Below are positions 1 through 64,000 of a stretch of 64,000 bases of DNA, in pieces. Source of the DNA: Candidatus Hydrogenedentota bacterium (GTDB lineage Bacteria; Hydrogenedentota; Hydrogenedentia; Hydrogenedentales; SLHB01); assembly GCA_045863335.1 (NCBI GenBank), contig BTVY01000015.1, positions 69,518 to 133,517 on the forward strand. Direction: 5' to 3'. The translations under genes and the position numbers were made by a program. Position 1 is the first letter of the stretch. Each line of letters opens with the position of its first letter. The notes below the pieces were generated by a model. The model had not been told where the DNA came from. It worked only from the letters and a program-made list of their open reading frames with translations, and did no database searches.

Positions 1-422
1 CGTACCGGTTCGCCTGCTTCGCTAGTGCCTTCCAAGGCGATCTCGTAGACCTTGCCGGGCTGCCAGTCCGCGTACAGGGAAACGGAAAAGTCTTCGCTGC
101 CGTGTACCCAACGGTTCCCATTAAAGACGCTATGATTGGCGATGACGAACGGGTCTTTTTCGTCGCCATTCACCAGAACCCGCTCAACCTGAAACGCCGG
201 AGCCGCGTTTTTCGGAAACTTCGCCACGAGGTCGTAGGTGACGTTGGCGAATTCGCCGACGGGCTGAAACTCCACGGTCTGCGGTCCTGCAGGCGCGGTG
301 GACTCCGTGAATCCGGATGGCCGCGGGTGGCGCAAATCGGCCGCGCGTTCCGCAGCCGAGATTCCGGAACCGGCAAAAGCAATCAATAGAACGAGTGTCG
401 CGGCGAAAGCAGCGCTACGCAT
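1..422 (-). CDS. Secreted hypothetical protein, runs off the window edge (partial)
   Basis: Hand translation from ATG at 422: MRSAAFAATLVLLIAFAGSGISAAERAADL..., open to position 1. Signal-peptide-like N-terminus and GAGGAG RBS. Not in the ORF track because it lacks a stop in the window. Confidence 0.75.
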   Translation of the reverse strand, partial: MRSAAFAATLVLLIAFAGSGISAAERAADLRHPRPSGFTESTAPAGPQTVEFQPVGEFANVTYDLVAKFPKNAAPAFQVERVLVNGDEKDPFVIANHSVFNGNRWVHGSEDFSVSLYADWQPGKVYEIALEGTSEAGEPV

Positions 423-452
423 GTCGGGTCTCCTCGGTTCGTTGCAGTTTCG

Positions 453-626
453 TCACTCGTGTTTCTTGTTCTGTTTTGCTTCGTGTTCTTCACGAAGGAT
501 ACGCAGCAATGCCCGGATATCCAAGGCCCCTCCAATGGTTACCCAAAGGGACATGATGGTGAAGGCGGCCACGCTTACGATAAAGACGGCCTTCCAAAGG
601 CTCATCCAGAACTCGATTGAATCCAT
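453..626 (-). CDS. Small single-TM membrane protein (57 aa) downstream of SSS transporter
   Basis: MDSIEFWMSLWKAVFIVSVAAFTIMSLWVTIGGALDIRALLRILREEHEAKQNKKHE*. AAGGA RBS; fills the gap between co-oriented genes; below the ORF-track cutoff. Confidence 0.75.
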   Translation of the reverse strand: MDSIEFWMSLWKAVFIVSVAAFTIMSLWVTIGGALDIRALLRILREEHEAKQNKKHE

Positions 627-665
627 AACCGAAATCCTTTTTGGTTCAACGCGTGGAACAAGCGC

Positions 666-2267
666 TTACGCGGCCGATTCCGCGGCAGTGTCTTCGTCAG
701 GGCGCTTCCTATCGGGAAACAAGAGCGAACCAATAATCATCACGGTGAGCGCCAGCAAAACGACGGCTAACCCAACCCGCTGGCTCGGCAGGTACGTGGC
801 CATGATGTGCTCGGCCCGCGTCAGATCGATGCGCAGCACAGTCAATAACAAGAACCGTTGCAGGGCTTCGAGTCCCAGCACCGCCAGACCGCCCGTGCAC
901 ATGGCCAGCACCGCGCCGGTCGAACTGGCGCGCTTCCAGTAGAGCCCGCCGAGCAGGACACTAAAGGCGCCGGTGAAATAGATCGCACCGCTTACGGTCA
1001 GGAAGTCCCACAGGTCCTGGCGCAGCGGATAGACGTAGCTCATAATAAAGATCGTGATCCCGATCAAGAGGACAAAGCCACGGGTCGTCCATACCCGGGC
1101 TTTTTGCGACATGTGGTTCCTGGACAAGGGCACGACCACGTCGTTGGTGAGCACCGAACTCCAGCAGAGGAAGTAGCCGCTGTCCGTCGACATCATTGCC
1201 GCGACCATGGCCGCCGTAATCAGCCCGATCATACCGACGGGAAGCGTGCGGCTGAAGAACACCGGCATGCCGTACAAGGAATCCACGGCCGTCGCGCCTT
1301 CCGCAGTCGGGAAGAAGGCTTCCTTCAGCGCGGGCGATCCCATTATGAACACGAAGGCGGCGATGCCCCAGAAATACGGCACAATCATGCGAATGGCATA
1401 GGAGATGGAGGCCCACATGAATTGCTTCTTCACGACCGATACGTTCTCACTGGCGAGCGCGCGCGCGACCGAAGTGGGCCAAACCGCGCAACTGACCACG
1501 CCCATGAAAACCATCCAAAGCACGTAGTCGACGCCAAATGCGCTTTCCGCCTCGAAGGGATTGAAACCCGCCGAACCCTTCAGTTCGGCCACCGTGTTAA
1601 AGACATGATTCCACCCGACCTCGTGGATTGCGAGCATGGTTCCAAGCACCATGCCGAAGGCCAGTACCACGAACTGGAGGTAGTCGGTCAAGACGACGGA
1701 CACCATGCCGCCGAGCACGGTATAAAACAACTCGACAGCGACGAGGACGATCATGAGCATGAGCAGCGCCCGGTCGCTCTCGAGACCCATGACGGCCTGA
1801 AGGAACATGGCGCCGGCTTTGAGGAACATGCTCATGTTGAGGATGCCGCCAAAGGCCAGCATCAGTCCGCCCAGGACTTGCGTCTTGCGCCCGAACCGCT
1901 TGCGGTAGAAGTCGGGAATGGTCAAGGCGTTGTGCTTGCGGAGGGGCCCGATGATGAAGCCGCTCGCGCCGATCATGAAGGCGACGATGCCCGCGGCCAA
2001 ACCAATATGAAAGGCCGCAAATCCGCCGTTAAACCCCTTTTGGGCCGCGTACATGACAGTCACCAGCCCAAGTTCCGTTCCGGTCAGCGTCGCGACGCCC
2101 AGCGCCGTCCGCACGCCGCGTCCCGCGACGACGTAGTCGTCCATGTCTGAAATATAGCGACGCGCCACCAAACCAAACGCGATGGTGGCCACCATATAGA
2201 CGAAGAGAATCGCCCAGTCTACCCCCGTGAAATTGGTGTGTTGAAAGATGTCGCCGAATTGTTCCAT
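666..2267 (-). CDS. Sodium:solute symporter (SSS/SLC5) family transporter
   Basis: Many TM helices; DYVVAGR, YTVLGGMVSVVLTDYLQ and AAMVAAMMST motifs. Likely start MEQFGD at 2267. Confidence 0.92.
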   Translation of the reverse strand: MEQFGDIFQHTNFTGVDWAILFVYMVATIAFGLVARRYISDMDDYVVAGRGVRTALGVATLTGTELGLVTVMYAAQKGFNGGFAAFHIGLAAGIVAFMIGASGFIIGPLRKHNALTIPDFYRKRFGRKTQVLGGLMLAFGGILNMSMFLKAGAMFLQAVMGLESDRALLMLMIVLVAVELFYTVLGGMVSVVLTDYLQFVVLAFGMVLGTMLAIHEVGWNHVFNTVAELKGSAGFNPFEAESAFGVDYVLWMVFMGVVSCAVWPTSVARALASENVSVVKKQFMWASISYAIRMIVPYFWGIAAFVFIMGSPALKEAFFPTAEGATAVDSLYGMPVFFSRTLPVGMIGLITAAMVAAMMSTDSGYFLCWSSVLTNDVVVPLSRNHMSQKARVWTTRGFVLLIGITIFIMSYVYPLRQDLWDFLTVSGAIYFTGAFSVLLGGLYWKRASSTGAVLAMCTGGLAVLGLEALQRFLLLTVLRIDLTRAEHIMATYLPSQRVGLAVVLLALTVMIIGSLLFPDRKRPDEDTAAESAA

Positions 2268-2438
2268 GTTCCCCTTCCACGGTGCGTCTCGCGTGGCATA
2301 GAACGGCCAATGCGGGAGGCACCCTCGCCGCTTCGAGCAACCCAATGGGTGGACGGACATGCTAGCACGTGGCCGTGGCGTGCGCAACGCGGCGATGGCG
2401 AGTGACCGGAAAGTCCGTCCGTTGGCCTACATGGAACA

Positions 2439-2482
2439 ACTCGGCCCCGGTGGCAGGTACTCCACCGGGGCGAGTCGTTTCT
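2439..2482. terminator. Stem-loop, putative intrinsic terminator
   Basis: CCCCGGTGG...CCACCGGGG inverted repeat downstream of the FG-GAP gene. Confidence 0.5.
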
Positions 2483-2504
2483 TAAACCAGTGAGGGACTA
2501 ACGA

Positions 2505-4778
2505 TCATCTGCCACGGCAGTGATTCCCGCGATTCGTATCCTTGCCGTAGCTCTTATCTCGGCCATTCCAGTCGTTGCGATTGTTGCCCTTGCCGTGACC
2601 GTGATTGGAGTGGCCATTGCTATGATGGCCGTGGTGACCGTTGCCGTGACACCCGTGCGGACGCGGATCCGTGAGCTGTGCCAACAGCGCCATTTCGTCC
2701 TGCAGCTCGGCCACGAGCGACGACTTCATGTCCGAGGCTTTGATCCAATCGGCAGGGTTTGACCGACCATCCAGCCGCTGGTACACCTCTACCAGCTTCC
2801 CGGTAGCGGATTTGTACCGGTCCGCATCGACATGGTTGGCCGCGCTGTAAAGTGATTCGGCCATGGATTGAATCCGGTAGGCGGCGCATCTCGCATTTTT
2901 GGTCTCAACCAGATCCAGCGGCAGCGACGCCATAGCCGCTGCGGTCTCACGAATCTTGGCCGCGACAACAGTAGCCAATGTTTCCGGGTTGAGCGGATCG
3001 GGGTCTTCCCCGTCCTGGATGCCGTCTCCATCGGTGTCGGGATCGCATACGCTCGTTCCTATCGCGAGGATCTCGTCGCCGTCAGAAAGGCCGTCGCCGT
3101 CGGAGTCCGGATTGAAGGGATCGAGGCATCCGTCCTGTTTGGCAAGGTCGCGTTCGACGCCATCGAGGAGCCCGTCGCCGTCAGAGTCGATAAGATCGTC
3201 CTTCGGATCAAGCGGATCCGTGCCGTCGACGAGGACTTCGGTGCCATCGTTCACACCACCGTTGTCCGAGTCCGGGTTAAGCGGGTCCGTGCCGTCTATG
3301 AGGACCTCATCGCCGTCGGAAAGGCCATCGCCGTCGGTATCGGCGTTGGCGGGATCGGTGCCGTACACGTCCGTCTCTTCGGTGTCGGTTAACCCGTCAC
3401 CGTCGGTATCGAGATCGACAACCACCGCTTCGACGCTCAAGATCCACACGGCGCCGCGGGAAGGTCCGCCGTCGTCGTCGAAGTAGGCGCCCACGGCAAC
3501 TTCAGGCATGTGGTCGCCATCGAGATCGCCCACGGCGGCGACGGCGTTACCAAAGCGATCGCCCGCGCGGAGCGTCCCGGCAAAGCCGCTTTCAAGGGCG
3601 CTGATCTTCTGATGGTCGTGCACGGTACCGTCGCCATTCAGGAACAGCGTGTACGCCGCTCCGAAGGTACTACCGCCATCGTCGTCGCCGTACGCGCCCA
3701 CGGTAATGTCCTGAATACCGTCGTTGTCGAGGTCGCCAATCCCGGCGACGGAGATGCCGAACCAATCGGAATTGTCCAGGGTCGCTGTGAACCCGCCCTG
3801 TGTATTGCTGATCTTCTGGTAGGACTTCACGGTCCCGTCCGCGTTGAGGAAGAGCATCCATACGGCACCGCGCTGAGCCCCGCCGTCGTCGTCGCCAATG
3901 GCGCCCACCGCCAGGTCGGGCACGCCGTCCATATTCAAATCGCCGACGCCAGTCACTGAGGTGCCGAAGGTGTCAAAGTTAACAAGGTCCGCGGCAAAGT
4001 TACCTTCCGTGTCGCTGATCTTTTGGGTCGATGAAACCGTGCCGTCGGCATTGAGGAATAGCACCCACACCGCGCCGCGATTGGTGCCGCCATCGTCGTC
4101 GTTCAGGGCTCCTGCCGCGAGGTCAACGAATCCGTCGCCATTCAGATCGCCGAGGGCGGTCAGGGCATTACCAAAGTTATCCAGGAACCCTAATCCACCC
4201 GAGAACCCGCCGGAAAGCGCGCTGATTTTCTGATGCGACTTCACGGTCCCATCGGCGTTGAGGAAGAGCAGCCACACTGCGCCAAGATCCGCGCCTCCGT
4301 CGTCATCGTTCATGGCGCCGGCGGCGAGATCCGGGATTCCATCCCCATCCAAATCACCGGTCGAACAGAGGGCGACGCCGAAGAGATCGTTGTCGTCGAG
4401 CGCTCCCGAGAAGTTGCCGGATAGCGCGCCGATCTTCTGTGACGCTCGAACCGTCGCGTCGGCGTTCATGAACAGAACCCACACCGCGCCGCGGTCCGTT
4501 CCGCCGTCGTCATCAAACGGCGCACCAACGGCCAGGTCCGAAATGCCATCGCCATCCACGTCGCCGAGCGCGCAAACGGCGTAACCGAACTGATCGCTGT
4601 CGTCGAGCGCACCGGTGAAACCGCCGGTCACGCTGCTGATCTTCTGCCCGTAGAGCACTTCACCCGGCGCGGCGGCGGCGATAGTTGCGACGATACACAC
4701 GAGCAGTGCGAAGAGAGGTACGTTCGGCAAGTTGGAGGAAAAAGCGCGGCGGATCGGTTTGTGTGAATGTGCGACCAT
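2505..4778 (-). CDS. Secreted integrin-alpha/FG-GAP beta-propeller protein with Ca-binding DxDxDG (TSP3-like) repeats and His/Gly/Asn-rich tail
   Basis: About seven GDLDGDG..DLAVGA..DDDGG..RGAVW repeats, then DTDGDGLSDGDE repeats. Start uncertain (4778 or 4853). Confidence 0.88.
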   Translation of the reverse strand: MVAHSHKPIRRAFSSNLPNVPLFALLVCIVATIAAAAPGEVLYGQKISSVTGGFTGALDDSDQFGYAVCALGDVDGDGISDLAVGAPFDDDGGTDRGAVWVLFMNADATVRASQKIGALSGNFSGALDDNDLFGVALCSTGDLDGDGIPDLAAGAMNDDDGGADLGAVWLLFLNADGTVKSHQKISALSGGFSGGLGFLDNFGNALTALGDLNGDGFVDLAAGALNDDDGGTNRGAVWVLFLNADGTVSSTQKISDTEGNFAADLVNFDTFGTSVTGVGDLNMDGVPDLAVGAIGDDDGGAQRGAVWMLFLNADGTVKSYQKISNTQGGFTATLDNSDWFGISVAGIGDLDNDGIQDITVGAYGDDDGGSTFGAAYTLFLNGDGTVHDHQKISALESGFAGTLRAGDRFGNAVAAVGDLDGDHMPEVAVGAYFDDDGGPSRGAVWILSVEAVVVDLDTDGDGLTDTEETDVYGTDPANADTDGDGLSDGDEVLIDGTDPLNPDSDNGGVNDGTEVLVDGTDPLDPKDDLIDSDGDGLLDGVERDLAKQDGCLDPFNPDSDGDGLSDGDEILAIGTSVCDPDTDGDGIQDGEDPDPLNPETLATVVAAKIRETAAAMASLPLDLVETKNARCAAYRIQSMAESLYSAANHVDADRYKSATGKLVEVYQRLDGRSNPADWIKASDMKSSLVAELQDEMALLAQLTDPRPHGCHGNGHHGHHSNGHSNHGHGKGNNRNDWNGRDKSYGKDTNRGNHCRGR

Positions 4779-5061
4779 AGATTTGCCACTCCTCATCGTA
4801 GGGCAAAAGCACGGTCGCCAGCACCGTATGACATCGAGTCCCAAGCACTCCATCCGGCGCGCTCAAAGGAGCGCCGATTTCCCCATCCCGGAGGAGGTCG
4901 GCTGAATTGTACCATCTGTCGGAGAAAAGTGGCGGAGAAGTGGCTATCCCGAAATCGTGCAAGAATGCAATTGTGCGAAAACTGGCCATCATGTACTGTT
5001 GATGGCATTGAAGTTGTGCGGTTCGCTTGGATGCGCGAGATTTTGTGATGGAGGGGATATC

Positions 5062-6180
5062 GTGCCGAACATCACGGTGGAAACAACTGGGCTTGTCTTT
5101 CGAAATCCTGTGCCAAACGTTCGACCGCGGCAGGCTTATTTCCCGTCTGTGGTGGAACTGCCAAATCGGGAGATTCTGGCTGCCTTCGAACTCGGCAGCG
5201 CCATGGAAAACGTCGATGTGCGGTTGCACCTGGCGCGTTCTGGGGATGGCGGTGCGACGTGGTCAGAGCCGGTTGTCGTTTTTGAATATGAACGGGACGA
5301 AAAGCCGGTTTCAACCCTCGGGCGCATGAGCCGTTTGAAAGACGGCACACTCGTGGCTGTCATCCTGCTGTGCGACCGGTCACGCCATGAAGAGGGTTTG
5401 GCCAATCCGGTCACCGAAGGCTATGTCGAAACGACCTTTGCGATCATCGAGTCGACGGATGGTGGCCGCACCTGGTCGGCGCCGCGCATCATTGACCCTC
5501 CCATCGACTGGTCGGTGTTTGAGATCTGTTCGCCAATCCTCGAAGTGAGCGACACGCGCTGGATGTTGCCGACCTCGCTCTGGAAGGACTGGGACGGGAA
5601 CTGCCCGCACGGGATGAAAGCCGTCACGCTGATCTCCGACGACCGCGGACGGACGTGGAATCGGTGCGTGGACGTGTTCAATCAGTGGGACCAACACGTC
5701 ACGAGTTGGGAACAGAAACAGACGCGGCTCAGCGATGGGCGGTGGCTGGCAATGTGTTGGGCGCACGATTATACGAACGCGAAGAGCCTGCCCAACCGCT
5801 ATGCGTTTTCCTCGGATGACTGCTTTTCGTACAGCCTTCCCTCGGTTGCTCCATTGAATGGCGAAACGTGTACTCCGCTGGCGTTACCGGACAACCGCGT
5901 CCTGTTCGTCTACCGGCGCTTCGACCAACGGGGCCTCTGGGCGCATCTCGCGGAATTCGAGGGCGAAACGTGGAAGCCGCTCGCCGACGCGCCGTTGTGG
6001 GGCGCCGATCGGGCGCTGTATGGGAAGGACTCCACGAACAAGCTGGAAGAAATGCGCACGCTCCGGTTTGGATTTCCTCAGTGCGTGCACCTCTCGGATA
6101 GGGCAATCTTCGTCGCGTTCTGGTGTGTGGAAGACTGCGTCGCCTGCATCCGATGGTTCCGTTTGCGGGTGGAGATGTAG
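5062..6180 (+). CDS. Sialidase-like BNR/Asp-box repeat protein
   Basis: Asp-boxes SGDGGATWS, STDGGRTWS, SDDRGRTWN. GTG start at 5062 with GGAGGG RBS. Confidence 0.85.
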   Translation: MPNITVETTGLVFRNPVPNVRPRQAYFPSVVELPNREILAAFELGSAMENVDVRLHLARSGDGGATWSEPVVVFEYERDEKPVSTLGRMSRLKDGTLVAVILLCDRSRHEEGLANPVTEGYVETTFAIIESTDGGRTWSAPRIIDPPIDWSVFEICSPILEVSDTRWMLPTSLWKDWDGNCPHGMKAVTLISDDRGRTWNRCVDVFNQWDQHVTSWEQKQTRLSDGRWLAMCWAHDYTNAKSLPNRYAFSSDDCFSYSLPSVAPLNGETCTPLALPDNRVLFVYRRFDQRGLWAHLAEFEGETWKPLADAPLWGADRALYGKDSTNKLEEMRTLRFGFPQCVHLSDRAIFVAFWCVEDCVACIRWFRLRVEM

Positions 6181-6253
6181 CGCAGGCGTCCTCGCCTGCA
6201 TTCTGGATCGCGGGTGGTTACGAAAGATGCCGGCGAGGACGCCTGCGCTACAT
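6175..6253. repeat. GTAG-type REP doublet (inverted repeat)
   Basis: ATGTAGCGCAGGCGTCCTCGCC ... GGCGAGGACGCCTGCGCTACAT, a 22-bp inverted pair between convergent genes. Confidence 0.8.
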
Positions 6254-6257
6254 GGTT

Positions 6258-7754
6258 CTACATCTCCCGCGAGGAGATGTTGCCCCGGAGCGTCAAACTC
6301 GGATCGGCGGCGGGAGCCTTGAATACCAAACTGAGTAGGAGGCCCACCACGAAGCACAGACCGAAGCTGAAGGGGAAGTAGTAGACAAAGTGCACGTCCG
6401 TCAATCGTTGGAGCGCGATGGTGGCCGGTACGGCAATAGCGACACCGCAGATCCACGCGGCGAAGGATCCGCGGCTCGTCAGAATCCCCAGTAGAAACAG
6501 GGCGAGCACGGGACCGGAGAATAGCCCGAGAAACACCTGAGCTGTCTTCAGGATCTCACCAATCGTTGTCGCAAAGAACGCGACGCCTGTGGCGAACACG
6601 CCGAATACCACCACCAGCACACGCGCAATCCATAGGTCTTTCTTATCGTCAGCATTCGACCCGCGGGCCGGGCGGATGAAATCGTTCACCACCACGGTCG
6701 ATAGCGAGTTGATCCCCGAGTCCATGCTGGACATGGCGGCAGCGAAGATCCCGGCGATGACGAGTCCGGAGACTCCAGCGGGCAAGGCATGCACGATGTA
6801 ATAGGGGAAAACCTGGTCGCCTACGATGCCGTCCGGCAGGCGGTCAGGCCACGCCTGATGGTAAGCGAAGAGCCCAAGTCCGATGAACGCCAGAACGCCA
6901 ACGATGGCGACCGACATGAGCGCATTCACTACGGTTGCACGCGCCATAGCGCCGAGCGACCGCGTAGCCAGCAGGCGTTGGACCGTGATCTGATCGACGC
7001 CGTAATCGTGCAGGAAGTTGAAGAAGTACGAAACGGCCACCACGGTCACGGTCATGTGTGTGAGGCTTGGCTTCCACTCGAGCAGGTTGAGGTGCCCTGT
7101 CTCTCCCGCGACGCGCAGGATCTCGGGCACGCCACCGGGCACTTCCCGCATCAGCGACGCGGCCACCAGCAACGCTCCGCAAACCAGGATGACAAACTGT
7201 GCGGCATCCGTCCAAATGACAGCGGCGAGACCGCCCAACGCCGTGTAGGCCGTGGCGAGAAGCCCCATAAGCACAATGGCCAACCACAGTTCGATTCCGG
7301 TTACGACGGACAACGCGAGCGCCGGGGCGTAAATGACGGTACCGAGCCAGCCCAGGCGAGCGCACACGAAGAGACCGGAAACACAATAGCGGGCGTTCGC
7401 GCCGAATCGTTGCAGGATGTATTCGTACGACGTGGTCACGTTGAGCCGCTGGTAGAAAGGCAAAAACAGCAGAATGATGAAGGGCGCGACGGCGGGCATC
7501 ATAAGGATGCCGACCATGATGGATAGGTTCTCGCCGTACACGAGACCGGGGACGCCCATGTAGGTGACCGCGCTCGTGATGGTCGCGAAGACGCTCATGG
7601 CCACGATGAACCACGGCACGTTGCGTCCGGCGAGGAAGAAGTCCGTGGTCGTCTTCTGCTTGCCCGAAACGAGGAGGCCGATACCCACGACGATTGCGAG
7701 GTACACTACGAGCACGGCGTAGTTCGCCGCGCCGAACGCCACAGATTCCGTCAT
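6258..7754 (-). CDS. Sodium:solute symporter (sialic acid/sugar SSS-like)
   Basis: DFFLAGR, YTALGGLAAVIWTD, DQITVQRLL, AAAMSSMDSGINS. Start MTESVAF. Confidence 0.93.
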   Translation of the reverse strand: MTESVAFGAANYAVLVVYLAIVVGIGLLVSGKQKTTTDFFLAGRNVPWFIVAMSVFATITSAVTYMGVPGLVYGENLSIMVGILMMPAVAPFIILLFLPFYQRLNVTTSYEYILQRFGANARYCVSGLFVCARLGWLGTVIYAPALALSVVTGIELWLAIVLMGLLATAYTALGGLAAVIWTDAAQFVILVCGALLVAASLMREVPGGVPEILRVAGETGHLNLLEWKPSLTHMTVTVVAVSYFFNFLHDYGVDQITVQRLLATRSLGAMARATVVNALMSVAIVGVLAFIGLGLFAYHQAWPDRLPDGIVGDQVFPYYIVHALPAGVSGLVIAGIFAAAMSSMDSGINSLSTVVVNDFIRPARGSNADDKKDLWIARVLVVVFGVFATGVAFFATTIGEILKTAQVFLGLFSGPVLALFLLGILTSRGSFAAWICGVAIAVPATIALQRLTDVHFVYYFPFSFGLCFVVGLLLSLVFKAPAADPSLTLRGNISSREM

Positions 7755-8143
7755 CGCGGGCACGCCCACCGTTCGGGCTGGACACTCGTTCCAGTAGCGT
7801 GTCGGGACCTCATACGCTCTCCAATCGCCCACAATCGTCTTTGGGGCCACTCCGGGCAACGACGACTACGGAAACAGATTTCAAAACCGATGGCTACGCC
7901 AAACCAGCAGACCCGAACCAAGCGCCGGATGTCAACCGTTAACCGCCCAATTTCCGGCAAATCAACAGAATATTGGCTGCTGCATGAGCCTTTGGGATGA
8001 CCGATTCTACAAGTACGGCGATTTTTACGCGCTTTTGCCAGCATCGCCCAGGCGATGCGATTGGCCTGCGTATTGCTTGGGTACTGCCAACCTTGCGGGG
8101 GAATTGTCCCTCATCAAAAAATCGCACATAGGAGGAAACGGTC

Positions 8144-8854
8144 ATGACGGAAAAGATGGTGCTCGGTCGGGGAATCGTGGTTCTCGCGGTGCTGCTTGCG
8201 GGCGCACATATCGCCACAGCCAAACCTGGTAACGGAAAACCTTTCAAACAGCTCCAGGCGCAGATCAATGTATTAAACGAGACGATTCAAGACCAGCAGA
8301 CGGATCTCGATTCCTTGCAGCAGGCACTCTCCCAGGCGCAGACGGATATCGGAGCCCTTCAGTCCGACTTGGCCGACGCGGTAAGCCAGATTGGCGCTCT
8401 GAACACCCAAGTCCAGAGCCAGCAAACAGAGATTCAGAATCTGGCGACGGAGAATGACACCCAGGATCAGGCCATTGCCGATCTGGCCGCGATGATTACC
8501 AAGGAAGTGCGCGCTTTCGTGTATTCGAATCGGGGACTCGGGGGAGACTTCATCGTCATCAATCCTGCTCCGCTCAACAATCCCGGCAGCAGCGTGGTGG
8601 AAGAAAGCGCCGGCGTATTTCTGGTGACCCTTGACGGGCCGGCTGGTTCGTTCCCGAACGCGGCCGACTCCGTTGCTGTCGCTACGCCGGAAGTGAACGC
8701 TGACATTGCGGGGTCGACTGGCCCAACCCTTTCGGCGACGGTCGCACAGGTAGCCGCGAGCGACACCAACATGCAGTACCGCGTCCGAATTCACGATGCA
8801 GACGGTAATCCCGTCACGGCGGCATTTAACCTGGTCGTGTTGTCGCGCGACTAG
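8144..8854 (+). CDS. Secreted coiled-coil protein with beta-rich C-terminal head
   Basis: AGGAGG RBS, signal peptide, long heptad L/Q repeat region, compact C-terminal domain. Confidence 0.8.
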   Translation: MTEKMVLGRGIVVLAVLLAGAHIATAKPGNGKPFKQLQAQINVLNETIQDQQTDLDSLQQALSQAQTDIGALQSDLADAVSQIGALNTQVQSQQTEIQNLATENDTQDQAIADLAAMITKEVRAFVYSNRGLGGDFIVINPAPLNNPGSSVVEESAGVFLVTLDGPAGSFPNAADSVAVATPEVNADIAGSTGPTLSATVAQVAASDTNMQYRVRIHDADGNPVTAAFNLVVLSRD

Positions 8855-8893
8855 TCGATTTGATATGACGGCGTGATACCGACGCCGGTTTTC

Positions 8894-8939
8894 GCCGCGC
8901 CCGGATGTGGCAGTTTGCCAGCCGGGCGCGGCCTTTTTT
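8894..8939 (+). terminator. Rho-independent terminator
   Basis: GCCGCGCCCGG...CCGGGCGCGGC followed by T6. Confidence 0.7.
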
Positions 8940-9117
8940 CGCCTCCAGAACCCAAGCAACTCTATGATTCATAAGGAGTTTCACAGAAAGATCAATCCGA
9001 TCGATAGCGGCTGCAGCGCGAAATTAGTTTGAAACTTGAGCAATCCGGCTCTACTATAAGCACAAACGTGCGCGGCGTTCGGGGGGAATGCAGCCCGGCG
9101 CACAGAAAGGGGGCTAC

Positions 9118-10443
9118 ATGTCTTTACAACGCGATTCGCATTCCAACCATCCCTCCCGTCGTGCCTTTCTCATTGCCAGTGGCGCCGCCACGGCGAGCGT
9201 GTCGATCGGACTCGGCAGCCGGGCACACGCCGCTTCGGCGGAGAAGCTGGCTGTCGCCGGCGGTCCCAAGGCGGTTACCGCCGACGCGAGCGATGCCACC
9301 AAGTGGCCGCAATACGGGGAAACGGAAGAGCAGGCGGTCCTCGAACTTCTGCGCGCGCCGAACTATGACCCCAACGCGAAACTCGAGAAGGAGTGGGCGG
9401 AATTCCTCGACGTGCCCTACTGCACTTCCCACTGCAACGGGACGAGCGCGCTAGCCTCCATGTTCTTCGCGCTGAATCTGCCGCCGGGCAGCGAGATTAT
9501 GGTGCCGAGTTACACCTTCTTTGCAACGATCGTGCCCATGCGCCTCTTCGGCCTGGTGCCGAATTTCGTCGACATTAACCCGCGCACGTTGAATTTCGAT
9601 CTCGAGGATGCGAAGAAGCGGCTCACACCCAATACGAAGGCCGTGTTGCCGGTGCACTGGATCGGGTTGCCGGCGGATGTCGATCACATCGGCGACTGGG
9701 CGAATGAGAAGGGGCTGATTCTCCTCGAGGATGCTGCGCACGCCCATGGGGCCAAGCTCAAGGGCAAGCGGATGGGATCCTTTGGACGCATGAGCATCTT
9801 CAGCTATCAGGCCACGAAGCCGCTTCCGGCCATCGAGGGCGGGATGGGCGTGTACCAGAACGAAGAGGACTTCGGCCGCGCGACCGCCTTCGGCAACTAC
9901 GACATGAAGGGCATGAGCGAAAACATGCCGTACTACCAATACAAAGGCTCGGGGCTCGGACTGAAGTTCCGCATGCATCCCATTGCGGCGGAATTGGCGC
10001 GGTGCCAGTTGCGCGGTCTCGACGAACGCAACAACGCGGGCGCCGCGCAAGTGCGGCGTTTGAACGATCGGCTCACCCAGTTGCCGGGATTGTACGAACA
10101 GTCCTGTCATCGCGATGACGTGCAACGCCTGTATTACGCCTGGAACATGCTCTTCATCGACGAGAAAGAAGTCGGCGTCTCGCGCGACAAGATCGCTGAC
10201 GCCCTCGCCGCCGAAGGCGTCCAGGTCACGGGACGCCATTACACCCTGCAACACGAACTCCCGTTGTACGCCGAAGAGCAGTGGTGGCACCACAAACCGG
10301 TGATCCCGGAGCTGCCCGGATCGAAACAGGCGAACGATACCTGTCTCGGTTTGCCATACTTCACGAAAGAGGTGCCGGAACTTTGCGAGCAATACGCGCA
10401 GGCTTTCGAGAAAGTCTGGGCCCATCGCGACGAGTTGGCTTAG
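9118..10443 (+). CDS. DegT/DnrJ/EryC1/StrS PLP aminotransferase with twin-arginine leader
   Basis: NGTSAL, VPSYTFFAT, EDAAHAHGA, FSYQATKPLPAIEGG. N-terminal SRRAFL plus hydrophobic stretch and AHA. Confidence 0.92.
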   Translation: MSLQRDSHSNHPSRRAFLIASGAATASVSIGLGSRAHAASAEKLAVAGGPKAVTADASDATKWPQYGETEEQAVLELLRAPNYDPNAKLEKEWAEFLDVPYCTSHCNGTSALASMFFALNLPPGSEIMVPSYTFFATIVPMRLFGLVPNFVDINPRTLNFDLEDAKKRLTPNTKAVLPVHWIGLPADVDHIGDWANEKGLILLEDAAHAHGAKLKGKRMGSFGRMSIFSYQATKPLPAIEGGMGVYQNEEDFGRATAFGNYDMKGMSENMPYYQYKGSGLGLKFRMHPIAAELARCQLRGLDERNNAGAAQVRRLNDRLTQLPGLYEQSCHRDDVQRLYYAWNMLFIDEKEVGVSRDKIADALAAEGVQVTGRHYTLQHELPLYAEEQWWHHKPVIPELPGSKQANDTCLGLPYFTKEVPELCEQYAQAFEKVWAHRDELA

Positions 10444-10506
10444 CCGGACGTTTCGTCCGCGGGGTATGGACCACGCGGACGCTACATAGCTTTGGGGGGT
10501 AATTCC

Positions 10507-11364
10507 ATGATGGGAAGTAACGCGGGGATCCTTTCTGCCTGTTGCGCGCTCTTGCTCTGCGCGGGATGTGCGACAACAACGGCAAGGACTGAGACAGCCG
10601 AGCCATGGCCCTTGGCCGTGCGTATCATGAGCTACGGCGAGTACCAGGAAGCGGGCTGGGCGCATTTGCAACAGATCGGCGTGAAGTACGTATTCATGTC
10701 CGTTCCCGCGCCGGAAGATGTGGAAGCTACACAGGCGAAACTGGCGAATCTCGGCCTCACACCGGTTGTCTTCCGCGGCAGCGCAGACTTGAGCAAAGAC
10801 ACCTTCGCTGCGGAACTCGAACCGCAGCTCGCGGTTTGCGAACAGATGGGTGTGAAGTATCTCTTCCTCTCCGCCAAACGCGGGGACTCGCCCAAGGAAG
10901 CGGCGTACGAACGGCTGCGCGCCGCGGGCGATGCGGCAAAAGCGCATGGCGTGGTTATCGGATTGGAGACGCATCCCGACCTCGGCACCAACGGCGCGGT
11001 GCAGGTAGAGACCATGCAGGCCGTGAACCATCCCAACATCCGCGTGAACTTCGACACGGCGAATATCACCTACTACAACAAAGAAACCAGCGCGGTCGCC
11101 GAATTGACGAAGAGCATCGGCTACGTGGCTACGGTGGAGTTCAAGGATCATTCCGGCGCCTTTGAAACCTGGGACTTTCCGGTGCTTGGAACGGGGATTG
11201 TCGAAATTCCCGCGATCATCGCCCTGCTGCGCGATCACGGTTACGCGGGCCCGGTCACGCTGGAGTTCGAAGGCACGGAAGGCGTGAAGCTGACGCAGGA
11301 GCAAACTCTGCAGGCCATCGCGGATTGCGTCGCCTACGCCCGGTCCGTAGGCAACTTCAAATAG
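10507..11364 (+). CDS. Xylose isomerase-like TIM-barrel sugar phosphate isomerase/epimerase, probable lipoprotein
   Basis: GLETH, NFDTAN, FKD, LGTGIV, TLEFEG motifs. Lipobox-like LCAGC. Confidence 0.88.
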   Translation: MMGSNAGILSACCALLLCAGCATTTARTETAEPWPLAVRIMSYGEYQEAGWAHLQQIGVKYVFMSVPAPEDVEATQAKLANLGLTPVVFRGSADLSKDTFAAELEPQLAVCEQMGVKYLFLSAKRGDSPKEAAYERLRAAGDAAKAHGVVIGLETHPDLGTNGAVQVETMQAVNHPNIRVNFDTANITYYNKETSAVAELTKSIGYVATVEFKDHSGAFETWDFPVLGTGIVEIPAIIALLRDHGYAGPVTLEFEGTEGVKLTQEQTLQAIADCVAYARSVGNFK

Positions 11365-11379
11365 CGGAGGCGCGCAACC

Positions 11380-13101
11380 ATGCCCGGAACCCAGGGACAT
11401 TTCGAGAATGCCGACATCTTCATGATCGCCGGGTATTTCGTGTTGATGCTCGGCATCGGCGCCTATTTCTACAACCGTATGAAGCGGATGAAGGACTACT
11501 TCAGCGGCGGCAACAGCATCCCGTGGTGGCTGAGCGGCGTTTCGTTTTACATGAGCAGTTTCAGCGTCGCGGCTTTCGTTTTCTATCCCGGGTTGTGTTA
11601 TCGCCATGGATGGGTCGGCGTGACGCTGCTCTGGGTCGCCATACCGGCCACGATATTCAGCGTCATGCTCTTCGCCGTGCGCTGGCGCCGCGCGCGCATC
11701 GACAGCCCCGTCGAGTATCTGGAAACGCGCTACAGCCCGTTCTTGCGGCAGCTTTTCGCGTGGCACGGCATTCCGGTGCGTATGGTCGACGATGGTATCA
11801 AGCTGACCGCGACCGCGACGTTCATTTCCATTTGCGCGGACGTCAGCCTAAACACGAGCATACTCGCGGCGGGGATCATCATTCTGATTTACACGTTCAT
11901 GGGCGGCCTGTGGGCGGTGACGGTGACGGACTTCATTCAATTTGTCGTGCTCACCGTGGGCGTCATCATCATCCTCCCCCTTTCCGTCATCAAGGCGGGC
12001 GGTATGGGCGCGGTAATCGGCAATGCTCCGGAAGGATTCTTTCGACTGACCTCCGAAGAGTTCGGGTGGAGTTACGTCATCCCGCTCATCCTTATGTATG
12101 CCCTGGCTTGGAGCAGCATCAACTGGTCTCTCATCCAGCGGTATTACTGCGTGCCGAAGGAGCGCGATGCACAGAAGGTAGGCTGGCTGGTGGTGGCCTT
12201 GTACGTCATCGGACCGCCGATCATGTTCTTTCCGGCCATCGCCGCGCGGCAGTTCATTCCGGAACTGGAAGACGCGGGGCATATCTATCCGCTGCTGTGC
12301 ACGCAACTCCTGCCCGCCGGCATGCTTGGCTTGGCTGTTGCGGCCATGTTTGCCGCGACCATGTCGACGCTCAGTTCGGACTACAACGTATGCGCGGGGG
12401 TGTTGACGAACGATGTGTATCGCCGGTTGTTCCGGCCCGACGCGACGCAACGAGAACTGGTGCTGGTGGGAAGGATGATGACGATTCTCATCGGCATCGT
12501 GGCGCTGCTCACCGCGATCGCGATGTCTCGCGGGGCCGCCGAGGATCTCTTCAAGAAGATGGTAACGCTGTTCGGCCTTGCCACGTCGCCGGTCGCCGTT
12601 CCGATGCTTCTCGGCCTCGTGTCGCGCCGATTCACCAACCAGAGCGCAATCCTGGGTTGTCTGTCCGGGCTTGCGGTTGGCCTGCTCCTGTTCTTCTTCG
12701 GACCCACGGAGGAACTCCTGTTTCTGGGCATCGCGTGGAAGATGGAAATCGTCCTCATCGTAGTCACGGCCGTGGTGACGCTTGCCGTTATGTTCGTGGC
12801 GAGCGCGATTGCCCCAGCAAGTGCCGAGGCGCAAGCGCGGACCGACGCGTTTCTGAAGCGCATCGAAATGCCCATTGGCTCGTTGCCGGACGACGACGAT
12901 TCCGAATCGAAGGGGAGCGCCTTTTCCCCGTTCCGCGTGGTAGGCATCTCGATTGCCCTCATTGGCGTCTTAATGCTGGCCATGATGCCGGTGATCCAAG
13001 GTAGGACGGAAACCATGCTCGCCGGAGGAATCGGGGGGTTGCTGCTGGCCATCGGCGGGGTCGTCACCTGGGCCAGTCGAAGGCCGGTTCTGGAATCCTG
13101 A
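11380..13101 (+). CDS. Sodium:solute symporter
   Basis: DYFSGG, YTFMGGLWAVTVTDFIQ, LIQRYY, AAMFAATMSTLSS. Confidence 0.93.
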   Translation: MPGTQGHFENADIFMIAGYFVLMLGIGAYFYNRMKRMKDYFSGGNSIPWWLSGVSFYMSSFSVAAFVFYPGLCYRHGWVGVTLLWVAIPATIFSVMLFAVRWRRARIDSPVEYLETRYSPFLRQLFAWHGIPVRMVDDGIKLTATATFISICADVSLNTSILAAGIIILIYTFMGGLWAVTVTDFIQFVVLTVGVIIILPLSVIKAGGMGAVIGNAPEGFFRLTSEEFGWSYVIPLILMYALAWSSINWSLIQRYYCVPKERDAQKVGWLVVALYVIGPPIMFFPAIAARQFIPELEDAGHIYPLLCTQLLPAGMLGLAVAAMFAATMSTLSSDYNVCAGVLTNDVYRRLFRPDATQRELVLVGRMMTILIGIVALLTAIAMSRGAAEDLFKKMVTLFGLATSPVAVPMLLGLVSRRFTNQSAILGCLSGLAVGLLLFFFGPTEELLFLGIAWKMEIVLIVVTAVVTLAVMFVASAIAPASAEAQARTDAFLKRIEMPIGSLPDDDDSESKGSAFSPFRVVGISIALIGVLMLAMMPVIQGRTETMLAGGIGGLLLAIGGVVTWASRRPVLES

Positions 13102-13116
13102 CCAACCCGTGAAAAG

Positions 13117-13146
13117 CGAGGCGGCCGGATTGCTCCGGCCGCCTCG
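13117..13146. terminator. Bidirectional terminator hairpin
   Basis: CGAGGCGGCCGGA-TTGC-TCCGGCCGCCTCG between convergent genes. Confidence 0.75.
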
Positions 13147-13171
13147 TTGTATTTTCTGAAGGTTTTGCAAC

Positions 13172-14482
13172 CTACGTGATCTCAGGCACGACGAAGGGAT
13201 CGCGGTAGTAATCCTTCAACATGGCATTCGCCTCGTCGTCGTTTTTGAACTGGCCCGCGTCGGGGTCGAACTCGAGCGACCGCTGCAACCGGTACGCAAT
13301 GTTCCCGAGATGAATGTGCGCGCAGGAAATGAACGCTTCCTCCGGACTGCCGTGGATCGTGTCCAAGTCGCGATTCTTGACCGACTCCAGGAAGTTCCCG
13401 AAGGTTCCTTTGGACTCTGGTATCTCGACGCCCTCCGGAATCGGAATGGACTTCTGCTGGTAATCGAAGAACCCGCGATCCTTCACCCAATATCCGTCGG
13501 TACCGAATGCGCTATTCGCACAGGCATCGTCGCAGCCCTCGGGGAATGAACCCAGGTTGCGCACCTCAAACGTCAGCATCGTGCCGTCGGCATAGGTAAA
13601 GTCGATCTGCTGCGTGTTGGGCGTCTCGGCGTCGTCCGTCCACTTGTACCGGCCGCCGGTGCTGTACACGCGGACGGGAAGCCCCTTGTTTGCGGCCCAC
13701 GCCGCCACGTCCATTTCGTGAACGCCCTGGTTTCCGCTTTCGCCGTTGCCGAAATCCCAGAACCAGTGCCAGTTGTAGTGAACAAACAGCCCGTCCTCGC
13801 TTCCTTCACGCCACAGATAGGGTCGGTCCTTGGCGGGTCCGAGCCAGAGGTTGTAATCCAAATAATCGGGCGGATCGCCGGGCTTGCCTTTCCCGATGTC
13901 GTAGCGATTGCCGTTCTTGTAGACGTACCCGCGGGCATGCACCACCGGGCCGACGATTTCGCCCTGATGGAGCAGCTTCATATCGCGGATGCGGTTCGCA
14001 TCGGACCGTTGTTGCGTGCCGTGCTGCACCACGCGGTTGTATTTTCGGGCGGCTTTCACCACCTGCTGGCCTTCCCAGAAGCTGTGGGCCATGGGCTTCT
14101 CGACGTAGACATCCTTGCCTGCCTGGCAGGCCCACACGGTGGCCAAGGCGTGCCAGTGGTTCGGTGTGGCGATGGTTATAGCGTTGATGGAATCGTCTGC
14201 GAAGGCGTCCCGCATGTCGACGTAGGTCTTGGGCCGTTTGCCCGTCTTCTGTTCAAGCTGATCGGCCCGGCCTTCGAGCACGCGCTTGTCCACGTCGCAC
14301 AGGGCCACGACGTCGGATGCTTCGTTGCCGCAGAATGCGTCGATGTGCGAACCGCCCCGTCCGCGGATTCCGATACAACACACGTTGACCCGCTCGTTGG
14401 CGCCGAACACGGTGTTCGGCAACACCGTGGCCGCGGCAACGGCAGCGGAGCCACCAAGAAATGCCCTTCGCGATACACTCAT
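13172..14482 (-). CDS. TAT-exported Gfo/Idh/MocA oxidoreductase
   Basis: SRRAFLG leader; IATPNHWH, KDVYVEKP, QHGTQQRS, NQGVHEMD. Confidence 0.93.
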   Translation of the reverse strand: MSVSRRAFLGGSAAVAAATVLPNTVFGANERVNVCCIGIRGRGGSHIDAFCGNEASDVVALCDVDKRVLEGRADQLEQKTGKRPKTYVDMRDAFADDSINAITIATPNHWHALATVWACQAGKDVYVEKPMAHSFWEGQQVVKAARKYNRVVQHGTQQRSDANRIRDMKLLHQGEIVGPVVHARGYVYKNGNRYDIGKGKPGDPPDYLDYNLWLGPAKDRPYLWREGSEDGLFVHYNWHWFWDFGNGESGNQGVHEMDVAAWAANKGLPVRVYSTGGRYKWTDDAETPNTQQIDFTYADGTMLTFEVRNLGSFPEGCDDACANSAFGTDGYWVKDRGFFDYQQKSIPIPEGVEIPESKGTFGNFLESVKNRDLDTIHGSPEEAFISCAHIHLGNIAYRLQRSLEFDPDAGQFKNDDEANAMLKDYYRDPFVVPEIT

Positions 14483-14593
14483 GAGTCTATGCCTCCCTCG
14501 TTGGATGGAGTGATTCGAGTTGCTGACAATATCCCACCATTCTGGACAACTCACGCGGCACCGTCAAGTCACCGGCTTTTCGTTTTCTACCAG

Positions 14594-15823
14594 CTACTCT
14601 GCCGGAGCGGTGAAGGTATGCCGCAACGGGATTGTATGTGTATAGGGCACATACCAGCCGACCGGATGGTTTTCGTAGGTGGGCTCATGGAGATACAGCT
14701 TGATCTCAGCCTTACTCGTGCCGGGCGTAAAGGTCAGTACGCGGCTCATCGGGTGCGACCCGGCGTGGTACTGGGTTACCGCGGCGACCTGAAGAAAGGT
14801 CACGCCCCACTTCTGTTCCTCGATGCGCTTCTCTCCCGTCGTGTCTTCGGGTCCGTGCACGTGCGTGTGCCCGCCGACCCAGAAGTCGATGGCGGGCTTG
14901 CCGTACTCCTCGTGAAAGTCTGCAAGAAACTGTTCGAACGGACCGGGATGGCCGGGTTCGGATACGGTGTATTCAAAATGTTCGGGATCGGGATTTTCGA
15001 TCGTCCAGTACAGATACGAAGACCCTTCGATTCCGCCGCTGCTGCCGTGATAGTCGCCGCCTTCGTTGTAGCCCGAGGCGGTGGTCGTATCGCGCAGCAC
15101 GTGATGATGAGCCGTCACGATGATCTTGTCCTGGTTGTCCAGCACCGTCTGCTTCCACCACTCGAAGGTATCGCGCGTGACGGCGCCGGCAGGGAAACCA
15201 CCCTTGTTCTGATCTTCGCTGTTGCCTCGTCCGACGGGGCTGGGCATGTCGTTCCGGTCGCTCAGCATGATGAACAGGATGTTGCCGGCTTGAAAAGTGT
15301 AGCGGTCCCAGCGGCCCTGAACCGGGAACGGACGGTTCTCGTTCAGCACGCCGGAGTATTGGGGGTTCTCGCCCAGGGGATCGATCCATTTGCGGAACCA
15401 GGTGCCTTCGCCTTCGTCGTAGTAGTTCGCATCGTGGTTGCCTTGCACGTGGTAGATTTGTTCGCGGGCATGTTTACGCAGAGCCTCGAACTGTAGCGCA
15501 ATGACGTGGCCGTCCGCATCGGTCGGCGGGAACTGGCTGGCCGTCATGTCACCGCAATCGATGGCGATATCCCAGTCGAAGCCGGGCGCATCCTCGAAGA
15601 AGCCCTCGGACTGGCGGATGACCTTCGACAAACTCGCGCGCCCGAATCGAATGTCCTGAGGTGAATGAATGCAGCTTGTTGCCCAGACGACGAAGGGGGC
15701 GGCGGCGGCATGCGCGACCGGGACCGAAAATAGGACTGCAACCACAATTGCAAACTGCCGCCGCAACGCACGGTGTTTCGCGCGATTCGCTGAACCCTTT
15801 CGATCGGCCGTACTGTTTCGCAC
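14594..15823 (-). CDS. Secreted calcineurin-like metallophosphoesterase
   Basis: CGD, GNHD, AHHH, GGHTH motifs. Start uncertain (GTG 15823 with RBS; ORF open to 15916). Confidence 0.8.
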   Translation of the reverse strand: MRNSTADRKGSANRAKHRALRRQFAIVVAVLFSVPVAHAAAAPFVVWATSCIHSPQDIRFGRASLSKVIRQSEGFFEDAPGFDWDIAIDCGDMTASQFPPTDADGHVIALQFEALRKHAREQIYHVQGNHDANYYDEGEGTWFRKWIDPLGENPQYSGVLNENRPFPVQGRWDRYTFQAGNILFIMLSDRNDMPSPVGRGNSEDQNKGGFPAGAVTRDTFEWWKQTVLDNQDKIIVTAHHHVLRDTTTASGYNEGGDYHGSSGGIEGSSYLYWTIENPDPEHFEYTVSEPGHPGPFEQFLADFHEEYGKPAIDFWVGGHTHVHGPEDTTGEKRIEEQKWGVTFLQVAAVTQYHAGSHPMSRVLTFTPGTSKAEIKLYLHEPTYENHPVGWYVPYTHTIPLRHTFTAPAE

Positions 15824-15856
15824 TTTCAGCGCTCCCTTCTTCGTGTGACCACCTTT

Positions 15857-15910
15857 CCCGGGGCGGCGCTTCGCTCTGCCCCGGGCTGATATGTTGCGGC
15901 CCTTCAGGCC
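15857..15910. repeat. REP-like palindromic element
   Basis: CCCGGGGC-GGCGCTTCGCTCT-GCCCCGGG CTGATATG..GGCCCTTCAGGCC; layout resembles the units at 34470-34683. Confidence 0.6.
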
Positions 15911-16114
15911 AGACAATCGAGGCCCTGCTGGCCGGCACCAATTAGGGCAGATGTGCTGCGACTCGTCAGGCTTGGGCGAAGTCTTGCGAACGGGGTCTTC
16001 ACCACCCAGGCCAGTATGTGTCGCTGGTCCCGTTCAGAAACTATCGAAACGTCCGACTGGGGGCCACGCTTTCGTTAATCCTTTTGGTCATTCGGATTTG
16101 TTTCGGATTTTTTC

Positions 16115-17350
16115 CTACGCTGGCTCGAACTGCGGCACCTGCAACCGCTCGCCGTCTTTCATAGCCGATTGATGCCCTACGATCCCCGGCACGGTCATAG
16201 CGAGAGCGTCGTAGATGCCAATGGCCGGTTCGCGGTCTTCCAGGAGCGCGTTGATGAACTCCGCGGAAATGAACGTGTGCGAGCCGCCATGGCCGGACCC
16301 ATGCCGCATGGGTTCCGGCAGCATCTCGGCGGTCTTCCAATACTCGGGAATCAGCAATTCGCCACCCTCCGTTTCGGGCAGGTCGTACATGCTGCCTTGA
16401 TGCTCCTTGCGACGGAATCGCAGGGCCGGTTCGTAGAATCCCTCCATCTGCATCATGAAGGTGGCCCGGTCGCCGAACCATTGGGCGCGCTCGCCGCCCG
16501 CCGCTACCAGCCAGAATACGTTGCACCGGCACATGTGGCCTTTATCTGTCTCCATGAGGGAAGACTCATTCCAGTAGGGGTTGCCGTATTCATTCTCCGT
16601 GAGGTAGGGATGATCGGTCCCCCAGCCCAAGGCGGACACCGACGTGACGCGCTCGCCGGTGGTGCCGACGAGATAGCCGAGGCTGTGGGTCGGATAGTGC
16701 AACGGCGCCATTCCGAAGCGCCAGGACTTCGTGCCGTCAGGATTGTAGAAACGCGTGCCCTTATCGGCGATTAGTTGATCGAGGTCGCCGCGGTCGTGGT
16801 AGTACTCGACTTCGGAATAGAAGATCTCGCCGAACCCGCCTTTGTTGTAGAGATTGCGCGCGAAGATGCCTCCGGCGCGGTAGTAACTCGTCTCCGCCAT
16901 CATGTAACGAAGCCCGGTGCGTTCTTTCAGCTCCTTCATCATGTGGGCTTCTTCAATCGTGAAGCAGGCGGGCACGGCGGAAACGACATGCCAGCCGTTT
17001 TCCATGCACCACTTCGTGTGCTTGGCATGGTTGGTCGCCTCGGTGAATACGGCGACTGCATCGACGTTCTTTTCGGTCTTGAGCATCTCTTCGAGGGAAT
17101 CGTAGACGTTGTCGCACTGGTACGTGTCGCGCAGAATCTTGCGCCGCTCTTCGCGCAGGTCCGTAACCGCGGTCACCTCGCAATTCGGATGCTCGTGCCA
17201 CTGAAACTGCGCGCCAAACCCGCCCCCGACTACGGCCATACGGATCTTCCTGCCTGTCTCTTGCGGGTACGCGCGGCCCGCGTACCATAGCGCAGCCGTG
17301 CCCGCAACTCCCGCTCTAGCGGTTTTCGAGAGAAAGTCACGCCGATTCAC
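16115..17350 (-). CDS. TAT-exported Gfo/Idh/MocA oxidoreductase
   Basis: NRRDFL leader (GTG start, GAGGAG RBS); VVGGGFG, YMMAETSYY, YPTHS, GHGGSH. Confidence 0.9.
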   Translation of the reverse strand: MNRRDFLSKTARAGVAGTAALWYAGRAYPQETGRKIRMAVVGGGFGAQFQWHEHPNCEVTAVTDLREERRKILRDTYQCDNVYDSLEEMLKTEKNVDAVAVFTEATNHAKHTKWCMENGWHVVSAVPACFTIEEAHMMKELKERTGLRYMMAETSYYRAGGIFARNLYNKGGFGEIFYSEVEYYHDRGDLDQLIADKGTRFYNPDGTKSWRFGMAPLHYPTHSLGYLVGTTGERVTSVSALGWGTDHPYLTENEYGNPYWNESSLMETDKGHMCRCNVFWLVAAGGERAQWFGDRATFMMQMEGFYEPALRFRRKEHQGSMYDLPETEGGELLIPEYWKTAEMLPEPMRHGSGHGGSHTFISAEFINALLEDREPAIGIYDALAMTVPGIVGHQSAMKDGERLQVPQFEPA

Positions 17351-17489
17351 GATGCACTCCTCAGCCGTTGTGCGTTTTAGCATTTGTCCCGCAGTGGAGC
17401 GGAAACGCGTTACCCGATTTCTACCTTAGAGCGTGAGCGGCGTCGATGGCAAGAGGCTGAGGCTTCCTGGTTTCAGCCAAACAGAGCAC

Positions 17490-17555
17490 TTGACTTTTGT
17501 ATTTTCTTTTGTTTAGCATACTGAACTTATGGATTCGCACAGATATTTAAGTTCA
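17490..17555 (+). promoter_or_regulatory. Putative sigma70 promoter plus operator palindrome
   Basis: TTGACT(17490)-18nt-TAGCAT, followed by TGAACTTA-N18-TAAGTTCA (17522-17555), in an AT-rich intergenic region. Confidence 0.45.
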
Positions 17556-17607
17556 CGTAAATAAATTTCCAGAACCGGCCGCATAGGCCAGCAGGAGAAA
17601 ACGAATA

Positions 17608-18580
17608 ATGAAAAAAAACGGGGTTTACTCTAATCGAGCTGCTCGTCGTCATCGCCATCATCGGCATCTTGGCGGCGATACTCCTACCGGCATTGGCCCG
17701 CGCCCGCGAGGCCGCCCGCCGCGCCAGTTGCCAGAACAACCTGAAGCAATGGGGGCTGGTCTTCAAAATGTACGCCGGCGAGTCCCGCGGCGAAACCCTG
17801 CCCCCCTTCGCCCTGGGTTGGTTTCCGCAAAAGGACGGATCTCCCGGGATCGTGCTCGACGCCGGCCCTTTGCCCATGTCCCTTTACCCCGAATACCTGA
17901 CCGACCCTGCCATCGTGTTCTGCCCTTCGGACGCCGAGCTGGCCACGGATCAGACCGAAGCGAAGGACGACGAAGGCAACTGGTGCCTCGGATACGGCGG
18001 TTATGGTTATCGCAATTGCGGGCGCGCCATTGACGCGAGCTATCAGTACACGGGATTCGTGTTGGACCGCGGCGACGCAAACGATCCCCAGGAGACGCTG
18101 AGCAACATACCGACCCTGGCTTTTGCCGCCTCCCTCTATGGAGTCGATCCCACGTATCTGGCCATGGACGTTCCCGTTCAGTTTGGTTACGTGATGGACC
18201 ACATCTTCGAGTTGTACCTCGCGGCCACGGCTTCCCCTCCCGACGGCCTGTTCCCGCCGGTGGATGAAGACATCGACTTGTCGTCTTCAGCGCCTGGGCA
18301 GGGCAACGGAGGGAGCGACGCCGTTTACCGGTTGAGAGAAGGTATCGAGCGCTTCCTGATCACCGACATCAACAACCCGGCAGGCTCGGCCCGCGCGCAG
18401 AGTGACATCTACATCATGTTCGACGCGCTTTCGACGGAGGTCCACGCATACAATCACGTGCCCGGTGGCGCCAACGTGCTCTATATGGACGGCCACGTCG
18501 AGTTCAGCCGGTATGGTGAAAACGGCGAGCAACCGATCAACCGCGGCAACGCCATCATCATGTCGGTCTATAACCGATAG
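17608..18580 (+). pseudogene. DUF1559/SBP_bac_10 prepilin-type N-methylation + H-X9-DG protein, frameshifted in an A8 tract after the start codon
   Basis: ATG-A8-CGGGGTTTACTCTAATCGAG. Removing one A gives [48 protein letters not shown]-terminal [17 protein letters not shown]. Confidence 0.85.
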
Positions 18581-18655
18581 CCATTTCGCGTGCGTGCGCG
18601 GGCCCCGATCGGGCGCTCGCGCACGCACCGTCACTCACCGCTCAAAGGACTGTCA

Positions 18656-19822
18656 ATGCAAACGACCCGCTGGCTCCACGCAATCCATCAGTGGACCGGG
18701 CTCATTTCCGGACTGAATGTGCTGGTGCTCAGTCTTACCGGCGCGTTTCTCGTGTTTGCGGAAGACATCGAACACTTCTTTGCCGCGACCTCCGGTACGG
18801 TCGTTGCCGAGATTCCTTCGACGTCCCAAACACCCGTTCAGGATGCGATCGCGCAATTGACTGAGCGGCATCCTGGCGCGATTCCTGCCGCTGTACGCCC
18901 GCTTGAGCCCGGCGCGACGCAGGTCGTGATCGCATTGTTGGAGCGGCCGGACACCTTCCATCGGTATGCCTTCGATCCCGGCTCGGGCGAGGTACGTATT
19001 GACGTTCAGGGTTGGCCGGCGAAGCTGTATGAATTCATGCTACACCTGCACACGGATCTCTTCCTGGGTATCATGGGTGGCTTGTTTCTGGGGGGCATCG
19101 CGATTCTGTTTCTCGTTTCGACGCTTACCGGAATCATCATCTACGCGCCCTTCATGAAGAAGGCCATATTCGGTGCGATCCGGGTAGGCCGCGGCGTCCG
19201 GCACACGTCGGCGGACGTCCACAAACTCGTTGGCGCCAGCGCGCTCGCCTTCAACCTCATGATGGCCTTGACGGGTATCGCCCTGACATTCGGGCTTCTA
19301 GGTGCGCGCGTGTGGGCGGCCGGCGAGGTCCGCGATCGCACGCAACAGGCGGCGCCCGTCGCAGCGGCGAAAGGCGCGGTTGCCGGTCGCGCGCCAGTCG
19401 ACGAAGTGCTCGAGCACGCGGCCGCCGTTCATCCCGAGGCGCCCGTCAGCAGCGTCGTGTTTCCCGGCGGGTTTCAGGGGCCCAACCACTACTTTTGCTT
19501 CCACGAACGGGAAGGACGGCTCCAGAAACACCTTCCCGTGTACAGCCTTATCCCCGCAGACAATCCCGCAGCTGCGGAGGACGTCGACGTGCCGTTATGG
19601 ATTGACATCGCGATGTTTTGCGTGCCGGTTCATTTCGGCAACTACGGCGGCCTTCTGCTTAAGTTCGTGTATTGCGCGCTTGGGCTGGGGTCCGGTCTGT
19701 TGACCGTGACCGGGTCGCTCGTGACCCTGGCGCGATGGCGTCGAAAACTGCGCGCCCGCCGCGTGAACGCGTCGCGTCGAACCCGGGTGCTACAGCCGGA
19801 CGTCGCCGTTGCGGATACGTGA
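18656..19822 (+). CDS. PepSY-associated TM helix protein
   Basis: HQWTGLISG..SLTG, LHLHTDL, STLTG, DVHKLVG..ALTG, VHFGNYGG. Confidence 0.9.
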   Translation: MQTTRWLHAIHQWTGLISGLNVLVLSLTGAFLVFAEDIEHFFAATSGTVVAEIPSTSQTPVQDAIAQLTERHPGAIPAAVRPLEPGATQVVIALLERPDTFHRYAFDPGSGEVRIDVQGWPAKLYEFMLHLHTDLFLGIMGGLFLGGIAILFLVSTLTGIIIYAPFMKKAIFGAIRVGRGVRHTSADVHKLVGASALAFNLMMALTGIALTFGLLGARVWAAGEVRDRTQQAAPVAAAKGAVAGRAPVDEVLEHAAAVHPEAPVSSVVFPGGFQGPNHYFCFHEREGRLQKHLPVYSLIPADNPAAAEDVDVPLWIDIAMFCVPVHFGNYGGLLLKFVYCALGLGSGLLTVTGSLVTLARWRRKLRARRVNASRRTRVLQPDVAVADT

Positions 19823-19824
19823 AC

Positions 19825-20019
19825 ATGAACTTTCCGAAACTTATCCGCAAACGTCACCCCCTGGTTTTTCCAGGTATCCTCTCCGTGTGCTTTGCCGCGG
19901 GAGTCGCCGCGAGCCTCTACACCGGCGCGCCCGGCATTGCAGGCGGGTTGTTGGCGGCCGTTCCGGTCGGTTCCGCGGCGTGGGCAATTTGCGCCAGCCT
20001 GAATGGGAGAAGGCGCTGA
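19825..20019 (+). CDS. Small two-TM membrane protein
   Basis: MNFPKLIRKRHPLVFPGILSVCFAAGVAASLYTGAPGIAGGLLAAVPVGSAAWAICASLNGRRR; abuts the PepSY-TM stop. Confidence 0.55.
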   Translation: MNFPKLIRKRHPLVFPGILSVCFAAGVAASLYTGAPGIAGGLLAAVPVGSAAWAICASLNGRRR

Positions 20020-20135
20020 TCCAAGGCGCGGACAGATTACCCCGTCGATCCAACTGCAAATCCTCTCCAAACCGGGTATCATTCACTTAGGCCTCAGGGA
20101 CATGGCGGTTTCCCTCGGGGTCAATCTTCAGCACG

Positions 20136-21149
20136 GTGGGAGGTTTCGCGTTGCGCCAGTACAGAATGGTTGGTCTCGCCTTTGCAGTACTTGTCTGGCC
20201 GATAACCGCACAATCCGGTGAAACGGACCAGTACCTCGTCTGGGGCGTGACGCTCGAGGATTCCGCGCCGGCGATGAATCGCTACCTCAACGATGAGATC
20301 GCGGACTACCTGAAATCGCTGCATAACGATGTTCCGCCTTCTTCGGATGAAGTAACGAAGGGGACCTACCGCCATCTTTTCCGCGGCCTTCACGCGTCGA
20401 AGCTGCGCAATTTCTTGCAGCATTCCGAGGATATCGATCGGTATCCGCCCAAGACGGTGTCCTTTTGGCAGTACCAGAACATGAGCATCTACCGCGGCCG
20501 TTCGTTTCCCTACATCCTGCCCATGTCGCGGACCATTCGCGTGGGCGAGGTCTATTGTGGTATCGACAAGTTCGCGCATTTCTTCGGGTTCGGGCGGCAC
20601 AGTTACCGGATCTACCGGAACGCGCGCGAGGATGGACTGGACGAAGACGCCGCAATCGGGCGCGTCGTGCGGATTAGTGTTCGATGGGAGAACACCCGCG
20701 TGGGTCGAATCGTGGACGGAATTTTTTCCCACGCCGACATCGAGGCCAGCTTCCAGGGATTTCTGCTCGCGCGGGATCTGTGCGCCGGGGACGACCCCTA
20801 TGTGAAGCTGATAGACGGATACTGGACGCTGGTCCGGCCTATCGACATTCGGGACTACGTGACGCCCGACTTCGATGAGTCGTATAATCCATCCCATTAT
20901 TGGCTGCTACGGAAGCGATTCGTCTTGCCGTTGCTTGAGGAGGAATACGCGCACCGGCTGTCCGAACCGGCGGTTCAGAAACGGTTCGCGCGATACCGGC
21001 AGTACGAACCCAGCGAGTCCGTTCGACTTATTCGCGAGCACTTTCGCGCGAACGGCGGCGACGTGCAGGCGCGCCAATACAGAACGGCCTTCGGCGTGCC
21101 GCCCCGAACGACGTCCGCGCGACCTTCGACTTCGGCTCGCGCCAATTGA
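20136..21149 (+). CDS. Secreted hypothetical protein
   Basis: Signal-like N-terminus (AQS-GETDQY); GIDKFAHFFGFG motif; normal protein-like composition. Confidence 0.75.
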   Translation: MGGFALRQYRMVGLAFAVLVWPITAQSGETDQYLVWGVTLEDSAPAMNRYLNDEIADYLKSLHNDVPPSSDEVTKGTYRHLFRGLHASKLRNFLQHSEDIDRYPPKTVSFWQYQNMSIYRGRSFPYILPMSRTIRVGEVYCGIDKFAHFFGFGRHSYRIYRNAREDGLDEDAAIGRVVRISVRWENTRVGRIVDGIFSHADIEASFQGFLLARDLCAGDDPYVKLIDGYWTLVRPIDIRDYVTPDFDESYNPSHYWLLRKRFVLPLLEEEYAHRLSEPAVQKRFARYRQYEPSESVRLIREHFRANGGDVQARQYRTAFGVPPRTTSARPSTSARAN

Positions 21150-21177
21150 TATGTGCCTGAAAGTTGCCCGGCAGGCA

Positions 21178-21888
21178 CTATTCAGCCGAGTCGTCTTCCC
21201 TACTTGAGGCCGCCGAAGCCGGTTCTATCTCTTTGAGCGTTTCCGCCACGCGAGTCCTCACGCCTTCGATCACACCCGGCACCGCCACGTTGGTCGCAAC
21301 GTTTGCCGCCCAGCCGGGAACTCGACCACCGGGATCGGTGAACACGGTGTACCGCACCAAAGAACGGTCCGGGCCCTCAAGAAACACCTCCCATGATCCA
21401 TAGGTGTCGTTGATATTTCCGCTGTCCGGCACATAGGTCCACCTATTGACGAAGACCGTCACGTCGCCGCGTGACTCGCTCCCGCTCTTCAGTTCGAGGA
21501 CATAGTGCCGGTCGCCAATAGGCCAGGGAAAATCGAGTTCATACCGAGCGCGCGTACGATCCTTGTCCTTAAAATCGATTCGCACTTCCTTGCAATAGGG
21601 CATGAACTCAGGAAACGATTCGTAATCGGTAAGCACGCGAATTACCTGATCCGGCGTGGCGTCAATCACCGCAATGGCAGTGGCCTTTTTCACTGCCGAG
21701 TCCGCAACTTCGGAAAGGTGAACAAGTATCTCGCCATTGTCCAGCGACCCGCGCTGTTCGTCCGTTAACGGCGATCCGTCCGGCGCGGCGATCTCGATCG
21801 CCGGGGAAACCACCGCGCAGACAACAAGCACTGCCACTGTGCAAGAGGCGGCTCGTACTCGTTTTCGGGCCACAGGATTTGACCTCAC
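21178..21888 (-). CDS. SRPBCC/START-like (polyketide cyclase) lipid-binding protein
   Basis: IDATPDQV..VLTDYESFPEFMP, PWPIGDR, DPGGRVPGW. Confidence 0.85.
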   Translation of the reverse strand: MRSNPVARKRVRAASCTVAVLVVCAVVSPAIEIAAPDGSPLTDEQRGSLDNGEILVHLSEVADSAVKKATAIAVIDATPDQVIRVLTDYESFPEFMPYCKEVRIDFKDKDRTRARYELDFPWPIGDRHYVLELKSGSESRGDVTVFVNRWTYVPDSGNINDTYGSWEVFLEGPDRSLVRYTVFTDPGGRVPGWAANVATNVAVPGVIEGVRTRVAETLKEIEPASAASSREDDSAE

Positions 21889-22301
21889 CCGATCCCGTCG
21901 CCGCCGATGGCGAAGTCGCGGCGCGCGGTGACAATACTGATGGTGAATCCCGCGATCACGTCAATGAGCGCAATCAAGGTGAGCAGCATGAACGTTGCCG
22001 TACCTGCGCCGGCGGACACGATGAACTCGATGAGAAAGGCAATGAACACGACCATAGACAACATGTGGTCGATGATAGTCGTGCGGGAGATTCGTGCCGC
22101 CTTCAGAATCTCGAAGTAGAGGAGCAGGATTGCGACTCCAATCATCAGGTCGGCGGCGCCCACGGCGGTGGGTTCGTCCCGGGTTAGGTGAGGGATATTG
22201 AGCATCGTGGGGTTGGCCTCGAAATCGACACCCGCCACCATCGCGACGTTGTAAATGACAAACACGAGGCCCAGCAAGGGAAAGTACAAAACGTATCGCA
22301 T
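21885..22301 (-). CDS. Hypothetical 4-TM membrane protein
   Basis: MRYVLYFPLL..., EILKA..IIDHMLS..DVIAGF..ARRD; CAGGAG RBS. Confidence 0.8.
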   Translation of the reverse strand: MRYVLYFPLLGLVFVIYNVAMVAGVDFEANPTMLNIPHLTRDEPTAVGAADLMIGVAILLLYFEILKAARISRTTIIDHMLSMVVFIAFLIEFIVSAGAGTATFMLLTLIALIDVIAGFTISIVTARRDFAIGGDGIG

Positions 22302-22474
22302 CGAGATTCTCCTGTGATCAAAGCGCGAACGGCATGGCACGGACTGCCTTGACGCCGGTCGGTGTGTGCAGTTCCAAGGCGCCCGGACCTTCGTTGATGC
22401 CATTGTCCCACATCGTTGGCCGATTTGGTAGTATGGCCCGCGTCATTGCGTCCCCGGCGAGGAAAGGCGATCTC

Positions 22475-24544
22475 ATGCTCCGATGCACCCTATGGATCCG
22501 CTGGATTCTCATGCTACCGCTTCTCTGCGCGGTTTCCATCGCCGACGAAGGCATGTGGTTATTTACAAATCCGCCCGTCGAACAGTTGGATGCCAAGTAT
22601 GGCTTCGCTCCTTCCTCAGCGTGGCTTGACCACGTTCAACAGTCCGCGCTGCGATTCAACACGGGCGGCTCCGCGTCGTTCGTTTCGGACCAAGGTCTGG
22701 TCCTGACCAACCACCACGTCGGCTCGGGCATCATCGAGAACCTGAGTACCCCGGAAGCGAATATCCTGGAAACCGGATTCTACGCAAAGTCGCGCGACGA
22801 CGAGTTGGTTTGTCCCGACGTGGAAGTGAACATGCTTGTTCGAATTGTCGACGTGACGGATCGCGTCGTCGCTGCGGGCTCGGCTGTGGAATCGCTTGCG
22901 GACGCCAATGCGGCGCGTCGGGAAATGATCTCTGTAATTGAAGACGAATTCGAATCGGAGACCGGACTGGATTGCCAGGTGGTGACGCTGTACCGGGGCG
23001 AACAGTATCACCTTTACCAATACAAACGCTTCACGGATATCCGCCTCGTCATGGCGCCGGAGCTGCAAGTCGCCTTCTACGGCGGCGACAACGACAACTT
23101 TGAATACCCGCGGTATGCGCTCGACATGTGCTTCTTTCGAGTGTACGAGAATGACGCGCCGTACCGGCCCGAGCATTTTCTGACCTGGAGCCGGGAAGGC
23201 GCGTCGGAGGGCGAACTCGTGTTTGTCGCGGGCCATCCCGGCCACACGCAACGGCTCACCACCGTCGCTCACCTGGAGTTCCTACGCGACGTCGAAATAC
23301 CGCACCGGCTGCGCCAGTTCTGGCGGCGCGAGGTGCAACTACAGACGTTCTCGAAGCGCGATCCGGAGTTCGAACGCATGGCTAAGGCCGAACTGTACGG
23401 CGTACAGAACGGACGGAAGGCCTACACGGCCATTCTGGCTGGCCTTCAAGATCCCGCCCTCTTCGCGCGTAGAGAGATGGATGAACGGGCGCTACGCGAA
23501 GCGGTCATGGCCAAGCCTGAGTATCGCGAACAGTGGGGCGGCGCGTGGGACGAGATTGCCGGCGCGCGGGACGCCTACTGCACCTTCTTCGAGCGCCACC
23601 GTACGGGGATCCATTCGCATCTCTACGGCATCGCCGTCGATCTCGTGCGGCTTGCGGCAGAGCTGACAAAACCCAGTGCGGAACGTCTCCCCGAATACGC
23701 TGACGCCAACCTGGATTCGCTGTATCGCGGGCTCTACACGCCCAGCCCCATCTACGACGCGCAGGAGATGGAACGCATCGAGTCGAGCCTCGCGCACATC
23801 GCCGCAACCTTCGGCGCCAAAGACCCCTATACGCAGGCGGCGCTCGGCGGGATATCTCCCCGCGAAAGGGCGGTTGCTTTGGTCACCGGCACCACGCTGA
23901 AGGATGTTGAAGTGCGAAAAGCTCTGGTGGATGGCGGCGCCAAAGCAATCGCTGAATCCACCGATCCCATGATTCAACTGGCGATCGCGTTGGACGACGA
24001 TGCCCGGCAGTGGCGAAAGAAATACGAAGACGACGTCGAAAGCGTGGAAAAGGACGCCTACGCCAAGATTGCCGCGGCACGATTCGCCATCGAAGGCGAA
24101 GATGTGTATCCCGACGCGACATTCACCCTGCGCCTCGCGTTCGGTCAGGTCAAAGGCTATTCCAAACCTGCGGATGAGGTCCCCGCGTTTACCACCTTCC
24201 GCGGGATGTACGCGCTCGCGGAGTCGCGCCGGGATTACGCCGACTACGTTCTCCCGGAACGCTGGCGCAAGGCGGAGAAACGCCTGGACCTCGACACCCC
24301 TTACAATTTCGTCTGCACCGCCGACATCACCGGCGGAAACTCCGGCAGCCCGGTCATCAACACGCACGGTGAACTCGTCGGACTCATCTTCGACAGCAAC
24401 CTGCACGGCATCGTGCACAATATCGTCTACGAAGAAGAGCACGGCCGAGCCGTCGCCGTCGACGCGCGCGGCATGCTCGAGGCCCTGCGGAAGGTGTACA
24501 AAACGCGCGCCCTCTTCGACGAAGTCCTCCATGCCGCCGGGTAG
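22475..24544 (+). CDS. S46 family dipeptidyl peptidase (DPP7/DPP11-like)
   Basis: ADEGMW mature N-terminus, SASFVSDQGLVLTNHH, YPDATFTLRL, DITGGNSGSPV. Confidence 0.95.
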   Translation: MLRCTLWIRWILMLPLLCAVSIADEGMWLFTNPPVEQLDAKYGFAPSSAWLDHVQQSALRFNTGGSASFVSDQGLVLTNHHVGSGIIENLSTPEANILETGFYAKSRDDELVCPDVEVNMLVRIVDVTDRVVAAGSAVESLADANAARREMISVIEDEFESETGLDCQVVTLYRGEQYHLYQYKRFTDIRLVMAPELQVAFYGGDNDNFEYPRYALDMCFFRVYENDAPYRPEHFLTWSREGASEGELVFVAGHPGHTQRLTTVAHLEFLRDVEIPHRLRQFWRREVQLQTFSKRDPEFERMAKAELYGVQNGRKAYTAILAGLQDPALFARREMDERALREAVMAKPEYREQWGGAWDEIAGARDAYCTFFERHRTGIHSHLYGIAVDLVRLAAELTKPSAERLPEYADANLDSLYRGLYTPSPIYDAQEMERIESSLAHIAATFGAKDPYTQAALGGISPRERAVALVTGTTLKDVEVRKALVDGGAKAIAESTDPMIQLAIALDDDARQWRKKYEDDVESVEKDAYAKIAAARFAIEGEDVYPDATFTLRLAFGQVKGYSKPADEVPAFTTFRGMYALAESRRDYADYVLPERWRKAEKRLDLDTPYNFVCTADITGGNSGSPVINTHGELVGLIFDSNLHGIVHNIVYEEEHGRAVAVDARGMLEALRKVYKTRALFDEVLHAAG

Positions 24545-24628
24545 GTTTGGGCAGTATGAGTATTCCGTTCGGTATCGGTATACTGAATCCGATTAGGGCG
24601 GAGTTTTCGCAAACATGAGGGGGTTACC

Positions 24629-26098
24629 ATGAAGTTCGGACCGGCATTTCGTAGGGGTATTCTGACTGTTGTTTCCATTTCGTTCCTGGCCATGGTGCCA
24701 CAGTGCTCGCAGGGGGGATTTGTCGCCAAGGATTTCGAACTGGTGAGCGAGAACGGTTTCGATCCCGTGGACAATGCGGCGGACAATAACGACTACGCCT
24801 GGGCTATGCGGTATTTCCAGGCCGACGGAGCGGACGAGGGACATGTCTACGTCGGCACGGGCAACAATATTGCCGGGCTCATCGGCTTCTACATCACGAC
24901 GCTGACCAGCGGCGGCGACATTTTGGACGCGCCGGTGTTCCCGCCGGAGATCCGCCGGCATCGGCCCGATCTGGGCCCGAAGGTGTGGGAGAAAGTGCTC
25001 GACTACCGGGACGTGGAAATGGAAGGCGAGTTCCTCACGACGGGATTTCGATTCATGGGCACCTACAACGCTGTCGTCACCGACGCGAAGAACGGCGTAA
25101 TCCGGGCCAACCACGTCTACGCCGCGACCCAGGGTCTTGAATCGGTGCTGTGGCGTTCGCAGACGGGCGACCCGGGCACCTGGGAGGCGGTGTTCAGCAC
25201 GGGCGAGTTCGGGCCGTCCATCCGCTATTTCTGCACCCACAAGGGCCGTATGTACCTCGCCATGGCCTTCGACACCTTTGAAGACGACCCCTCGCCGGGC
25301 GAGTTGTGGGTGTCCGACGACGGCCTGAACTTCGTGCCGGTCATGCAGGACGGATTCGGCAATCCCAACAACCGCGGCGTCGAATTCGTGGTGTCGTACA
25401 ACGATTGGCTCTACGCCGGCACGAAGAATGATGTCGAAGGGTTTGAGATTTGGAAACTCGACGGCCCGGACAAGGGCGTCATCGCCCCCATCAAGATCGT
25501 GGACCAGGGCGCAACGGATCCGCTCAACGAAATCGCGGGCACGCCCATCGTGTTCAACGGCAAACTCTATGTGGGCAGCATCATCTTCTTTGGGTTCAAC
25601 CCGCAACAACTCCAGGGGTTCAAGGGTTGCGACATTATTCGGATCGACGAAAATGACGACTGGGAAACAGTGGTCGGGCCGCACTCCACGTCCGGCTACG
25701 ATTCTGGCTTCAACTTCTTCACCAACTCCTATTGCTGGTGGATGGAAGAACACGACGGCTGGCTCTACGCGGGCACCTGGGATCAGGGAACCGTGTTGTC
25801 ATGGCTGCTCGACAATATCCCCGCGTTGGTCGAATTCATCCAGACCGGGAGCGCCGACGTCAGCCTGGAAGACTCCTTGCAGCTCCAACTGTTGTACCGC
25901 GGCACGCGATCGGGCGCGGATGTGTTCCGCACAAAGGATGGCGACCACTGGTTCCCGGTAACCCTGGACGGCATGGGCAACACGGGCAATTACGGCTGGC
26001 GTACTATGGAGTCCACGCCGGACGGATACCTGTACCTGGGTTCAGCAAATCCGCTGGATGGACTGGAAGTCTGGCGCGCGAAGACGCCGGAAGAATAG
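24629..26098 (+). CDS. Secreted beta-propeller-like hypothetical protein
   Basis: Repeated DGFGNxxNxG / LYAGT / G.EIW blades; signal peptide. Confidence 0.8.
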   Translation: MKFGPAFRRGILTVVSISFLAMVPQCSQGGFVAKDFELVSENGFDPVDNAADNNDYAWAMRYFQADGADEGHVYVGTGNNIAGLIGFYITTLTSGGDILDAPVFPPEIRRHRPDLGPKVWEKVLDYRDVEMEGEFLTTGFRFMGTYNAVVTDAKNGVIRANHVYAATQGLESVLWRSQTGDPGTWEAVFSTGEFGPSIRYFCTHKGRMYLAMAFDTFEDDPSPGELWVSDDGLNFVPVMQDGFGNPNNRGVEFVVSYNDWLYAGTKNDVEGFEIWKLDGPDKGVIAPIKIVDQGATDPLNEIAGTPIVFNGKLYVGSIIFFGFNPQQLQGFKGCDIIRIDENDDWETVVGPHSTSGYDSGFNFFTNSYCWWMEEHDGWLYAGTWDQGTVLSWLLDNIPALVEFIQTGSADVSLEDSLQLQLLYRGTRSGADVFRTKDGDHWFPVTLDGMGNTGNYGWRTMESTPDGYLYLGSANPLDGLEVWRAKTPEE

Positions 26099-26111
26099 TT
26101 CGGACATCTAA

Positions 26112-26143
26112 GAGGGCCGATCCATGCTGGTGGATCGGCCCTG
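26112..26143. terminator. Bidirectional hairpin terminator
   Basis: AGGGCCGATCCA-TGCTGG-TGGATCGGCCCT between convergent genes. Confidence 0.7.
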
Positions 26144-26148
26144 TTTAC

Positions 26149-26298
26149 TTACGCCGGATCCGCTTCCTTCTCTTCCTTCTTCCCTTCCAACTGTTTGACC
26201 AGTTGATCGAGAACGATCTCAAGAATCGACAGGAACGGGCCTTGCCGCACCAGCGCGGGCATGGGCCGGTTTGCGGTAATGGTCGAGATGTGTCGCAT
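26149..26298 (-). CDS. Small 49-aa peptide
   Basis: MRHISTITANRPMPALVRQGPFLSILEIVLDQLVKQLEGKKEEKEADPA*, with strong GAGGGAGGAG RBS and its own terminator. Confidence 0.65.
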   Translation of the reverse strand: MRHISTITANRPMPALVRQGPFLSILEIVLDQLVKQLEGKKEEKEADPA

Positions 26299-26386
26299 GG
26301 ATGGTACTCCTCCCTCGTGCTGCGAATCCCCGTTTGGAAGCGTACCGATCGGACGCGCTTGCTGCAACTTGCTCTTCGGTACGCGG

Positions 26387-27592
26387 CTATTCGGACGGAA
26401 TCTCGAGATATCGCCGCATGGCTGTGGCAAGGGCGTGACCGAACGCGCGCGCATTTGCCGGTGTTACGGTCGTATCGCCGACGTTGGCGTAGGGCACTTC
26501 GATGGCGGTTGCGAGGTGCACCCCATCCAACCCTGCCGCCCACTGGGGCATGGCGGTCCCGGCCGTGTAGTTGGCCCCCGTGTTCCAGGCCGTGCCGAAC
26601 GGGAGGTTGTCCGCTGACCGGAACGGAAGGCCCGGCTCCGGGAGAGACTCAAGGATGCGGCTGAATCGCTGCTGCTCTTCCCAGATTCCCGGGTCGGAAC
26701 TCCCGACGAGATACACCACCTCGTTGTGTTCCCCGCGAATGTATGGGCAATGAATATCCATGGCAATACGCAAACGCCCGGAAGACCACTCGGGAACGAA
26801 AGCGCGCAATGCGGCAACTTCGGGATAGATGCTTTCGCCTTCATAGTCGCGCCCATGATCGCGAGGCTTGCGGTTCTTGCCCTGGTCTCCGTCTTCGACG
26901 CCATCGGTATCCATCAACGGGATAACCAGGACCTCGACGTTCTCGCGAAACCAGGCGCCGTCCTCGGTGTCCGCCAAGATAGATTGGAGAATTCCTTCGA
27001 CAATGTAACTCGCCATGGATTCACAGCTATGGTGCCGGGCGGTGAGCATGATACGGTAGCGGGGTTCCACTTCGATCGCGCCGACACGAAGGCGCGTCAC
27101 GTCACGGCCATTCCGCGTCGATGCCAGTACGCCGGTTTCGAGGTACTTGTTTCCGGCATACGGCGCGAGAAACCGATCAAGATCGCTGCGCTGATACGGC
27201 ATGGCAAACGCGAAACGGACCGCCTCCTGATCGGCGGAAAATGAATAGGTGAACTCGACGCCGCCATCGAACTCGCCTACCGTCTCATTCCCGAGCCAGG
27301 ACCAGGTAAGACCTTCGTCCAGACTGACGGCGGGGCCTCGGGTGCCAATCACGTTCCGATTGGTGAACCGGAAGGTCATGGTGCGCTCCGCAGCGCCGCG
27401 CACCTCAAAACTCCAATAGAACCACCAGCCTTCCGTGTCGCGCAGGTCCTGGTGAAGATACACGACGTCTCCGTCGATCCGCTCTACGACGATGTTGCCG
27501 CCGGGATAGTCTGCGCCGATCCGCACTTCCGCCCGCGCCACACTCGCAACGCACGACGCCAGGGCAACCGTGAGTAGAACATACCGAACCAT
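26387..27592 (-). CDS. M14 zinc carboxypeptidase-like protein
   Basis: ARHHSCE, DTDGV, GKNR..DHGRD, DIHCP, IEVPY; signal peptide; AGGAGG RBS. Confidence 0.88.
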   Translation of the reverse strand: MVRYVLLTVALASCVASVARAEVRIGADYPGGNIVVERIDGDVVYLHQDLRDTEGWWFYWSFEVRGAAERTMTFRFTNRNVIGTRGPAVSLDEGLTWSWLGNETVGEFDGGVEFTYSFSADQEAVRFAFAMPYQRSDLDRFLAPYAGNKYLETGVLASTRNGRDVTRLRVGAIEVEPRYRIMLTARHHSCESMASYIVEGILQSILADTEDGAWFRENVEVLVIPLMDTDGVEDGDQGKNRKPRDHGRDYEGESIYPEVAALRAFVPEWSSGRLRIAMDIHCPYIRGEHNEVVYLVGSSDPGIWEEQQRFSRILESLPEPGLPFRSADNLPFGTAWNTGANYTAGTAMPQWAAGLDGVHLATAIEVPYANVGDTTVTPANARAFGHALATAMRRYLEIPSE

Positions 27593-27652
27593 GAATCCTC
27601 CTACTTCACCGACGATGACAGTGTGACGAAAGGCAGCAGTGCGCGCAACCAT

Positions 27653-29107
27653 TCATGATTTCAGCGAGGGGATGCGGTTAAGCGTGTAATAGGCGGCATC
27701 GTGAAGGAGGGGCGTGCCCTCCGCGTCGCGCAGGCCGGGTGCGTGGAGTTCGTGCACGTAAATCGCGCGCAATCCTTTCACGACAAGATCCACGCCGAGT
27801 TGATCGTCATGCACGGACGCGGCGGTAATCGCCAGATCTTGGGCGTCGATCTCAGGACTGCCGTAGTCCTGGTGGTAAAGAAACGTGTAGCTCGACATGC
27901 GGTAGGACGTCCGATCCGCCGCGGATTTCGAATCGACCGGTTTGGTGAAGCGAAGCGTGAACCCATCAGGCCGGGCGCTCATGCTGAGAATCTCAAAAGG
28001 CGTCTCACCGGTCCACACGAGGCGCTCCAGGCCGTAGGACGTCCGTCCCGTGGAGTTCCAGCCGCGATTGGTTTCGCCAATGAACATGGACCCGTCGGCG
28101 CCCCAGGCCATGCGGACAACTGCGGATTGAAAGCCGTCCCGAAAGGGAAAACACGCGCCCTGGTATGCGCCATCGACTTTTTCGAGAAAGACGCGGTTGA
28201 CCTGAGCCATCGTGAAATCACCGACAAAGAGTTGCCCGACGAAGGGCCCGAACTTCCCACCTGTCTGGTCGCAGGCGATGTCGGTAGCACTCATGCCCAT
28301 CTTGCGATACGGAAACCATACGGCGGGAACGGATAAGGCCGGCACGGCTTTGACCGCCTCGGGCAGAGGCAGTTCCGCGGGGATCGTGCCGGGATGTTGC
28401 AGCGGCGACTCGGGACGTTTCATATCCTTCAGGGAGTCCACGTGGCCGTAGAACGCGCCTTCGCGCGCGTGGTGCAACGAACCCGCGGGCACCCAGTTGC
28501 CCTGCTGATCGGTGAAAAACATGTCGCCCTCCGCGTTGGTACCGAGGCCGCAGGGCGACCGCATGCCCGCGCACATGGGAATGACCTTGCCGGATTCGCC
28601 AATCGTCACGCCCCACCCGCGCCACGCGTCATCCGGGATGTCCTTCTTGCCCAGAGTCTGGTTGAGCATGACCCAGAGGCGGCCCTGCCCGTCCCGCTTG
28701 GGACCAAAGGCGTATTCGTGGTAATTCCCCGTGATGCCCCAGCCGTTCGCCACGGTTAGATACGCGTCGATCGCGTCGTCACTGTCGAGATCGCGCAGAC
28801 GCGTCACCTCGCTGCGCTGGGCGGTCAGGAGATCGTCGCCGTCGACCATGAGTCCGAGGGGCTCATGCAAGGCGCTGGCGATTCGCTTGAACGTCAAGTT
28901 GGCGGGCAGTTCGTCGTAGGCGTTGTCGACAAGCCAGACTTCGCCCTTCCGAATGGCCGCGGCCACGCGGCCATCCGGCAGCACGCACAACCCACCCACC
29001 TCAAACGCCACGCCCTCCGGCGTGGGCAGGGTGACAATTCGGTAATAGTCGTCCTCTCCCGCGAACGACGTGGCGGCCAATGCCGTAATGATCAATAGCC
29101 TTACCAT
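27653..29107 (-). CDS. PVC-type membrane-bound dehydrogenase-associated beta-propeller protein
   Basis: LHEPLGL, GNYHEYAFG, AGMRSPCG, TDQQGNW, FGPFVGQLFVGD; coupled to the cytochrome gene. Confidence 0.8.
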   Translation of the reverse strand: MVRLLIITALAATSFAGEDDYYRIVTLPTPEGVAFEVGGLCVLPDGRVAAAIRKGEVWLVDNAYDELPANLTFKRIASALHEPLGLMVDGDDLLTAQRSEVTRLRDLDSDDAIDAYLTVANGWGITGNYHEYAFGPKRDGQGRLWVMLNQTLGKKDIPDDAWRGWGVTIGESGKVIPMCAGMRSPCGLGTNAEGDMFFTDQQGNWVPAGSLHHAREGAFYGHVDSLKDMKRPESPLQHPGTIPAELPLPEAVKAVPALSVPAVWFPYRKMGMSATDIACDQTGGKFGPFVGQLFVGDFTMAQVNRVFLEKVDGAYQGACFPFRDGFQSAVVRMAWGADGSMFIGETNRGWNSTGRTSYGLERLVWTGETPFEILSMSARPDGFTLRFTKPVDSKSAADRTSYRMSSYTFLYHQDYGSPEIDAQDLAITAASVHDDQLGVDLVVKGLRAIYVHELHAPGLRDAEGTPLLHDAAYYTLNRIPSLKS

Positions 29108-31425
29108 TTCAATTCCATTTCGACGGTCGTTGGTTCCGACGATGGCGGCACCGGGATGATCACTTCCTGTTCTGCGTCTTGTCCACGAACTATCGCGATC
29201 GCAGGCACACGCGGAATAACAGTGAATTGATCGTCGACCCGGAAACCGCCGTTCTCAGCTTCTGCAATCGTTCCCGCTCCGGCGAGGATAAAGAGCGGCG
29301 CCTCGCGCGGACCGCTGAAGGTGAACTTCCGTATCAGCGTCTCGTCGTCCGCCGGAACAACGACCTCCTCGATCCGAATCGGGTCGCTCCCGCCCGGTGT
29401 AAATGAATACAGAAAAACTGGCGCACCCGCTTCGTTCAGTCGGTACCCCTCAAACGTGTATCCGGCGGCGACACCCGTCTCCTCGGGCCAGGGCGCAGTA
29501 TCGACTTCCAACGCGGCTACCGGCATAGGCTTGGCGAAGCGATGGCGCTCTTGACTCAAAGGTTCGATGAACGGCGAGAATCGATCAGCCCAAGCCGATT
29601 CGGCGTCGATAAACCGCCCTCGCCACGCCAGGGCATAGCGCACGTTCAGCGCGTCGAAGGCAAGATGAATGCCTTCGGGGAAGCCCACCGCGATAGCGCG
29701 CGGACCAACGCCTTTCATAAAGGTGCGCAGCAGAATCGGCTTGTCCGTAGGAACCAGTTCAAAGTTATCGTCGCGTTCGAGCCCTTCGGGGAGTCGCGTC
29801 TGCTCGAGTTCGCGCAGGTAGATCCACAAGGCCTCGATCTGCTGGTTCGCGTTGCCTTTGAAGAGATCGGGGAACGTGCTCGTGCCTTCCGGAAAAAAGG
29901 CCGGCATGCGCGTGCCGGGACGAAACGCCGCGGGATCGAGCAGGTAGGCTTTGAACCATTCGGGGCGCAAGCGGCGCGGCGAGGTTTCCAGATCGACGGC
30001 CGGGATACCGAGCGACTTGCGTCCGCGCAGGTTGTGGCAACTGATGCAACTGAGCCCATCCGTGCCCATGAGCTGGCGGCCATAGTGATTGCGGTGATGA
30101 TGAAGCAGCCCGGTCACGTCCATCTCCGGCATGGCTTCCGTGGCGTCCGATTCCGCGAAACGCGTCGCGAGATCGCCGACCTGTCCTTCGCCGAAGAGAG
30201 GCATGCGCGTCGCCATGTAGGGGCGCACAGTCTCCTCGCCGAACAGCGTCGCATGGAAACCCTCAGCCGTCAGCTTCGCGCCGACGCCGGTCAACGGAGG
30301 CGGAATGCGGCCTTCGTCACCGAGGTCGGCGTGGACCCGCGCGGTGAAGTACGGACGGCGTCCCGCCTCGATGCCGCCGACGCCATCCCGCTCGTGGCAG
30401 GCGTAGCAATTCAACGCGGCGAGCCGTTCAGTTAAGACATCGGCATTCGTGGTCACGCCTTCCGCAAGCGCCAGAATGATGGCCTCTCGTTGGCGCGCAT
30501 CGAGGTCATACCACGGCGCGGTACCCGCCGGAGCATCCGCGAGGCAACCGGCGTTTGCAGTTGTGCCGTTCAATGCCGGTGCCGCGAAGTCCGGAAACGC
30601 TTCATCTTCCGGCGCATGGCACACCGCGCAGCCGAGTTTTCCGAACAGATCTGCGCCTTGCTCCGCCTTGGCAGGTTCGACCTCAAACGAAGTGATCCCG
30701 CTTGGATCGCGGCCGGACTGAAGAAGGTATGACGCGATTGCATGCGCTTCGTCATCGGTTAGTTTGAAGTTCGGCATGCGACCCGAGGGACGAATGGTCA
30801 GCGGATCACGCAAGAACTCCACCAGCGATGCCACACTGGTCTTCGTCGAAAGTTCCGGCATGGGAACGCTGGGGATTGCGGGCTTCACAATTTCGACGGT
30901 CTCCTCGGCGAAGGGATCGAGATCATCGCCGATCGATCCGGGCGGACGCCGCGGTTCGTGGCAGGCAACGCAGCCTACCGTATGAAAGAGTTCTTCGCCC
31001 GTCGCCACGCTCTCCGGTGCTGCGCTGTTCGCATCGCGCGCGATCGGACCGCCCCTGCTTACGAGGAAATGGACCAGCGCGTCAACGGCGTCTGCGCGCG
31101 TGGCATCATCCATTCCTGCGAACAGATCCGGCATGGTCGTGCCCGCTTTAGTCGTATGCGGAGCGGTGAGAAATGCGCGGAGATACTGCGGCGTAATGCG
31201 CGCGCCGGCGTTGTCGAGATTGGGCGCTTGCTTCAGCTCAAGCGAGGTGGCCGACGGGATCCCGTGGCACGACGCGCAACCCAACTCGCCGATCAATACG
31301 CGTCCCTGCCTAGCCGTCGCTTTCTTGTCGACTTCGTAGAGCCGCTCGAAACCTGCGACGACCGGCGATTGCGCAATCGCGCCGCAGGCCAACGACCACG
31401 CAACCATGTAGACGAAGCGAATCAC
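29101..31425 (-). CDS. Multi-domain c-type cytochrome (five CxxCH)
   Basis: CASCH, CVACH, CAVCH, CYACH, CISCH, with P..GTTMP/PSGRMP/PGTRMP Met-ligand motifs. Start uncertain (ORF open to 31515). Confidence 0.9.
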   Translation of the reverse strand: MIRFVYMVAWSLACGAIAQSPVVAGFERLYEVDKKATARQGRVLIGELGCASCHGIPSATSLELKQAPNLDNAGARITPQYLRAFLTAPHTTKAGTTMPDLFAGMDDATRADAVDALVHFLVSRGGPIARDANSAAPESVATGEELFHTVGCVACHEPRRPPGSIGDDLDPFAEETVEIVKPAIPSVPMPELSTKTSVASLVEFLRDPLTIRPSGRMPNFKLTDDEAHAIASYLLQSGRDPSGITSFEVEPAKAEQGADLFGKLGCAVCHAPEDEAFPDFAAPALNGTTANAGCLADAPAGTAPWYDLDARQREAIILALAEGVTTNADVLTERLAALNCYACHERDGVGGIEAGRRPYFTARVHADLGDEGRIPPPLTGVGAKLTAEGFHATLFGEETVRPYMATRMPLFGEGQVGDLATRFAESDATEAMPEMDVTGLLHHHRNHYGRQLMGTDGLSCISCHNLRGRKSLGIPAVDLETSPRRLRPEWFKAYLLDPAAFRPGTRMPAFFPEGTSTFPDLFKGNANQQIEALWIYLRELEQTRLPEGLERDDNFELVPTDKPILLRTFMKGVGPRAIAVGFPEGIHLAFDALNVRYALAWRGRFIDAESAWADRFSPFIEPLSQERHRFAKPMPVAALEVDTAPWPEETGVAAGYTFEGYRLNEAGAPVFLYSFTPGGSDPIRIEEVVVPADDETLIRKFTFSGPREAPLFILAGAGTIAEAENGGFRVDDQFTVIPRVPAIAIVRGQDAEQEVIIPVPPSSEPTTVEMELKW

Positions 31426-31438
31426 GGGACGCGCAACG

Positions 31439-32014
31439 CTATGAACTCGCCGGCGCCGCCGCGCGCGCTTCTTCAAGCATCTTGATCCACGGGCCAACGT
31501 AACGGCCGTTGTCATGGAAGGTGCGGCCGCTTACGAGGTTCCCGTCGATGACGCAGGGTTCGTTCACATAGATGCCGCCGCAGACCTCCAGATCGAACTG
31601 GCACTTCGCGACGGTCGCCATGCGCCGCCCCTTCACGCAACCGGCGCGCGCGGGGATTTCGACGCCATGACACACGCTCGCGATGGGCTTGTTCGCTTCG
31701 AAGAAATGGCGCGTAATGCGGATGAGGTCGGGGTGATCGCGGATATACTCCGGCGCGCGCCCTCCGGAAAACATGATGCCCGCGTACTCCGTAGGGTCGA
31801 TGTCGGCGAAGGCGATATCCGCTTCGAGGGTGTACCCTTCCCATTCCTTCGTGATCGTCCATCCGGGCTTCACTTCGTGCAGCACCATCTGGTAACGCCG
31901 TTTCTCCGGCGCGGCGACGACCGGCGTGAAACCCGCCTCCTGCAAGCGGTAGTAGGGGTACATCGTGTCAAGCGTCTCGGCCGCGTCGCCGATGATAATC
32001 AATACCTTGTCCAT
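31439..32014 (-). CDS. DJ-1/PfpI family protein
   Basis: GGRAPEYIR, ASVCHG, DGNLVSGR. Confidence 0.92.
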   Translation of the reverse strand: MDKVLIIIGDAAETLDTMYPYYRLQEAGFTPVVAAPEKRRYQMVLHEVKPGWTITKEWEGYTLEADIAFADIDPTEYAGIMFSGGRAPEYIRDHPDLIRITRHFFEANKPIASVCHGVEIPARAGCVKGRRMATVAKCQFDLEVCGGIYVNEPCVIDGNLVSGRTFHDNGRYVGPWIKMLEEARAAAPASS

Positions 32015-32030
32015 GATGGGTTCCTCTGCA

Positions 32031-32972
32031 TTACGTCGAATCGTTTCCGGGCAACAGACTTTCCAAATATTCGCGCGACCGGTTCAAGACCGTGGTGACC
32101 TCGGGCGCGGTGGGCAGCACGGGGATCCCGCGTGGTACGGGGTGCATGAAGATGGACGTGCGACCCGCGTAGTTTATGGCGCGCAAGGCTTCCACGACGG
32201 GCCCAAAATCGAAGGAGCCGGAGCCGGGCAGTTGTTTCATCTCCTGCACCTTCGGCAGCTTGTCGCGCGATCCCATGCCGTGTTCCCACGCGTAGAAATG
32301 CACGAGACGCGGTCCCAGGTCGGTAATGAGCCTGGCCTGCAGTTCAGGATCCTGCGGCAAATGATACGGCGCGTAGGCAATCCCCAGGCGCTCCGATGGC
32401 GACATCTCCGCGAAATAGCGCAGCGAATCCGGCGATTCGAGCAGGGCGTTCGCGTGGTTCTCGATGGCGATGGTTACGCCCAGTTCTTCGGCCACGGCGA
32501 CGTGGGGCTTCATGGCCTCCACGAATTTCGCCATGCGCTTGCGCAGGGTATCGCCTTCTTGCTTACCGGAGCCCGCGACGATCATGTCGCCGCCCAGTTG
32601 CTTCACGACGGCCATCTCGTCCTGGAGCCGGTACGGCCCGAGGTCGTAGCGCGTGATGATCCCGAGGCGAACGTCGTGGGCCTGCAACATCTCGAGAAAG
32701 GCGTCGTGCCCCATCTCCTCGATCTGCTCGCGCTGGTTGCCGTGAACCTTCGGCCAGATATCGATTTCGCTCGCGCCGGACTTGTGGACCTCCGGCAGGA
32801 TTTCCGCGAGCGGCAGTTCGCCGTAAAGCGATGACGCGAGAATGTAGCGGAACCGGAACGGCTCGGTCTGCGCCTGCGCGGTGCGCAGCCCCGCCGCCGC
32901 CGCAGCGCAGACCGCAGCAGCCTGCAGAAAGGATCGGCGCGAGAACGCGGTCGGTTGCGTTGAGGACATCAT
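32031..32972 (-). CDS. TAT-exported xylose isomerase-like TIM-barrel protein
   Basis: SRRSFLQ leader; IAIENH, APYHL, PGSGSFDF. Confidence 0.87.
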   Translation of the reverse strand: MMSSTQPTAFSRRSFLQAAAVCAAAAAGLRTAQAQTEPFRFRYILASSLYGELPLAEILPEVHKSGASEIDIWPKVHGNQREQIEEMGHDAFLEMLQAHDVRLGIITRYDLGPYRLQDEMAVVKQLGGDMIVAGSGKQEGDTLRKRMAKFVEAMKPHVAVAEELGVTIAIENHANALLESPDSLRYFAEMSPSERLGIAYAPYHLPQDPELQARLITDLGPRLVHFYAWEHGMGSRDKLPKVQEMKQLPGSGSFDFGPVVEALRAINYAGRTSIFMHPVPRGIPVLPTAPEVTTVLNRSREYLESLLPGNDST

Positions 32973-33255
32973 GGACCCCTTGGGGTTCGTTGCAGCTTGA
33001 GTGGCCCGAATCTACAGCCTCAGTCGCCGAAGGTCAAATGCCCGGCTCAACGTGACTCGGACCGAAGTTTGATGACCAGCCGCAAAGGCTTACCCGGTGC
33101 AAGTTCGATGGGCAGTCCTTCGCTGAGCATTTTTCCCAAAAAAGATGTCCACCATTACGAAGAACCGAAGGCCGTCGGGCAAAACGCGAATCGCACTGGG
33201 CACGGTGTACGGCGTATACTAGGTGCAGGCTTGGCAAGGCCGGAGGCACTTAAAC

Positions 33256-34221
33256 ATGGGCGCTATTCTGGACACGCAATCGGTAGCTTCCTTCCATAAA
33301 CGCGGCTACATCGTCATCGAGTCCGTGTTCAGCGATGCGGATCTGCAACCCGCTATCGACGAACTCACCGGCGAGGTCAATCGCCGCGCTCGCGCGCTCG
33401 TCGATCAGGGCAGGCTGAGCCAAACCTTCGAGGAAGCCGGATTCGAGCGGCAGCTCGCGCTGATTAGCCAGGAGACCGACGAACTCGCGGTCTCCATCTG
33501 GAACGGCGTCCTCAGCGGTCCCGGCATCTTCCACATTCTCAGCCATCCCGCCTTGCTTGATATCGCAGAGGTCTTCTACGGTCCCGAAATCATCGCGAGC
33601 AGCGTCTACCGCTTGCGACCCAAGATCCCGAACTACGGATACGGCGCCGTGCCCTGGCACCAGGATTCCGGCTATCTCGAACCCTATTGCGACGACGCGC
33701 TGGTCGTCACGGTGTGGTTGCCGCTGGTGGACGCGGACGAATCGAACGGTTGCCTTTGGGTCATCCCCGGTTCGCATCGCTCGCCGGTGGCGAAGCATCG
33801 GCTCCACGCAAGCGGCAAGTACTTGGAGATCGCGAAGGAGGACTTGCCGGCGGGCGATCCGGTTGTGTGCCCGGTGCCGAAAGGCGGCGTGCTCTTGATG
33901 ACCAACCGCACGGTTCACGGCAGCTACGAAAACACCTCGGACATCGTGCGCTGGAGCATGGACCTCCGCTACCAGAGCGCGGCCTTGCCTACGAACGCGG
34001 CGATAACCCGGTTGGATAACGAAGCGGTCGCCTCTGTCTCGACGGGAGTGCCCGCAGCGTGTTACCCGCCCGAGGCCGACTTTCTCGTGCGCAGCGCGCA
34101 ACGGCCCGGCGAGGTCATCCGCACGCCGGAAGCCTTCGACGCGCTCCGCCGCAATCACACCCCGTCCGAAGTCACCAATCGCTGGGGCGTCAACTGGGCC
34201 GCACCGAAGATCGAGGCGTAA
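33256..34221 (+). CDS. Phytanoyl-CoA dioxygenase (PhyH) family Fe/2OG oxygenase
   Basis: PWHQDSGY, VWLPLVD, NGCLWVIPGSH, HGS..N.S..RWSMDLRY. Confidence 0.93.
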   Translation: MGAILDTQSVASFHKRGYIVIESVFSDADLQPAIDELTGEVNRRARALVDQGRLSQTFEEAGFERQLALISQETDELAVSIWNGVLSGPGIFHILSHPALLDIAEVFYGPEIIASSVYRLRPKIPNYGYGAVPWHQDSGYLEPYCDDALVVTVWLPLVDADESNGCLWVIPGSHRSPVAKHRLHASGKYLEIAKEDLPAGDPVVCPVPKGGVLLMTNRTVHGSYENTSDIVRWSMDLRYQSAALPTNAAITRLDNEAVASVSTGVPAACYPPEADFLVRSAQRPGEVIRTPEAFDALRRNHTPSEVTNRWGVNWAAPKIEA

Positions 34222-34264
34222 GGCAACAATCGTCGAACAGCCGAAGTTACCTGCTCAACCGCAT

Positions 34265-34795
34265 AGAACATCCCCCTTGCCCCCTTCAAAGGGGGAATGT
34301 TCGCAACGCGTTGCGTTGCGAGGCCAATCAATCAAAGTCGGAGCGCGAGACGTCACAAATCACGATAGCTGCGGCGTACGAACTCCCCCTTCGAAGGGGT
34401 GCAGTTCTTGCAGTACCGCTCGAAATGCACTCTGCGTCATGGGGTTTTCCGACCCCTCTATTGGTGGGGCGTGGATCGGACTTTCAGCCCTTCATATTCA
34501 GGGATCCCCGTTTTCATGGGGCGTTGCCCCATGCTGGTATAGAGCGCGCCGTTGGCGCAAACGTCCTTTCGCTCATGGCAGAATGAAACCATCCGGAGGG
34601 CCAACGGCCCGGTCAATACCAGCCTGGGCCGCAGGCCCAGGAAAGGGAACGTTTTTTATCCACAGGGCTGTAAGCCCGACCCATTATGCCTACAGGAATG
34701 GGCCAAATCGTTCCAACTCTATTGCAGTTTTCGGAGTGCATGACCGGTATTGTCAGAACTGCACCCCTTCGAAGGGGGATCAAGGGGGATGTTCT
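34265..34795. mobile_element. REP doublet (CCCCCTTCRAAGGGGG family) interrupted by a 372-bp MITE-like element that contains another REP pair
   Basis: Outer units AGAACATCCCCCTTGCCCCCTTCAAAGGGGG and ...TTCGAAGGGGGATCAAGGGGGATGTTCT. Inner element 34396-34767 has 13-bp TIRs GGGGTGCAGTTCT and is flanked by a TTCGAA duplication. Confidence 0.8.
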
Positions 34796-34850
34796 TTGTC
34801 TTCTGCGACAGATTCTGCTCTTTGTGTGTGCCGACAGTGTCCAGGCGGCA

Positions 34851-36098
34851 CTACGCCAGGCCATTGTATTCCGCGACCGCTTCGTACATGGCGACGACGT
34901 TCTGCGGCGGCACGTCTGGGAGGATGTTATGCACCGTGTTAAAGACGAACCCGCCCCCCGGCGACAGGATCTTCAGCCGCTCGATGACGTGCCGCTTCAC
35001 CGCTTCCGGCGATTCGCGATTGAGGACATGGCGCGTGTCGCAACCCCCGCCCCAAAGACAGATGTCTCCGCCGAATTCGCGTTTAATGCGTTCCGGTTCC
35101 ATGTTCCGGCAGGTCGTTTGGACGGGATTGATCACGTCGAATCCCGCGTCGATAAGGTCGGGCAACAGGTCGTGGATGGACCCGCAGGAATGTAGGAACG
35201 TCCGCATTTCGCTGTGGCTGTGCACGTATTCGCAAAGCACGCGGTGTCGCGGCAAGAACAGGGTCCGGTACGTTTCCGGCGCCATGAACGGCCCGTTGTC
35301 CATGCCGAGGTCATCGCCGAACCGCAGCACGTCGGCCACGTCGCCCACCGCATTGCATACCTTCTCAAGCGTTTGGAGATGGACTTCCATCAGCGCGTCC
35401 AGCAGCGCTTCCACGCGTTGCGGCTCGGCGATCAGATCCATGAGGAAATTATCGATGCGCCGTAAGAAGGTGCCCCACTCGAAAAGGTTGCAGCCGCAGA
35501 CAATCATGAGCGCGCGGTCCGACGAAGCACGCAGCTTGAGCGCGCGCGCGCGCAGGTCTTTCCAGAAGACTGGCTTCCCGGCACTGTCCCAGGGGCTGTG
35601 CGCAAACGCCGCCCAATGCACCCGGGCCATGTCCTTCGGCAGGTCGCGAAAGTGGTCGGGATAGCCGTCAAGGTAAGGAAAACAAACCTGATCGAAGAAC
35701 GTTCCATCAGCCGGCATCCTGGCCAGCACCTCGCCGGACTCGCTTAGCGCCGACCAGGACCCATCCCCCTCCTGTCGCGGCGCAAACCAGCGGGGATACT
35801 GCGCCGTACTGCCATCGTTCAGCGTGGTCTCATACCAGTCTTCGGCGCGATCGTTGAAGGCACGGCCGATGTCAATCACGTCGACACCGAACCGGTCCAG
35901 CGCCCAATCTTCGGGTTGCGCGAGTTGTTGCACCACGTCATACACGCGCGTCGCACCTTCGCGAACGCCGAGATGGACTTTCAAGTTGCTGTAGGCGATG
36001 GCCGAAATGCCCGAACTGGGCGTGGAACCCATGTCGACCGGCACACGGTCCGGTTCCTGATGGGCGATCGCGGCCAACACCCGCTCACGAGACGTCAT
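34851..36098 (-). CDS. Uroporphyrinogen decarboxylase-like (MtaA/CmuA methyltransferase superfamily) protein
   Basis: MTSRERV..EPDRVPVD, GDDLG, FLHSCGS, INPVQ, WGGGCD, GGGFVF..HNI; ATGA overlap with the upstream gene. Confidence 0.92.
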   Translation of the reverse strand: MTSRERVLAAIAHQEPDRVPVDMGSTPSSGISAIAYSNLKVHLGVREGATRVYDVVQQLAQPEDWALDRFGVDVIDIGRAFNDRAEDWYETTLNDGSTAQYPRWFAPRQEGDGSWSALSESGEVLARMPADGTFFDQVCFPYLDGYPDHFRDLPKDMARVHWAAFAHSPWDSAGKPVFWKDLRARALKLRASSDRALMIVCGCNLFEWGTFLRRIDNFLMDLIAEPQRVEALLDALMEVHLQTLEKVCNAVGDVADVLRFGDDLGMDNGPFMAPETYRTLFLPRHRVLCEYVHSHSEMRTFLHSCGSIHDLLPDLIDAGFDVINPVQTTCRNMEPERIKREFGGDICLWGGGCDTRHVLNRESPEAVKRHVIERLKILSPGGGFVFNTVHNILPDVPPQNVVAMYEAVAEYNGLA

Positions 36099-36520
36099 GG
36101 ACAATGAAATACCTCCTCCATCGATGCCCACCATTCGCCTTCTTTCCGATGCTTCACCGCGAACTGGCAGGGGTCGGTCTCTTTCCACCACTTCTGCGTC
36201 ATGGGGTCGGCCGCCATCTTCGCCATGTCCGCGTCGAAATCCTCGCCTACGTACTCGAAGTAACTGAAGAGGTAGTATTTGTCGTCATCGAGTTGGTGAA
36301 GGTAGATCGAGTAGTTGCGGATGTTGCACTCCTTAATCTTCTTCAAGACTTCCGGCCAGGCATTCGCGTGGAGTTTCTTGTACTCCTCGATCTTGTCGGC
36401 GTTCAGTCCGATCACGCTGCCATACCGCTGCACTTCGGGCGCCGCATCGGCCTTGGGGAAGTAGTAGATCGCGATACCGGCCCCGAGCAAAACCAGGATT
36501 GGAAGGAGTGGCTTGCGCAT
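36095..36520 (-). CDS. L-rhamnose mutarotase family protein with N-terminal signal/anchor
   Basis: EEYKKLHANAWPEV, NIRNYSIY, LFSYFEY, TQKWW, MEEVFH. Confidence 0.9.
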   Translation of the reverse strand: MRKPLLPILVLLGAGIAIYYFPKADAAPEVQRYGSVIGLNADKIEEYKKLHANAWPEVLKKIKECNIRNYSIYLHQLDDDKYYLFSYFEYVGEDFDADMAKMAADPMTQKWWKETDPCQFAVKHRKEGEWWASMEEVFHCP

Positions 36521-36550
36521 GGATTCTAACCTCCTTGGTGCGGAATAGGG

Positions 36551-38164
36551 TTAGCGAAACACCGCGTATAGCATGACCATGATGATGCACAGTGCGAAGG
36601 CAACCAGATGGTAACTCGCGAATCCCCGGCCGTCCTCGCGGCGAAACGGCGCTAACGGGCTTGACCATGTCAATGCCGCCCGCTGCTCGGACGGCGCGTC
36701 CGGCGCGAGTATGGAAACGGGGATCATGACTGCGCTGCACAGGACCGCGAGATAGAACCCCGCCATCATGAACGGTACGCTCCAACCCGTACTTTCTTTG
36801 AACCAATCGAGGAGAAAGACGGCGAGTCCAAGCGCGGAACCGGCCATCAGGGTGACAATCGCGCCGCGCGACGATGCACCCCGCCAAAACACACCCAACA
36901 CAAAGACCACTGTGATGGGTGGCGCGATGTAACAAATCGCCGCATTAATGCCCTGAAAGACCGAGGGGTACCGCCCCAGCCATGGTGACCACGCCACGGC
37001 CACAACCAATCCAACAAATGTCGCGATGCGCCCCACGGTCACGAGCGTGCGGTCGCCGGCGTCGGGAACGAATCGGCGATAGATGTCGTGCGAGAACAGC
37101 GTCGCCGCCGAGTTGAGCGCGCCGGATACGGTGCTCATGAGGGCGGCGAGCAGCGCGGCCGCAACCAGGCCACGCAGTCCCGCCGGCAACAAGTTGCCGA
37201 TCATGAATGCGTACACCTGCTCCGACTTCTCCAGGGTGTTTGGCAATTCGCCTTGTTCGATCAAGGCCGCGCAAATCAGCCCCGGAAACACGAAGATGAA
37301 AACGGGCAGGATCTTGATGAAACCCGCAAACAAGGGACCCAGGCGCGCGTGAGTCTCGTCTTTCGCGCCGAGCACGCGCTGAACAATGGTCTGATCGGTG
37401 CACCAGTACCAGATCCCAATCACGGGATATCCGAGCAACACGGAATACCACGGCAATCCGGAGGCGTCGCCAGCGGGCCGAAGCATGGTCAGTTGATGGG
37501 GTTCGACGGTCGCCGTAATGCCGCTCCATCCACCCGCGCGGACATAGGCAATACCGGTCAGCATGAACGCGCCGAGTACGAGAATGACGGTCTGCACGGA
37601 TTCCGTTACCACGACCGCCGTCAGGCCGCCGATAATCGTGTACGCGCCGGTGACCGCGGCGACCAGCAGGATACTCGTCATCTTGTCTATGCCGAAGAGT
37701 CCTTCGAGCACGACCGCGCCCGCGTAGAACGTGAAGCCGATGTGGATGAAGATGGCGGAAACGATGGATAGCAGCGTCAGCCAGTCCCGGCTCGCGCGGC
37801 TGTAGCGCCGTTCGAGGAACTCCGGCAACGTGGAGACGCGGGTGCGCACATAGAACGGCGCGAAGAATAACGCGAGGACGACCAGCGTGAACGCGGCCAT
37901 CCATTCAAAGTTCCCGTAGGCGAGCCCGTTGACGTACCCTTCCTGGGCTAGGCTGACGAGATGCACCGTCGAAATGTTCGTGGCGAACAGGGCAAGTCCG
38001 ATGACCGGCCAGCGAAGACTGCGTCCCGCGAGGAAGTATCCGGAATCCCGGTCGTCGCCACGGCGCCTGAGCCCCGCCCAAATGCCCAGCACGACAATCC
38101 CGACGAGGTAAAGCAAAAGGACGACGAGGTCCGTCGCGCCCATGCGACCGGTAGGTTCCATCAC
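36551..38164 (-). CDS. Sodium:solute symporter (SGLT-like)
   Basis: YFLAGR, LFATNIS, WYWCTDQTIVQRVL, AALLAALMST. Confidence 0.94.
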   Translation of the reverse strand: MMEPTGRMGATDLVVLLLYLVGIVVLGIWAGLRRRGDDRDSGYFLAGRSLRWPVIGLALFATNISTVHLVSLAQEGYVNGLAYGNFEWMAAFTLVVLALFFAPFYVRTRVSTLPEFLERRYSRASRDWLTLLSIVSAIFIHIGFTFYAGAVVLEGLFGIDKMTSILLVAAVTGAYTIIGGLTAVVVTESVQTVILVLGAFMLTGIAYVRAGGWSGITATVEPHQLTMLRPAGDASGLPWYSVLLGYPVIGIWYWCTDQTIVQRVLGAKDETHARLGPLFAGFIKILPVFIFVFPGLICAALIEQGELPNTLEKSEQVYAFMIGNLLPAGLRGLVAAALLAALMSTVSGALNSAATLFSHDIYRRFVPDAGDRTLVTVGRIATFVGLVVAVAWSPWLGRYPSVFQGINAAICYIAPPITVVFVLGVFWRGASSRGAIVTLMAGSALGLAVFLLDWFKESTGWSVPFMMAGFYLAVLCSAVMIPVSILAPDAPSEQRAALTWSSPLAPFRREDGRGFASYHLVAFALCIIMVMLYAVFR

Positions 38165-38402
38165 GCCCCCCTTTTTCAGCCGCCCTCGAGTTGCTCATGC
38201 GCTACAACGCCAGGTTGTCAATATACACCTTTTCACCGGTCTCGAAACCACTGCCAATCGAATTGGCATCGGCCTGAAGCGGGCACCCGGCCACTCCCGC
38301 TTGTGCGTATCCCCTGAGCGCATTAGACTTGATTTCACCAACCGCGCCGATTCACTGTAAACCCACTGCCACGCGGCCGCGCGGCTCCGACCATGAGGGA
38401 GA

Positions 38403-39761
38403 ATGATAATGAGCCTTACCATGAACCGCCGCAGTTTCCTCCAAACCGCCGCCGCTTCCGCCGCATTCGCCGCCTACGGTGCGAAGGCCGCGGAACTTGC
38501 CGACGTCTCCGTCAAACGCGTCGGCGTCATCGGCACGGGCTGGTACGGCAAGAGCGACGTGTGCCGGTTGATCCAGGTGGCCCCGGTCGAGGTGGTTTCC
38601 ATCTGCGACGTGGACGCGAACATGCTGCAAGGCGCGGCGGAACTCATCAGCCAGCGGCAGAAGTCGGGCAACACGCCGCGCACGTACCGCGACTACCGCG
38701 ACATGCTTGCGGAGAAGGATCTCGACATCGTGTTGATCGGCACGCCGGATCATTGGCATGCCCTTCCTGCGATCGCGGCCATGGAAGCCGGCGCCCACGT
38801 GTACCTGCAAAAACCCACGGCCGTCGACGTGCGCGAAAGCGAGACCATCCTGGACACCGCGCGGCGGCTCAACCGTGTCGTGCAGGTGGGAACGCAACGG
38901 CGGAGCACGCCGCACCTCATCCACGCGAAGGAGAACGTCGTCGATGCGGGCCTCTTGGGCAAGGTTGCCCACGTCGAGGTGTGCTGCTACTACCACATGC
39001 GGGCGAACGAGAATCCACCGCCCATACCGGTGCCTGATTTCCTCGATTACGAGATGTGGACCGGCCCTGCGCCGATGCGGCCCTACGTGCGTCTGCCCCA
39101 CCGTGGCTGGTGGCGCGCCTTCATGGAGTATAGCAACGGCATCGTCGGCGATATGTGCGTGCACATGTTCGACGCGGTGCGATGGATGCTCGATCTGGGT
39201 TGGCCCACGCGCATCGCCTCCAGCGGCGGCATACTTGTACAAACCGAATCCGCCGCGACGACCAGCGACACGCAGACCGCCACCTTCGACTACGATGACC
39301 TTACCGTCACCTGGCAGCACCGGTCCTGGGGCGACGCGCCCGATCCGAAGTATCCATGGGCATTGACCCTTTACGGCGACAAGGGCACGCTCAAAGCCAA
39401 CATCGAACAGTACGACTTTGTCCCGCGCGGGGAGGGCGAGCCGATCCACCAGGATTGTTTATTCGAGCGGGAGGAGTATCCCGAGGATCTGCAAGAGAAG
39501 GACATCGAACTCCAGGCCGCTCCGGCCACGCGGCGGCACATGATCGATTTCATCAATGCCATCGAAACCGGAGGCCGCCCCGTCGCCGATATCGAGCAGG
39601 GACACATTTCCTCGGTGAGCTGCATCCTCGCGAATCTCGCCATGAAAACCGGCCGGACGCTCGCCTACGATCCGACGACGCGCGAAATCACCGGCGACCC
39701 CGAGGCCACCGCCTTGCTGCAACGGCCATATCGAGGTCCATGGCAACACCCCGCGGGGTAA
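38403..39761 (+). CDS. TAT-exported Gfo/Idh/MocA oxidoreductase
   Basis: NRRSFLQ; GVIGTGWYG, GTPDHWH, YLQKP, QVGTQRRS, DMCVHMFD. Confidence 0.94.
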   Translation: MIMSLTMNRRSFLQTAAASAAFAAYGAKAAELADVSVKRVGVIGTGWYGKSDVCRLIQVAPVEVVSICDVDANMLQGAAELISQRQKSGNTPRTYRDYRDMLAEKDLDIVLIGTPDHWHALPAIAAMEAGAHVYLQKPTAVDVRESETILDTARRLNRVVQVGTQRRSTPHLIHAKENVVDAGLLGKVAHVEVCCYYHMRANENPPPIPVPDFLDYEMWTGPAPMRPYVRLPHRGWWRAFMEYSNGIVGDMCVHMFDAVRWMLDLGWPTRIASSGGILVQTESAATTSDTQTATFDYDDLTVTWQHRSWGDAPDPKYPWALTLYGDKGTLKANIEQYDFVPRGEGEPIHQDCLFEREEYPEDLQEKDIELQAAPATRRHMIDFINAIETGGRPVADIEQGHISSVSCILANLAMKTGRTLAYDPTTREITGDPEATALLQRPYRGPWQHPAG

Positions 39762-39795
39762 CCGGTAGAATACGAATACGACGGTTGTCACAAAG

Positions 39796-39947
39796 AGAAC
39801 ATCCCCCTTGCCCCCTTCAAAGGGGGAAAGACGCAACGCTTTGCGTTGCGGGAGAACCAACGGCAACTCGTATTAGGCTGTCTCTCAAGAATGACCCAAG
39901 TCGTCAAGTAGGCGATTCCCCCTTCGAAGGGGGCAAGGGGGATGTTC
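39796..39947. repeat. Uninterrupted REP doublet, CCCCCTTCRAAGGGGG family
   Basis: AGAACATCCCCCTTGCCCCCTTCAAAGGGGG ... CCCCCTTCGAAGGGGGCAAGGGGGATGTTC. Shares the internal CGCAACGC.TTGCGTTGCG hairpin with the 34265 copy. Confidence 0.85.
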
Positions 39948-39991
39948 CGGGAAGTGCTCGCGTTGGCTGGTGAATGTGGAAGAATGGGGGC

Positions 39992-40055
39992 AGTTACCTT
40001 TTCGTTGCTCCGGCATAGAAATCCTTCACGGCGACTCAAAAACGAAAAGGTAACT
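39992..40055. repeat. 15-bp perfect inverted repeat (separate REP-like family)
   Basis: AGTTACCTTTTCGTT-N34-AACGAAAAGGTAACT. Confidence 0.7.
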
Positions 40056-40059
40056 ATCT

Positions 40060-41295
40060 CTACTTTTCCGCCATCTGCACGGCGGCCCCAGTTGATAATA
40101 TTTGCTCGATCTCGCCTTCCGAATAGCCAAGTTCAGACAACACCGCTACCGTGTGCTCGCCCAGCGCTGGAGCCGGTCCCGGCGGTACTTTTGGAGCGCC
40201 GTTCAACTCCATGGGACTGTTGACCGTCCGCGCGCGTCCATGTCCGGGAAGATCCAACTCAACAAACACGTCATTCGCGGCCATCTGGGGATCGTCGCCC
40301 ACTTCCCGATTGTTTGCCACGCGCGCGAAAGGAATGTCGTGCGCGTCCAATGTTTGTGTCCAATAGACCAGGTCATGCTGCGCGAAGACCTCGTCCAGCG
40401 TCGCGATCAACTCCGTCATGTTCTTCAATCGTGCCTCGACGGGGTTGAACCGCACGTCTTCCAGCAGGTCCGGGCGTCCGATGGCGCGGCAGAATACGGG
40501 CCAATGCTTCTTCTGATCCACGATTGACAACTTGAACAGCCTGCCGTCGCCCGCTCGGTAATTGATGTACGCAAAGCTGTAAAACGTGTCGCGCGGAATC
40601 ATCTTGGGTATCCGCGCGCCGCACAGCATCCCCTGCAGTTCGGATGCGTTGGCCCACGCGCCGCAGGCCAGCAGCGAGGTAGACACCTTCGTGCCGCGGC
40701 CCGTCTTTTCCCGGGCGTAGAGGGCCATCATGACGCCCGCGAGCAACGCCATCCCGCTGGGATGATCGCCGGCTCCGTAGGGAAACGGTCCACCCAGCCA
40801 CCCCTCCTGCGGAAAGATGCGATCCTCGATGCCGGAGCGCGCCCAATAGCAATTCGCGTCGTAGCCCGGCTTGTGCGCGTCCGGACCTTGTTCTCCGTAG
40901 CCGGAGACACACGCGTAGATCAGGCGCGGATTGATCTCGTTCAGTTTCTCATACGCGAGTCCCAGTTTATCCAGCGCCGATTGCCGGAAATTCGAAGTAA
41001 ACACGTCGGCCGTCGCAACAAGTTTGAGCAGGATCTCCCGGGCCGTATCTTGCTTGAGATCCAGGACGATGCTCTTCTTGTTCCTGTTGTCCATCAAGAA
41101 GACATAGGGGATTTCCGAAACCGGCATGCCGGGGAGATTGTGGGTGAGCCGGCTGATGTCGCCGGTTCCGGGAGATTCCACCTTGATAACGTCGGCGCCG
41201 AAATCGGCCATCACCGCGCCCGCCGATGGGACCAATACCATCGTCGCTACTTCAATGACCCGAATACCGTCCAATACATTCGTCGATTCCGACAT
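40060..41295 (-). CDS. CaiB/BaiF (class III) CoA-transferase
   Basis: LDGIRVIE, DFGADVIKVES, NRNKKSIVLDLK, SGYGEQGP, APALGEHT. Confidence 0.95.
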   Translation of the reverse strand: MSESTNVLDGIRVIEVATMVLVPSAGAVMADFGADVIKVESPGTGDISRLTHNLPGMPVSEIPYVFLMDNRNKKSIVLDLKQDTAREILLKLVATADVFTSNFRQSALDKLGLAYEKLNEINPRLIYACVSGYGEQGPDAHKPGYDANCYWARSGIEDRIFPQEGWLGGPFPYGAGDHPSGMALLAGVMMALYAREKTGRGTKVSTSLLACGAWANASELQGMLCGARIPKMIPRDTFYSFAYINYRAGDGRLFKLSIVDQKKHWPVFCRAIGRPDLLEDVRFNPVEARLKNMTELIATLDEVFAQHDLVYWTQTLDAHDIPFARVANNREVGDDPQMAANDVFVELDLPGHGRARTVNSPMELNGAPKVPPGPAPALGEHTVAVLSELGYSEGEIEQILSTGAAVQMAEK

Positions 41296-41524
41296 TGTGC
41301 TTCCTTTCGAACAGTAGCACGCGCGCATCAGTTCATTGTGCCACGCTCCGGCAACGCAGCATCACCCCCTCACGGGATTCCCCATCCATACGAATTCGAG
41401 CAAAACCACAGCGCCAATTGCAAAACAGTAGGTTGGCGGTGATGCCGCGCCCATAGTATTATTTCGGTGGCAACGCTTGGCCAGCATCGGCCCAAACAAG
41501 GATGATAAAGGAACTGAAACAGTC

Positions 41525-43165
41525 ATGAAGAACCTCCGTGTTACCAGCATCGCGGGCCTCGTTGTACTTTCGCTTTCGTCTGCGCTTGCGGTATCCGAGG
41601 AAGGGCAACGCATCGAACTTCATGCCATTCCCTGGTCGATTGATGGAAACCCTATTCTGGGGACCTACGGCGCCGAACGGTTGGAGGATTTGGAACGCGT
41701 AAAAGACGCTGGAATGAACCTGGTCCTTGGAGGACTACAGGAGCTCGATCCGGCGACTCCACAGGGCGCGTTTTGTGCTGAGAACGGCATCAAAGTGCTG
41801 CCTCATGTGACCTCGTTCCTGTATCACGGCGTGACATTAAGCGCCCCAATCACCGCGGATCAAACCACTATACCGATCCATCTCGCGCGGGGCCTCATCA
41901 ACTCCGAATCCCGAGTCGTTCAGCTCGACGACGAATTGATCCGCTACGATGAAATGACCGGCGCTGCCTTGGTGAATTGCGAGCGGGGCTACGGCGGCAC
42001 GCGACCCGCCAGCCATCGGGAAGGCATGATCCTCTTCTGGCCTGAAGACTGTCGCGCCGAGATCGATCGGATTAAGGACTCGCCCAACTTGTTCGGGTAT
42101 TACGTGCTCGATGACAGCCCGGGTGACGCGGTCTCGGCGCTCCGCGCCATGTATCGGGTCATCCGTGAAACGGACCCCAAGCCGAATCACTTGGTGTGCG
42201 CCGGTTTCGGAGACGCCGGTTCCATCGCCAACCTTGCCCCCGGCGTTTGCGACATCATGTTTATCTACTGGTATCCCGTCAGCACTACCCGGTACGACCG
42301 GGAACGCACTGCCCTGGAGGTTCAGCAAATGCTGACGGCGGCGCGCAAATGCGTTCCCGGGATTCCTTTTGTGGGAATTTACCATGCCTTTGATGGGCGC
42401 ATGGCCCAGACCGGCCAGGGAGTACCCACGCCGGAGCAACTTCGCGAGCAGTTGGAGGACTACGTCCGCGAAGGGGCGAGCGGACTGGTCGCGTACCTCT
42501 GCCATCACGATCGGCTGCCGGGATGGGCCGACCTGGAACCACTCGGCATGGTAGTCAAGCGCGCCAACCTCGAAATTCTGGAGACCGGCGGTCTCCTGGT
42601 ACGCCCCGAAACGCCGGCCATGAAACAACAGCGAATTCAGCCCGTGGGGCACTGGGAAACGCCGCGACCCCTCCCCGGTTATGTACCCGCATGGCATGTG
42701 ACTGCGCCTTTCGAGGATACAACCGGCGCCGATCTCGACGCTCCCGTCCCTCCCGAAACCAACATCGATCCGAACGGCATCTACCCTGTAAAAAACGGTA
42801 AAGCGGGCTGGCGAGTTCGGGAGACCACCTGCGGCACGCTAGGCCTATCCCAGTTGTACGGCGCAGGCGATATTGCGTACGCCTATTGCGACGTGACCAG
42901 CCCGATCGAGCAGACCGTGCAGATGCGTATCTGCACGGATGACGACGGCTGGGTCCGGATCGATGGAGAAGAGGTATACCGCTTCGAGGGCGCACGCGGA
43001 CTTGAGATCGACAAAGACATCGTGCCGGTAACGCTCCCCAAGGGGACCTCACGCATCGAGGTCAAGAGCAATAACCGCGCCGGCATGTGGGGCTTCTTCA
43101 TGCGATTCACGGATATGAACGGTGATCCCCTGGAAGGCTTACGTTTCGAACCCGAGACCCGGTGA
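41525..43165 (+). CDS. Secreted hypothetical protein, glycoside hydrolase-like TIM barrel plus PA14-like C-terminal domain
   Basis: Signal peptide; LFGYYVLDD; C-terminal AYAYC..TDDDGWVRIDG..LPKG. Confidence 0.7.
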   Translation: MKNLRVTSIAGLVVLSLSSALAVSEEGQRIELHAIPWSIDGNPILGTYGAERLEDLERVKDAGMNLVLGGLQELDPATPQGAFCAENGIKVLPHVTSFLYHGVTLSAPITADQTTIPIHLARGLINSESRVVQLDDELIRYDEMTGAALVNCERGYGGTRPASHREGMILFWPEDCRAEIDRIKDSPNLFGYYVLDDSPGDAVSALRAMYRVIRETDPKPNHLVCAGFGDAGSIANLAPGVCDIMFIYWYPVSTTRYDRERTALEVQQMLTAARKCVPGIPFVGIYHAFDGRMAQTGQGVPTPEQLREQLEDYVREGASGLVAYLCHHDRLPGWADLEPLGMVVKRANLEILETGGLLVRPETPAMKQQRIQPVGHWETPRPLPGYVPAWHVTAPFEDTTGADLDAPVPPETNIDPNGIYPVKNGKAGWRVRETTCGTLGLSQLYGAGDIAYAYCDVTSPIEQTVQMRICTDDDGWVRIDGEEVYRFEGARGLEIDKDIVPVTLPKGTSRIEVKSNNRAGMWGFFMRFTDMNGDPLEGLRFEPETR

Positions 43166-43195
43166 CGGCGTTGCTTTTTGGCGCGGACGTGCAGT

Positions 43196-44041
43196 TCATT
43201 TTAGGAAACGCACGCCGCCCAGGTTATTCATCTGCTTCAGAATCCAGGCTTGCCTCTCGCGCATGTACGCAGTCGGCTTGCGCGGATCGCGGGTGAGCGG
43301 ACTGGGAAGAATGGACGCGAGCAAGGCCGCCTGTTCGGGCGTCAGGTCCGAGGCCGAGGTATCGAAGTATTCGCGGGCCGCGCTTTCAACGCCGTAAATC
43401 CCCGGCCCCAGTTCCGCCACGTTGACGTATACTTCCAGGATTCGTTGCTTCGGCCAGAGGGCCTCAATAAGTACCGTGAAGTACGCCTCGACGCCCTTAC
43501 GCCAAAAGGATCGGATGGGCCACAGGAACACATTCTTCGCGGTCTGCTGGCTTAACGTGCTCGCGCCGCGGAGCTGCCCGTCATTCAAACGTTCTTCAAT
43601 TGCGTTTCGGATCTCTTTCACATCAAACCCATGGTGATCGTAGAAGCGCTGATCCTCCGCGGCCAGAACCGCTACCAGGAAATGGGGCGAGATGTCCTCG
43701 TAGTCGCACCATTCTTTGTCGACGGGGAATCCCTCTCCAAAATGGCGTAAGAGCATCAATCCGGTAACCGGCGGATTGATGTAGCGAAACGCCGCGGCCA
43801 TTACGACCGTGATGAGCAACAGGAGAATCGCGCACTTCCAGACGATGGAGAATCCCCTGCGTAGCCACCTTCGCAGGAGTCCCGTCCCGGATGCAGCTTC
43901 CGTTGCGCGTCCCTTAGATCGCGTGGCGGGTGCCTTTTTACGAACCGCTTTCCTCGCCGGCGATGCACCACGCGGTTTGCCCGAGGCAGAAGATTTCCTT
44001 CGTCGAGACGGGGTTGGCGCTTTCTTGCCGGTACGGCTCAC
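43196..44041 (-). CDS. mtgA: Monofunctional biosynthetic peptidoglycan transglycosylase
   Basis: AAEDQRFYDHHGFD, RGASTLSQQTAKNVFLW, RKGVEAY, KQRILEVYVN, YGVESAA. Confidence 0.95.
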   Translation of the reverse strand: MSRTGKKAPTPSRRRKSSASGKPRGASPARKAVRKKAPATRSKGRATEAASGTGLLRRWLRRGFSIVWKCAILLLLITVVMAAAFRYINPPVTGLMLLRHFGEGFPVDKEWCDYEDISPHFLVAVLAAEDQRFYDHHGFDVKEIRNAIEERLNDGQLRGASTLSQQTAKNVFLWPIRSFWRKGVEAYFTVLIEALWPKQRILEVYVNVAELGPGIYGVESAAREYFDTSASDLTPEQAALLASILPSPLTRDPRKPTAYMRERQAWILKQMNNLGGVRFLK

Positions 44042-44059
44042 AACGCGGTCAGACCCCGG

Positions 44060-44572
44060 CTACCACTGGTAGTTCCACTGCACGGGCCACTTGGGGCAGT
44101 CCGCCGTGCCGTAAAACTTACCCGTGCCGGAATCGAGCAAGGTTACATGCCGCCAGCCGGGTTTCTCCTGGTAGCTCGCCCAGTACCCGGTGTCCGGTTT
44201 GACCCGGCCGCTGTGAAACTGTTTGGACTTGAGTTGAAACCACTTCATCAACTCCTGCGCCCGCACGGGCCGCCCCTCGCTGCAACGTACCGTGAACAAC
44301 GGCGAAGTCAGAAGTTCCGTATAACCCGCTTCAATGAACGCGTTGGATAGGTAGTGCGTGCAGTTGTGCTCTTTGAAGGTGTTCTTGTCTCCGCAGATGC
44401 AGCCTTCATGGTACGCCTTAGCCACCTCAGCCAACGTCGGCTGACCCGACTCCGAGGGGTCGAAGCTCACCTGCAACGGACGCTGAGAACCCGTCGCGCA
44501 ACCGCTCACGACAACGGCGCACAGACCCGACAAAAGCAGGAGGGCCTTGCCCACGCTCCGCAACCTGAACAT
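44060..44572 (-). CDS. Lipoprotein with papain/NlpC-P60-like (Tae4/amidase-like) Cys-His motifs
   Basis: Lipobox VSGC; HNCTHYLSNAF, RPVRAQELMKWF, RHVTLLD. Confidence 0.6.
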   Translation of the reverse strand: MFRLRSVGKALLLLSGLCAVVVSGCATGSQRPLQVSFDPSESGQPTLAEVAKAYHEGCICGDKNTFKEHNCTHYLSNAFIEAGYTELLTSPLFTVRCSEGRPVRAQELMKWFQLKSKQFHSGRVKPDTGYWASYQEKPGWRHVTLLDSGTGKFYGTADCPKWPVQWNYQW

Positions 44573-44811
44573 GCTCGCCTTCCATATTTGGCACTGAAGC
44601 CGCCGCCACCTCCCCTATATTGTATCTCGCAACACCCCAAACCACAAAATGATGCGTAGCCGGTATAACAGAAGAGAATTCCCTGCGCGTGGGAAGTGGT
44701 TCTTCGTCCCGAACAACCTATACCGATGAGAATAGGCCCGCGCGGGAGACAAGGGCAGCGGCCGCTGCGAAAGACTTGCCACAACGGGGGAAAAACGGTG
44801 GTATGCAAAAA

Positions 44812-44860
44812 TGGTCGGGGCGACTGGATTTGAACCAGCGGCCTCTTGACCCCCAGTCAA
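44812..44860 (-). repeat. 3' fragment of tRNA-Pro(GGG), att site (not an intact tRNA)
   Basis: Minus strand TTGA-CTGGGGG-TCAAGAGGCCGCTGGTTCAAATCCAGTCGCCCCGACCA gives the anticodon arm, T arm and CCA. The 5' acceptor strand and D arm are absent. Confidence 0.9.
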
Positions 44861-45068
44861 ATCGCGTCGCGTCATAAGTCTTGTGATGACAGCACGCGGA
44901 ATGCGCCGCCTTGCGCTGACTGTATTCCTGACTGTATTCGCGACTGTACCGGCACTCCGAATCCCTCCTCCGCGCCCCTGCTTCACGCCGTCCTCGATGC
45001 AATCCGCAGACTGTCCAAGTATGAGCGCCGGGCGCTGATCGATCTGCTCGACCGTGAGGAGCAGGGCC

Positions 45069-45488
45069 ATGAGTAGACCACGACGCAAAGACGGCGCGGC
45101 GCCCAAATCTTCGAAGAGGGGAGCCCGGCCGGCGCGGAGCAGGGCTGCCGCTGCGCGGAAGTCCCGGAAGCACGACACGTCCGATGCCGGGATGCCTGAT
45201 CCGGGCACGTTCGAGAGTGACGTCGTTAACGAGACGGCGGATGAGGGCCTCCTCGCCTTCGGACTGAACCCCGGGGAATCACCTGACCAGATGTTGCAGC
45301 GTGAATGCATCCGGACGTTGCAGGAGCCAGGTCTGAAACCGCACGAACGGCTGAAGGTGATTCAAACGCTGGACAAGGTGAACGAACGGCTCGCCCGCGA
45401 AATCCCGCAGGATGATTGCGTGGATGAACTGCGGGCGTGGATACGGGAAACGCTGGAGGGCGGTCCCGGTCCGTTCTCGGATGCGTAG
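45069..45488 (+). CDS. Hypothetical mobile-element protein
   Basis: MSRPRRKDG..., basic N-terminus, helical C-terminus ERLKVIQTLDKVNERL. Confidence 0.6.
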   Translation: MSRPRRKDGAAPKSSKRGARPARSRAAAARKSRKHDTSDAGMPDPGTFESDVVNETADEGLLAFGLNPGESPDQMLQRECIRTLQEPGLKPHERLKVIQTLDKVNERLAREIPQDDCVDELRAWIRETLEGGPGPFSDA

Positions 45489-45508
45489 ACAACACGGGAG
45501 AACGTGTC

Positions 45509-45760
45509 ATGCAGATGCTATCCACCAAACACCGGACCGTCACGGGGTACGACTTCACGAAGGACAAACCCCTGATCCGAAGCCGGGCCATTCGGCAGAA
45601 GTGCCGGGAGTGTACGAATAGCCAGCAGGCCGAGATACGCCGATGCCAGATGACTGACTGCCCGTTATGGCCGTGGCGTTTGGGCAGAAGGCTTCGTCCC
45701 GGCGAGGAAACGCTCCACAGAGCGAATTCAGCCACGAACGCGGTCCCGGTCGACATCTGA
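45509..45760 (+). CDS. Small Cys4 zinc-binding phage-type protein
   Basis: AIRQKCRECTNSQQAEIRRCQMTDCPLWPWRLG; GGAG RBS. Confidence 0.75.
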   Translation: MQMLSTKHRTVTGYDFTKDKPLIRSRAIRQKCRECTNSQQAEIRRCQMTDCPLWPWRLGRRLRPGEETLHRANSATNAVPVDI

Positions 45761-46315
45761 TACCACCCCAAACCTGATCGGCCCGAATGCGCGCCGTAGT
45801 GCCGCAGGGCAGCCCCCTTGACGATGGGCGCCCATTCGGACGCTGGCCAGCCGTTGACATAGCCTCGATATCTGACAACTCGTCGGCGTGTGCCGCACCC
45901 CCTGCTATCAGCCCCCGTACTGCATTCCTGCCCGAAGTCTGCCGGCCGGATTCGGACACGGCGCGATCATCTGCGGACATGTGGAGCGGTGCTGCCATAC
46001 GCCGACGGGCGGTAACTGCTTTCCCACGAACGGCGATTTTCCCCGAATGGGGATCGAATCCCCCCATATCCGCCCCGCATGGGGATCAAATCGGTCGTGT
46101 ATCTCTGTGTGGGTGCCTTTTCGCCTAAGCTTTCGGGAAAACTTCCCGGAAGCCATCGCCTTGGCATCCCGCATGGCATCCGGTAAGGCATCCCGGAAGC
46201 CTTCGCGAAGCCATACCAGATGCCTTTAAACCGATTGTCCGTGGGGAGTTGTGCGATAGAGACAAGTCGGCGGCGCAGGACACCGCCCGTGTCTACGCCG
46301 CCTGTGCCAGTCGGC

Positions 46316-47272
46316 TTACAGGCCGACTTTGGCGGAGAAGTTGGTCAGGAACCGCTCGCCTTCACGCCGGTACTTGTTCATGACGGTACGGCTTCGGTGT
46401 CCTGATTGTCGCATAATGTCCGCCTCGGGGACACCTTCGCGGTAGCCTTGGGTCACGAATCCGGCCCGGAGCGAGTGCCCGGAGAATTGTTCCGGGGACA
46501 ATCCGATCCGCTTCGCAGCCCCCTTGACGATTCGGGAAATGGCGCGGTCCCCAAGTCGACGGGGCAGGACTTCTCCCGCGGGTGACACGGCGCGGAATAC
46601 AGCCCCCTTATCGATGCCGGCAATCTCCAGCCATTTCAGGATCGCTCGTACGGGGCAGGTGTCCTCGTGGGCGCCGTAACCGATGTCCTTGGTTTCGGGT
46701 TCGCCGGTTTGGTTGGTCTTGCTCCTGCGGACGGTCACGACTACGCCTTGGGGCCGGAATTCCAGGTCCTCCACGTCCAGGGCTACCAGTTCGGAGCGCC
46801 GGAACGCGCCGGCCAGTCCCATGAGCAGGATCGCCTTGTCCCGGAGCCCCCTGGGCGAGTCGTCCAGCGCGTTCACAGCTTGCCGGACGTGCTCGACCAG
46901 GAGCGGTGCTGCCTGTCTCTGTACGGTTCCCAACGTTCTGCGGATTCCCTGCATGGTGGCCCGGACAAGGGGTGCGCCCGCCGGACTGGCGAGTCCCGCG
47001 GACTGGTGCGCCACGGAGATCGAAGCAAGGCGGCGCTGTAGGGTCGCGGGTTTGTGGGTCTCGGCGTGGTCGCTGATATACCGGGCCACGGTATCAGGAA
47101 AAGCGGGGAGAGAAGTCTCCCCCCGCTCGCTGCACCATGTCTCAAAGTGCGTCCAGTCGGCGGCGTAGGCCTTCCGGGTGTTCCCGGCCTTAGATGCTTC
47201 GATGAATCCCTTCACGTGGGCGTCAAGGGGCACCAGTGCCGATTCTTCGATGTGTTGAATCTCGTGCGTCAT
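46316..47272 (-). CDS. Cre-like tyrosine recombinase (N-terminal SAM-like + catalytic domain)
   Basis: NTRKAYAADW, RDKAILL..GAFRRSEL, RSKTNQ, SGHSLRAGF, QSGHRS..MNKY (R-K-H-R-H-Y). Confidence 0.95.
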   Translation of the reverse strand: MTHEIQHIEESALVPLDAHVKGFIEASKAGNTRKAYAADWTHFETWCSERGETSLPAFPDTVARYISDHAETHKPATLQRRLASISVAHQSAGLASPAGAPLVRATMQGIRRTLGTVQRQAAPLLVEHVRQAVNALDDSPRGLRDKAILLMGLAGAFRRSELVALDVEDLEFRPQGVVVTVRRSKTNQTGEPETKDIGYGAHEDTCPVRAILKWLEIAGIDKGAVFRAVSPAGEVLPRRLGDRAISRIVKGAAKRIGLSPEQFSGHSLRAGFVTQGYREGVPEADIMRQSGHRSRTVMNKYRREGERFLTNFSAKVGL

Positions 47273-47275
47273 CGC

Positions 47276-47767
47276 CTATCCCCCTACCGCTTGCAGGGCG
47301 GTGGGCGATTCCTCGCTGAACGCGTAGAATCGAGTGCCCTCCCCGATGATTACATGGTCGTGGACCTTGATTCCGAGCATGGATCCCGATTCCGCAAGGC
47401 GGGTCGTGAGCGATTGATCGTCCCTGCTCGGGGTCGGGTCCCCGCTCGGGTGGTTGTGGCACAGAATGACGGATGCGGCGTTGCTCAGGATCGCGGGTTT
47501 GAACACTTCCCGCGGCATGGCGATCGTCGCGTCAATCGATCCGATACTGACGGTGTGAATGCCGATCACGTGTAGCTTGGTGTTCAACATCATCACGCAA
47601 AAGTGCTCCCGGTCCACTTCTCCGAGAAACTCCCGGAAGATGTGCGCGGCCATCCACGGGGCGCGTATCTGCTTGTCGTCGGCCTTCTGGCTACCGTCGC
47701 GGACAAGCGCCACGCGGTAGATCGGGATGCGGTACTTCTTCGATGGGGAAACGGTTGCATCTGTCAT
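47276..47767 (-). CDS. radC: RadC-like JAB domain protein
   Basis: DREHF, PREVFKPAI, HNHPSGDPTPSRDD, DHVIIG. Confidence 0.93.
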   Translation of the reverse strand: MTDATVSPSKKYRIPIYRVALVRDGSQKADDKQIRAPWMAAHIFREFLGEVDREHFCVMMLNTKLHVIGIHTVSIGSIDATIAMPREVFKPAILSNAASVILCHNHPSGDPTPSRDDQSLTTRLAESGSMLGIKVHDHVIIGEGTRFYAFSEESPTALQAVGG

Positions 47768-48126
47768 GACGCGATCCCCCCATCGTGCAATTCATTCGCG
47801 TCCAGCCATTTGACGGATGCGGGGACATGGAAGATCCGGTACTTGTTCTCTGGCGGTAGTGCCCGGTGCTTGAATTCGTGCACGTATTGGCCGGAGTCAA
47901 GGCGCCAGGTCCCCATGTACATCCACCATTCGCTAAACTGCGGGTTGTAGCACTCCGTATCTCCGAACACCATGCGGACGTGGTTCCACGCGCGATCCCA
48001 CTCGGCCTTATCCGGCCCTTGCGGGTCCATGAATACGGCTCTAAGCTCCATTTTGGCCTTGTGTACCGTCGCCTTGAACGCGTCGTGTAGCTTCGCCTCG
48101 AAGTCTTCGAATTCGCGTGCGTTCAT
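47764..48126 (-). CDS. Hypothetical protein (MGE leading-region type)
   Basis: MNAREFEDF..., EWWMYMGT..HEFKHR; ATGA overlaps on both sides. Confidence 0.7.
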   Translation of the reverse strand: MNAREFEDFEAKLHDAFKATVHKAKMELRAVFMDPQGPDKAEWDRAWNHVRMVFGDTECYNPQFSEWWMYMGTWRLDSGQYVHEFKHRALPPENKYRIFHVPASVKWLDANELHDGGIAS

Positions 48127-48470
48127 TTCCCGGCCCTCGCTTCCGTCTGGGAAACGTGAAACACGGTGGTAGTCCACGGGCGCGAGAATACTTCCTGCTT
48201 CTCTTCGCCGGTCGAGGGGTCGCGTACGTCTTTCTTGCACTCGATGACCGTGCAAACCTTCACGCCACGTTCGCCGCGTCGGACTTGCCGGCCAAGGGCG
48301 CGCCATGCGTCGTAGGTGAACACGTTCACGCGGGGTTGTATCTCGCTTTCCGGGATTCCCTTCTCGGTGAATCCTGCGATGATCGCGGGATAGTTGGACA
48401 TGCTCAGCCCGGAGCATGCGCGGCGGAGTGCTTCTTGTTGGATTTCTTTACGGCGGGGTGTTCTTCTCAT
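48123..48470 (-). CDS. ArdC-like N-terminal ssDNA-binding domain protein
   Basis: TYDAWRALGRQVRRGERG and VFHVSQT motifs; no C-terminal metallopeptidase domain. Confidence 0.85.
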   Translation of the reverse strand: MRRTPRRKEIQQEALRRACSGLSMSNYPAIIAGFTEKGIPESEIQPRVNVFTYDAWRALGRQVRRGERGVKVCTVIECKKDVRDPSTGEEKQEVFSRPWTTTVFHVSQTEARAGK

Positions 48471-48614
48471 TGCGCGTCCCTTTCCTGGGGACGCATGGAG
48501 CGCAGGCGGGCGGATGCGGTAGAATCGCCGCAGGCCGTCGCATGCTCATACCATGCGTTCGGTTTAGCCCGTCGTGAGTGTTACCAGCACTTGCGGCGGG
48601 CGCTTCAATTTCGG

Positions 48615-48641
48615 TGACCGATAACAGGGGGTTATCGGTCA
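48615..48641. promoter_or_regulatory. lox/dif-like palindrome, candidate recombinase crossover site
   Basis: TGACCGATAA-CAGGGGG-TTATCGGTCA, upstream of the recombinase operon. Confidence 0.6.
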
Positions 48642-49091
48642 TCCTGCCTATACGGTAGCACAAGGGTCAACCGCTGTCAATACTGAATATGCAAGCAGTG
48701 TTGTGCATGTGTGCGACAGTGTAAACAGAAACAGACACGGGCGCGGGGTTGGATCGTCAGTTGCGGATCGTGTGGGGACACGTTGCCGGATGGCGCGGGC
48801 GCGTGTTTGGGGACGTGTGAGAAGTCGTCAGGGGTGGGGCCGTCACACCGGGGGCCACCCCCGCAGCCGATGCCCCTATGGAGTATGTCCCTCGCTTTCC
48901 AAGGCCGCGCGATTTTTTTCGAGGGCATAACGTCCTATTGGATTCTCTATATTCTGGCTCGATTTGTCGGGAAATCTCGAAAACAGGCGGAGAAGTGAGT
49001 TGCTTGACTCGATGCTCGGCTTGTTGCCACACTTCGTCAGTACTGCGATTGGGGCGTATTGAGGATCATGCTATGAGAGGGAGTTCACGGA

Positions 49092-52000
49092 TTGCCACGA
49101 ATCTTCGATAACATCGAATTGAACTTGCTCCCCGCTTTGCAGCAAACGCTGGAATCATCACACCGGTCCGACTTCTGCGTCGGTTACTTTAATCTCCGGG
49201 GTTGGAAGCGAATCGATCACCTGGTCGAGCGCTGGCCCGGTGACGCGGGTAACCAGTGCCGCCTGCTTGTGGGTATGCAGCGATTACCCCAGGATGAGTT
49301 GAGACTCGCATACAGCCTGCGAGATGCCGACGATGAAATCAGCAACCAAGCAGTTATAAGAATCAAACGACGTTTGGCGGAAGAGTTTCGGAAACAGCTT
49401 ACGTTTGGGGCTCCCAACGATGAAGACGAAGCCGGGTTACGCCGGCTCGCGGCGCAACTCGAATCCGGTAAGCTGGCAGTGAAGCTCTTCGTTCGTCATC
49501 CGCTTCACGCCAAACTCTACCTCTGTTTTCGCACCGATCAAGACAGCCCGATTGTGGGCTACCTGGGATCGAGCAATCTCACCCTCGCTGGTCTTCACCA
49601 ACAGGGCGAACTCAACGTCGATGTGCTTGACCACGATGCGACACAAAAGCTGGCACGATGGTTTGAGGCCCGCTGGAACGACCATTGGTGCATCGACATC
49701 ACCAAGGAACTCATCCAAGTCATCAACGAAAGCTGGGCGCGCCCTGAAGCCATTCTGCCTTATTGGATCTACGTCAAGATGGCGTATCACTTGGCGGAGG
49801 AGGCCCGCGCCGGGCTATCCGAATTCACCATTCCGGCCGACTTGCGCGGCAGACTACTTGAGTTCCAGTCTGCTGCCGTTCGGATCGCAGCCCGCCACCT
49901 GGAGAAACGAAACGGGGTCATTCTGGGTGACGTGGTGGGACTCGGCAAAACCCTGATGGCAACCGCGCTTGCCCGCGTCTTCCAGGATCCGCCCCACTCA
50001 CTCGAGTCTTTGATTATCTGCCCCAAGAACCTTGTCGGAATGTGGCAAGGCTACGCGGAGAACTACCGCTTGATCTGTCGCGTTGAATCGATATCGCGCG
50101 TCCAATCAGTTCTCCCCGATCTCAGACGCTACCGTATCGTTATCATCGACGAGAGCCAAAATCTCCGAAACCGGGAAGGGCGCCGTTGGCGCGCAATCCG
50201 GGACTACATCGTCCGCAATGCGAGCCGTTGTGTCCTCCTTTCGGCGACCCCATACAACAAGACGTACCTCGACCTTGCGAATCAGATTCGGCTATTCCTC
50301 AATCCTGACGATCCCCTTGGTGTACGGCCGGAAGAGTACCTCCGCCGCGAGTGCGACAATCGAGTGGACGAATTCACCCGCAGACACCAATGTCCGGTGA
50401 ATTGTCTCCAGGCGTTCGAGAAGAGCGAGCATCCTGACGACTGGCGAGAACTGATGCGCCTTTTCATGGTCCGGCGCACGCGCAGTTTTGTCGAGCGCAA
50501 TTATGCCTTCACGGAGTGCCCGGAATGTTCCACGGTCCTGCTTGCGACCGACGAGAAGTGCACAAATTGCCAACGTGCGAAGGCCACTTTGGACCGGCGG
50601 TTCTTAATTCTCGAGACCGGCGAGCGCTTCTATTTCCCGAAGCGTAAGCCCAAGACGCTCAAATTCAAGATTCGAGACGACGATCCCAACGACCAGTATG
50701 CTCGACTCTACTCGGACAGGGTGGTCGACATCGTCCGAGCGCTTCACCTTCCGCGTTACGGCCTCGCAAATTATCTCAAGCCCTCCTTCGATGAGCCACC
50801 GACGCCACAAGAAGCGGACGTGATGAACAACCTGTCACGAGCAGGAAGGCGGCTCATTGGATTCTGCCGTACAAACCTGTTCAAGCGGCTTGAGAGTAGC
50901 GGGTATGCGTTCCTCCTATCGGTGCGCCGCCATATCCTTCGCAATTACATCTTTCTTCACGCACTGGAAAACGGGCTGCCGCTCCCCATCGGAACGCAAG
51001 ACGCGGCCCTATTCGATACCCGGAACGATGACGAGGATTTTGACAGTTCGACCACCCCCGTGCTTTTCGAGGACGACGGGGAAAACTCCGGTTTCAGCGC
51101 CTACGTAACCGCAACGACCTTGGAGGAATTTGCACAGGAGGGGGCCAACGGGTACCAGATACTTCGCAGAGACTTGGAAAGCCGATTCGATTGGCTCGGA
51201 GCGCATCTATTCGAAGACGGCTTGGCCCTTCATCTCAAAGAAGACGCCGAACGAATGTTCAAGGTACTCGAGATCGGCGGTGACTGGGACCCCATGACGG
51301 ACGCGAAACTATCCGAATTGGAGAAGCTACTCACGAAGACGCATCCTCGCGAAAAAGTGCTCGTGTTCTCCCAATTCGCGGACACCGTTCACTACCTCGC
51401 GCATCAGCTTGGTGGCCGGGGTCTTACTCACACGGCCCCGGTTACGGGCGATACGGGCGATCCCGCGGCCACCGCCTCGCGATTCAGCCCGGAAAGCAAT
51501 CTGGTACGTGACAAGGTTTCCCCGAACGATGAGCTTCGCGTTCTGATCGCAACGGATGTCTTGAGCGAAGGTCAGAATTTGCAGGACGCCGCGCTCATCG
51601 TCAACTACGACCTTCCATGGGCCATCATCCGGCTTATACAACGCGCGGGCCGCGTGGATCGTATCGGTCAGCATGCGGAAGAGATTCTGTGCTACTCGTT
51701 CTTGCCCGCCGACGGCGTCGAGCGGCTTATCCGGCTTCGCTCGCGGGTGAACCAACGCCTCCGGGAAAATGCTGAAGTCGTCGGCACGGACGAAACGTTT
51801 TTCGAGGATGAACGTCACGATTCCATGATTCGCGATCTCTTCACCGAGAAATCGAGCATCCTCGATGATCCCGAAGACAACGAAGTCGATCTCTCATCCC
51901 TCGCCTACCAAATCTGGAAAAACGCGAGCGACGCCGACCCCACGCTCCGAAAGTCCATACCGGACTTGCCGAACGTCGTATTCTCCACAAAATCCTCGAC

Positions 52001-52583
52001 CGCAGTACCGGCCAAACCAGACTCGCCAGCGGAGCACCGCGCCACCCCCGGGGTGATGGTGTACGTGCGCACTGGCGACGGCAACGATGCCTTGGCCTGG
52101 ATCGACCCGAATGGCCGGACGGTCACCGAGAGCCAGCACGAGATTCTCCGGGCCGCCGCGTGCGAACCGGGCACCCCCGCGCTGCCCCGTATCGAGAATC
52201 ACCATCCGCTGGTGGAACAGGCCGTCATCGCCATTGCCGCGGAACACAAGTCGACGGGTGGCCAGTTGGGCCGGCCCAGCAGCGCCCGGCGCCGTGTTTA
52301 CGAACGTCTCAAGGACTACGCCGCAAGCGTCAAGGACACCTTGTTCGACGTGAAGCCGCTCCATCAGGCCATCGACGCCATCTACGAACAACCACTCACG
52401 GAGTCGGCAAAAGACCTGTTGAATCGCGAATTGCGCACCGGTATTCCCGACGAGAAGCTGGTTGAGTTGGTGATGTCGCTACACGAGGAAGACCGGCTTT
52501 GCGTACCCCAGGACGACGCGGACGCGGGCGAACCCCAGATCATATGCAGTCTCGGAATCCGTGAGGACGAATCATGCCGCTGA
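49092..52583 (+). CDS. PLD-nuclease domain + SNF2-like SF2 helicase
   Basis: LHAKLY and YLGSSNLT (PLD); DVVGLGKT, IIDESQN, SATP, SEGQNLQ, QRAGRVDRIG. Confidence 0.93.
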   Translation: MPRIFDNIELNLLPALQQTLESSHRSDFCVGYFNLRGWKRIDHLVERWPGDAGNQCRLLVGMQRLPQDELRLAYSLRDADDEISNQAVIRIKRRLAEEFRKQLTFGAPNDEDEAGLRRLAAQLESGKLAVKLFVRHPLHAKLYLCFRTDQDSPIVGYLGSSNLTLAGLHQQGELNVDVLDHDATQKLARWFEARWNDHWCIDITKELIQVINESWARPEAILPYWIYVKMAYHLAEEARAGLSEFTIPADLRGRLLEFQSAAVRIAARHLEKRNGVILGDVVGLGKTLMATALARVFQDPPHSLESLIICPKNLVGMWQGYAENYRLICRVESISRVQSVLPDLRRYRIVIIDESQNLRNREGRRWRAIRDYIVRNASRCVLLSATPYNKTYLDLANQIRLFLNPDDPLGVRPEEYLRRECDNRVDEFTRRHQCPVNCLQAFEKSEHPDDWRELMRLFMVRRTRSFVERNYAFTECPECSTVLLATDEKCTNCQRAKATLDRRFLILETGERFYFPKRKPKTLKFKIRDDDPNDQYARLYSDRVVDIVRALHLPRYGLANYLKPSFDEPPTPQEADVMNNLSRAGRRLIGFCRTNLFKRLESSGYAFLLSVRRHILRNYIFLHALENGLPLPIGTQDAALFDTRNDDEDFDSSTTPVLFEDDGENSGFSAYVTATTLEEFAQEGANGYQILRRDLESRFDWLGAHLFEDGLALHLKEDAERMFKVLEIGGDWDPMTDAKLSELEKLLTKTHPREKVLVFSQFADTVHYLAHQLGGRGLTHTAPVTGDTGDPAATASRFSPESNLVRDKVSPNDELRVLIATDVLSEGQNLQDAALIVNYDLPWAIIRLIQRAGRVDRIGQHAEEILCYSFLPADGVERLIRLRSRVNQRLRENAEVVGTDETFFEDERHDSMIRDLFTEKSSILDDPEDNEVDLSSLAYQIWKNASDADPTLRKSIPDLPNVVFSTKSSTAVPAKPDSPAEHRATPGVMVYVRTGDGNDALAWIDPNGRTVTESQHEILRAAACEPGTPALPRIENHHPLVEQAVIAIAAEHKSTGGQLGRPSSARRRVYERLKDYAASVKDTLFDVKPLHQAIDAIYEQPLTESAKDLLNRELRTGIPDEKLVELVMSLHEEDRLCVPQDDADAGEPQIICSLGIREDESCR

Positions 52584-55500
52584 ATTTCGCCCGCGCCAGA
52601 CCGTTGCTCCAGCAAGGCAAGCTCAAACAGCTCTTCGTGGAGGAACTGGGGTGGGAGCCGTACCGCAAGTCGATGGATGTCCCCATTGGCGAAGAGCCGA
52701 TCCGCCTGACCGGTATCGCCCAAAAGAAAGGGATGGTGGTCTGGCAGTGTGAGAGCCCCGACAGCCAACTCCCGGATCGGGCCACCCGGCTCAAGTTGCA
52801 CCGGGCCGTCATGCAAACGACCTACGAACATCTCCTGGTGTTCGTGGCGGGAGACCGCTCCTGTCAATCGTGGATGTGGGTCCATCGCGAGCCGGGGCGT
52901 CCCATCCGGGGATGCACACACGAGTACTTCAACGGGCAGATCGGCGATGCGCTTCTCCAGCGGCTGCAACACCTCTTCGTTTCGCTTGAGGAAGAGGAGA
53001 GCGGCCTGTCCATCGCCGAGGTCGCCGACCGCGCGCGAACCGCCTTCAATGTGGAACCGGTCGTAAAGAAGTTCTACGAGCAATTCCGCAAAGAACACGC
53101 GGCCTTTCTCAAGTTCATCAGCGGCATTACCGACGCGGCGGATCGCGAGTGGTACGCCTCGGTCATGCTGAACCGCCTGATGTTCGTCTATTTCATCCAG
53201 TACAAAGGCTTTCTCGACGGAGACCACCAATACCTTCGGAACCGTCTTGCCCAGATGCAGCGGAATCACGGCAAGGACAAGTTCTATTCGTTCTACCGGT
53301 ATTTCCTGCTCCGTCTGTTCCACGAGGGGTTGGGCAAGCCGAAACGGCCGGCCGAACTGGAAAAGCTGGTGGGAAAGATCCCGTACCTCAACGGGGGAAT
53401 CTTTGACGAACACGAACTTGAACGGCCCGAACGGTACGGCAAGGACATTCAGATCCCGGACAAGGCCTTCGAGCGGGTCTTTGATTTCTTCGACCGGTGG
53501 CGGTGGCACCTGGACGAACGGCCCCTGCGGGAAGGCAATGAGATCAATCCCGACGTGCTCGGGTATATTTACGAGAAGTACATCAACCAGAAGCAAATGG
53601 GCGCGTACTACACGAAGGAAGACATCACCGAGTACATCAGCAAGAACACGGTGATCCCCTACTTGCTTGACGCCGCCCGCACGAAGTGCCGTGTCGCCTT
53701 TGAGAATCCCAACGGCCCTACGGTTTGGGACCTGCTCAAGAACGATCCAGACCGTTACATCTACCCCGCCGTGCGCCATGGCGTAGACCAACCACTCCCC
53801 AAGGACATCGCCAAAGGCGTCAATCCCCCCACGATTCACAAGCCCGTGGGGAACGGTCCCGTCCAAACGCTTGAGTTACGCAAGTCATGGAACAAACCCG
53901 CGCCGCCAGAGTACGCCTTACCCACGGAGATCTGGCGTGAAGTTGTGGCCCGCCGCCAGCGATGCGAGGAGATCCGCACGAAGCTGCTCGCCGGGGACGT
54001 CCGCGACATCAATGATCTCGTGACCCTCAATCTCGATATTCGACAATTCGCGCAGGACGCGATCGAGAATTGCGAAGGACCCGACTTGCTCCGCGCGTTC
54101 TGGAAGTCCGTCGAAGGAATCTCCATCCTCGATCCGACCTGTGGTTCCGGCGCCTTTCTCTTTGCCGCGCTGAATATCCTCGAACCCCTGTACGAAGCCT
54201 GTCTTGACCGGATGGAAGCGTTTCTGCAGGACGAGGCCACCCGCGCAACTAAGAAGCTCAAAACAACGCCCCACGGCTACCCGCTGCTGCCCCACGGCAA
54301 GTTCGAAGACTTTTCCAAGGTGCTCGATCACGTCGCCGCGCACCCGAGCCGCCGCTATTTCATTTACAAGAGCGTCATCCTCAACAACCTCTATGGCGTG
54401 GACATCATGGAGGAAGCGGTCGAAATCTGTAAGCTCCGCCTCTTCCTCAAACTGGCCGCCCAGGTTGACCCGGATGCCGGGAAACCCAACTTCGGCATCG
54501 AACCGCTACCGGATATCGACTTCAACATCCGCGCGGGCAACACGCTAGTGGGCTTTACCTCAATGGAGGAAATTCGCAGGGCGCTCGGCGGCGACTTGGT
54601 CAGACAGTTCGACCTACCCGCTATAGAGGAAAAGTCGGCCGACACCGACCTCGCATTTAGGCGCTTCCGGGAAATGCAAACGAGGCTCGGCATGGACAGC
54701 GAGGAATTCGCAGAGGCCAAGCGCGAACTGCGAAGGCGGCTTAAGACTCTGAACGACGAGCTAAACCAATACCTTGGCGCGGACTATGGCGTGAATTCGA
54801 GCAATCGGGCCGGATTTCAGAACTGGCTGAAGTCCCATCAACCGTTTCATTGGTTCGTCGAGTTCTATGGCACTCTCAGTACGGGCGGGTTCAGCGCGAT
54901 TATCGGTAACCCTCCTTACGTTGAGCTTACGAAAATCAAAGAGTACTCGATACGGAGGTTAGATTCGACTGTTTGTGGAAATCTTTACTGCCCCATGGTT
55001 GAGCGTTTTACAACGCTAGGTTCGCGCAATTTTCGACTCGGAGTAATCGTTCCGCTTAGTCTTTCGTCAACTGAACGAACCCGAGGGTTGCGGGATATTC
55101 TCGTAACCCGACTCGGGACCGCATGGGTGAGTCATTATTCTGGTGATGCCCATCCGTCCAAACTATTCGAAGGAGTGAAATTTCGGCTTGACATACTAAT
55201 CGGTCAAGGGGGTTCGGACTTTACCCTGTTTTCTAGCCAGTATCTAAAATGGTTCGCCGGTGCGCGTCATAACTTGTTTAGCCAGATCAACTACGAATCC
55301 GTCCCCACCAATCTTTGGCACCTAAACCAATTTCCGAAAATTGGCACAATACTAGGGCGATCTATTTTGTCCAAATTACTAAGCCGCCCTTCGCTTGGTC
55401 TGCTGCTCTCTCAAGGTGGCGAGACCGTTTACGTTCATCGAGTCATTACAATGTTCATCAAGGCTTTCGACTTTGTGCCTTATTTTTGCAGTGAAGAGCA

Positions 55501-55951
55501 CGGAGCCAAGAAGTCCGACGACTATAAGCCGTTCCAGTTTGCATCCGGCGACCAAAGGGACGTTGTCGCGGCAATTCTGAACAGTTCGACGTTTTTTCTG
55601 TACTTTGTGATTCTAGGGGACTGTTTTCATTGCGGTAAAGGCTACGTACTGAATTTCCCATTTGATTTCGCCAAGCTGTCGGAGAGTATGGTCCGGCGAT
55701 TCTCGGCGTTATGTCATCGGCTTATGGTCGATCTCCGCAACAATGCAATACGAAGGCGCGCCGTCTCGGGCCAGACGGGTGCTATAGAATATGACGAGTT
55801 TTGGCCCAGCAAATCCAAACCGATTATCGACGAGATTGATCATCTCCTCGCCCGCCACTACGGTTTCACCGAGGAAGAACTGGATTACATCATCAACTAC
55901 GACATCAAGTACCGCATGGGCCGCGACGGGATCGAGGAGGACGGCGATTGA
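52574..55951 (+). CDS. Large N6-adenine DNA methyltransferase (Eco57I/type IIG-like)
   Basis: PYLNGGIF, GAYYT, DPTCGSGAFL, YGVDI, GNPPY; overlaps the helicase stop. Confidence 0.93.
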   Translation: MPLNFARARPLLQQGKLKQLFVEELGWEPYRKSMDVPIGEEPIRLTGIAQKKGMVVWQCESPDSQLPDRATRLKLHRAVMQTTYEHLLVFVAGDRSCQSWMWVHREPGRPIRGCTHEYFNGQIGDALLQRLQHLFVSLEEEESGLSIAEVADRARTAFNVEPVVKKFYEQFRKEHAAFLKFISGITDAADREWYASVMLNRLMFVYFIQYKGFLDGDHQYLRNRLAQMQRNHGKDKFYSFYRYFLLRLFHEGLGKPKRPAELEKLVGKIPYLNGGIFDEHELERPERYGKDIQIPDKAFERVFDFFDRWRWHLDERPLREGNEINPDVLGYIYEKYINQKQMGAYYTKEDITEYISKNTVIPYLLDAARTKCRVAFENPNGPTVWDLLKNDPDRYIYPAVRHGVDQPLPKDIAKGVNPPTIHKPVGNGPVQTLELRKSWNKPAPPEYALPTEIWREVVARRQRCEEIRTKLLAGDVRDINDLVTLNLDIRQFAQDAIENCEGPDLLRAFWKSVEGISILDPTCGSGAFLFAALNILEPLYEACLDRMEAFLQDEATRATKKLKTTPHGYPLLPHGKFEDFSKVLDHVAAHPSRRYFIYKSVILNNLYGVDIMEEAVEICKLRLFLKLAAQVDPDAGKPNFGIEPLPDIDFNIRAGNTLVGFTSMEEIRRALGGDLVRQFDLPAIEEKSADTDLAFRRFREMQTRLGMDSEEFAEAKRELRRRLKTLNDELNQYLGADYGVNSSNRAGFQNWLKSHQPFHWFVEFYGTLSTGGFSAIIGNPPYVELTKIKEYSIRRLDSTVCGNLYCPMVERFTTLGSRNFRLGVIVPLSLSSTERTRGLRDILVTRLGTAWVSHYSGDAHPSKLFEGVKFRLDILIGQGGSDFTLFSSQYLKWFAGARHNLFSQINYESVPTNLWHLNQFPKIGTILGRSILSKLLSRPSLGLLLSQGGETVYVHRVITMFIKAFDFVPYFCSEEHGAKKSDDYKPFQFASGDQRDVVAAILNSSTFFLYFVILGDCFHCGKGYVLNFPFDFAKLSESMVRRFSALCHRLMVDLRNNAIRRRAVSGQTGAIEYDEFWPSKSKPIIDEIDHLLARHYGFTEEELDYIINYDIKYRMGRDGIEEDGD

Positions 55952-56067
55952 CTCGGGATGGCGCAGCGAGGATTGGAGATTGCGTCGGAAGGGTGTGTAG
56001 GTGTCCTTAACTTCGGCCTTTGCGGTTCTCGCTGTTATCGCCGACTTCAACGGGAGACCAATTAAAC

Positions 56068-56889
56068 GTGCTATCGCGTGCCACCGCCATACGCTTCGAC
56101 CGGCCGATCTCCACTGGTAAGACTCGGCCATGTTTCATCGGCTGCGTAAAGGATGACGGTTCGGAAGTCGAGTTGGTTGTGAAATTCGCGGCAGGCTGCG
56201 AAACGAGGCACGCGTCGTTGATGCGGGAAGCGGTGGCGGCGATGCTCGCGGCCGACTTGGATCTGCCCGTGCCAGAGCCGTACTTGGTCATGGTCGAGCC
56301 GGAATTCGCGGCGACGATTCCGGATCGCGAAGTGAAAGACTTGGCGCAAGCAAGCATAGGATGGAACTTCGGTTCGGCAAAACTACCGCCGGGCTTCTCC
56401 ACAATGCCGTGCGATAGACCCTTGGCGCGCGACCTGCTGCAAACGGCAGGAGAAATCCTCGCTTTTGACACCTTTATCTGCAATGACGACCGCCGGGTGA
56501 CCAATCCGAATCTGCTTTCGAACGGCAGGGAGTTTGCCATATTCGATCACGAACTGGCATTCTTTATGAGACTAAGACTTGACTGGAAATCGCCGTGGGA
56601 GCCTGGAGCAATCCAGTTCAATCTCGCCGGGCCAACCGATTCGCGGCATGTGTTTCTCGATCAGTTGGCACGACATTCCGTCAACCTGGACCGGCTCTCT
56701 GGAGCCATTGAGGCGATCACGTCCGAGCGGCTTGCCGAGTACAAGAGCGTCCTGCCGGATGAGTGGCTGAATGACGGGGCTGAGATTGATTCCATTCTGG
56801 ATTACATTGGACAGTTGCGGGACCGTTTCCCCGAGGCTGTACGCGAGTTCACGCGGGCCATCACTGAAGTCAAAGGAGCGTTGCCATGA
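56068..56889 (+). CDS. HipA-like kinase
   Basis: GKTRP loop, VVKF, REAVAAMLA, FDTFICNDDR..NPNLL, IFDHE. Likely GTG start at 56068. Confidence 0.85.
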   Translation: MLSRATAIRFDRPISTGKTRPCFIGCVKDDGSEVELVVKFAAGCETRHASLMREAVAAMLAADLDLPVPEPYLVMVEPEFAATIPDREVKDLAQASIGWNFGSAKLPPGFSTMPCDRPLARDLLQTAGEILAFDTFICNDDRRVTNPNLLSNGREFAIFDHELAFFMRLRLDWKSPWEPGAIQFNLAGPTDSRHVFLDQLARHSVNLDRLSGAIEAITSERLAEYKSVLPDEWLNDGAEIDSILDYIGQLRDRFPEAVREFTRAITEVKGALP

Positions 56890-57737
56890 AAACACCGTAC
56901 ACCTATTCGGTATTGCGCTACGTTCACGACACGACTACCGGCGAATTCATCAACGTGGGCGTCGCCTTGCTTGCACCAAACGAAAGGTACGTGAGTGCCA
57001 TCTGCCGTCCCACTTACGGCAGATTGACGAAGACATTTCCGGGTATGGATGGCGAAGCATTCAAGGGACTCATGCGGTTCATCCAATCCCAGTTCGAGGA
57101 AATGGGCGGCCATCTGTGTGGTGACTTGCCTTTCGACGAGGCACCCAAATCCATTATGGAACTCGCGCATAAGGTGCTGCCACCGGACGATAGTTCGTTA
57201 CAATGGTCGCCGGCAGGGAGCGGACTGACCGAAAACCCGTCTCAAACATTGGAACGTCTGTTCGAGCGTATGGTTGTTGCGTATGATGAAAAACCGCAGC
57301 GTGAAGTTCGATCGGACGACCAAGTCTGGCACCGGTACAGACGCGATCTCGAAACCCGCCACGTAATAAGGCACCTCAAACCAAAGCGTATCGCCGTAGA
57401 AGATGATGAAGTGGAGTTTCGGTACGCGTGGAAGAACGGGATTTGGCATTGTCTGGAGCCTGTTTCACTTGATCTTGCGCTAGCCGACAGCATACGCGAC
57501 AAGGCGCATCGCTGGCTCGGTCATATCTCGAGCGTTCAGAACGCCGCAGAACCGTTCAAGATTTACTTTCTACTCGGTCAGCCGCAACGTGCAGATCTCC
57601 AATCGGCATATAAGAGCGCGATCAGCATCTTGGGCAAGATCCCCAGTGAGAAAGAGATTGTGACCGAGGACAACGCGGAACGCTTTTCGGACCAGTTCGC
57701 GCGCGAAATCGAAGCGGCCGAGCATTCGAATACGTAA
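56886..57737 (+). CDS. DUF3037 domain protein (partner of HipA-like kinase)
   Basis: YSVLRYVHD..GEFINVGV, SSLQWS, LERLFERMV; ATGA overlap with the kinase. Confidence 0.88.
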   Translation: MKTPYTYSVLRYVHDTTTGEFINVGVALLAPNERYVSAICRPTYGRLTKTFPGMDGEAFKGLMRFIQSQFEEMGGHLCGDLPFDEAPKSIMELAHKVLPPDDSSLQWSPAGSGLTENPSQTLERLFERMVVAYDEKPQREVRSDDQVWHRYRRDLETRHVIRHLKPKRIAVEDDEVEFRYAWKNGIWHCLEPVSLDLALADSIRDKAHRWLGHISSVQNAAEPFKIYFLLGQPQRADLQSAYKSAISILGKIPSEKEIVTEDNAERFSDQFAREIEAAEHSNT

Positions 57738-57742
57738 TCTCG

Positions 57743-57907
57743 ATGGAGCGTTGTGATACTGGCGACTATTCGTTCGTGCGGTTGGCACGCGGTGATTCCT
57801 CCTATCCAGCGGTTTTGACACATCGCCTAGGGGAATCTGCCCCAAAGCTGACGGCGCGAGGAAACCGGGATCTCCTGCCTTCGGCCAAGACGGCCCTATT
57901 CTGCTCG
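57743..57907 (+). pseudogene. Truncated 5' copy of the SLOG/DprA-like gene
   Basis: SYPAVLTHRLGESAPKLTARGNRDLLPSAKTALFCS vs AYPAPVRRRLGDAAPNLTARGNLDLLALPKTAIFCS (60115 gene); similarity ends at ~57907. Confidence 0.85.
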
Positions 57908-58230
57908 GTGCGGTTGTCGATACGATATGAGAAGTCACCATTGGGAATATGGGGCGCGTCATCTACGTGTTCGAGGTGCAGACGAAGGGCTCTCTGGATA
58001 GCCTCAACCTCAATCTCCTCAAGGCCCTCAAAAATCCGGCCGTTCAAGGGGTTGTCGCCGTTTCGGACACCGTCCAGCTTGAGAAGATCAAGCGCGAAGT
58101 GGAGACGGTAACCGCACTGCGCGAGAAGCTGAAGTACTGGGATTACGCCGAGGTCCTGGAAGTCCACGCCGCACTCGAATCCGTCAACGAAGTCATCAAT
58201 AGCCTCGGCCTCGTCTCCCAGGGGTTCTGA
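57907..58230 (+). pseudogene. C-terminal remnant of a PD-(D/E)xK-like nuclease
   Basis: GAVVDTI*EVTIGNMGRVIYVFEVQTKGS...; VD...FEVQ motif, TGA at 57928 where Trp would fit, N-terminus missing. Confidence 0.6.
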
Positions 58231-58384
58231 GATGCCGTTGGCCACGAGTGCCCGCGTCCAAGGGTGATTCGATCGGCCCCGTCACTTTCTGGAGTGGTTT
58301 GCGGTACTATTCCCACCGAAAGTCAATCTCCGGAATTCGACTTCCGGGCTCCGGGATAGAGCTGAACGTGGCGAGGACAACACG

Positions 58385-58975
58385 TTGGATCGCGCTGAAG
58401 TCAGGGAACTGCATTACATAACACCGCTCGAGAATGTCCCGAGCATTCTCGACCGCGGAATCCTCTCCCATGCGCGTGCGGCGCGGATCGAACACGAATC
58501 AGTGGCTTTGGAGGAGGTTCAATCCCGTCGCAAAGTGAAGCAAATACCGGGGGCGCGGCCGCTACACGAGTACGCCAACCTTTATTTCGACGCGCACAAC
58601 CCGATGCTGTGCCGCCGGCAGGATGAAAACGACCGGATTTGCGTTTTGCGGGTTAGCGCCGATGTGCTGGATCTACCGGGCGTTATCGTGGCGGACATGA
58701 ATGCATCCAGCGATTACGTCACGTTTCGCCCGGTCGCGTCCGGATTGAAGCTATTGGACAGTTCGCGGGTGTTTGCGCGATACTGGACTCATCGGGATAA
58801 TCCAATCGACGAATTCCGGCACAAATCTGAGAAGTGTGCCGAGGTATTGGTACCCGATTTGGTGGCACCGGATTTCATCATTGCGGCGTACGTGGCGAAT
58901 CAAAGGGCCTTGTCCGGCTGGCAGCGCTTGAAGGTCCACGTCGAAGCCGAGATTCGGCATGGGTTCTTCTTCTAG
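58385..58975 (+). CDS. darT: DarT ssDNA ADP-ribosyltransferase toxin (DUF4433)
   Basis: HYITPLENVPSILDRGILS, LHEYANLYF..NPML, DMNASS, KCAEVLV (catalytic E). Confidence 0.92.
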   Translation: MDRAEVRELHYITPLENVPSILDRGILSHARAARIEHESVALEEVQSRRKVKQIPGARPLHEYANLYFDAHNPMLCRRQDENDRICVLRVSADVLDLPGVIVADMNASSDYVTFRPVASGLKLLDSSRVFARYWTHRDNPIDEFRHKSEKCAEVLVPDLVAPDFIIAAYVANQRALSGWQRLKVHVEAEIRHGFFF

Positions 58976-58985
58976 GAGTGGCGAG

Positions 58986-60104
58986 ATGAAGGTGCTTGTG
59001 GGAGACCTCCTCCAGTCCAGTGCGCAGACCTTGGTCAACACGGTGAACTGTGTTGGCGTGATGGGGAAGGGCATTGCGCTGGAGTTCAAGAAGCGGTTTC
59101 CCGACATGTTTGAAGAGTACGTACGGCGCTGCAAGGCGGGCGAGGTGCGGCCGGGGATACCGTATCTCTACCGGGCGGTATTCCCCCCTCAGATCGTGAA
59201 TTTCCCCACGAAGGATCATTGGAAGTCGGTATCGAAGATTGAGGACATCGAGAAAGGGTTGCAGTATCTCGTCGACCACTACCGCGACTGGGAGATCGCG
59301 TCTCTCGCGGTTCCGCCGCTCGGCTGCGGGAACGGCCAACTCGAATGGCGCGAGGTAGGGCCGATGATATACCGCTATCTCAGCCCTCTTGACGTTCCGG
59401 TTGAGCTGTATGCCCCCTACGGAACGCCTCCGAAGGAATTGACTGCGGAGTTTCTTTCGACGGCCCATGCGCCGGCGCGTACGCGGGCTGCAGCGAATGG
59501 TCGTGGGGGCCTGAATCCAGCCTGGGTTGCCTTGGTCGAGATCGTCGCCAGGCTGGACGCCCAGCCCTATAGCTGGCCGGTAGGTAGGACGATCTTTCAG
59601 AAAGTGGCGTTTGTGGCCACGCGCGAAGGGTTGCCCACCGGATTGGAGTATGCGAAGGGCAGTTTTGGGCCGTTCAGCAGCCGTCTGAAGAGCGTTGAAA
59701 CGCGACTCGTGAATGACAACCTGCTTCAGGAGGAACGGCGCGGCAAGATGTTCAAAGTGAGCGCCGGACCTAACTACGAGCGCGTCCGCAAAGATTACGA
59801 GGAGGCCTTGTCGCGCTGGTCCGATATCATCGAGAAGACGACTGACCTCTTCGCACGGGTGGACACGAATCAGGCTGAGATTACAGCGACGGTTCTTTTT
59901 GCCGCCGACCTGATGAAGCGCGAGCGAACGGAAACGCCTTTGGAGGGCGAATTGCTGGAGGCCGTTCTGCAATGGAAGCAGAAACGCACTCCGCCGCTCT
60001 CCGAAGAGAAGGTCGCCTCGGCAATACGGAATCTTGCGATGCTGCGCTGGTTGGATGTGAAATACGATCCGAAACTGCCCGTACCAGAGGAAGAATTGGT
60101 CTGA
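58986..60104 (+). CDS. darG: DarG macrodomain antitoxin
   Basis: GDLL..LVNTVNCVGVMGKGIALEFK, NFPTKDHW, AVPPLGCGNG; C-terminal FQK..FGPFS domain. Confidence 0.95.
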   Translation: MKVLVGDLLQSSAQTLVNTVNCVGVMGKGIALEFKKRFPDMFEEYVRRCKAGEVRPGIPYLYRAVFPPQIVNFPTKDHWKSVSKIEDIEKGLQYLVDHYRDWEIASLAVPPLGCGNGQLEWREVGPMIYRYLSPLDVPVELYAPYGTPPKELTAEFLSTAHAPARTRAAANGRGGLNPAWVALVEIVARLDAQPYSWPVGRTIFQKVAFVATREGLPTGLEYAKGSFGPFSSRLKSVETRLVNDNLLQEERRGKMFKVSAGPNYERVRKDYEEALSRWSDIIEKTTDLFARVDTNQAEITATVLFAADLMKRERTETPLEGELLEAVLQWKQKRTPPLSEEKVASAIRNLAMLRWLDVKYDPKLPVPEEELV

Positions 60105-60114
60105 CGCTGATTCG

Positions 60115-60681
60115 ATGGATCCGAGGTCAAGAGATTCTCTTACCGTAATCTCTCCCGAGAATGCGGCCTATCCCGCGCCGGTGCGACGCCGTTTGGGTGA
60201 CGCGGCGCCAAACCTTACGGCGCGAGGAAATCTCGACCTACTGGCTCTGCCCAAGACGGCCATATTCTGCTCTGCGCGATGTCCAGGAAACGCAATCCTC
60301 GCCGCATACGACGAAGCCACGAAGCTGCGTGACTCCGGGCGTTGCGTCATTGGCGGCTTTCATTCCCCCATCGAAAAGGATTGCCTGCGCATCCTTCTGC
60401 GCGGCAAGCAACCGATCATCATCTGCCCGGCCCGCGCGATCGAGACGATGCGTGTACCGGCCGATTGCCGCGCGGCCTTCGACGCGGGGCGTATCCTCTT
60501 TCTCTCGCCATTCGTGGACGCACCAAAGCGCGTCACTCGAGAGGCCGCCTTGCGCCGTAACATACTTGTGGCCGCACTCGCGGACGACGCGTACATTGCG
60601 CACGTTGCGCCTGGGGGCCAAACCGATGAGACGCTCACAGTCCTAAGCAATTGGCTCGTCCCGACCAGAACGAACGAGTAG
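60115..60681 (+). CDS. Short SLOG/DprA-like protein
   Basis: AIFCSARCPG, VIGGFHSPIEKDCL, IICPAR, ALRRNILVAALAD..PGG. Confidence 0.82.
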   Translation: MDPRSRDSLTVISPENAAYPAPVRRRLGDAAPNLTARGNLDLLALPKTAIFCSARCPGNAILAAYDEATKLRDSGRCVIGGFHSPIEKDCLRILLRGKQPIIICPARAIETMRVPADCRAAFDAGRILFLSPFVDAPKRVTREAALRRNILVAALADDAYIAHVAPGGQTDETLTVLSNWLVPTRTNE

Positions 60682-61073
60682 AACGACAGAGTGCGCGCGT
60701 CCCCGGAACGGCGAATTGATGACCGGATTCACGATGACGACCTGCCCCGAAGATGCTCCCCCTTGAGAGATGCCAACAGATGGGTTGACGTAAGGACCTG
60801 ATCTGTATTACAACAGCCTCACCTCCTGAGGATTGGGGAATCGAAGGGAGGGTCATGCGATGAAACTTCAGCCTGTGCCGCCGCTTGATCTGTTTTTGTC
60901 CGTTAATGCTCTCCCGTGGCTTGGCCTGCACAGGCCCGTTCCAGTCGCAAGACGTTCCGGAATCGCGGCTTGCGAAGGGGCTTTCCTATATCGAGCGAGA
61001 TGGAGTGTATCAAGACTACGCTCGAGCATTCCTCAGTTTTTCATCTATTTACCAGAGAAAACGAGGGCGTAGG

Positions 61074-63710
61074 GTGAAGAAGCAGAAGCTCAACCTGCGA
61101 CGGCAGGACGGCGAATTGAAGAATCCGGGGGCGGCTGGGCATCGCTTCGCCCGCTTGGACTACCTGACCGCTCTAGGCGCTGCCCTGGTTGCCTTGGCCG
61201 TGTATGTGCCGACTCTGGGGCCGACGGTTACGGGGGAAGACAGCGGGGAGTTGGTCACGGCGGCGTATACGTTGGGGATTGCGCATCCGCCGGGGTATCC
61301 GATCTGGTGTCTGTTGGGGCATTTGTTCACGCATATCCCTTTTGGGACCGTGGCGTGGCACGTGAACTTCATGTCCGCGTTCTTTGCAGCGGTGACGGTC
61401 GGGCTGGTGTGTTTGATCATCCTCCGGCTGACGCGGAACCGGGTCGCCGCCGTAGCCGGTGCGTTGGCCTTCGCGTTCTCCCGGGAGTTCTGGGAACAGA
61501 GCGTCATCGCTGAGGTGTACACGCTGAATGCGTTCTTCATCGCCCTGTGCGTGCTGCTGCTGTTTCTGTGGTACGAGTCCCGCAAGCCGCGCCTGCTGCT
61601 CCTTTTCGCCTTCGTTTACGGCCTCAGCCTCACCAACCACAGCACGATGCAACTCCTCGGCGTCGTCTTCGCCGGGTTTGTCTTGTTCAACGACCGCCAC
61701 CCCTGGCGGCAGTGGCCGGTCTACCTCGGCATGGCCGGGCTCTGCCTGCTCGGTCTGTCCGTCTACCTCTACCTGCCCATCCGGTCGGCCGCCGACCCGC
61801 CCATGGACTGGGGCAACCCGGAGTCCTGGGAAAATTTCAAGGACGTGGTCACTCGCGCCCAGTACAAGTTCATGTTCACCGAGCACCCCCGCAGCCTGAG
61901 CCTGTTCCTCCAGCAATGCGGCGTGTTCCTCCGGCTCTACGTCTGGGAGTTCACGCCCTGGCTCGCCTGGGTGCCCCTCGTGGGCATCTACGCCCTCTGG
62001 CGGCGCGACCGGCTTCGCACCGCCTTCCTGGTCGTCCTCACGGCCATCGTCCTCTTCGCGGTTTTGGTGGTCAACAATTTCGCCATAGACCCCCTCGCCA
62101 TATGGGTAAACAACGTCTTCTGGATTCCCGTCTACATGATGGCAGGGATCTACATCGGCGCCGCCATCGATTTATTGAGTGCGACCTGCAACCGCATACA
62201 AACTGCACCCCTAAAGAACATCCCCCACGGCCCTGCGGGCCTGCCCCCTTCAAAGGGGGAATTCGCGCTGGCTACGCCGCGCGGTGAGCCGCACACGAGT
62301 ACCGCACGTGTGCAAGAATCCATGGACAGCACAACCATTCCGGGTTCCTCTGAATCCCCCTTCGAAGGGGGATCAAGGGGGATGTTCTTCAAAGGACGCG
62401 CGAAGAAACCGGGATTCTTGGCGTATGCCCGGAGCGACAGTTCAGGCAGTCCTTGGCGAATGCTCATCGCCTTGATAGCCGCCCTCATCGTCGTGGCTTC
62501 GCCCTTCGCCATGAACCGGTCCTTCGTGGACAAGAGCGACTACTACTTCGCCTACGACTACGGCAAGAACGTCCTCGACATGATGGACGAGAACGCCATC
62601 TACTTTCCCACGGCGGACCATGCCACGTTCCCGGTGATCTACCTTCAAGCGGTGGAGGGACTCCGGCCCGATGTCACCATCGCCAACAAGTACGGCTACC
62701 CGGAGGAACACCTGTACGCGAACATGCCGGAGGACCATCGCAAGCGCTTCCGCAAGATCCCTACGGAGGCCGAAGAGCAGGTCATTGAGGACTGGATCAT
62801 CACGCAGAATCCGGACCGGCCTGTGTACTTCACGAAGAAGCGGCCGATGCCGGGCGTACCGGGTGCGCAGATGGTCAATACCGGACTCCTCTACCGAGTC
62901 GTGCGCGACGGAGAAACGCCGCCGGAGCGCGACTGCTGGGCAGAGTACACGTGGCACACGCTGGACGAATCCGACACGCGTGGCGAACTCACCGCCCAAA
63001 TGATCCTTGCGGACTACCACTTCTCGCGGGGCAGGACGTTGATGGATGAGGGAGACACAGAACAGGCCATGGCGGCGTTCGACACCGCCCTCCGCATCGG
63101 CGAGGGCGGCAAGGAGACGCTGAACAACCTCGGCAGTGTCTGCGCGGAGTACGGGCAACTGGAGGCGGCGGAGCGGTACTACACGCAGGCGTTAGAGGCG
63201 GACCCGGAGTATGGCACGTCGCTGCGGAACCTGGGAAAGGTTTACGTTCAGACCGGCCAGCACCGCGAGGCGTTGCCCCTGTTCGAACGGCTGCTAAAGC
63301 AGGACCCCTTGGAACCCGAGGCAAACTGGCTGGCCTTCACCTCCCTGAAGGAGCAGGGTCGTATCGACGAGGCGATAGCGCAATTGGAGCGGATGGACTC
63401 GTTCCCGCCCGGTTGGGGCCGCGTCGCGGATCGCGCACGCATCTACCGCGAATTGGGGATGATCTACCTCAACGAAGAGCGACAGCCCGCCATGGCGCAC
63501 CGGTACTTCGCGCGAAGTCTATCCATCGATGCCAATCAGCCGGAACTGCAACGGCTCATCGCGGACCTGCAAGCAGGCGGGTCACCGATGGACGACCCGA
63601 ACGCTCCACTCATGCCCAGCGACCTCATGCCCGGCCTTCCAGGAGTACCCCCGTCGATCCCAACGCCCCAGATACCCAAACCGGGTATCGACACACCCAC
63701 TGTCCCCTGA
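61074..63710 (+). CDS. DUF2723/TMEM260-like GT-C glycosyltransferase with C-terminal TPRs
   Basis: EDSGEL..LGIAHPPGYP, WEQSVIAEVYTLN, YLPIRS..PMDWGNP, DHATFP..YLQAVEG.RPDV; TPR repeats; Pro-rich tail. Start uncertain. Confidence 0.9.
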   Translation: MKKQKLNLRRQDGELKNPGAAGHRFARLDYLTALGAALVALAVYVPTLGPTVTGEDSGELVTAAYTLGIAHPPGYPIWCLLGHLFTHIPFGTVAWHVNFMSAFFAAVTVGLVCLIILRLTRNRVAAVAGALAFAFSREFWEQSVIAEVYTLNAFFIALCVLLLFLWYESRKPRLLLLFAFVYGLSLTNHSTMQLLGVVFAGFVLFNDRHPWRQWPVYLGMAGLCLLGLSVYLYLPIRSAADPPMDWGNPESWENFKDVVTRAQYKFMFTEHPRSLSLFLQQCGVFLRLYVWEFTPWLAWVPLVGIYALWRRDRLRTAFLVVLTAIVLFAVLVVNNFAIDPLAIWVNNVFWIPVYMMAGIYIGAAIDLLSATCNRIQTAPLKNIPHGPAGLPPSKGEFALATPRGEPHTSTARVQESMDSTTIPGSSESPFEGGSRGMFFKGRAKKPGFLAYARSDSSGSPWRMLIALIAALIVVASPFAMNRSFVDKSDYYFAYDYGKNVLDMMDENAIYFPTADHATFPVIYLQAVEGLRPDVTIANKYGYPEEHLYANMPEDHRKRFRKIPTEAEEQVIEDWIITQNPDRPVYFTKKRPMPGVPGAQMVNTGLLYRVVRDGETPPERDCWAEYTWHTLDESDTRGELTAQMILADYHFSRGRTLMDEGDTEQAMAAFDTALRIGEGGKETLNNLGSVCAEYGQLEAAERYYTQALEADPEYGTSLRNLGKVYVQTGQHREALPLFERLLKQDPLEPEANWLAFTSLKEQGRIDEAIAQLERMDSFPPGWGRVADRARIYRELGMIYLNEERQPAMAHRYFARSLSIDANQPELQRLIADLQAGGSPMDDPNAPLMPSDLMPGLPGVPPSIPTPQIPKPGIDTPTVP
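62200..62390. repeat. REP doublet (CCCCCTTCRAAGGGGG family) inserted in-frame within the CDS
   Basis: AGAACATCCCCC..GCCCCCTTCAAAGGGGGAATTC ... GAATCCCCCTTCGAAGGGGGATCAAGGGGGATGTTCT, preceded by AACTGCACCCC. Confidence 0.88.
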
Positions 63711-64000
63711 CCGAAGCACGCTCGCTTCGGCCTTTGGCGCAATCTTCGTCTGCGCACACGTCACGCCAAAGGAGTGAAGCCCATTCGTACTGCCTCGCTC
63801 GACGAGCGCGGCACCCCCAACACCATCGATAGCCTCGAACCATCAGGGATTCTTCAAACTCGCCCTTTACAAACCTCGCGCGGTCATCGACCGAACGAGT
63901 ACTACTCGCGTCATAGGCGTAGGTCAATGTCGAGTTGTCGTAATCTGAAATGAGATCGTAATTACCTGACAGTTGGCTGGCTTATGAGAAGGTGGCCATG

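Follow-up and report, generated by a model that had tools for sequence, protein, structure and literature searches.

We propose that the defence array in the window, the 64,000-nucleotide stretch of Candidatus Hydrogenedentota DNA analyzed here, is a three-gene core resembling a restriction–modification (RM) system in which two independent defence modules are nested (probability roughly 0.7). The core consists of a PLD-SNF2 nuclease-helicase, an N6-adenine methylase (MTase) and a DprA-like SLOG protein, and the modules lie between the MTase and SLOG genes. The three core genes are linked in this order over many genomes, and the MTase–SLOG junction is the usual site of varied defence and toxin–antitoxin (TA) genes. 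Defence genes nested in a multi-gene system have been described before, in type I RM, BREX, DISARM and Hma; the helicase–methylase–SLOG host system itself appears to be unnamed so far.

All genes of the array are on the plus strand, in the order helicase, MTase, HipA-like/DUF3037, SLOG remnant, DarT/DarG and intact SLOG that the initial annotation had described, and the coordinates match (Table 1). It had also placed both SLOG starts about 5–10 nt past the stop of a two-gene module, and the distances are indeed 5 nt (57737 to 57743) and 10 nt (60104 to 60115). Promoter and terminator scans of the array performed no better than chance, so co-transcription is assumed on spacing alone. An integrase gene and a RadC gene are located just upstream of the array. 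The MTase gene has accessory status: 3 of 30 relatives were found to carry it, and none of 5 congeneric genomes was.

Table 1 Features of the defence array, with positions in the window.
Feature	Position	Strand	Assignment or basis
Nuclease-helicase (PLD-SNF2), predicted restriction motor-nuclease	49092..52583	+	Pfam PLDc_2, RE_NgoFVII, SNF2-rel_dom, Helicase_C
N6-adenine DNA methyltransferase, Eco57I / type IIG-like	52574..55951	+	Pfam Eco57I, PADLOC PDLC03628
MTase C-terminal tail, conserved, coding DNA	55856..55951	+	Tail matches in related loci
HipA-like kinase, toxin of cassette 1 (PDC-M66A)	56020..56889	+	Pfam HipA_2, PADLOC
DUF3037 protein, predicted antitoxin of cassette 1 (PDC-M66B)	56886..57737	+	Pfam, PADLOC
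SLOG remnant, ~codons 1–57	57743..57913	+	BLASTP, tblastn, DNA repeat versus 60115 gene
C-terminal 107 codons of a 364-aa hypothetical family	57907..58230	+	tblastn with P0125
DarT, ssDNA ADP-ribosyltransferase, toxin of cassette 2	58385..58975	+	Pfam DarT, PADLOC DarT
DarG, macrodomain antitoxin of cassette 2	58959..60104	+	Pfam Macro, PADLOC, NCBIfam
Intact stand-alone DprA-like SLOG (Rossmann-fold), 188 aa, last gene	60115..60681	+	PsyrA match, AlphaFold

The top PADLOC match of the helicase is 'HKD+Snf2' C3a139 (3e-47), and the motifs HAK...GSSN, GLGKT and DESQ can be read in the protein. The MTase contains a Pfam Eco57I domain (1.1e-20) and an NPPY motif at residue 779, and it matches the PADLOC model REase_MTase_IIG (PDLC03628) over its full length with 1073 bits. 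In an alignment of 39 MTase sequences, conserved N-terminal and catalytic parts are followed by a variable stretch and then by a conserved tail of about the last 50 residues; the variable region, approximately residues 860–1070, is presumed to mediate target recognition. A simple pattern search, which is not a structural test, found no nuclease motif in the MTase.

The intact SLOG protein matches PADLOC PsyrA (3.7e-15), and its score against Pfam DNA_processg_A, 27.8 bits, is slightly below the Pfam cut-off of 29.6. The best fold matches of its AlphaFold model (pLDDT 95) are ShosA (8zva, TM 0.81) and DprA (4ljl, 0.77), and the family, whose source name is DprA, comprises at least 2610 clusters. 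No conserved gene lies 3′ of SLOG in 82 loci, in which the first ORFs past SLOG form no cluster of more than 3, and the three longer SLOG proteins, one of them a deletion scar, include no informative fusion to a partner.

Linkage of the core genes was assessed in two independent samples, namely genome loci seeded with SLOG and 80 metagenome loci seeded with the MTase. Of the 80 MTase-seeded loci, 35 have a co-oriented SLOG gene 3′ of the MTase; for the 40 that are assessable (helicase-first or undetermined order, 2.5 kb or more downstream) the count is 27. In most related loci the MTase is preceded by a helicase homologue, with a gap of at most 43 nt in 58 of 76. Between MTase and SLOG the gap is shorter than 150 nt in 11 of the 35 MTase-seeded loci, and in 10 of 36 loci; in 19 of the 35 the distance is 1–8.7 kb, filled by varied co-oriented defence or TA genes. 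Among 35 SLOG-seeded loci with at least 8 kb of upstream sequence, 26 contain helicase and/or MTase sequence: a near-full pair in 15, only a full MTase in 1, and partial genes or deletion scars in 10; the other 9 have nothing. In the MTase tree the SLOG-bearing loci are scattered over all helicase-first clades. Correlation of pairwise distances is weak, with rho values of 0.33 for MTase–SLOG (13 loci plus the window) and 0.21 for helicase–MTase. A conserved helicase–MTase–SLOG core with variable modules between MTase and SLOG, one of two alternatives offered in the initial annotation, is thus supported by both samples. That the array merely brings together unrelated neighbours in an ordinary defence island, as the upstream integrase and RadC genes and the general clustering of defence genes might suggest, is extremely improbable given that the three-gene order is repeated across different phyla, in dozens of loci, with tight or overlapping spacings.

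The same samples bear on whether SLOG belongs to the core. It could instead have a stand-alone, one-gene function (e.g., in ssDNA- or RecA-linked defence or regulation), marking the far edge of the hotspot and being kept there regardless. The search found no SLOG in 13 assessable loci out of 40 and none in the 8 methylase-first loci, just 3 of which have more than 1.5 kb past the helicase; SLOG is therefore not obligatory. It is intact in 15 of 19 loci with the full pair, in 5 of the 7 loci with clear scars and in 5 of 9 loci without helicase or MTase, and its integrity in the latter two groups is compatible with a function of its own and equally with slow decay. In five loci (L008, L012, L014, L047 and L057) SLOG comes after defence genes other than the pair, and the genes beyond those are housekeeping genes. 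ShosA, moreover, is reported to counteract ShosT independently of direct binding (PMC12961424). However, where the pair is present SLOG is almost always on the same strand, straight after the MTase or co-oriented cassettes, and in 11 of 35 loci the MTase stop and SLOG start overlap or are no more than 30 nt apart. Helicase or MTase scars in at least 7 pair-less loci imply that those loci began as triads, and no plasmid-borne SLOG copy was found. On balance, we consider a stand-alone function unlikely, although it deserves some weight.

The genes between MTase and SLOG are diverse. Those that are Pfam-annotated and not transposases are all on the same strand as the core; AlbA_2+HATPase_c_4 occurs in 11 loci and YhcG in 4, and the remainder include RhuM, MazF, ParE, PIN, HepT/MNT, DUF4258/DUF2283, DUF4926, DUF5131, kinases, AAA_13, AAA_15/21+DUF4276, TIR, GmrSD, PLD and DarTG. 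PADLOC models are matched by 45 of 98 cassette ORFs, and most of these matches are to families whose models originated from embedded genes (PDC-S02, S05, S06, S09, S19, PDC-M30/41 and HEC-01).

Both cassettes in the window belong to known TA families. DarT matches Pfam DarT (5.5e-32) and PADLOC DarT (3.5e-34), with 96 bits against NCBIfam toxin_DarT, under its cut-off of 150; DarG matches Pfam Macro and PADLOC DarG (1.3e-91), with 298 bits against NCBIfam antitoxin_DarG, over its cut-off of 250. DarTG functions as a two-gene pair and is not known to need a further partner. In the other cassette, the HipA-like kinase matches Pfam HipA_2 (3.7e-18) and, over positions 9–267 of 270, PADLOC PDC-M66A (6.5e-71), and its neighbor matches Pfam DUF3037 (2e-19) and PDC-M66B (1.3e-89). 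The toxin of this pair is called DS-6A/HipAD in the literature, the two genes are reported to defend as a pair on their own (PMC13092281, PMC12548924), and deletion of the DUF3037 gene is reported to be toxic (PMC12548924).

The alternative in which SLOG is a recurrent third component of these TA modules, acting as a sensor or second antitoxin, was suggested by the position of both SLOG starts in the window directly after a module's second gene. It does not survive comparison with other loci and is very improbable: HipA_2 or DUF3037 homologues occur in 0 of 159 related loci, and the gene immediately 5′ of SLOG belongs to at least 20 unrelated families or is the MTase itself. DarTG directly precedes SLOG in only two of the loci, L064 and L084, while L091 has SLOG after a DarG half. 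The reported self-sufficiency of the HipA/DUF3037 pair also stands against a third component, as does the working of DarTG as a pair.

The two SLOG starts in the window are diverged copies. The ORF at 57743 and the N-terminus of the 60115 protein agree at 25 of 48 positions (E 6e-14, BLASTP), with 60% identity over 40 aa by tblastn, and at the DNA level 57801–57912 and 60167–60278 are 72% identical over 112 nt. The piece that follows (57907–58227) corresponds to residues 258–364 of P0125, a member of a 364-aa hypothetical family (81% identical, tblastn). This family has more than 1100 clusters, with 1167 longer relatives, mostly of about 364 aa, and P0125 itself matches no Pfam or PADLOC family. 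The earlier label of this piece as a nuclease fragment fused to the SLOG fragment has to be revised: no nuclease domain was detected in the family (1 of 3 scanned members has a marginal OGG-like Pfam match), and the two pieces are in different reading frames, indicating a junction rather than an in-frame fusion. We infer that the piece is the left end of an imported DarTG segment.

More than one copy of the MTase tail is present in 19 of 108 loci having a tail match; the extra copies sit between cassettes, and copies within a locus are mostly 55–94% identical in reliable comparisons. The order in L084 is tail fragment, DarT, DarG and SLOG, and its tail ORF matches PDLC03628 positions 1031–1099. 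Contigs from four runs end on both sides of 55856–55928, and one sludge-metagenome contig joins 36 nt resembling 60709–60744 to 58253. The duplicated SLOG start and the extra MTase tails point to import of cassettes by recombination between related loci.

These patterns could also be read as the work of a dedicated cassette-capture platform, a homology-anchored counterpart of the integron in which a DprA-like recombination mediator actively promotes uptake at the MTase-tail/SLOG site. Cassettes do gather at one junction, flank duplicates recur, the sludge contig carries the joint given above, and DprA-family proteins load RecA on ssDNA. We nevertheless find such a platform quite improbable. 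The core has no recombinase gene, no repeated att-like sequence was found between the window's cassettes, and synonymous-site conservation of the tail (0.51) is no outlier (best block 0.57, mean 0.42). A diffusible protein alone gives no single-locus specificity of recombination, and the same nesting is described in systems without a DprA-like gene (10.1101/2024.01.29.577857).

Returning to the RM-like core, its methylase would modify host DNA at a specific motif, and DNA lacking the mark would be cut by the PLD-SNF2 enzyme, by analogy with PLD-motor nucleases such as MtsD of MANTIS. The role of SLOG in the system is one that we infer: like ShosA, it may bind ssDNA, and perhaps RecA, and so tune or back up the core. 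HipA/DUF3037 and DarTG may serve as co-expressed abortive-infection back-ups. A DarTG–SLOG block probably arrived from another locus and would have entered the resident SLOG near codon 57 through an illegitimate joint, leaving the stump, with the conserved methylase tail and SLOG as putative homology anchors for cassette exchange.

The initial annotation held that the locus fits no canonical system, and this largely stands. DUF499, DUF3780, DrmA/B and PglZ/BrxC genes are absent from the locus, as it had noted for DrmA/DrmB and the BREX core, although PADLOC would assign the MTase to type IIG RM and would recognize PDC-M66 and DarTG. A close relative in logic is MANTIS (Gao_RL, Type-2 BREX-related, BR), composed of MtsA (DUF499), MtsB, MtsC (MTase) and MtsD (PLD-SF2 helicase) (10.64898/2026.09.23.753747, PMC12839542). 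In both, a large N6-adenine methylase accompanies a predicted effector whose N-terminal HKD/PLD nuclease is fused to a motor of the SF2/SNF2 type. However, no DUF499 ATPase or DUF3780-type small protein is among the window ORFs scanned, the methylase is of the PDLC03628 family (Eco57I/type IIG-like), and the third gene is a DprA-like SLOG, a type absent from the available text of the MANTIS papers ('DprA' occurs 0 times in that of PMC12839542). The MTase resembles type IIG and Type ISP RM enzymes in its match to the REBASE-derived PDLC03628 and its Eco57I-type catalytic domain with NPPY, whereas the motor and the sole nuclease domain that was detected reside on the separate PLD-SNF2 protein. 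Class 1 DISARM (DrmD SNF2 helicase, DrmMI methylase, DrmC PLD) shares the SNF2, Eco57I-like and PLD domain types, but the locus is without DrmA/DrmB, and the match to NCBIfam DrmD reaches 105 bits where 610 are required. ShosTA and PsyrTA (PMC12961424), whose antitoxins are DprA-like, share the DprA-type Rossmann fold, and the partner of PsyrA is a helicase toxin (PADLOC annotation table of PMC11232893); the window protein, in contrast, is a bare domain placed after a methylase, with no PRTase or RecQ-like partner. The arrangement as a whole resembles the defence-system embedding of Payne et al. (preprint, 10.1101/2024.01.29.577857), in which co-oriented defence genes lie between the genes of a multi-gene system and the same cassette families recur (PDC-S02 YhcG, PDC-S05 RhuM, PDC-S06 AAA_13, HEC-01 and GmrSD-like). 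Its Discussion names Hma, BREX, DISARM and type I RM as hosts, and helicase–MTase–SLOG is not among them. The present system differs further in that flank duplicates, the MTase tails and the SLOG stump, record the arrival of cassettes.

The nine reading frames between 49092 and 60681 of the window all lie on the plus strand in a single orientation, and at the level of domains and related loci they form a helicase–methylase pair, two defence modules, two gene remnants and a terminal DprA-like (SLOG) gene. We regard a conserved helicase–methylase–DprA-like core, in which the second junction collects defence cassettes, as a real and well-supported architecture. Its kinds are already known, namely RM-like systems with a PLD motor and the embedding of defence genes within other defence systems, and the triad is a variant of both.

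Features of the array and of its left flank, plus the evidence for each assignment
Feature	Coordinates	Strand	Description and evidence
Transglycosylase gene	43196-44041		
Tyrosine-type integrase	46316-47272	-	Phage_integrase 9.4e-18
RadC-like JAB protein	47276-47767	-	Upstream of the array, opposite strand
Five small ORFs	48677-49111		Upstream of the helicase
PLD-SNF2 helicase	49092-52583	+	First frame, 1163 aa; N-terminal PLD domain, SNF2-related domain, Helicase_C (Pfam)
N6A methylase (MTase)	52574-55951	+	Second frame, 1125 aa, 10-nt overlap with helicase; Eco57I-type methylase domain, NPPY
HipA_2 kinase		+	After MTase; PDC-M66A 6.5e-71, near full length (PADLOC)
DUF3037 protein		+	After HipA_2 kinase; PDC-M66B 1.3e-89, near full length (PADLOC)
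SLOG remnant	57743-57913	+	Start of a SLOG gene
Remnant of ~364-aa hypothetical family	57907-58230	+	End of the gene
DarT		+	After DUF3037 and remnants; Pfam, PADLOC, NCBIfam
DarG (macrodomain)		+	After DarT; Pfam, PADLOC, NCBIfam
SLOG	60115-60681	+	Last frame, 188 aa; PADLOC PsyrA 3.7e-15; Pfam DNA_processg_A 27.8 vs cut-off 29.6

In the helicase, a PLD domain of the HKD type is fused N-terminally to an SNF2 helicase, and the motifs HAK...GSSN, GLGKT and DESQ are present. Its top PADLOC model is 'HKD+Snf2' (C3a139, 3e-47), and it is 46-71% identical to the helicases of related loci. The large N6A methylase follows immediately 3' on the same strand and matches the REBASE-derived PADLOC model for type IIG RM enzymes, REase_MTase_IIG (PDLC03628), over its full length (1072.9 bits; residues 3-1118 to model positions 3-1097 of 1100); PADLOC would label it a type IIG RM enzyme. 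A simple pattern search of the methylase gave no PD..(D/E)xK motif, and no relative of solved structure was found. Helicase and methylase lie 43 nt apart or less in 58 of 76 related loci; inserts of 0.4-1.4 kb separate the two genes in 16 of the 76 (about a fifth), and this gap may be a second, minor insertion point. One related locus carries an ORF (L103:16165-17571) in which the ~200 N-terminal residues of the methylase family (PDLC03628 6-209) are fused to sigma-70 regions 2 and 4 (an MzaA-like match); the N-terminal domain of the methylase can therefore occur in another setting. G+C content falls to ~0.50 at 54500-56000, which takes in the variable 3' end of the methylase coding region together with its junction to the first cassette, vs 0.56-0.63 around it.

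The AlphaFold model of the SLOG protein (pLDDT 95) has as its top fold matches the DprA-like antitoxin ShosA (8zva, TM 0.81) and DprA proteins (TM 0.75-0.78), with the LOG, YpsA, Moco-carrier and ThsA SLOG domains ranking far below. The protein consists of the Rossmann domain only, without the multi-domain architecture of DprA, and falls outside the competence DprA family TIGR00732 (17.5 bits, cut-off 191). Judged by sequence, a 340-aa frame elsewhere in the genome, a distant match to SLOG at 25% identity, may be a candidate for the true DprA of this organism. The SLOG family comprises at least 2610 sequence clusters and goes by the name DprA in the sources; only three longer proteins (fusions) turned up, none of them informative, and tblastn gave no match on the plasmids of PLSDB. 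By analogy with ShosA, ssDNA and perhaps RecA are the protein's most likely binding partners: ShosA is reported to require ssDNA binding, dimerisation and contact with RecA, and to counter its toxin independently of direct binding (PMC12961424). The SLOG protein could then gate or recruit the PLD-SNF2 nuclease at ssDNA intermediates or, alternatively, could shield host DNA at repair sites. A complex prediction for methylase residues 330-1125 with SLOG, run with both as alignments and without controls, returned scores of 0.29 and 0.19, the mark being 0.32, and speaks neither for nor against binding. If the triad works as a system, RM-like defence of this kind would be widespread and its third part unusual; a DprA-fold protein there would link restriction with the sensing of ssDNA or RecA.

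Linkage of the three genes was assessed in two samples. The first consists of 79 genome loci fetched with the SLOG protein, 35 of which have at least 8 kb upstream. Among these 35, a near-full helicase and methylase lie on the same strand in 15, one more has the methylase with the helicase expected past the locus edge, ten have partial genes or deletion scars, and nine have neither gene; the other 44 have too little upstream sequence to judge, and methylase or helicase pieces are still found in 12 of them. The second sample, 80 metagenome loci fetched with the methylase and blind to SLOG, was searched for SLOG by profile. SLOG lies downstream on the same strand in 35 of the 80, and among loci with at least 2.5 kb downstream, loci of reverse gene order excluded, 27 have SLOG and 13 do not. 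Both samples thus agree with the proposal of the initial annotation that helicase, methylase and SLOG form a conserved core with variable modules before SLOG.

The SLOG gene of the core is a stand-alone DprA-like gene of ~180-220 aa, 3' of the methylase and on the same strand. In the window it begins 4.2 kb after the methylase stop; across related loci the gap ranges from -63 nt to 8.7 kb, and in 11 of 35 loci the two genes abut or overlap (-63 to +30 nt); they also abut in loci of the L035 or L056 type. No gene is conserved after SLOG, the largest cluster of first downstream ORFs having 3 members across 82 loci. The spacing of the triad genes looks like that of an operon. A promoter and terminator scan gave no signal (5 promoter-like and 14 terminator-like sites vs 4.9 and 13.5 in shuffled sequence), and the small ORFs upstream of the helicase, in which an HTH regulator was sought, have no Pfam match at E 0.1. 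Eight loci (L093, L096, L098, L099, L111, L113, L148 and L155), all of one methylase clade, have the reverse order, with the methylase before the helicase; SLOG was not seen in these eight, only 3 of which extend more than 1.5 kb past the helicase. In the methylase tree the clade includes four other loci, SLOG-less or unassessable, and the remaining 11 loci without SLOG occur one by one among those that have it, a pattern that fits either an old association with sporadic loss or a SLOG gene past the end of the locus sequence. Distance correlations of the Mantel type for 13 loci and the window (Spearman rho) were 0.33 for methylase and SLOG (p 0.014), 0.17 for helicase and SLOG and 0.21 for helicase and methylase; because this last control is itself weak, the co-evolution comparison is uninformative. 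In one reverse-order locus (L148), a second methylase-like gene, 37% identical, follows the helicase. At L014:3623-8646, SLOG lies 3' of an apparent type III RM pair (808-aa N6_N4 methylase, 866-aa ResIII helicase) rather than of a PLD-SNF2 pair.

The nearest described system is MANTIS/Gao_RL, a Type-2 BREX-related system that combines an N6A methylase with an HKD-SF2 motor nuclease and depends on a DUF499 ATPase and a DUF3780-type protein besides (10.64898/2026.09.23.753747, PMC12839542). Its effector type, an HKD nuclease and SF2 helicase with an N6A methylase, is present in the window, the likeness being one of domain architecture only. Among the ORFs scanned at 40-64 kb there was no Pfam family corresponding to MtsA (DUF499, ORC/Cdc6-type ATPase); the ORFs scanned likewise gave no match to MtsB (the small DUF3780-type protein), no BREX PglZ or BrxC, and no DUF1998-type gene representing DrmA/DrmB of class 1 DISARM. 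The methylase scores 43.5 bits against the NCBIfam model of BREX-1 PglX (cut-off 500), and the DrmD score is 105 bits (cut-off 610). Membership in BREX and DISARM fails on both counts, core genes and curated scores. Beside SLOG there is no PRTase (ShosT) or RecQ-like (PsyrT) toxin, as in ShosTA or PsyrTA; the upstream gene is DarG. The triad is not described in the literature searched; the BREX and MANTIS supplements, outside that search, could list it.

The junction between methylase and SLOG carries an insert of 0.15-8.7 kb in 24 of 35 methylase-seeded and 26 of 36 SLOG-seeded loci. The cargo includes a 560-aa AlbA_2+HATPase_c_4 protein (Pfam) in 11 loci, YhcG/DUF1016 (PDC-S02) in 4, RhuM (PDC-S05), AAA_13 (PDC-S06), MNT/HepT (PDC-S09), DUF3644 (PDC-S19), DUF5131 (PDC-M30/M41), AAA_15/21 with DUF4276 (HEC-01), Ser/Thr kinases (PD-T4-6-like), a PifA-like KAP ATPase, GmrSD/NsnA, a ThsB-type TIR protein, PLD and Mrr nucleases and AIPR. 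Small toxin–antitoxin pairs are common (MazF, ParE, PIN, DUF4258/DUF2283, DUF6883/DUF4926), insertion sequences are few, and DarTG occurs in L064 and L084, with half of DarG in L091. A PADLOC model was matched by 45 of 98 cassette ORFs, a hand-picked, plus-strand-only set, and about half had no match. The Pfam scan of 158 candidate ORFs left out 8, all short and on the minus strand (L012:9757-10002, L015:4469-4699, L018:2124-2375, L027:1488-1760, L030:8316-8591, L062:5812-6039, L066:763-990 and L070:8563-8802). All non-transposase Pfam-annotated ORFs between methylase and SLOG lie on the operon strand; in the window, as in related loci, the cassettes are nested and co-oriented within one multi-gene system. 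In the discussion of the PADLOC authors' work on embedding, 96.7% of nested genes share the orientation of their host, and the hosts named are Hma, BREX, DISARM and type I RM (10.1101/2024.01.29.577857). The cassette families described there are largely common to the triad loci, so the nesting phenomenon is known; the triad lies outside the four hosts named in that part of the work. The methylase–SLOG junction offers a further site at which unknown defence genes could be sought by embedding, one not mined before.

Both modules of the window belong to known two-gene families. The first has the gene order of PDC-M66, or DS-6 (HipAD), a HipA_2-type kinase gene and then a DUF3037 gene, and the second is DarTG, with DarT at 111.6 bits in Pfam (cut-off 22.5) and DarG at 298 bits in NCBIfam (cut-off 250); the NCBIfam score of DarT is 96 bits, under the cut-off of 150. 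The two SLOG copies start 5 and 10 nt after the second gene of a module, exactly as first reported, which had suggested SLOG as a third component of toxin–antitoxin modules. That suggestion is contradicted by the related loci: homologues of HipA_2 and of DUF3037 occur in 0 of 159, and SLOG is preceded either by the methylase or by a gene from one of many unrelated families. DarTG functions as a two-gene pair. The HipA-like kinase with DUF3037 is, according to two reports, a validated two-gene toxin–antitoxin defence (PMC13092281, PMC12548924).

Two gene remnants separate DUF3037 from DarT. In the ORF at 57743, the first 57 codons align with the beginning of the 188-aa SLOG protein (25 of 48 residues identical, E 6e-14; 72% over 112 nt in DNA), and from 57907, in a different frame, there is 81% identity to residues 258-364 of a 364-aa hypothetical family. 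The order of genes in the initial annotation is correct throughout, but its label 'nuclease fragment' for this second remnant has no backing from Pfam or PADLOC. The family (proteins P0121-P0240; 74-84% identity, more than 1100 clusters, without annotation) has no member in any of the 159 related loci; of three proteins of the family that were scanned, one has a marginal OGG-like Pfam match (PF21790, 27.7 bits).

The window's two SLOG copies share only 72% DNA identity and so did not arise by a recent local duplication. At 57907-57913 the SLOG stump gives way to the tail of the unrelated 364-aa gene, beyond which come DarT, DarG and a complete SLOG. Read most simply, this records a three-step import of a foreign block into a resident array. 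The resident array would have comprised helicase, methylase, HipA, DUF3037 and SLOG; a foreign block with the 3' end of a gene X, DarT, DarG and SLOG would then have arrived; and the left join would have been illegitimate, within the resident SLOG, with the right join in or past SLOG. Related loci hold the mirror image of this scar. Extra copies of the methylase tail, its conserved C-terminal end, lie between cassettes or just before SLOG in 19 of the 108 loci that match the last 60 residues of the methylase, and the order in L084 is tail fragment, DarT, DarG, SLOG. Tail copies within a locus are mostly diverged (55-94% identity by reliable comparisons, values of 0.28, 0.32 and 0.42 being disregarded as misregistered slices). 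It looks as if the methylase tail and SLOG anchor homologous exchange among related loci, the join on one side being illegitimate on occasion. Neither the intergenic repeats of the window nor synonymous conservation of the tail gave any sign of a dedicated recombination site: between the window cassettes, besides the SLOG duplicate, there are only short matches of about chance quality, and synonymous codon identity in the tail (0.51 vs 0.42 overall, best block 0.57) is not an outlier. A bolder reading, to which we give very little credence, is that the triad is a self-renewing immune platform. In it, SLOG would bind ssDNA and recruit RecA, and so would act as a gate on the PLD-SNF2 nuclease while also favouring the homology-anchored capture of foreign defence cassettes in the interval from the methylase tail to the SLOG gene. 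Such an operon would amount to a RecA-dependent counterpart of the integron for defence genes.

The core itself has been lost in several loci. In L016, L021, L034, L058, L061 and L070, and in protein P0242, the first 60-330 helicase codons, 60-200 in several loci, are joined to the last 25-170 methylase codons or directly to SLOG, with cassettes and SLOG in place; the restriction core is removed and the operon start retained. The breakpoints differ, so the deletions are independent, and the core may be lost repeatedly because it is costly. The chief rival explanation, which we consider unlikely, is that SLOG has a role of its own apart from the helicase–methylase pair; its main evidence is that SLOG stays intact in 5 of 7 loci with such scars and, among loci without trace of the pair, in 5 of 9; the count for full-pair loci is 15 of 19. 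Together, the methylase tails, the SLOG stump and the helicase-to-tail deletions are a rare record of the gain of nested cassettes and the loss of a costly core.

The methylase is found in 3 of 30 related genomes and in 0 of 5 of the same genus, some of them incomplete; given this sparse occurrence among relatives, the array is accessory DNA. Small unannotated ORFs reach back from the integrase and RadC-like genes to the transglycosylase gene, and the array may belong to a larger integrated island spanning ~44-60.8 kb. Past SLOG lies the gene of a TMEM260-like glycosyltransferase with TPR repeats. In four metagenome or RNA runs (X2-X5), contigs match only the ~65-nt methylase tail (55856-55928), with unlike sequence on both sides; its summed depth reaches up to 490 in run X2, and the segment is common to many other loci in these samples at ≥90% nucleotide identity. 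The matches from all four runs are contigs, have no bearing on transcription, and their uncovered parts are not evidence; habitat labels were disregarded for runs containing a minor fraction of the words. In run X3, a 3.8-kb sludge-metagenome contig matches 58253-61500 at ~98% identity; to the left of 58253 it continues with 36 nt resembling 60709-60744 and then with unlike sequence, a joint that goes back 2492 and could be the cassette boundary of another strain, a tandem or circular DarTG-SLOG block, or an assembly artefact.
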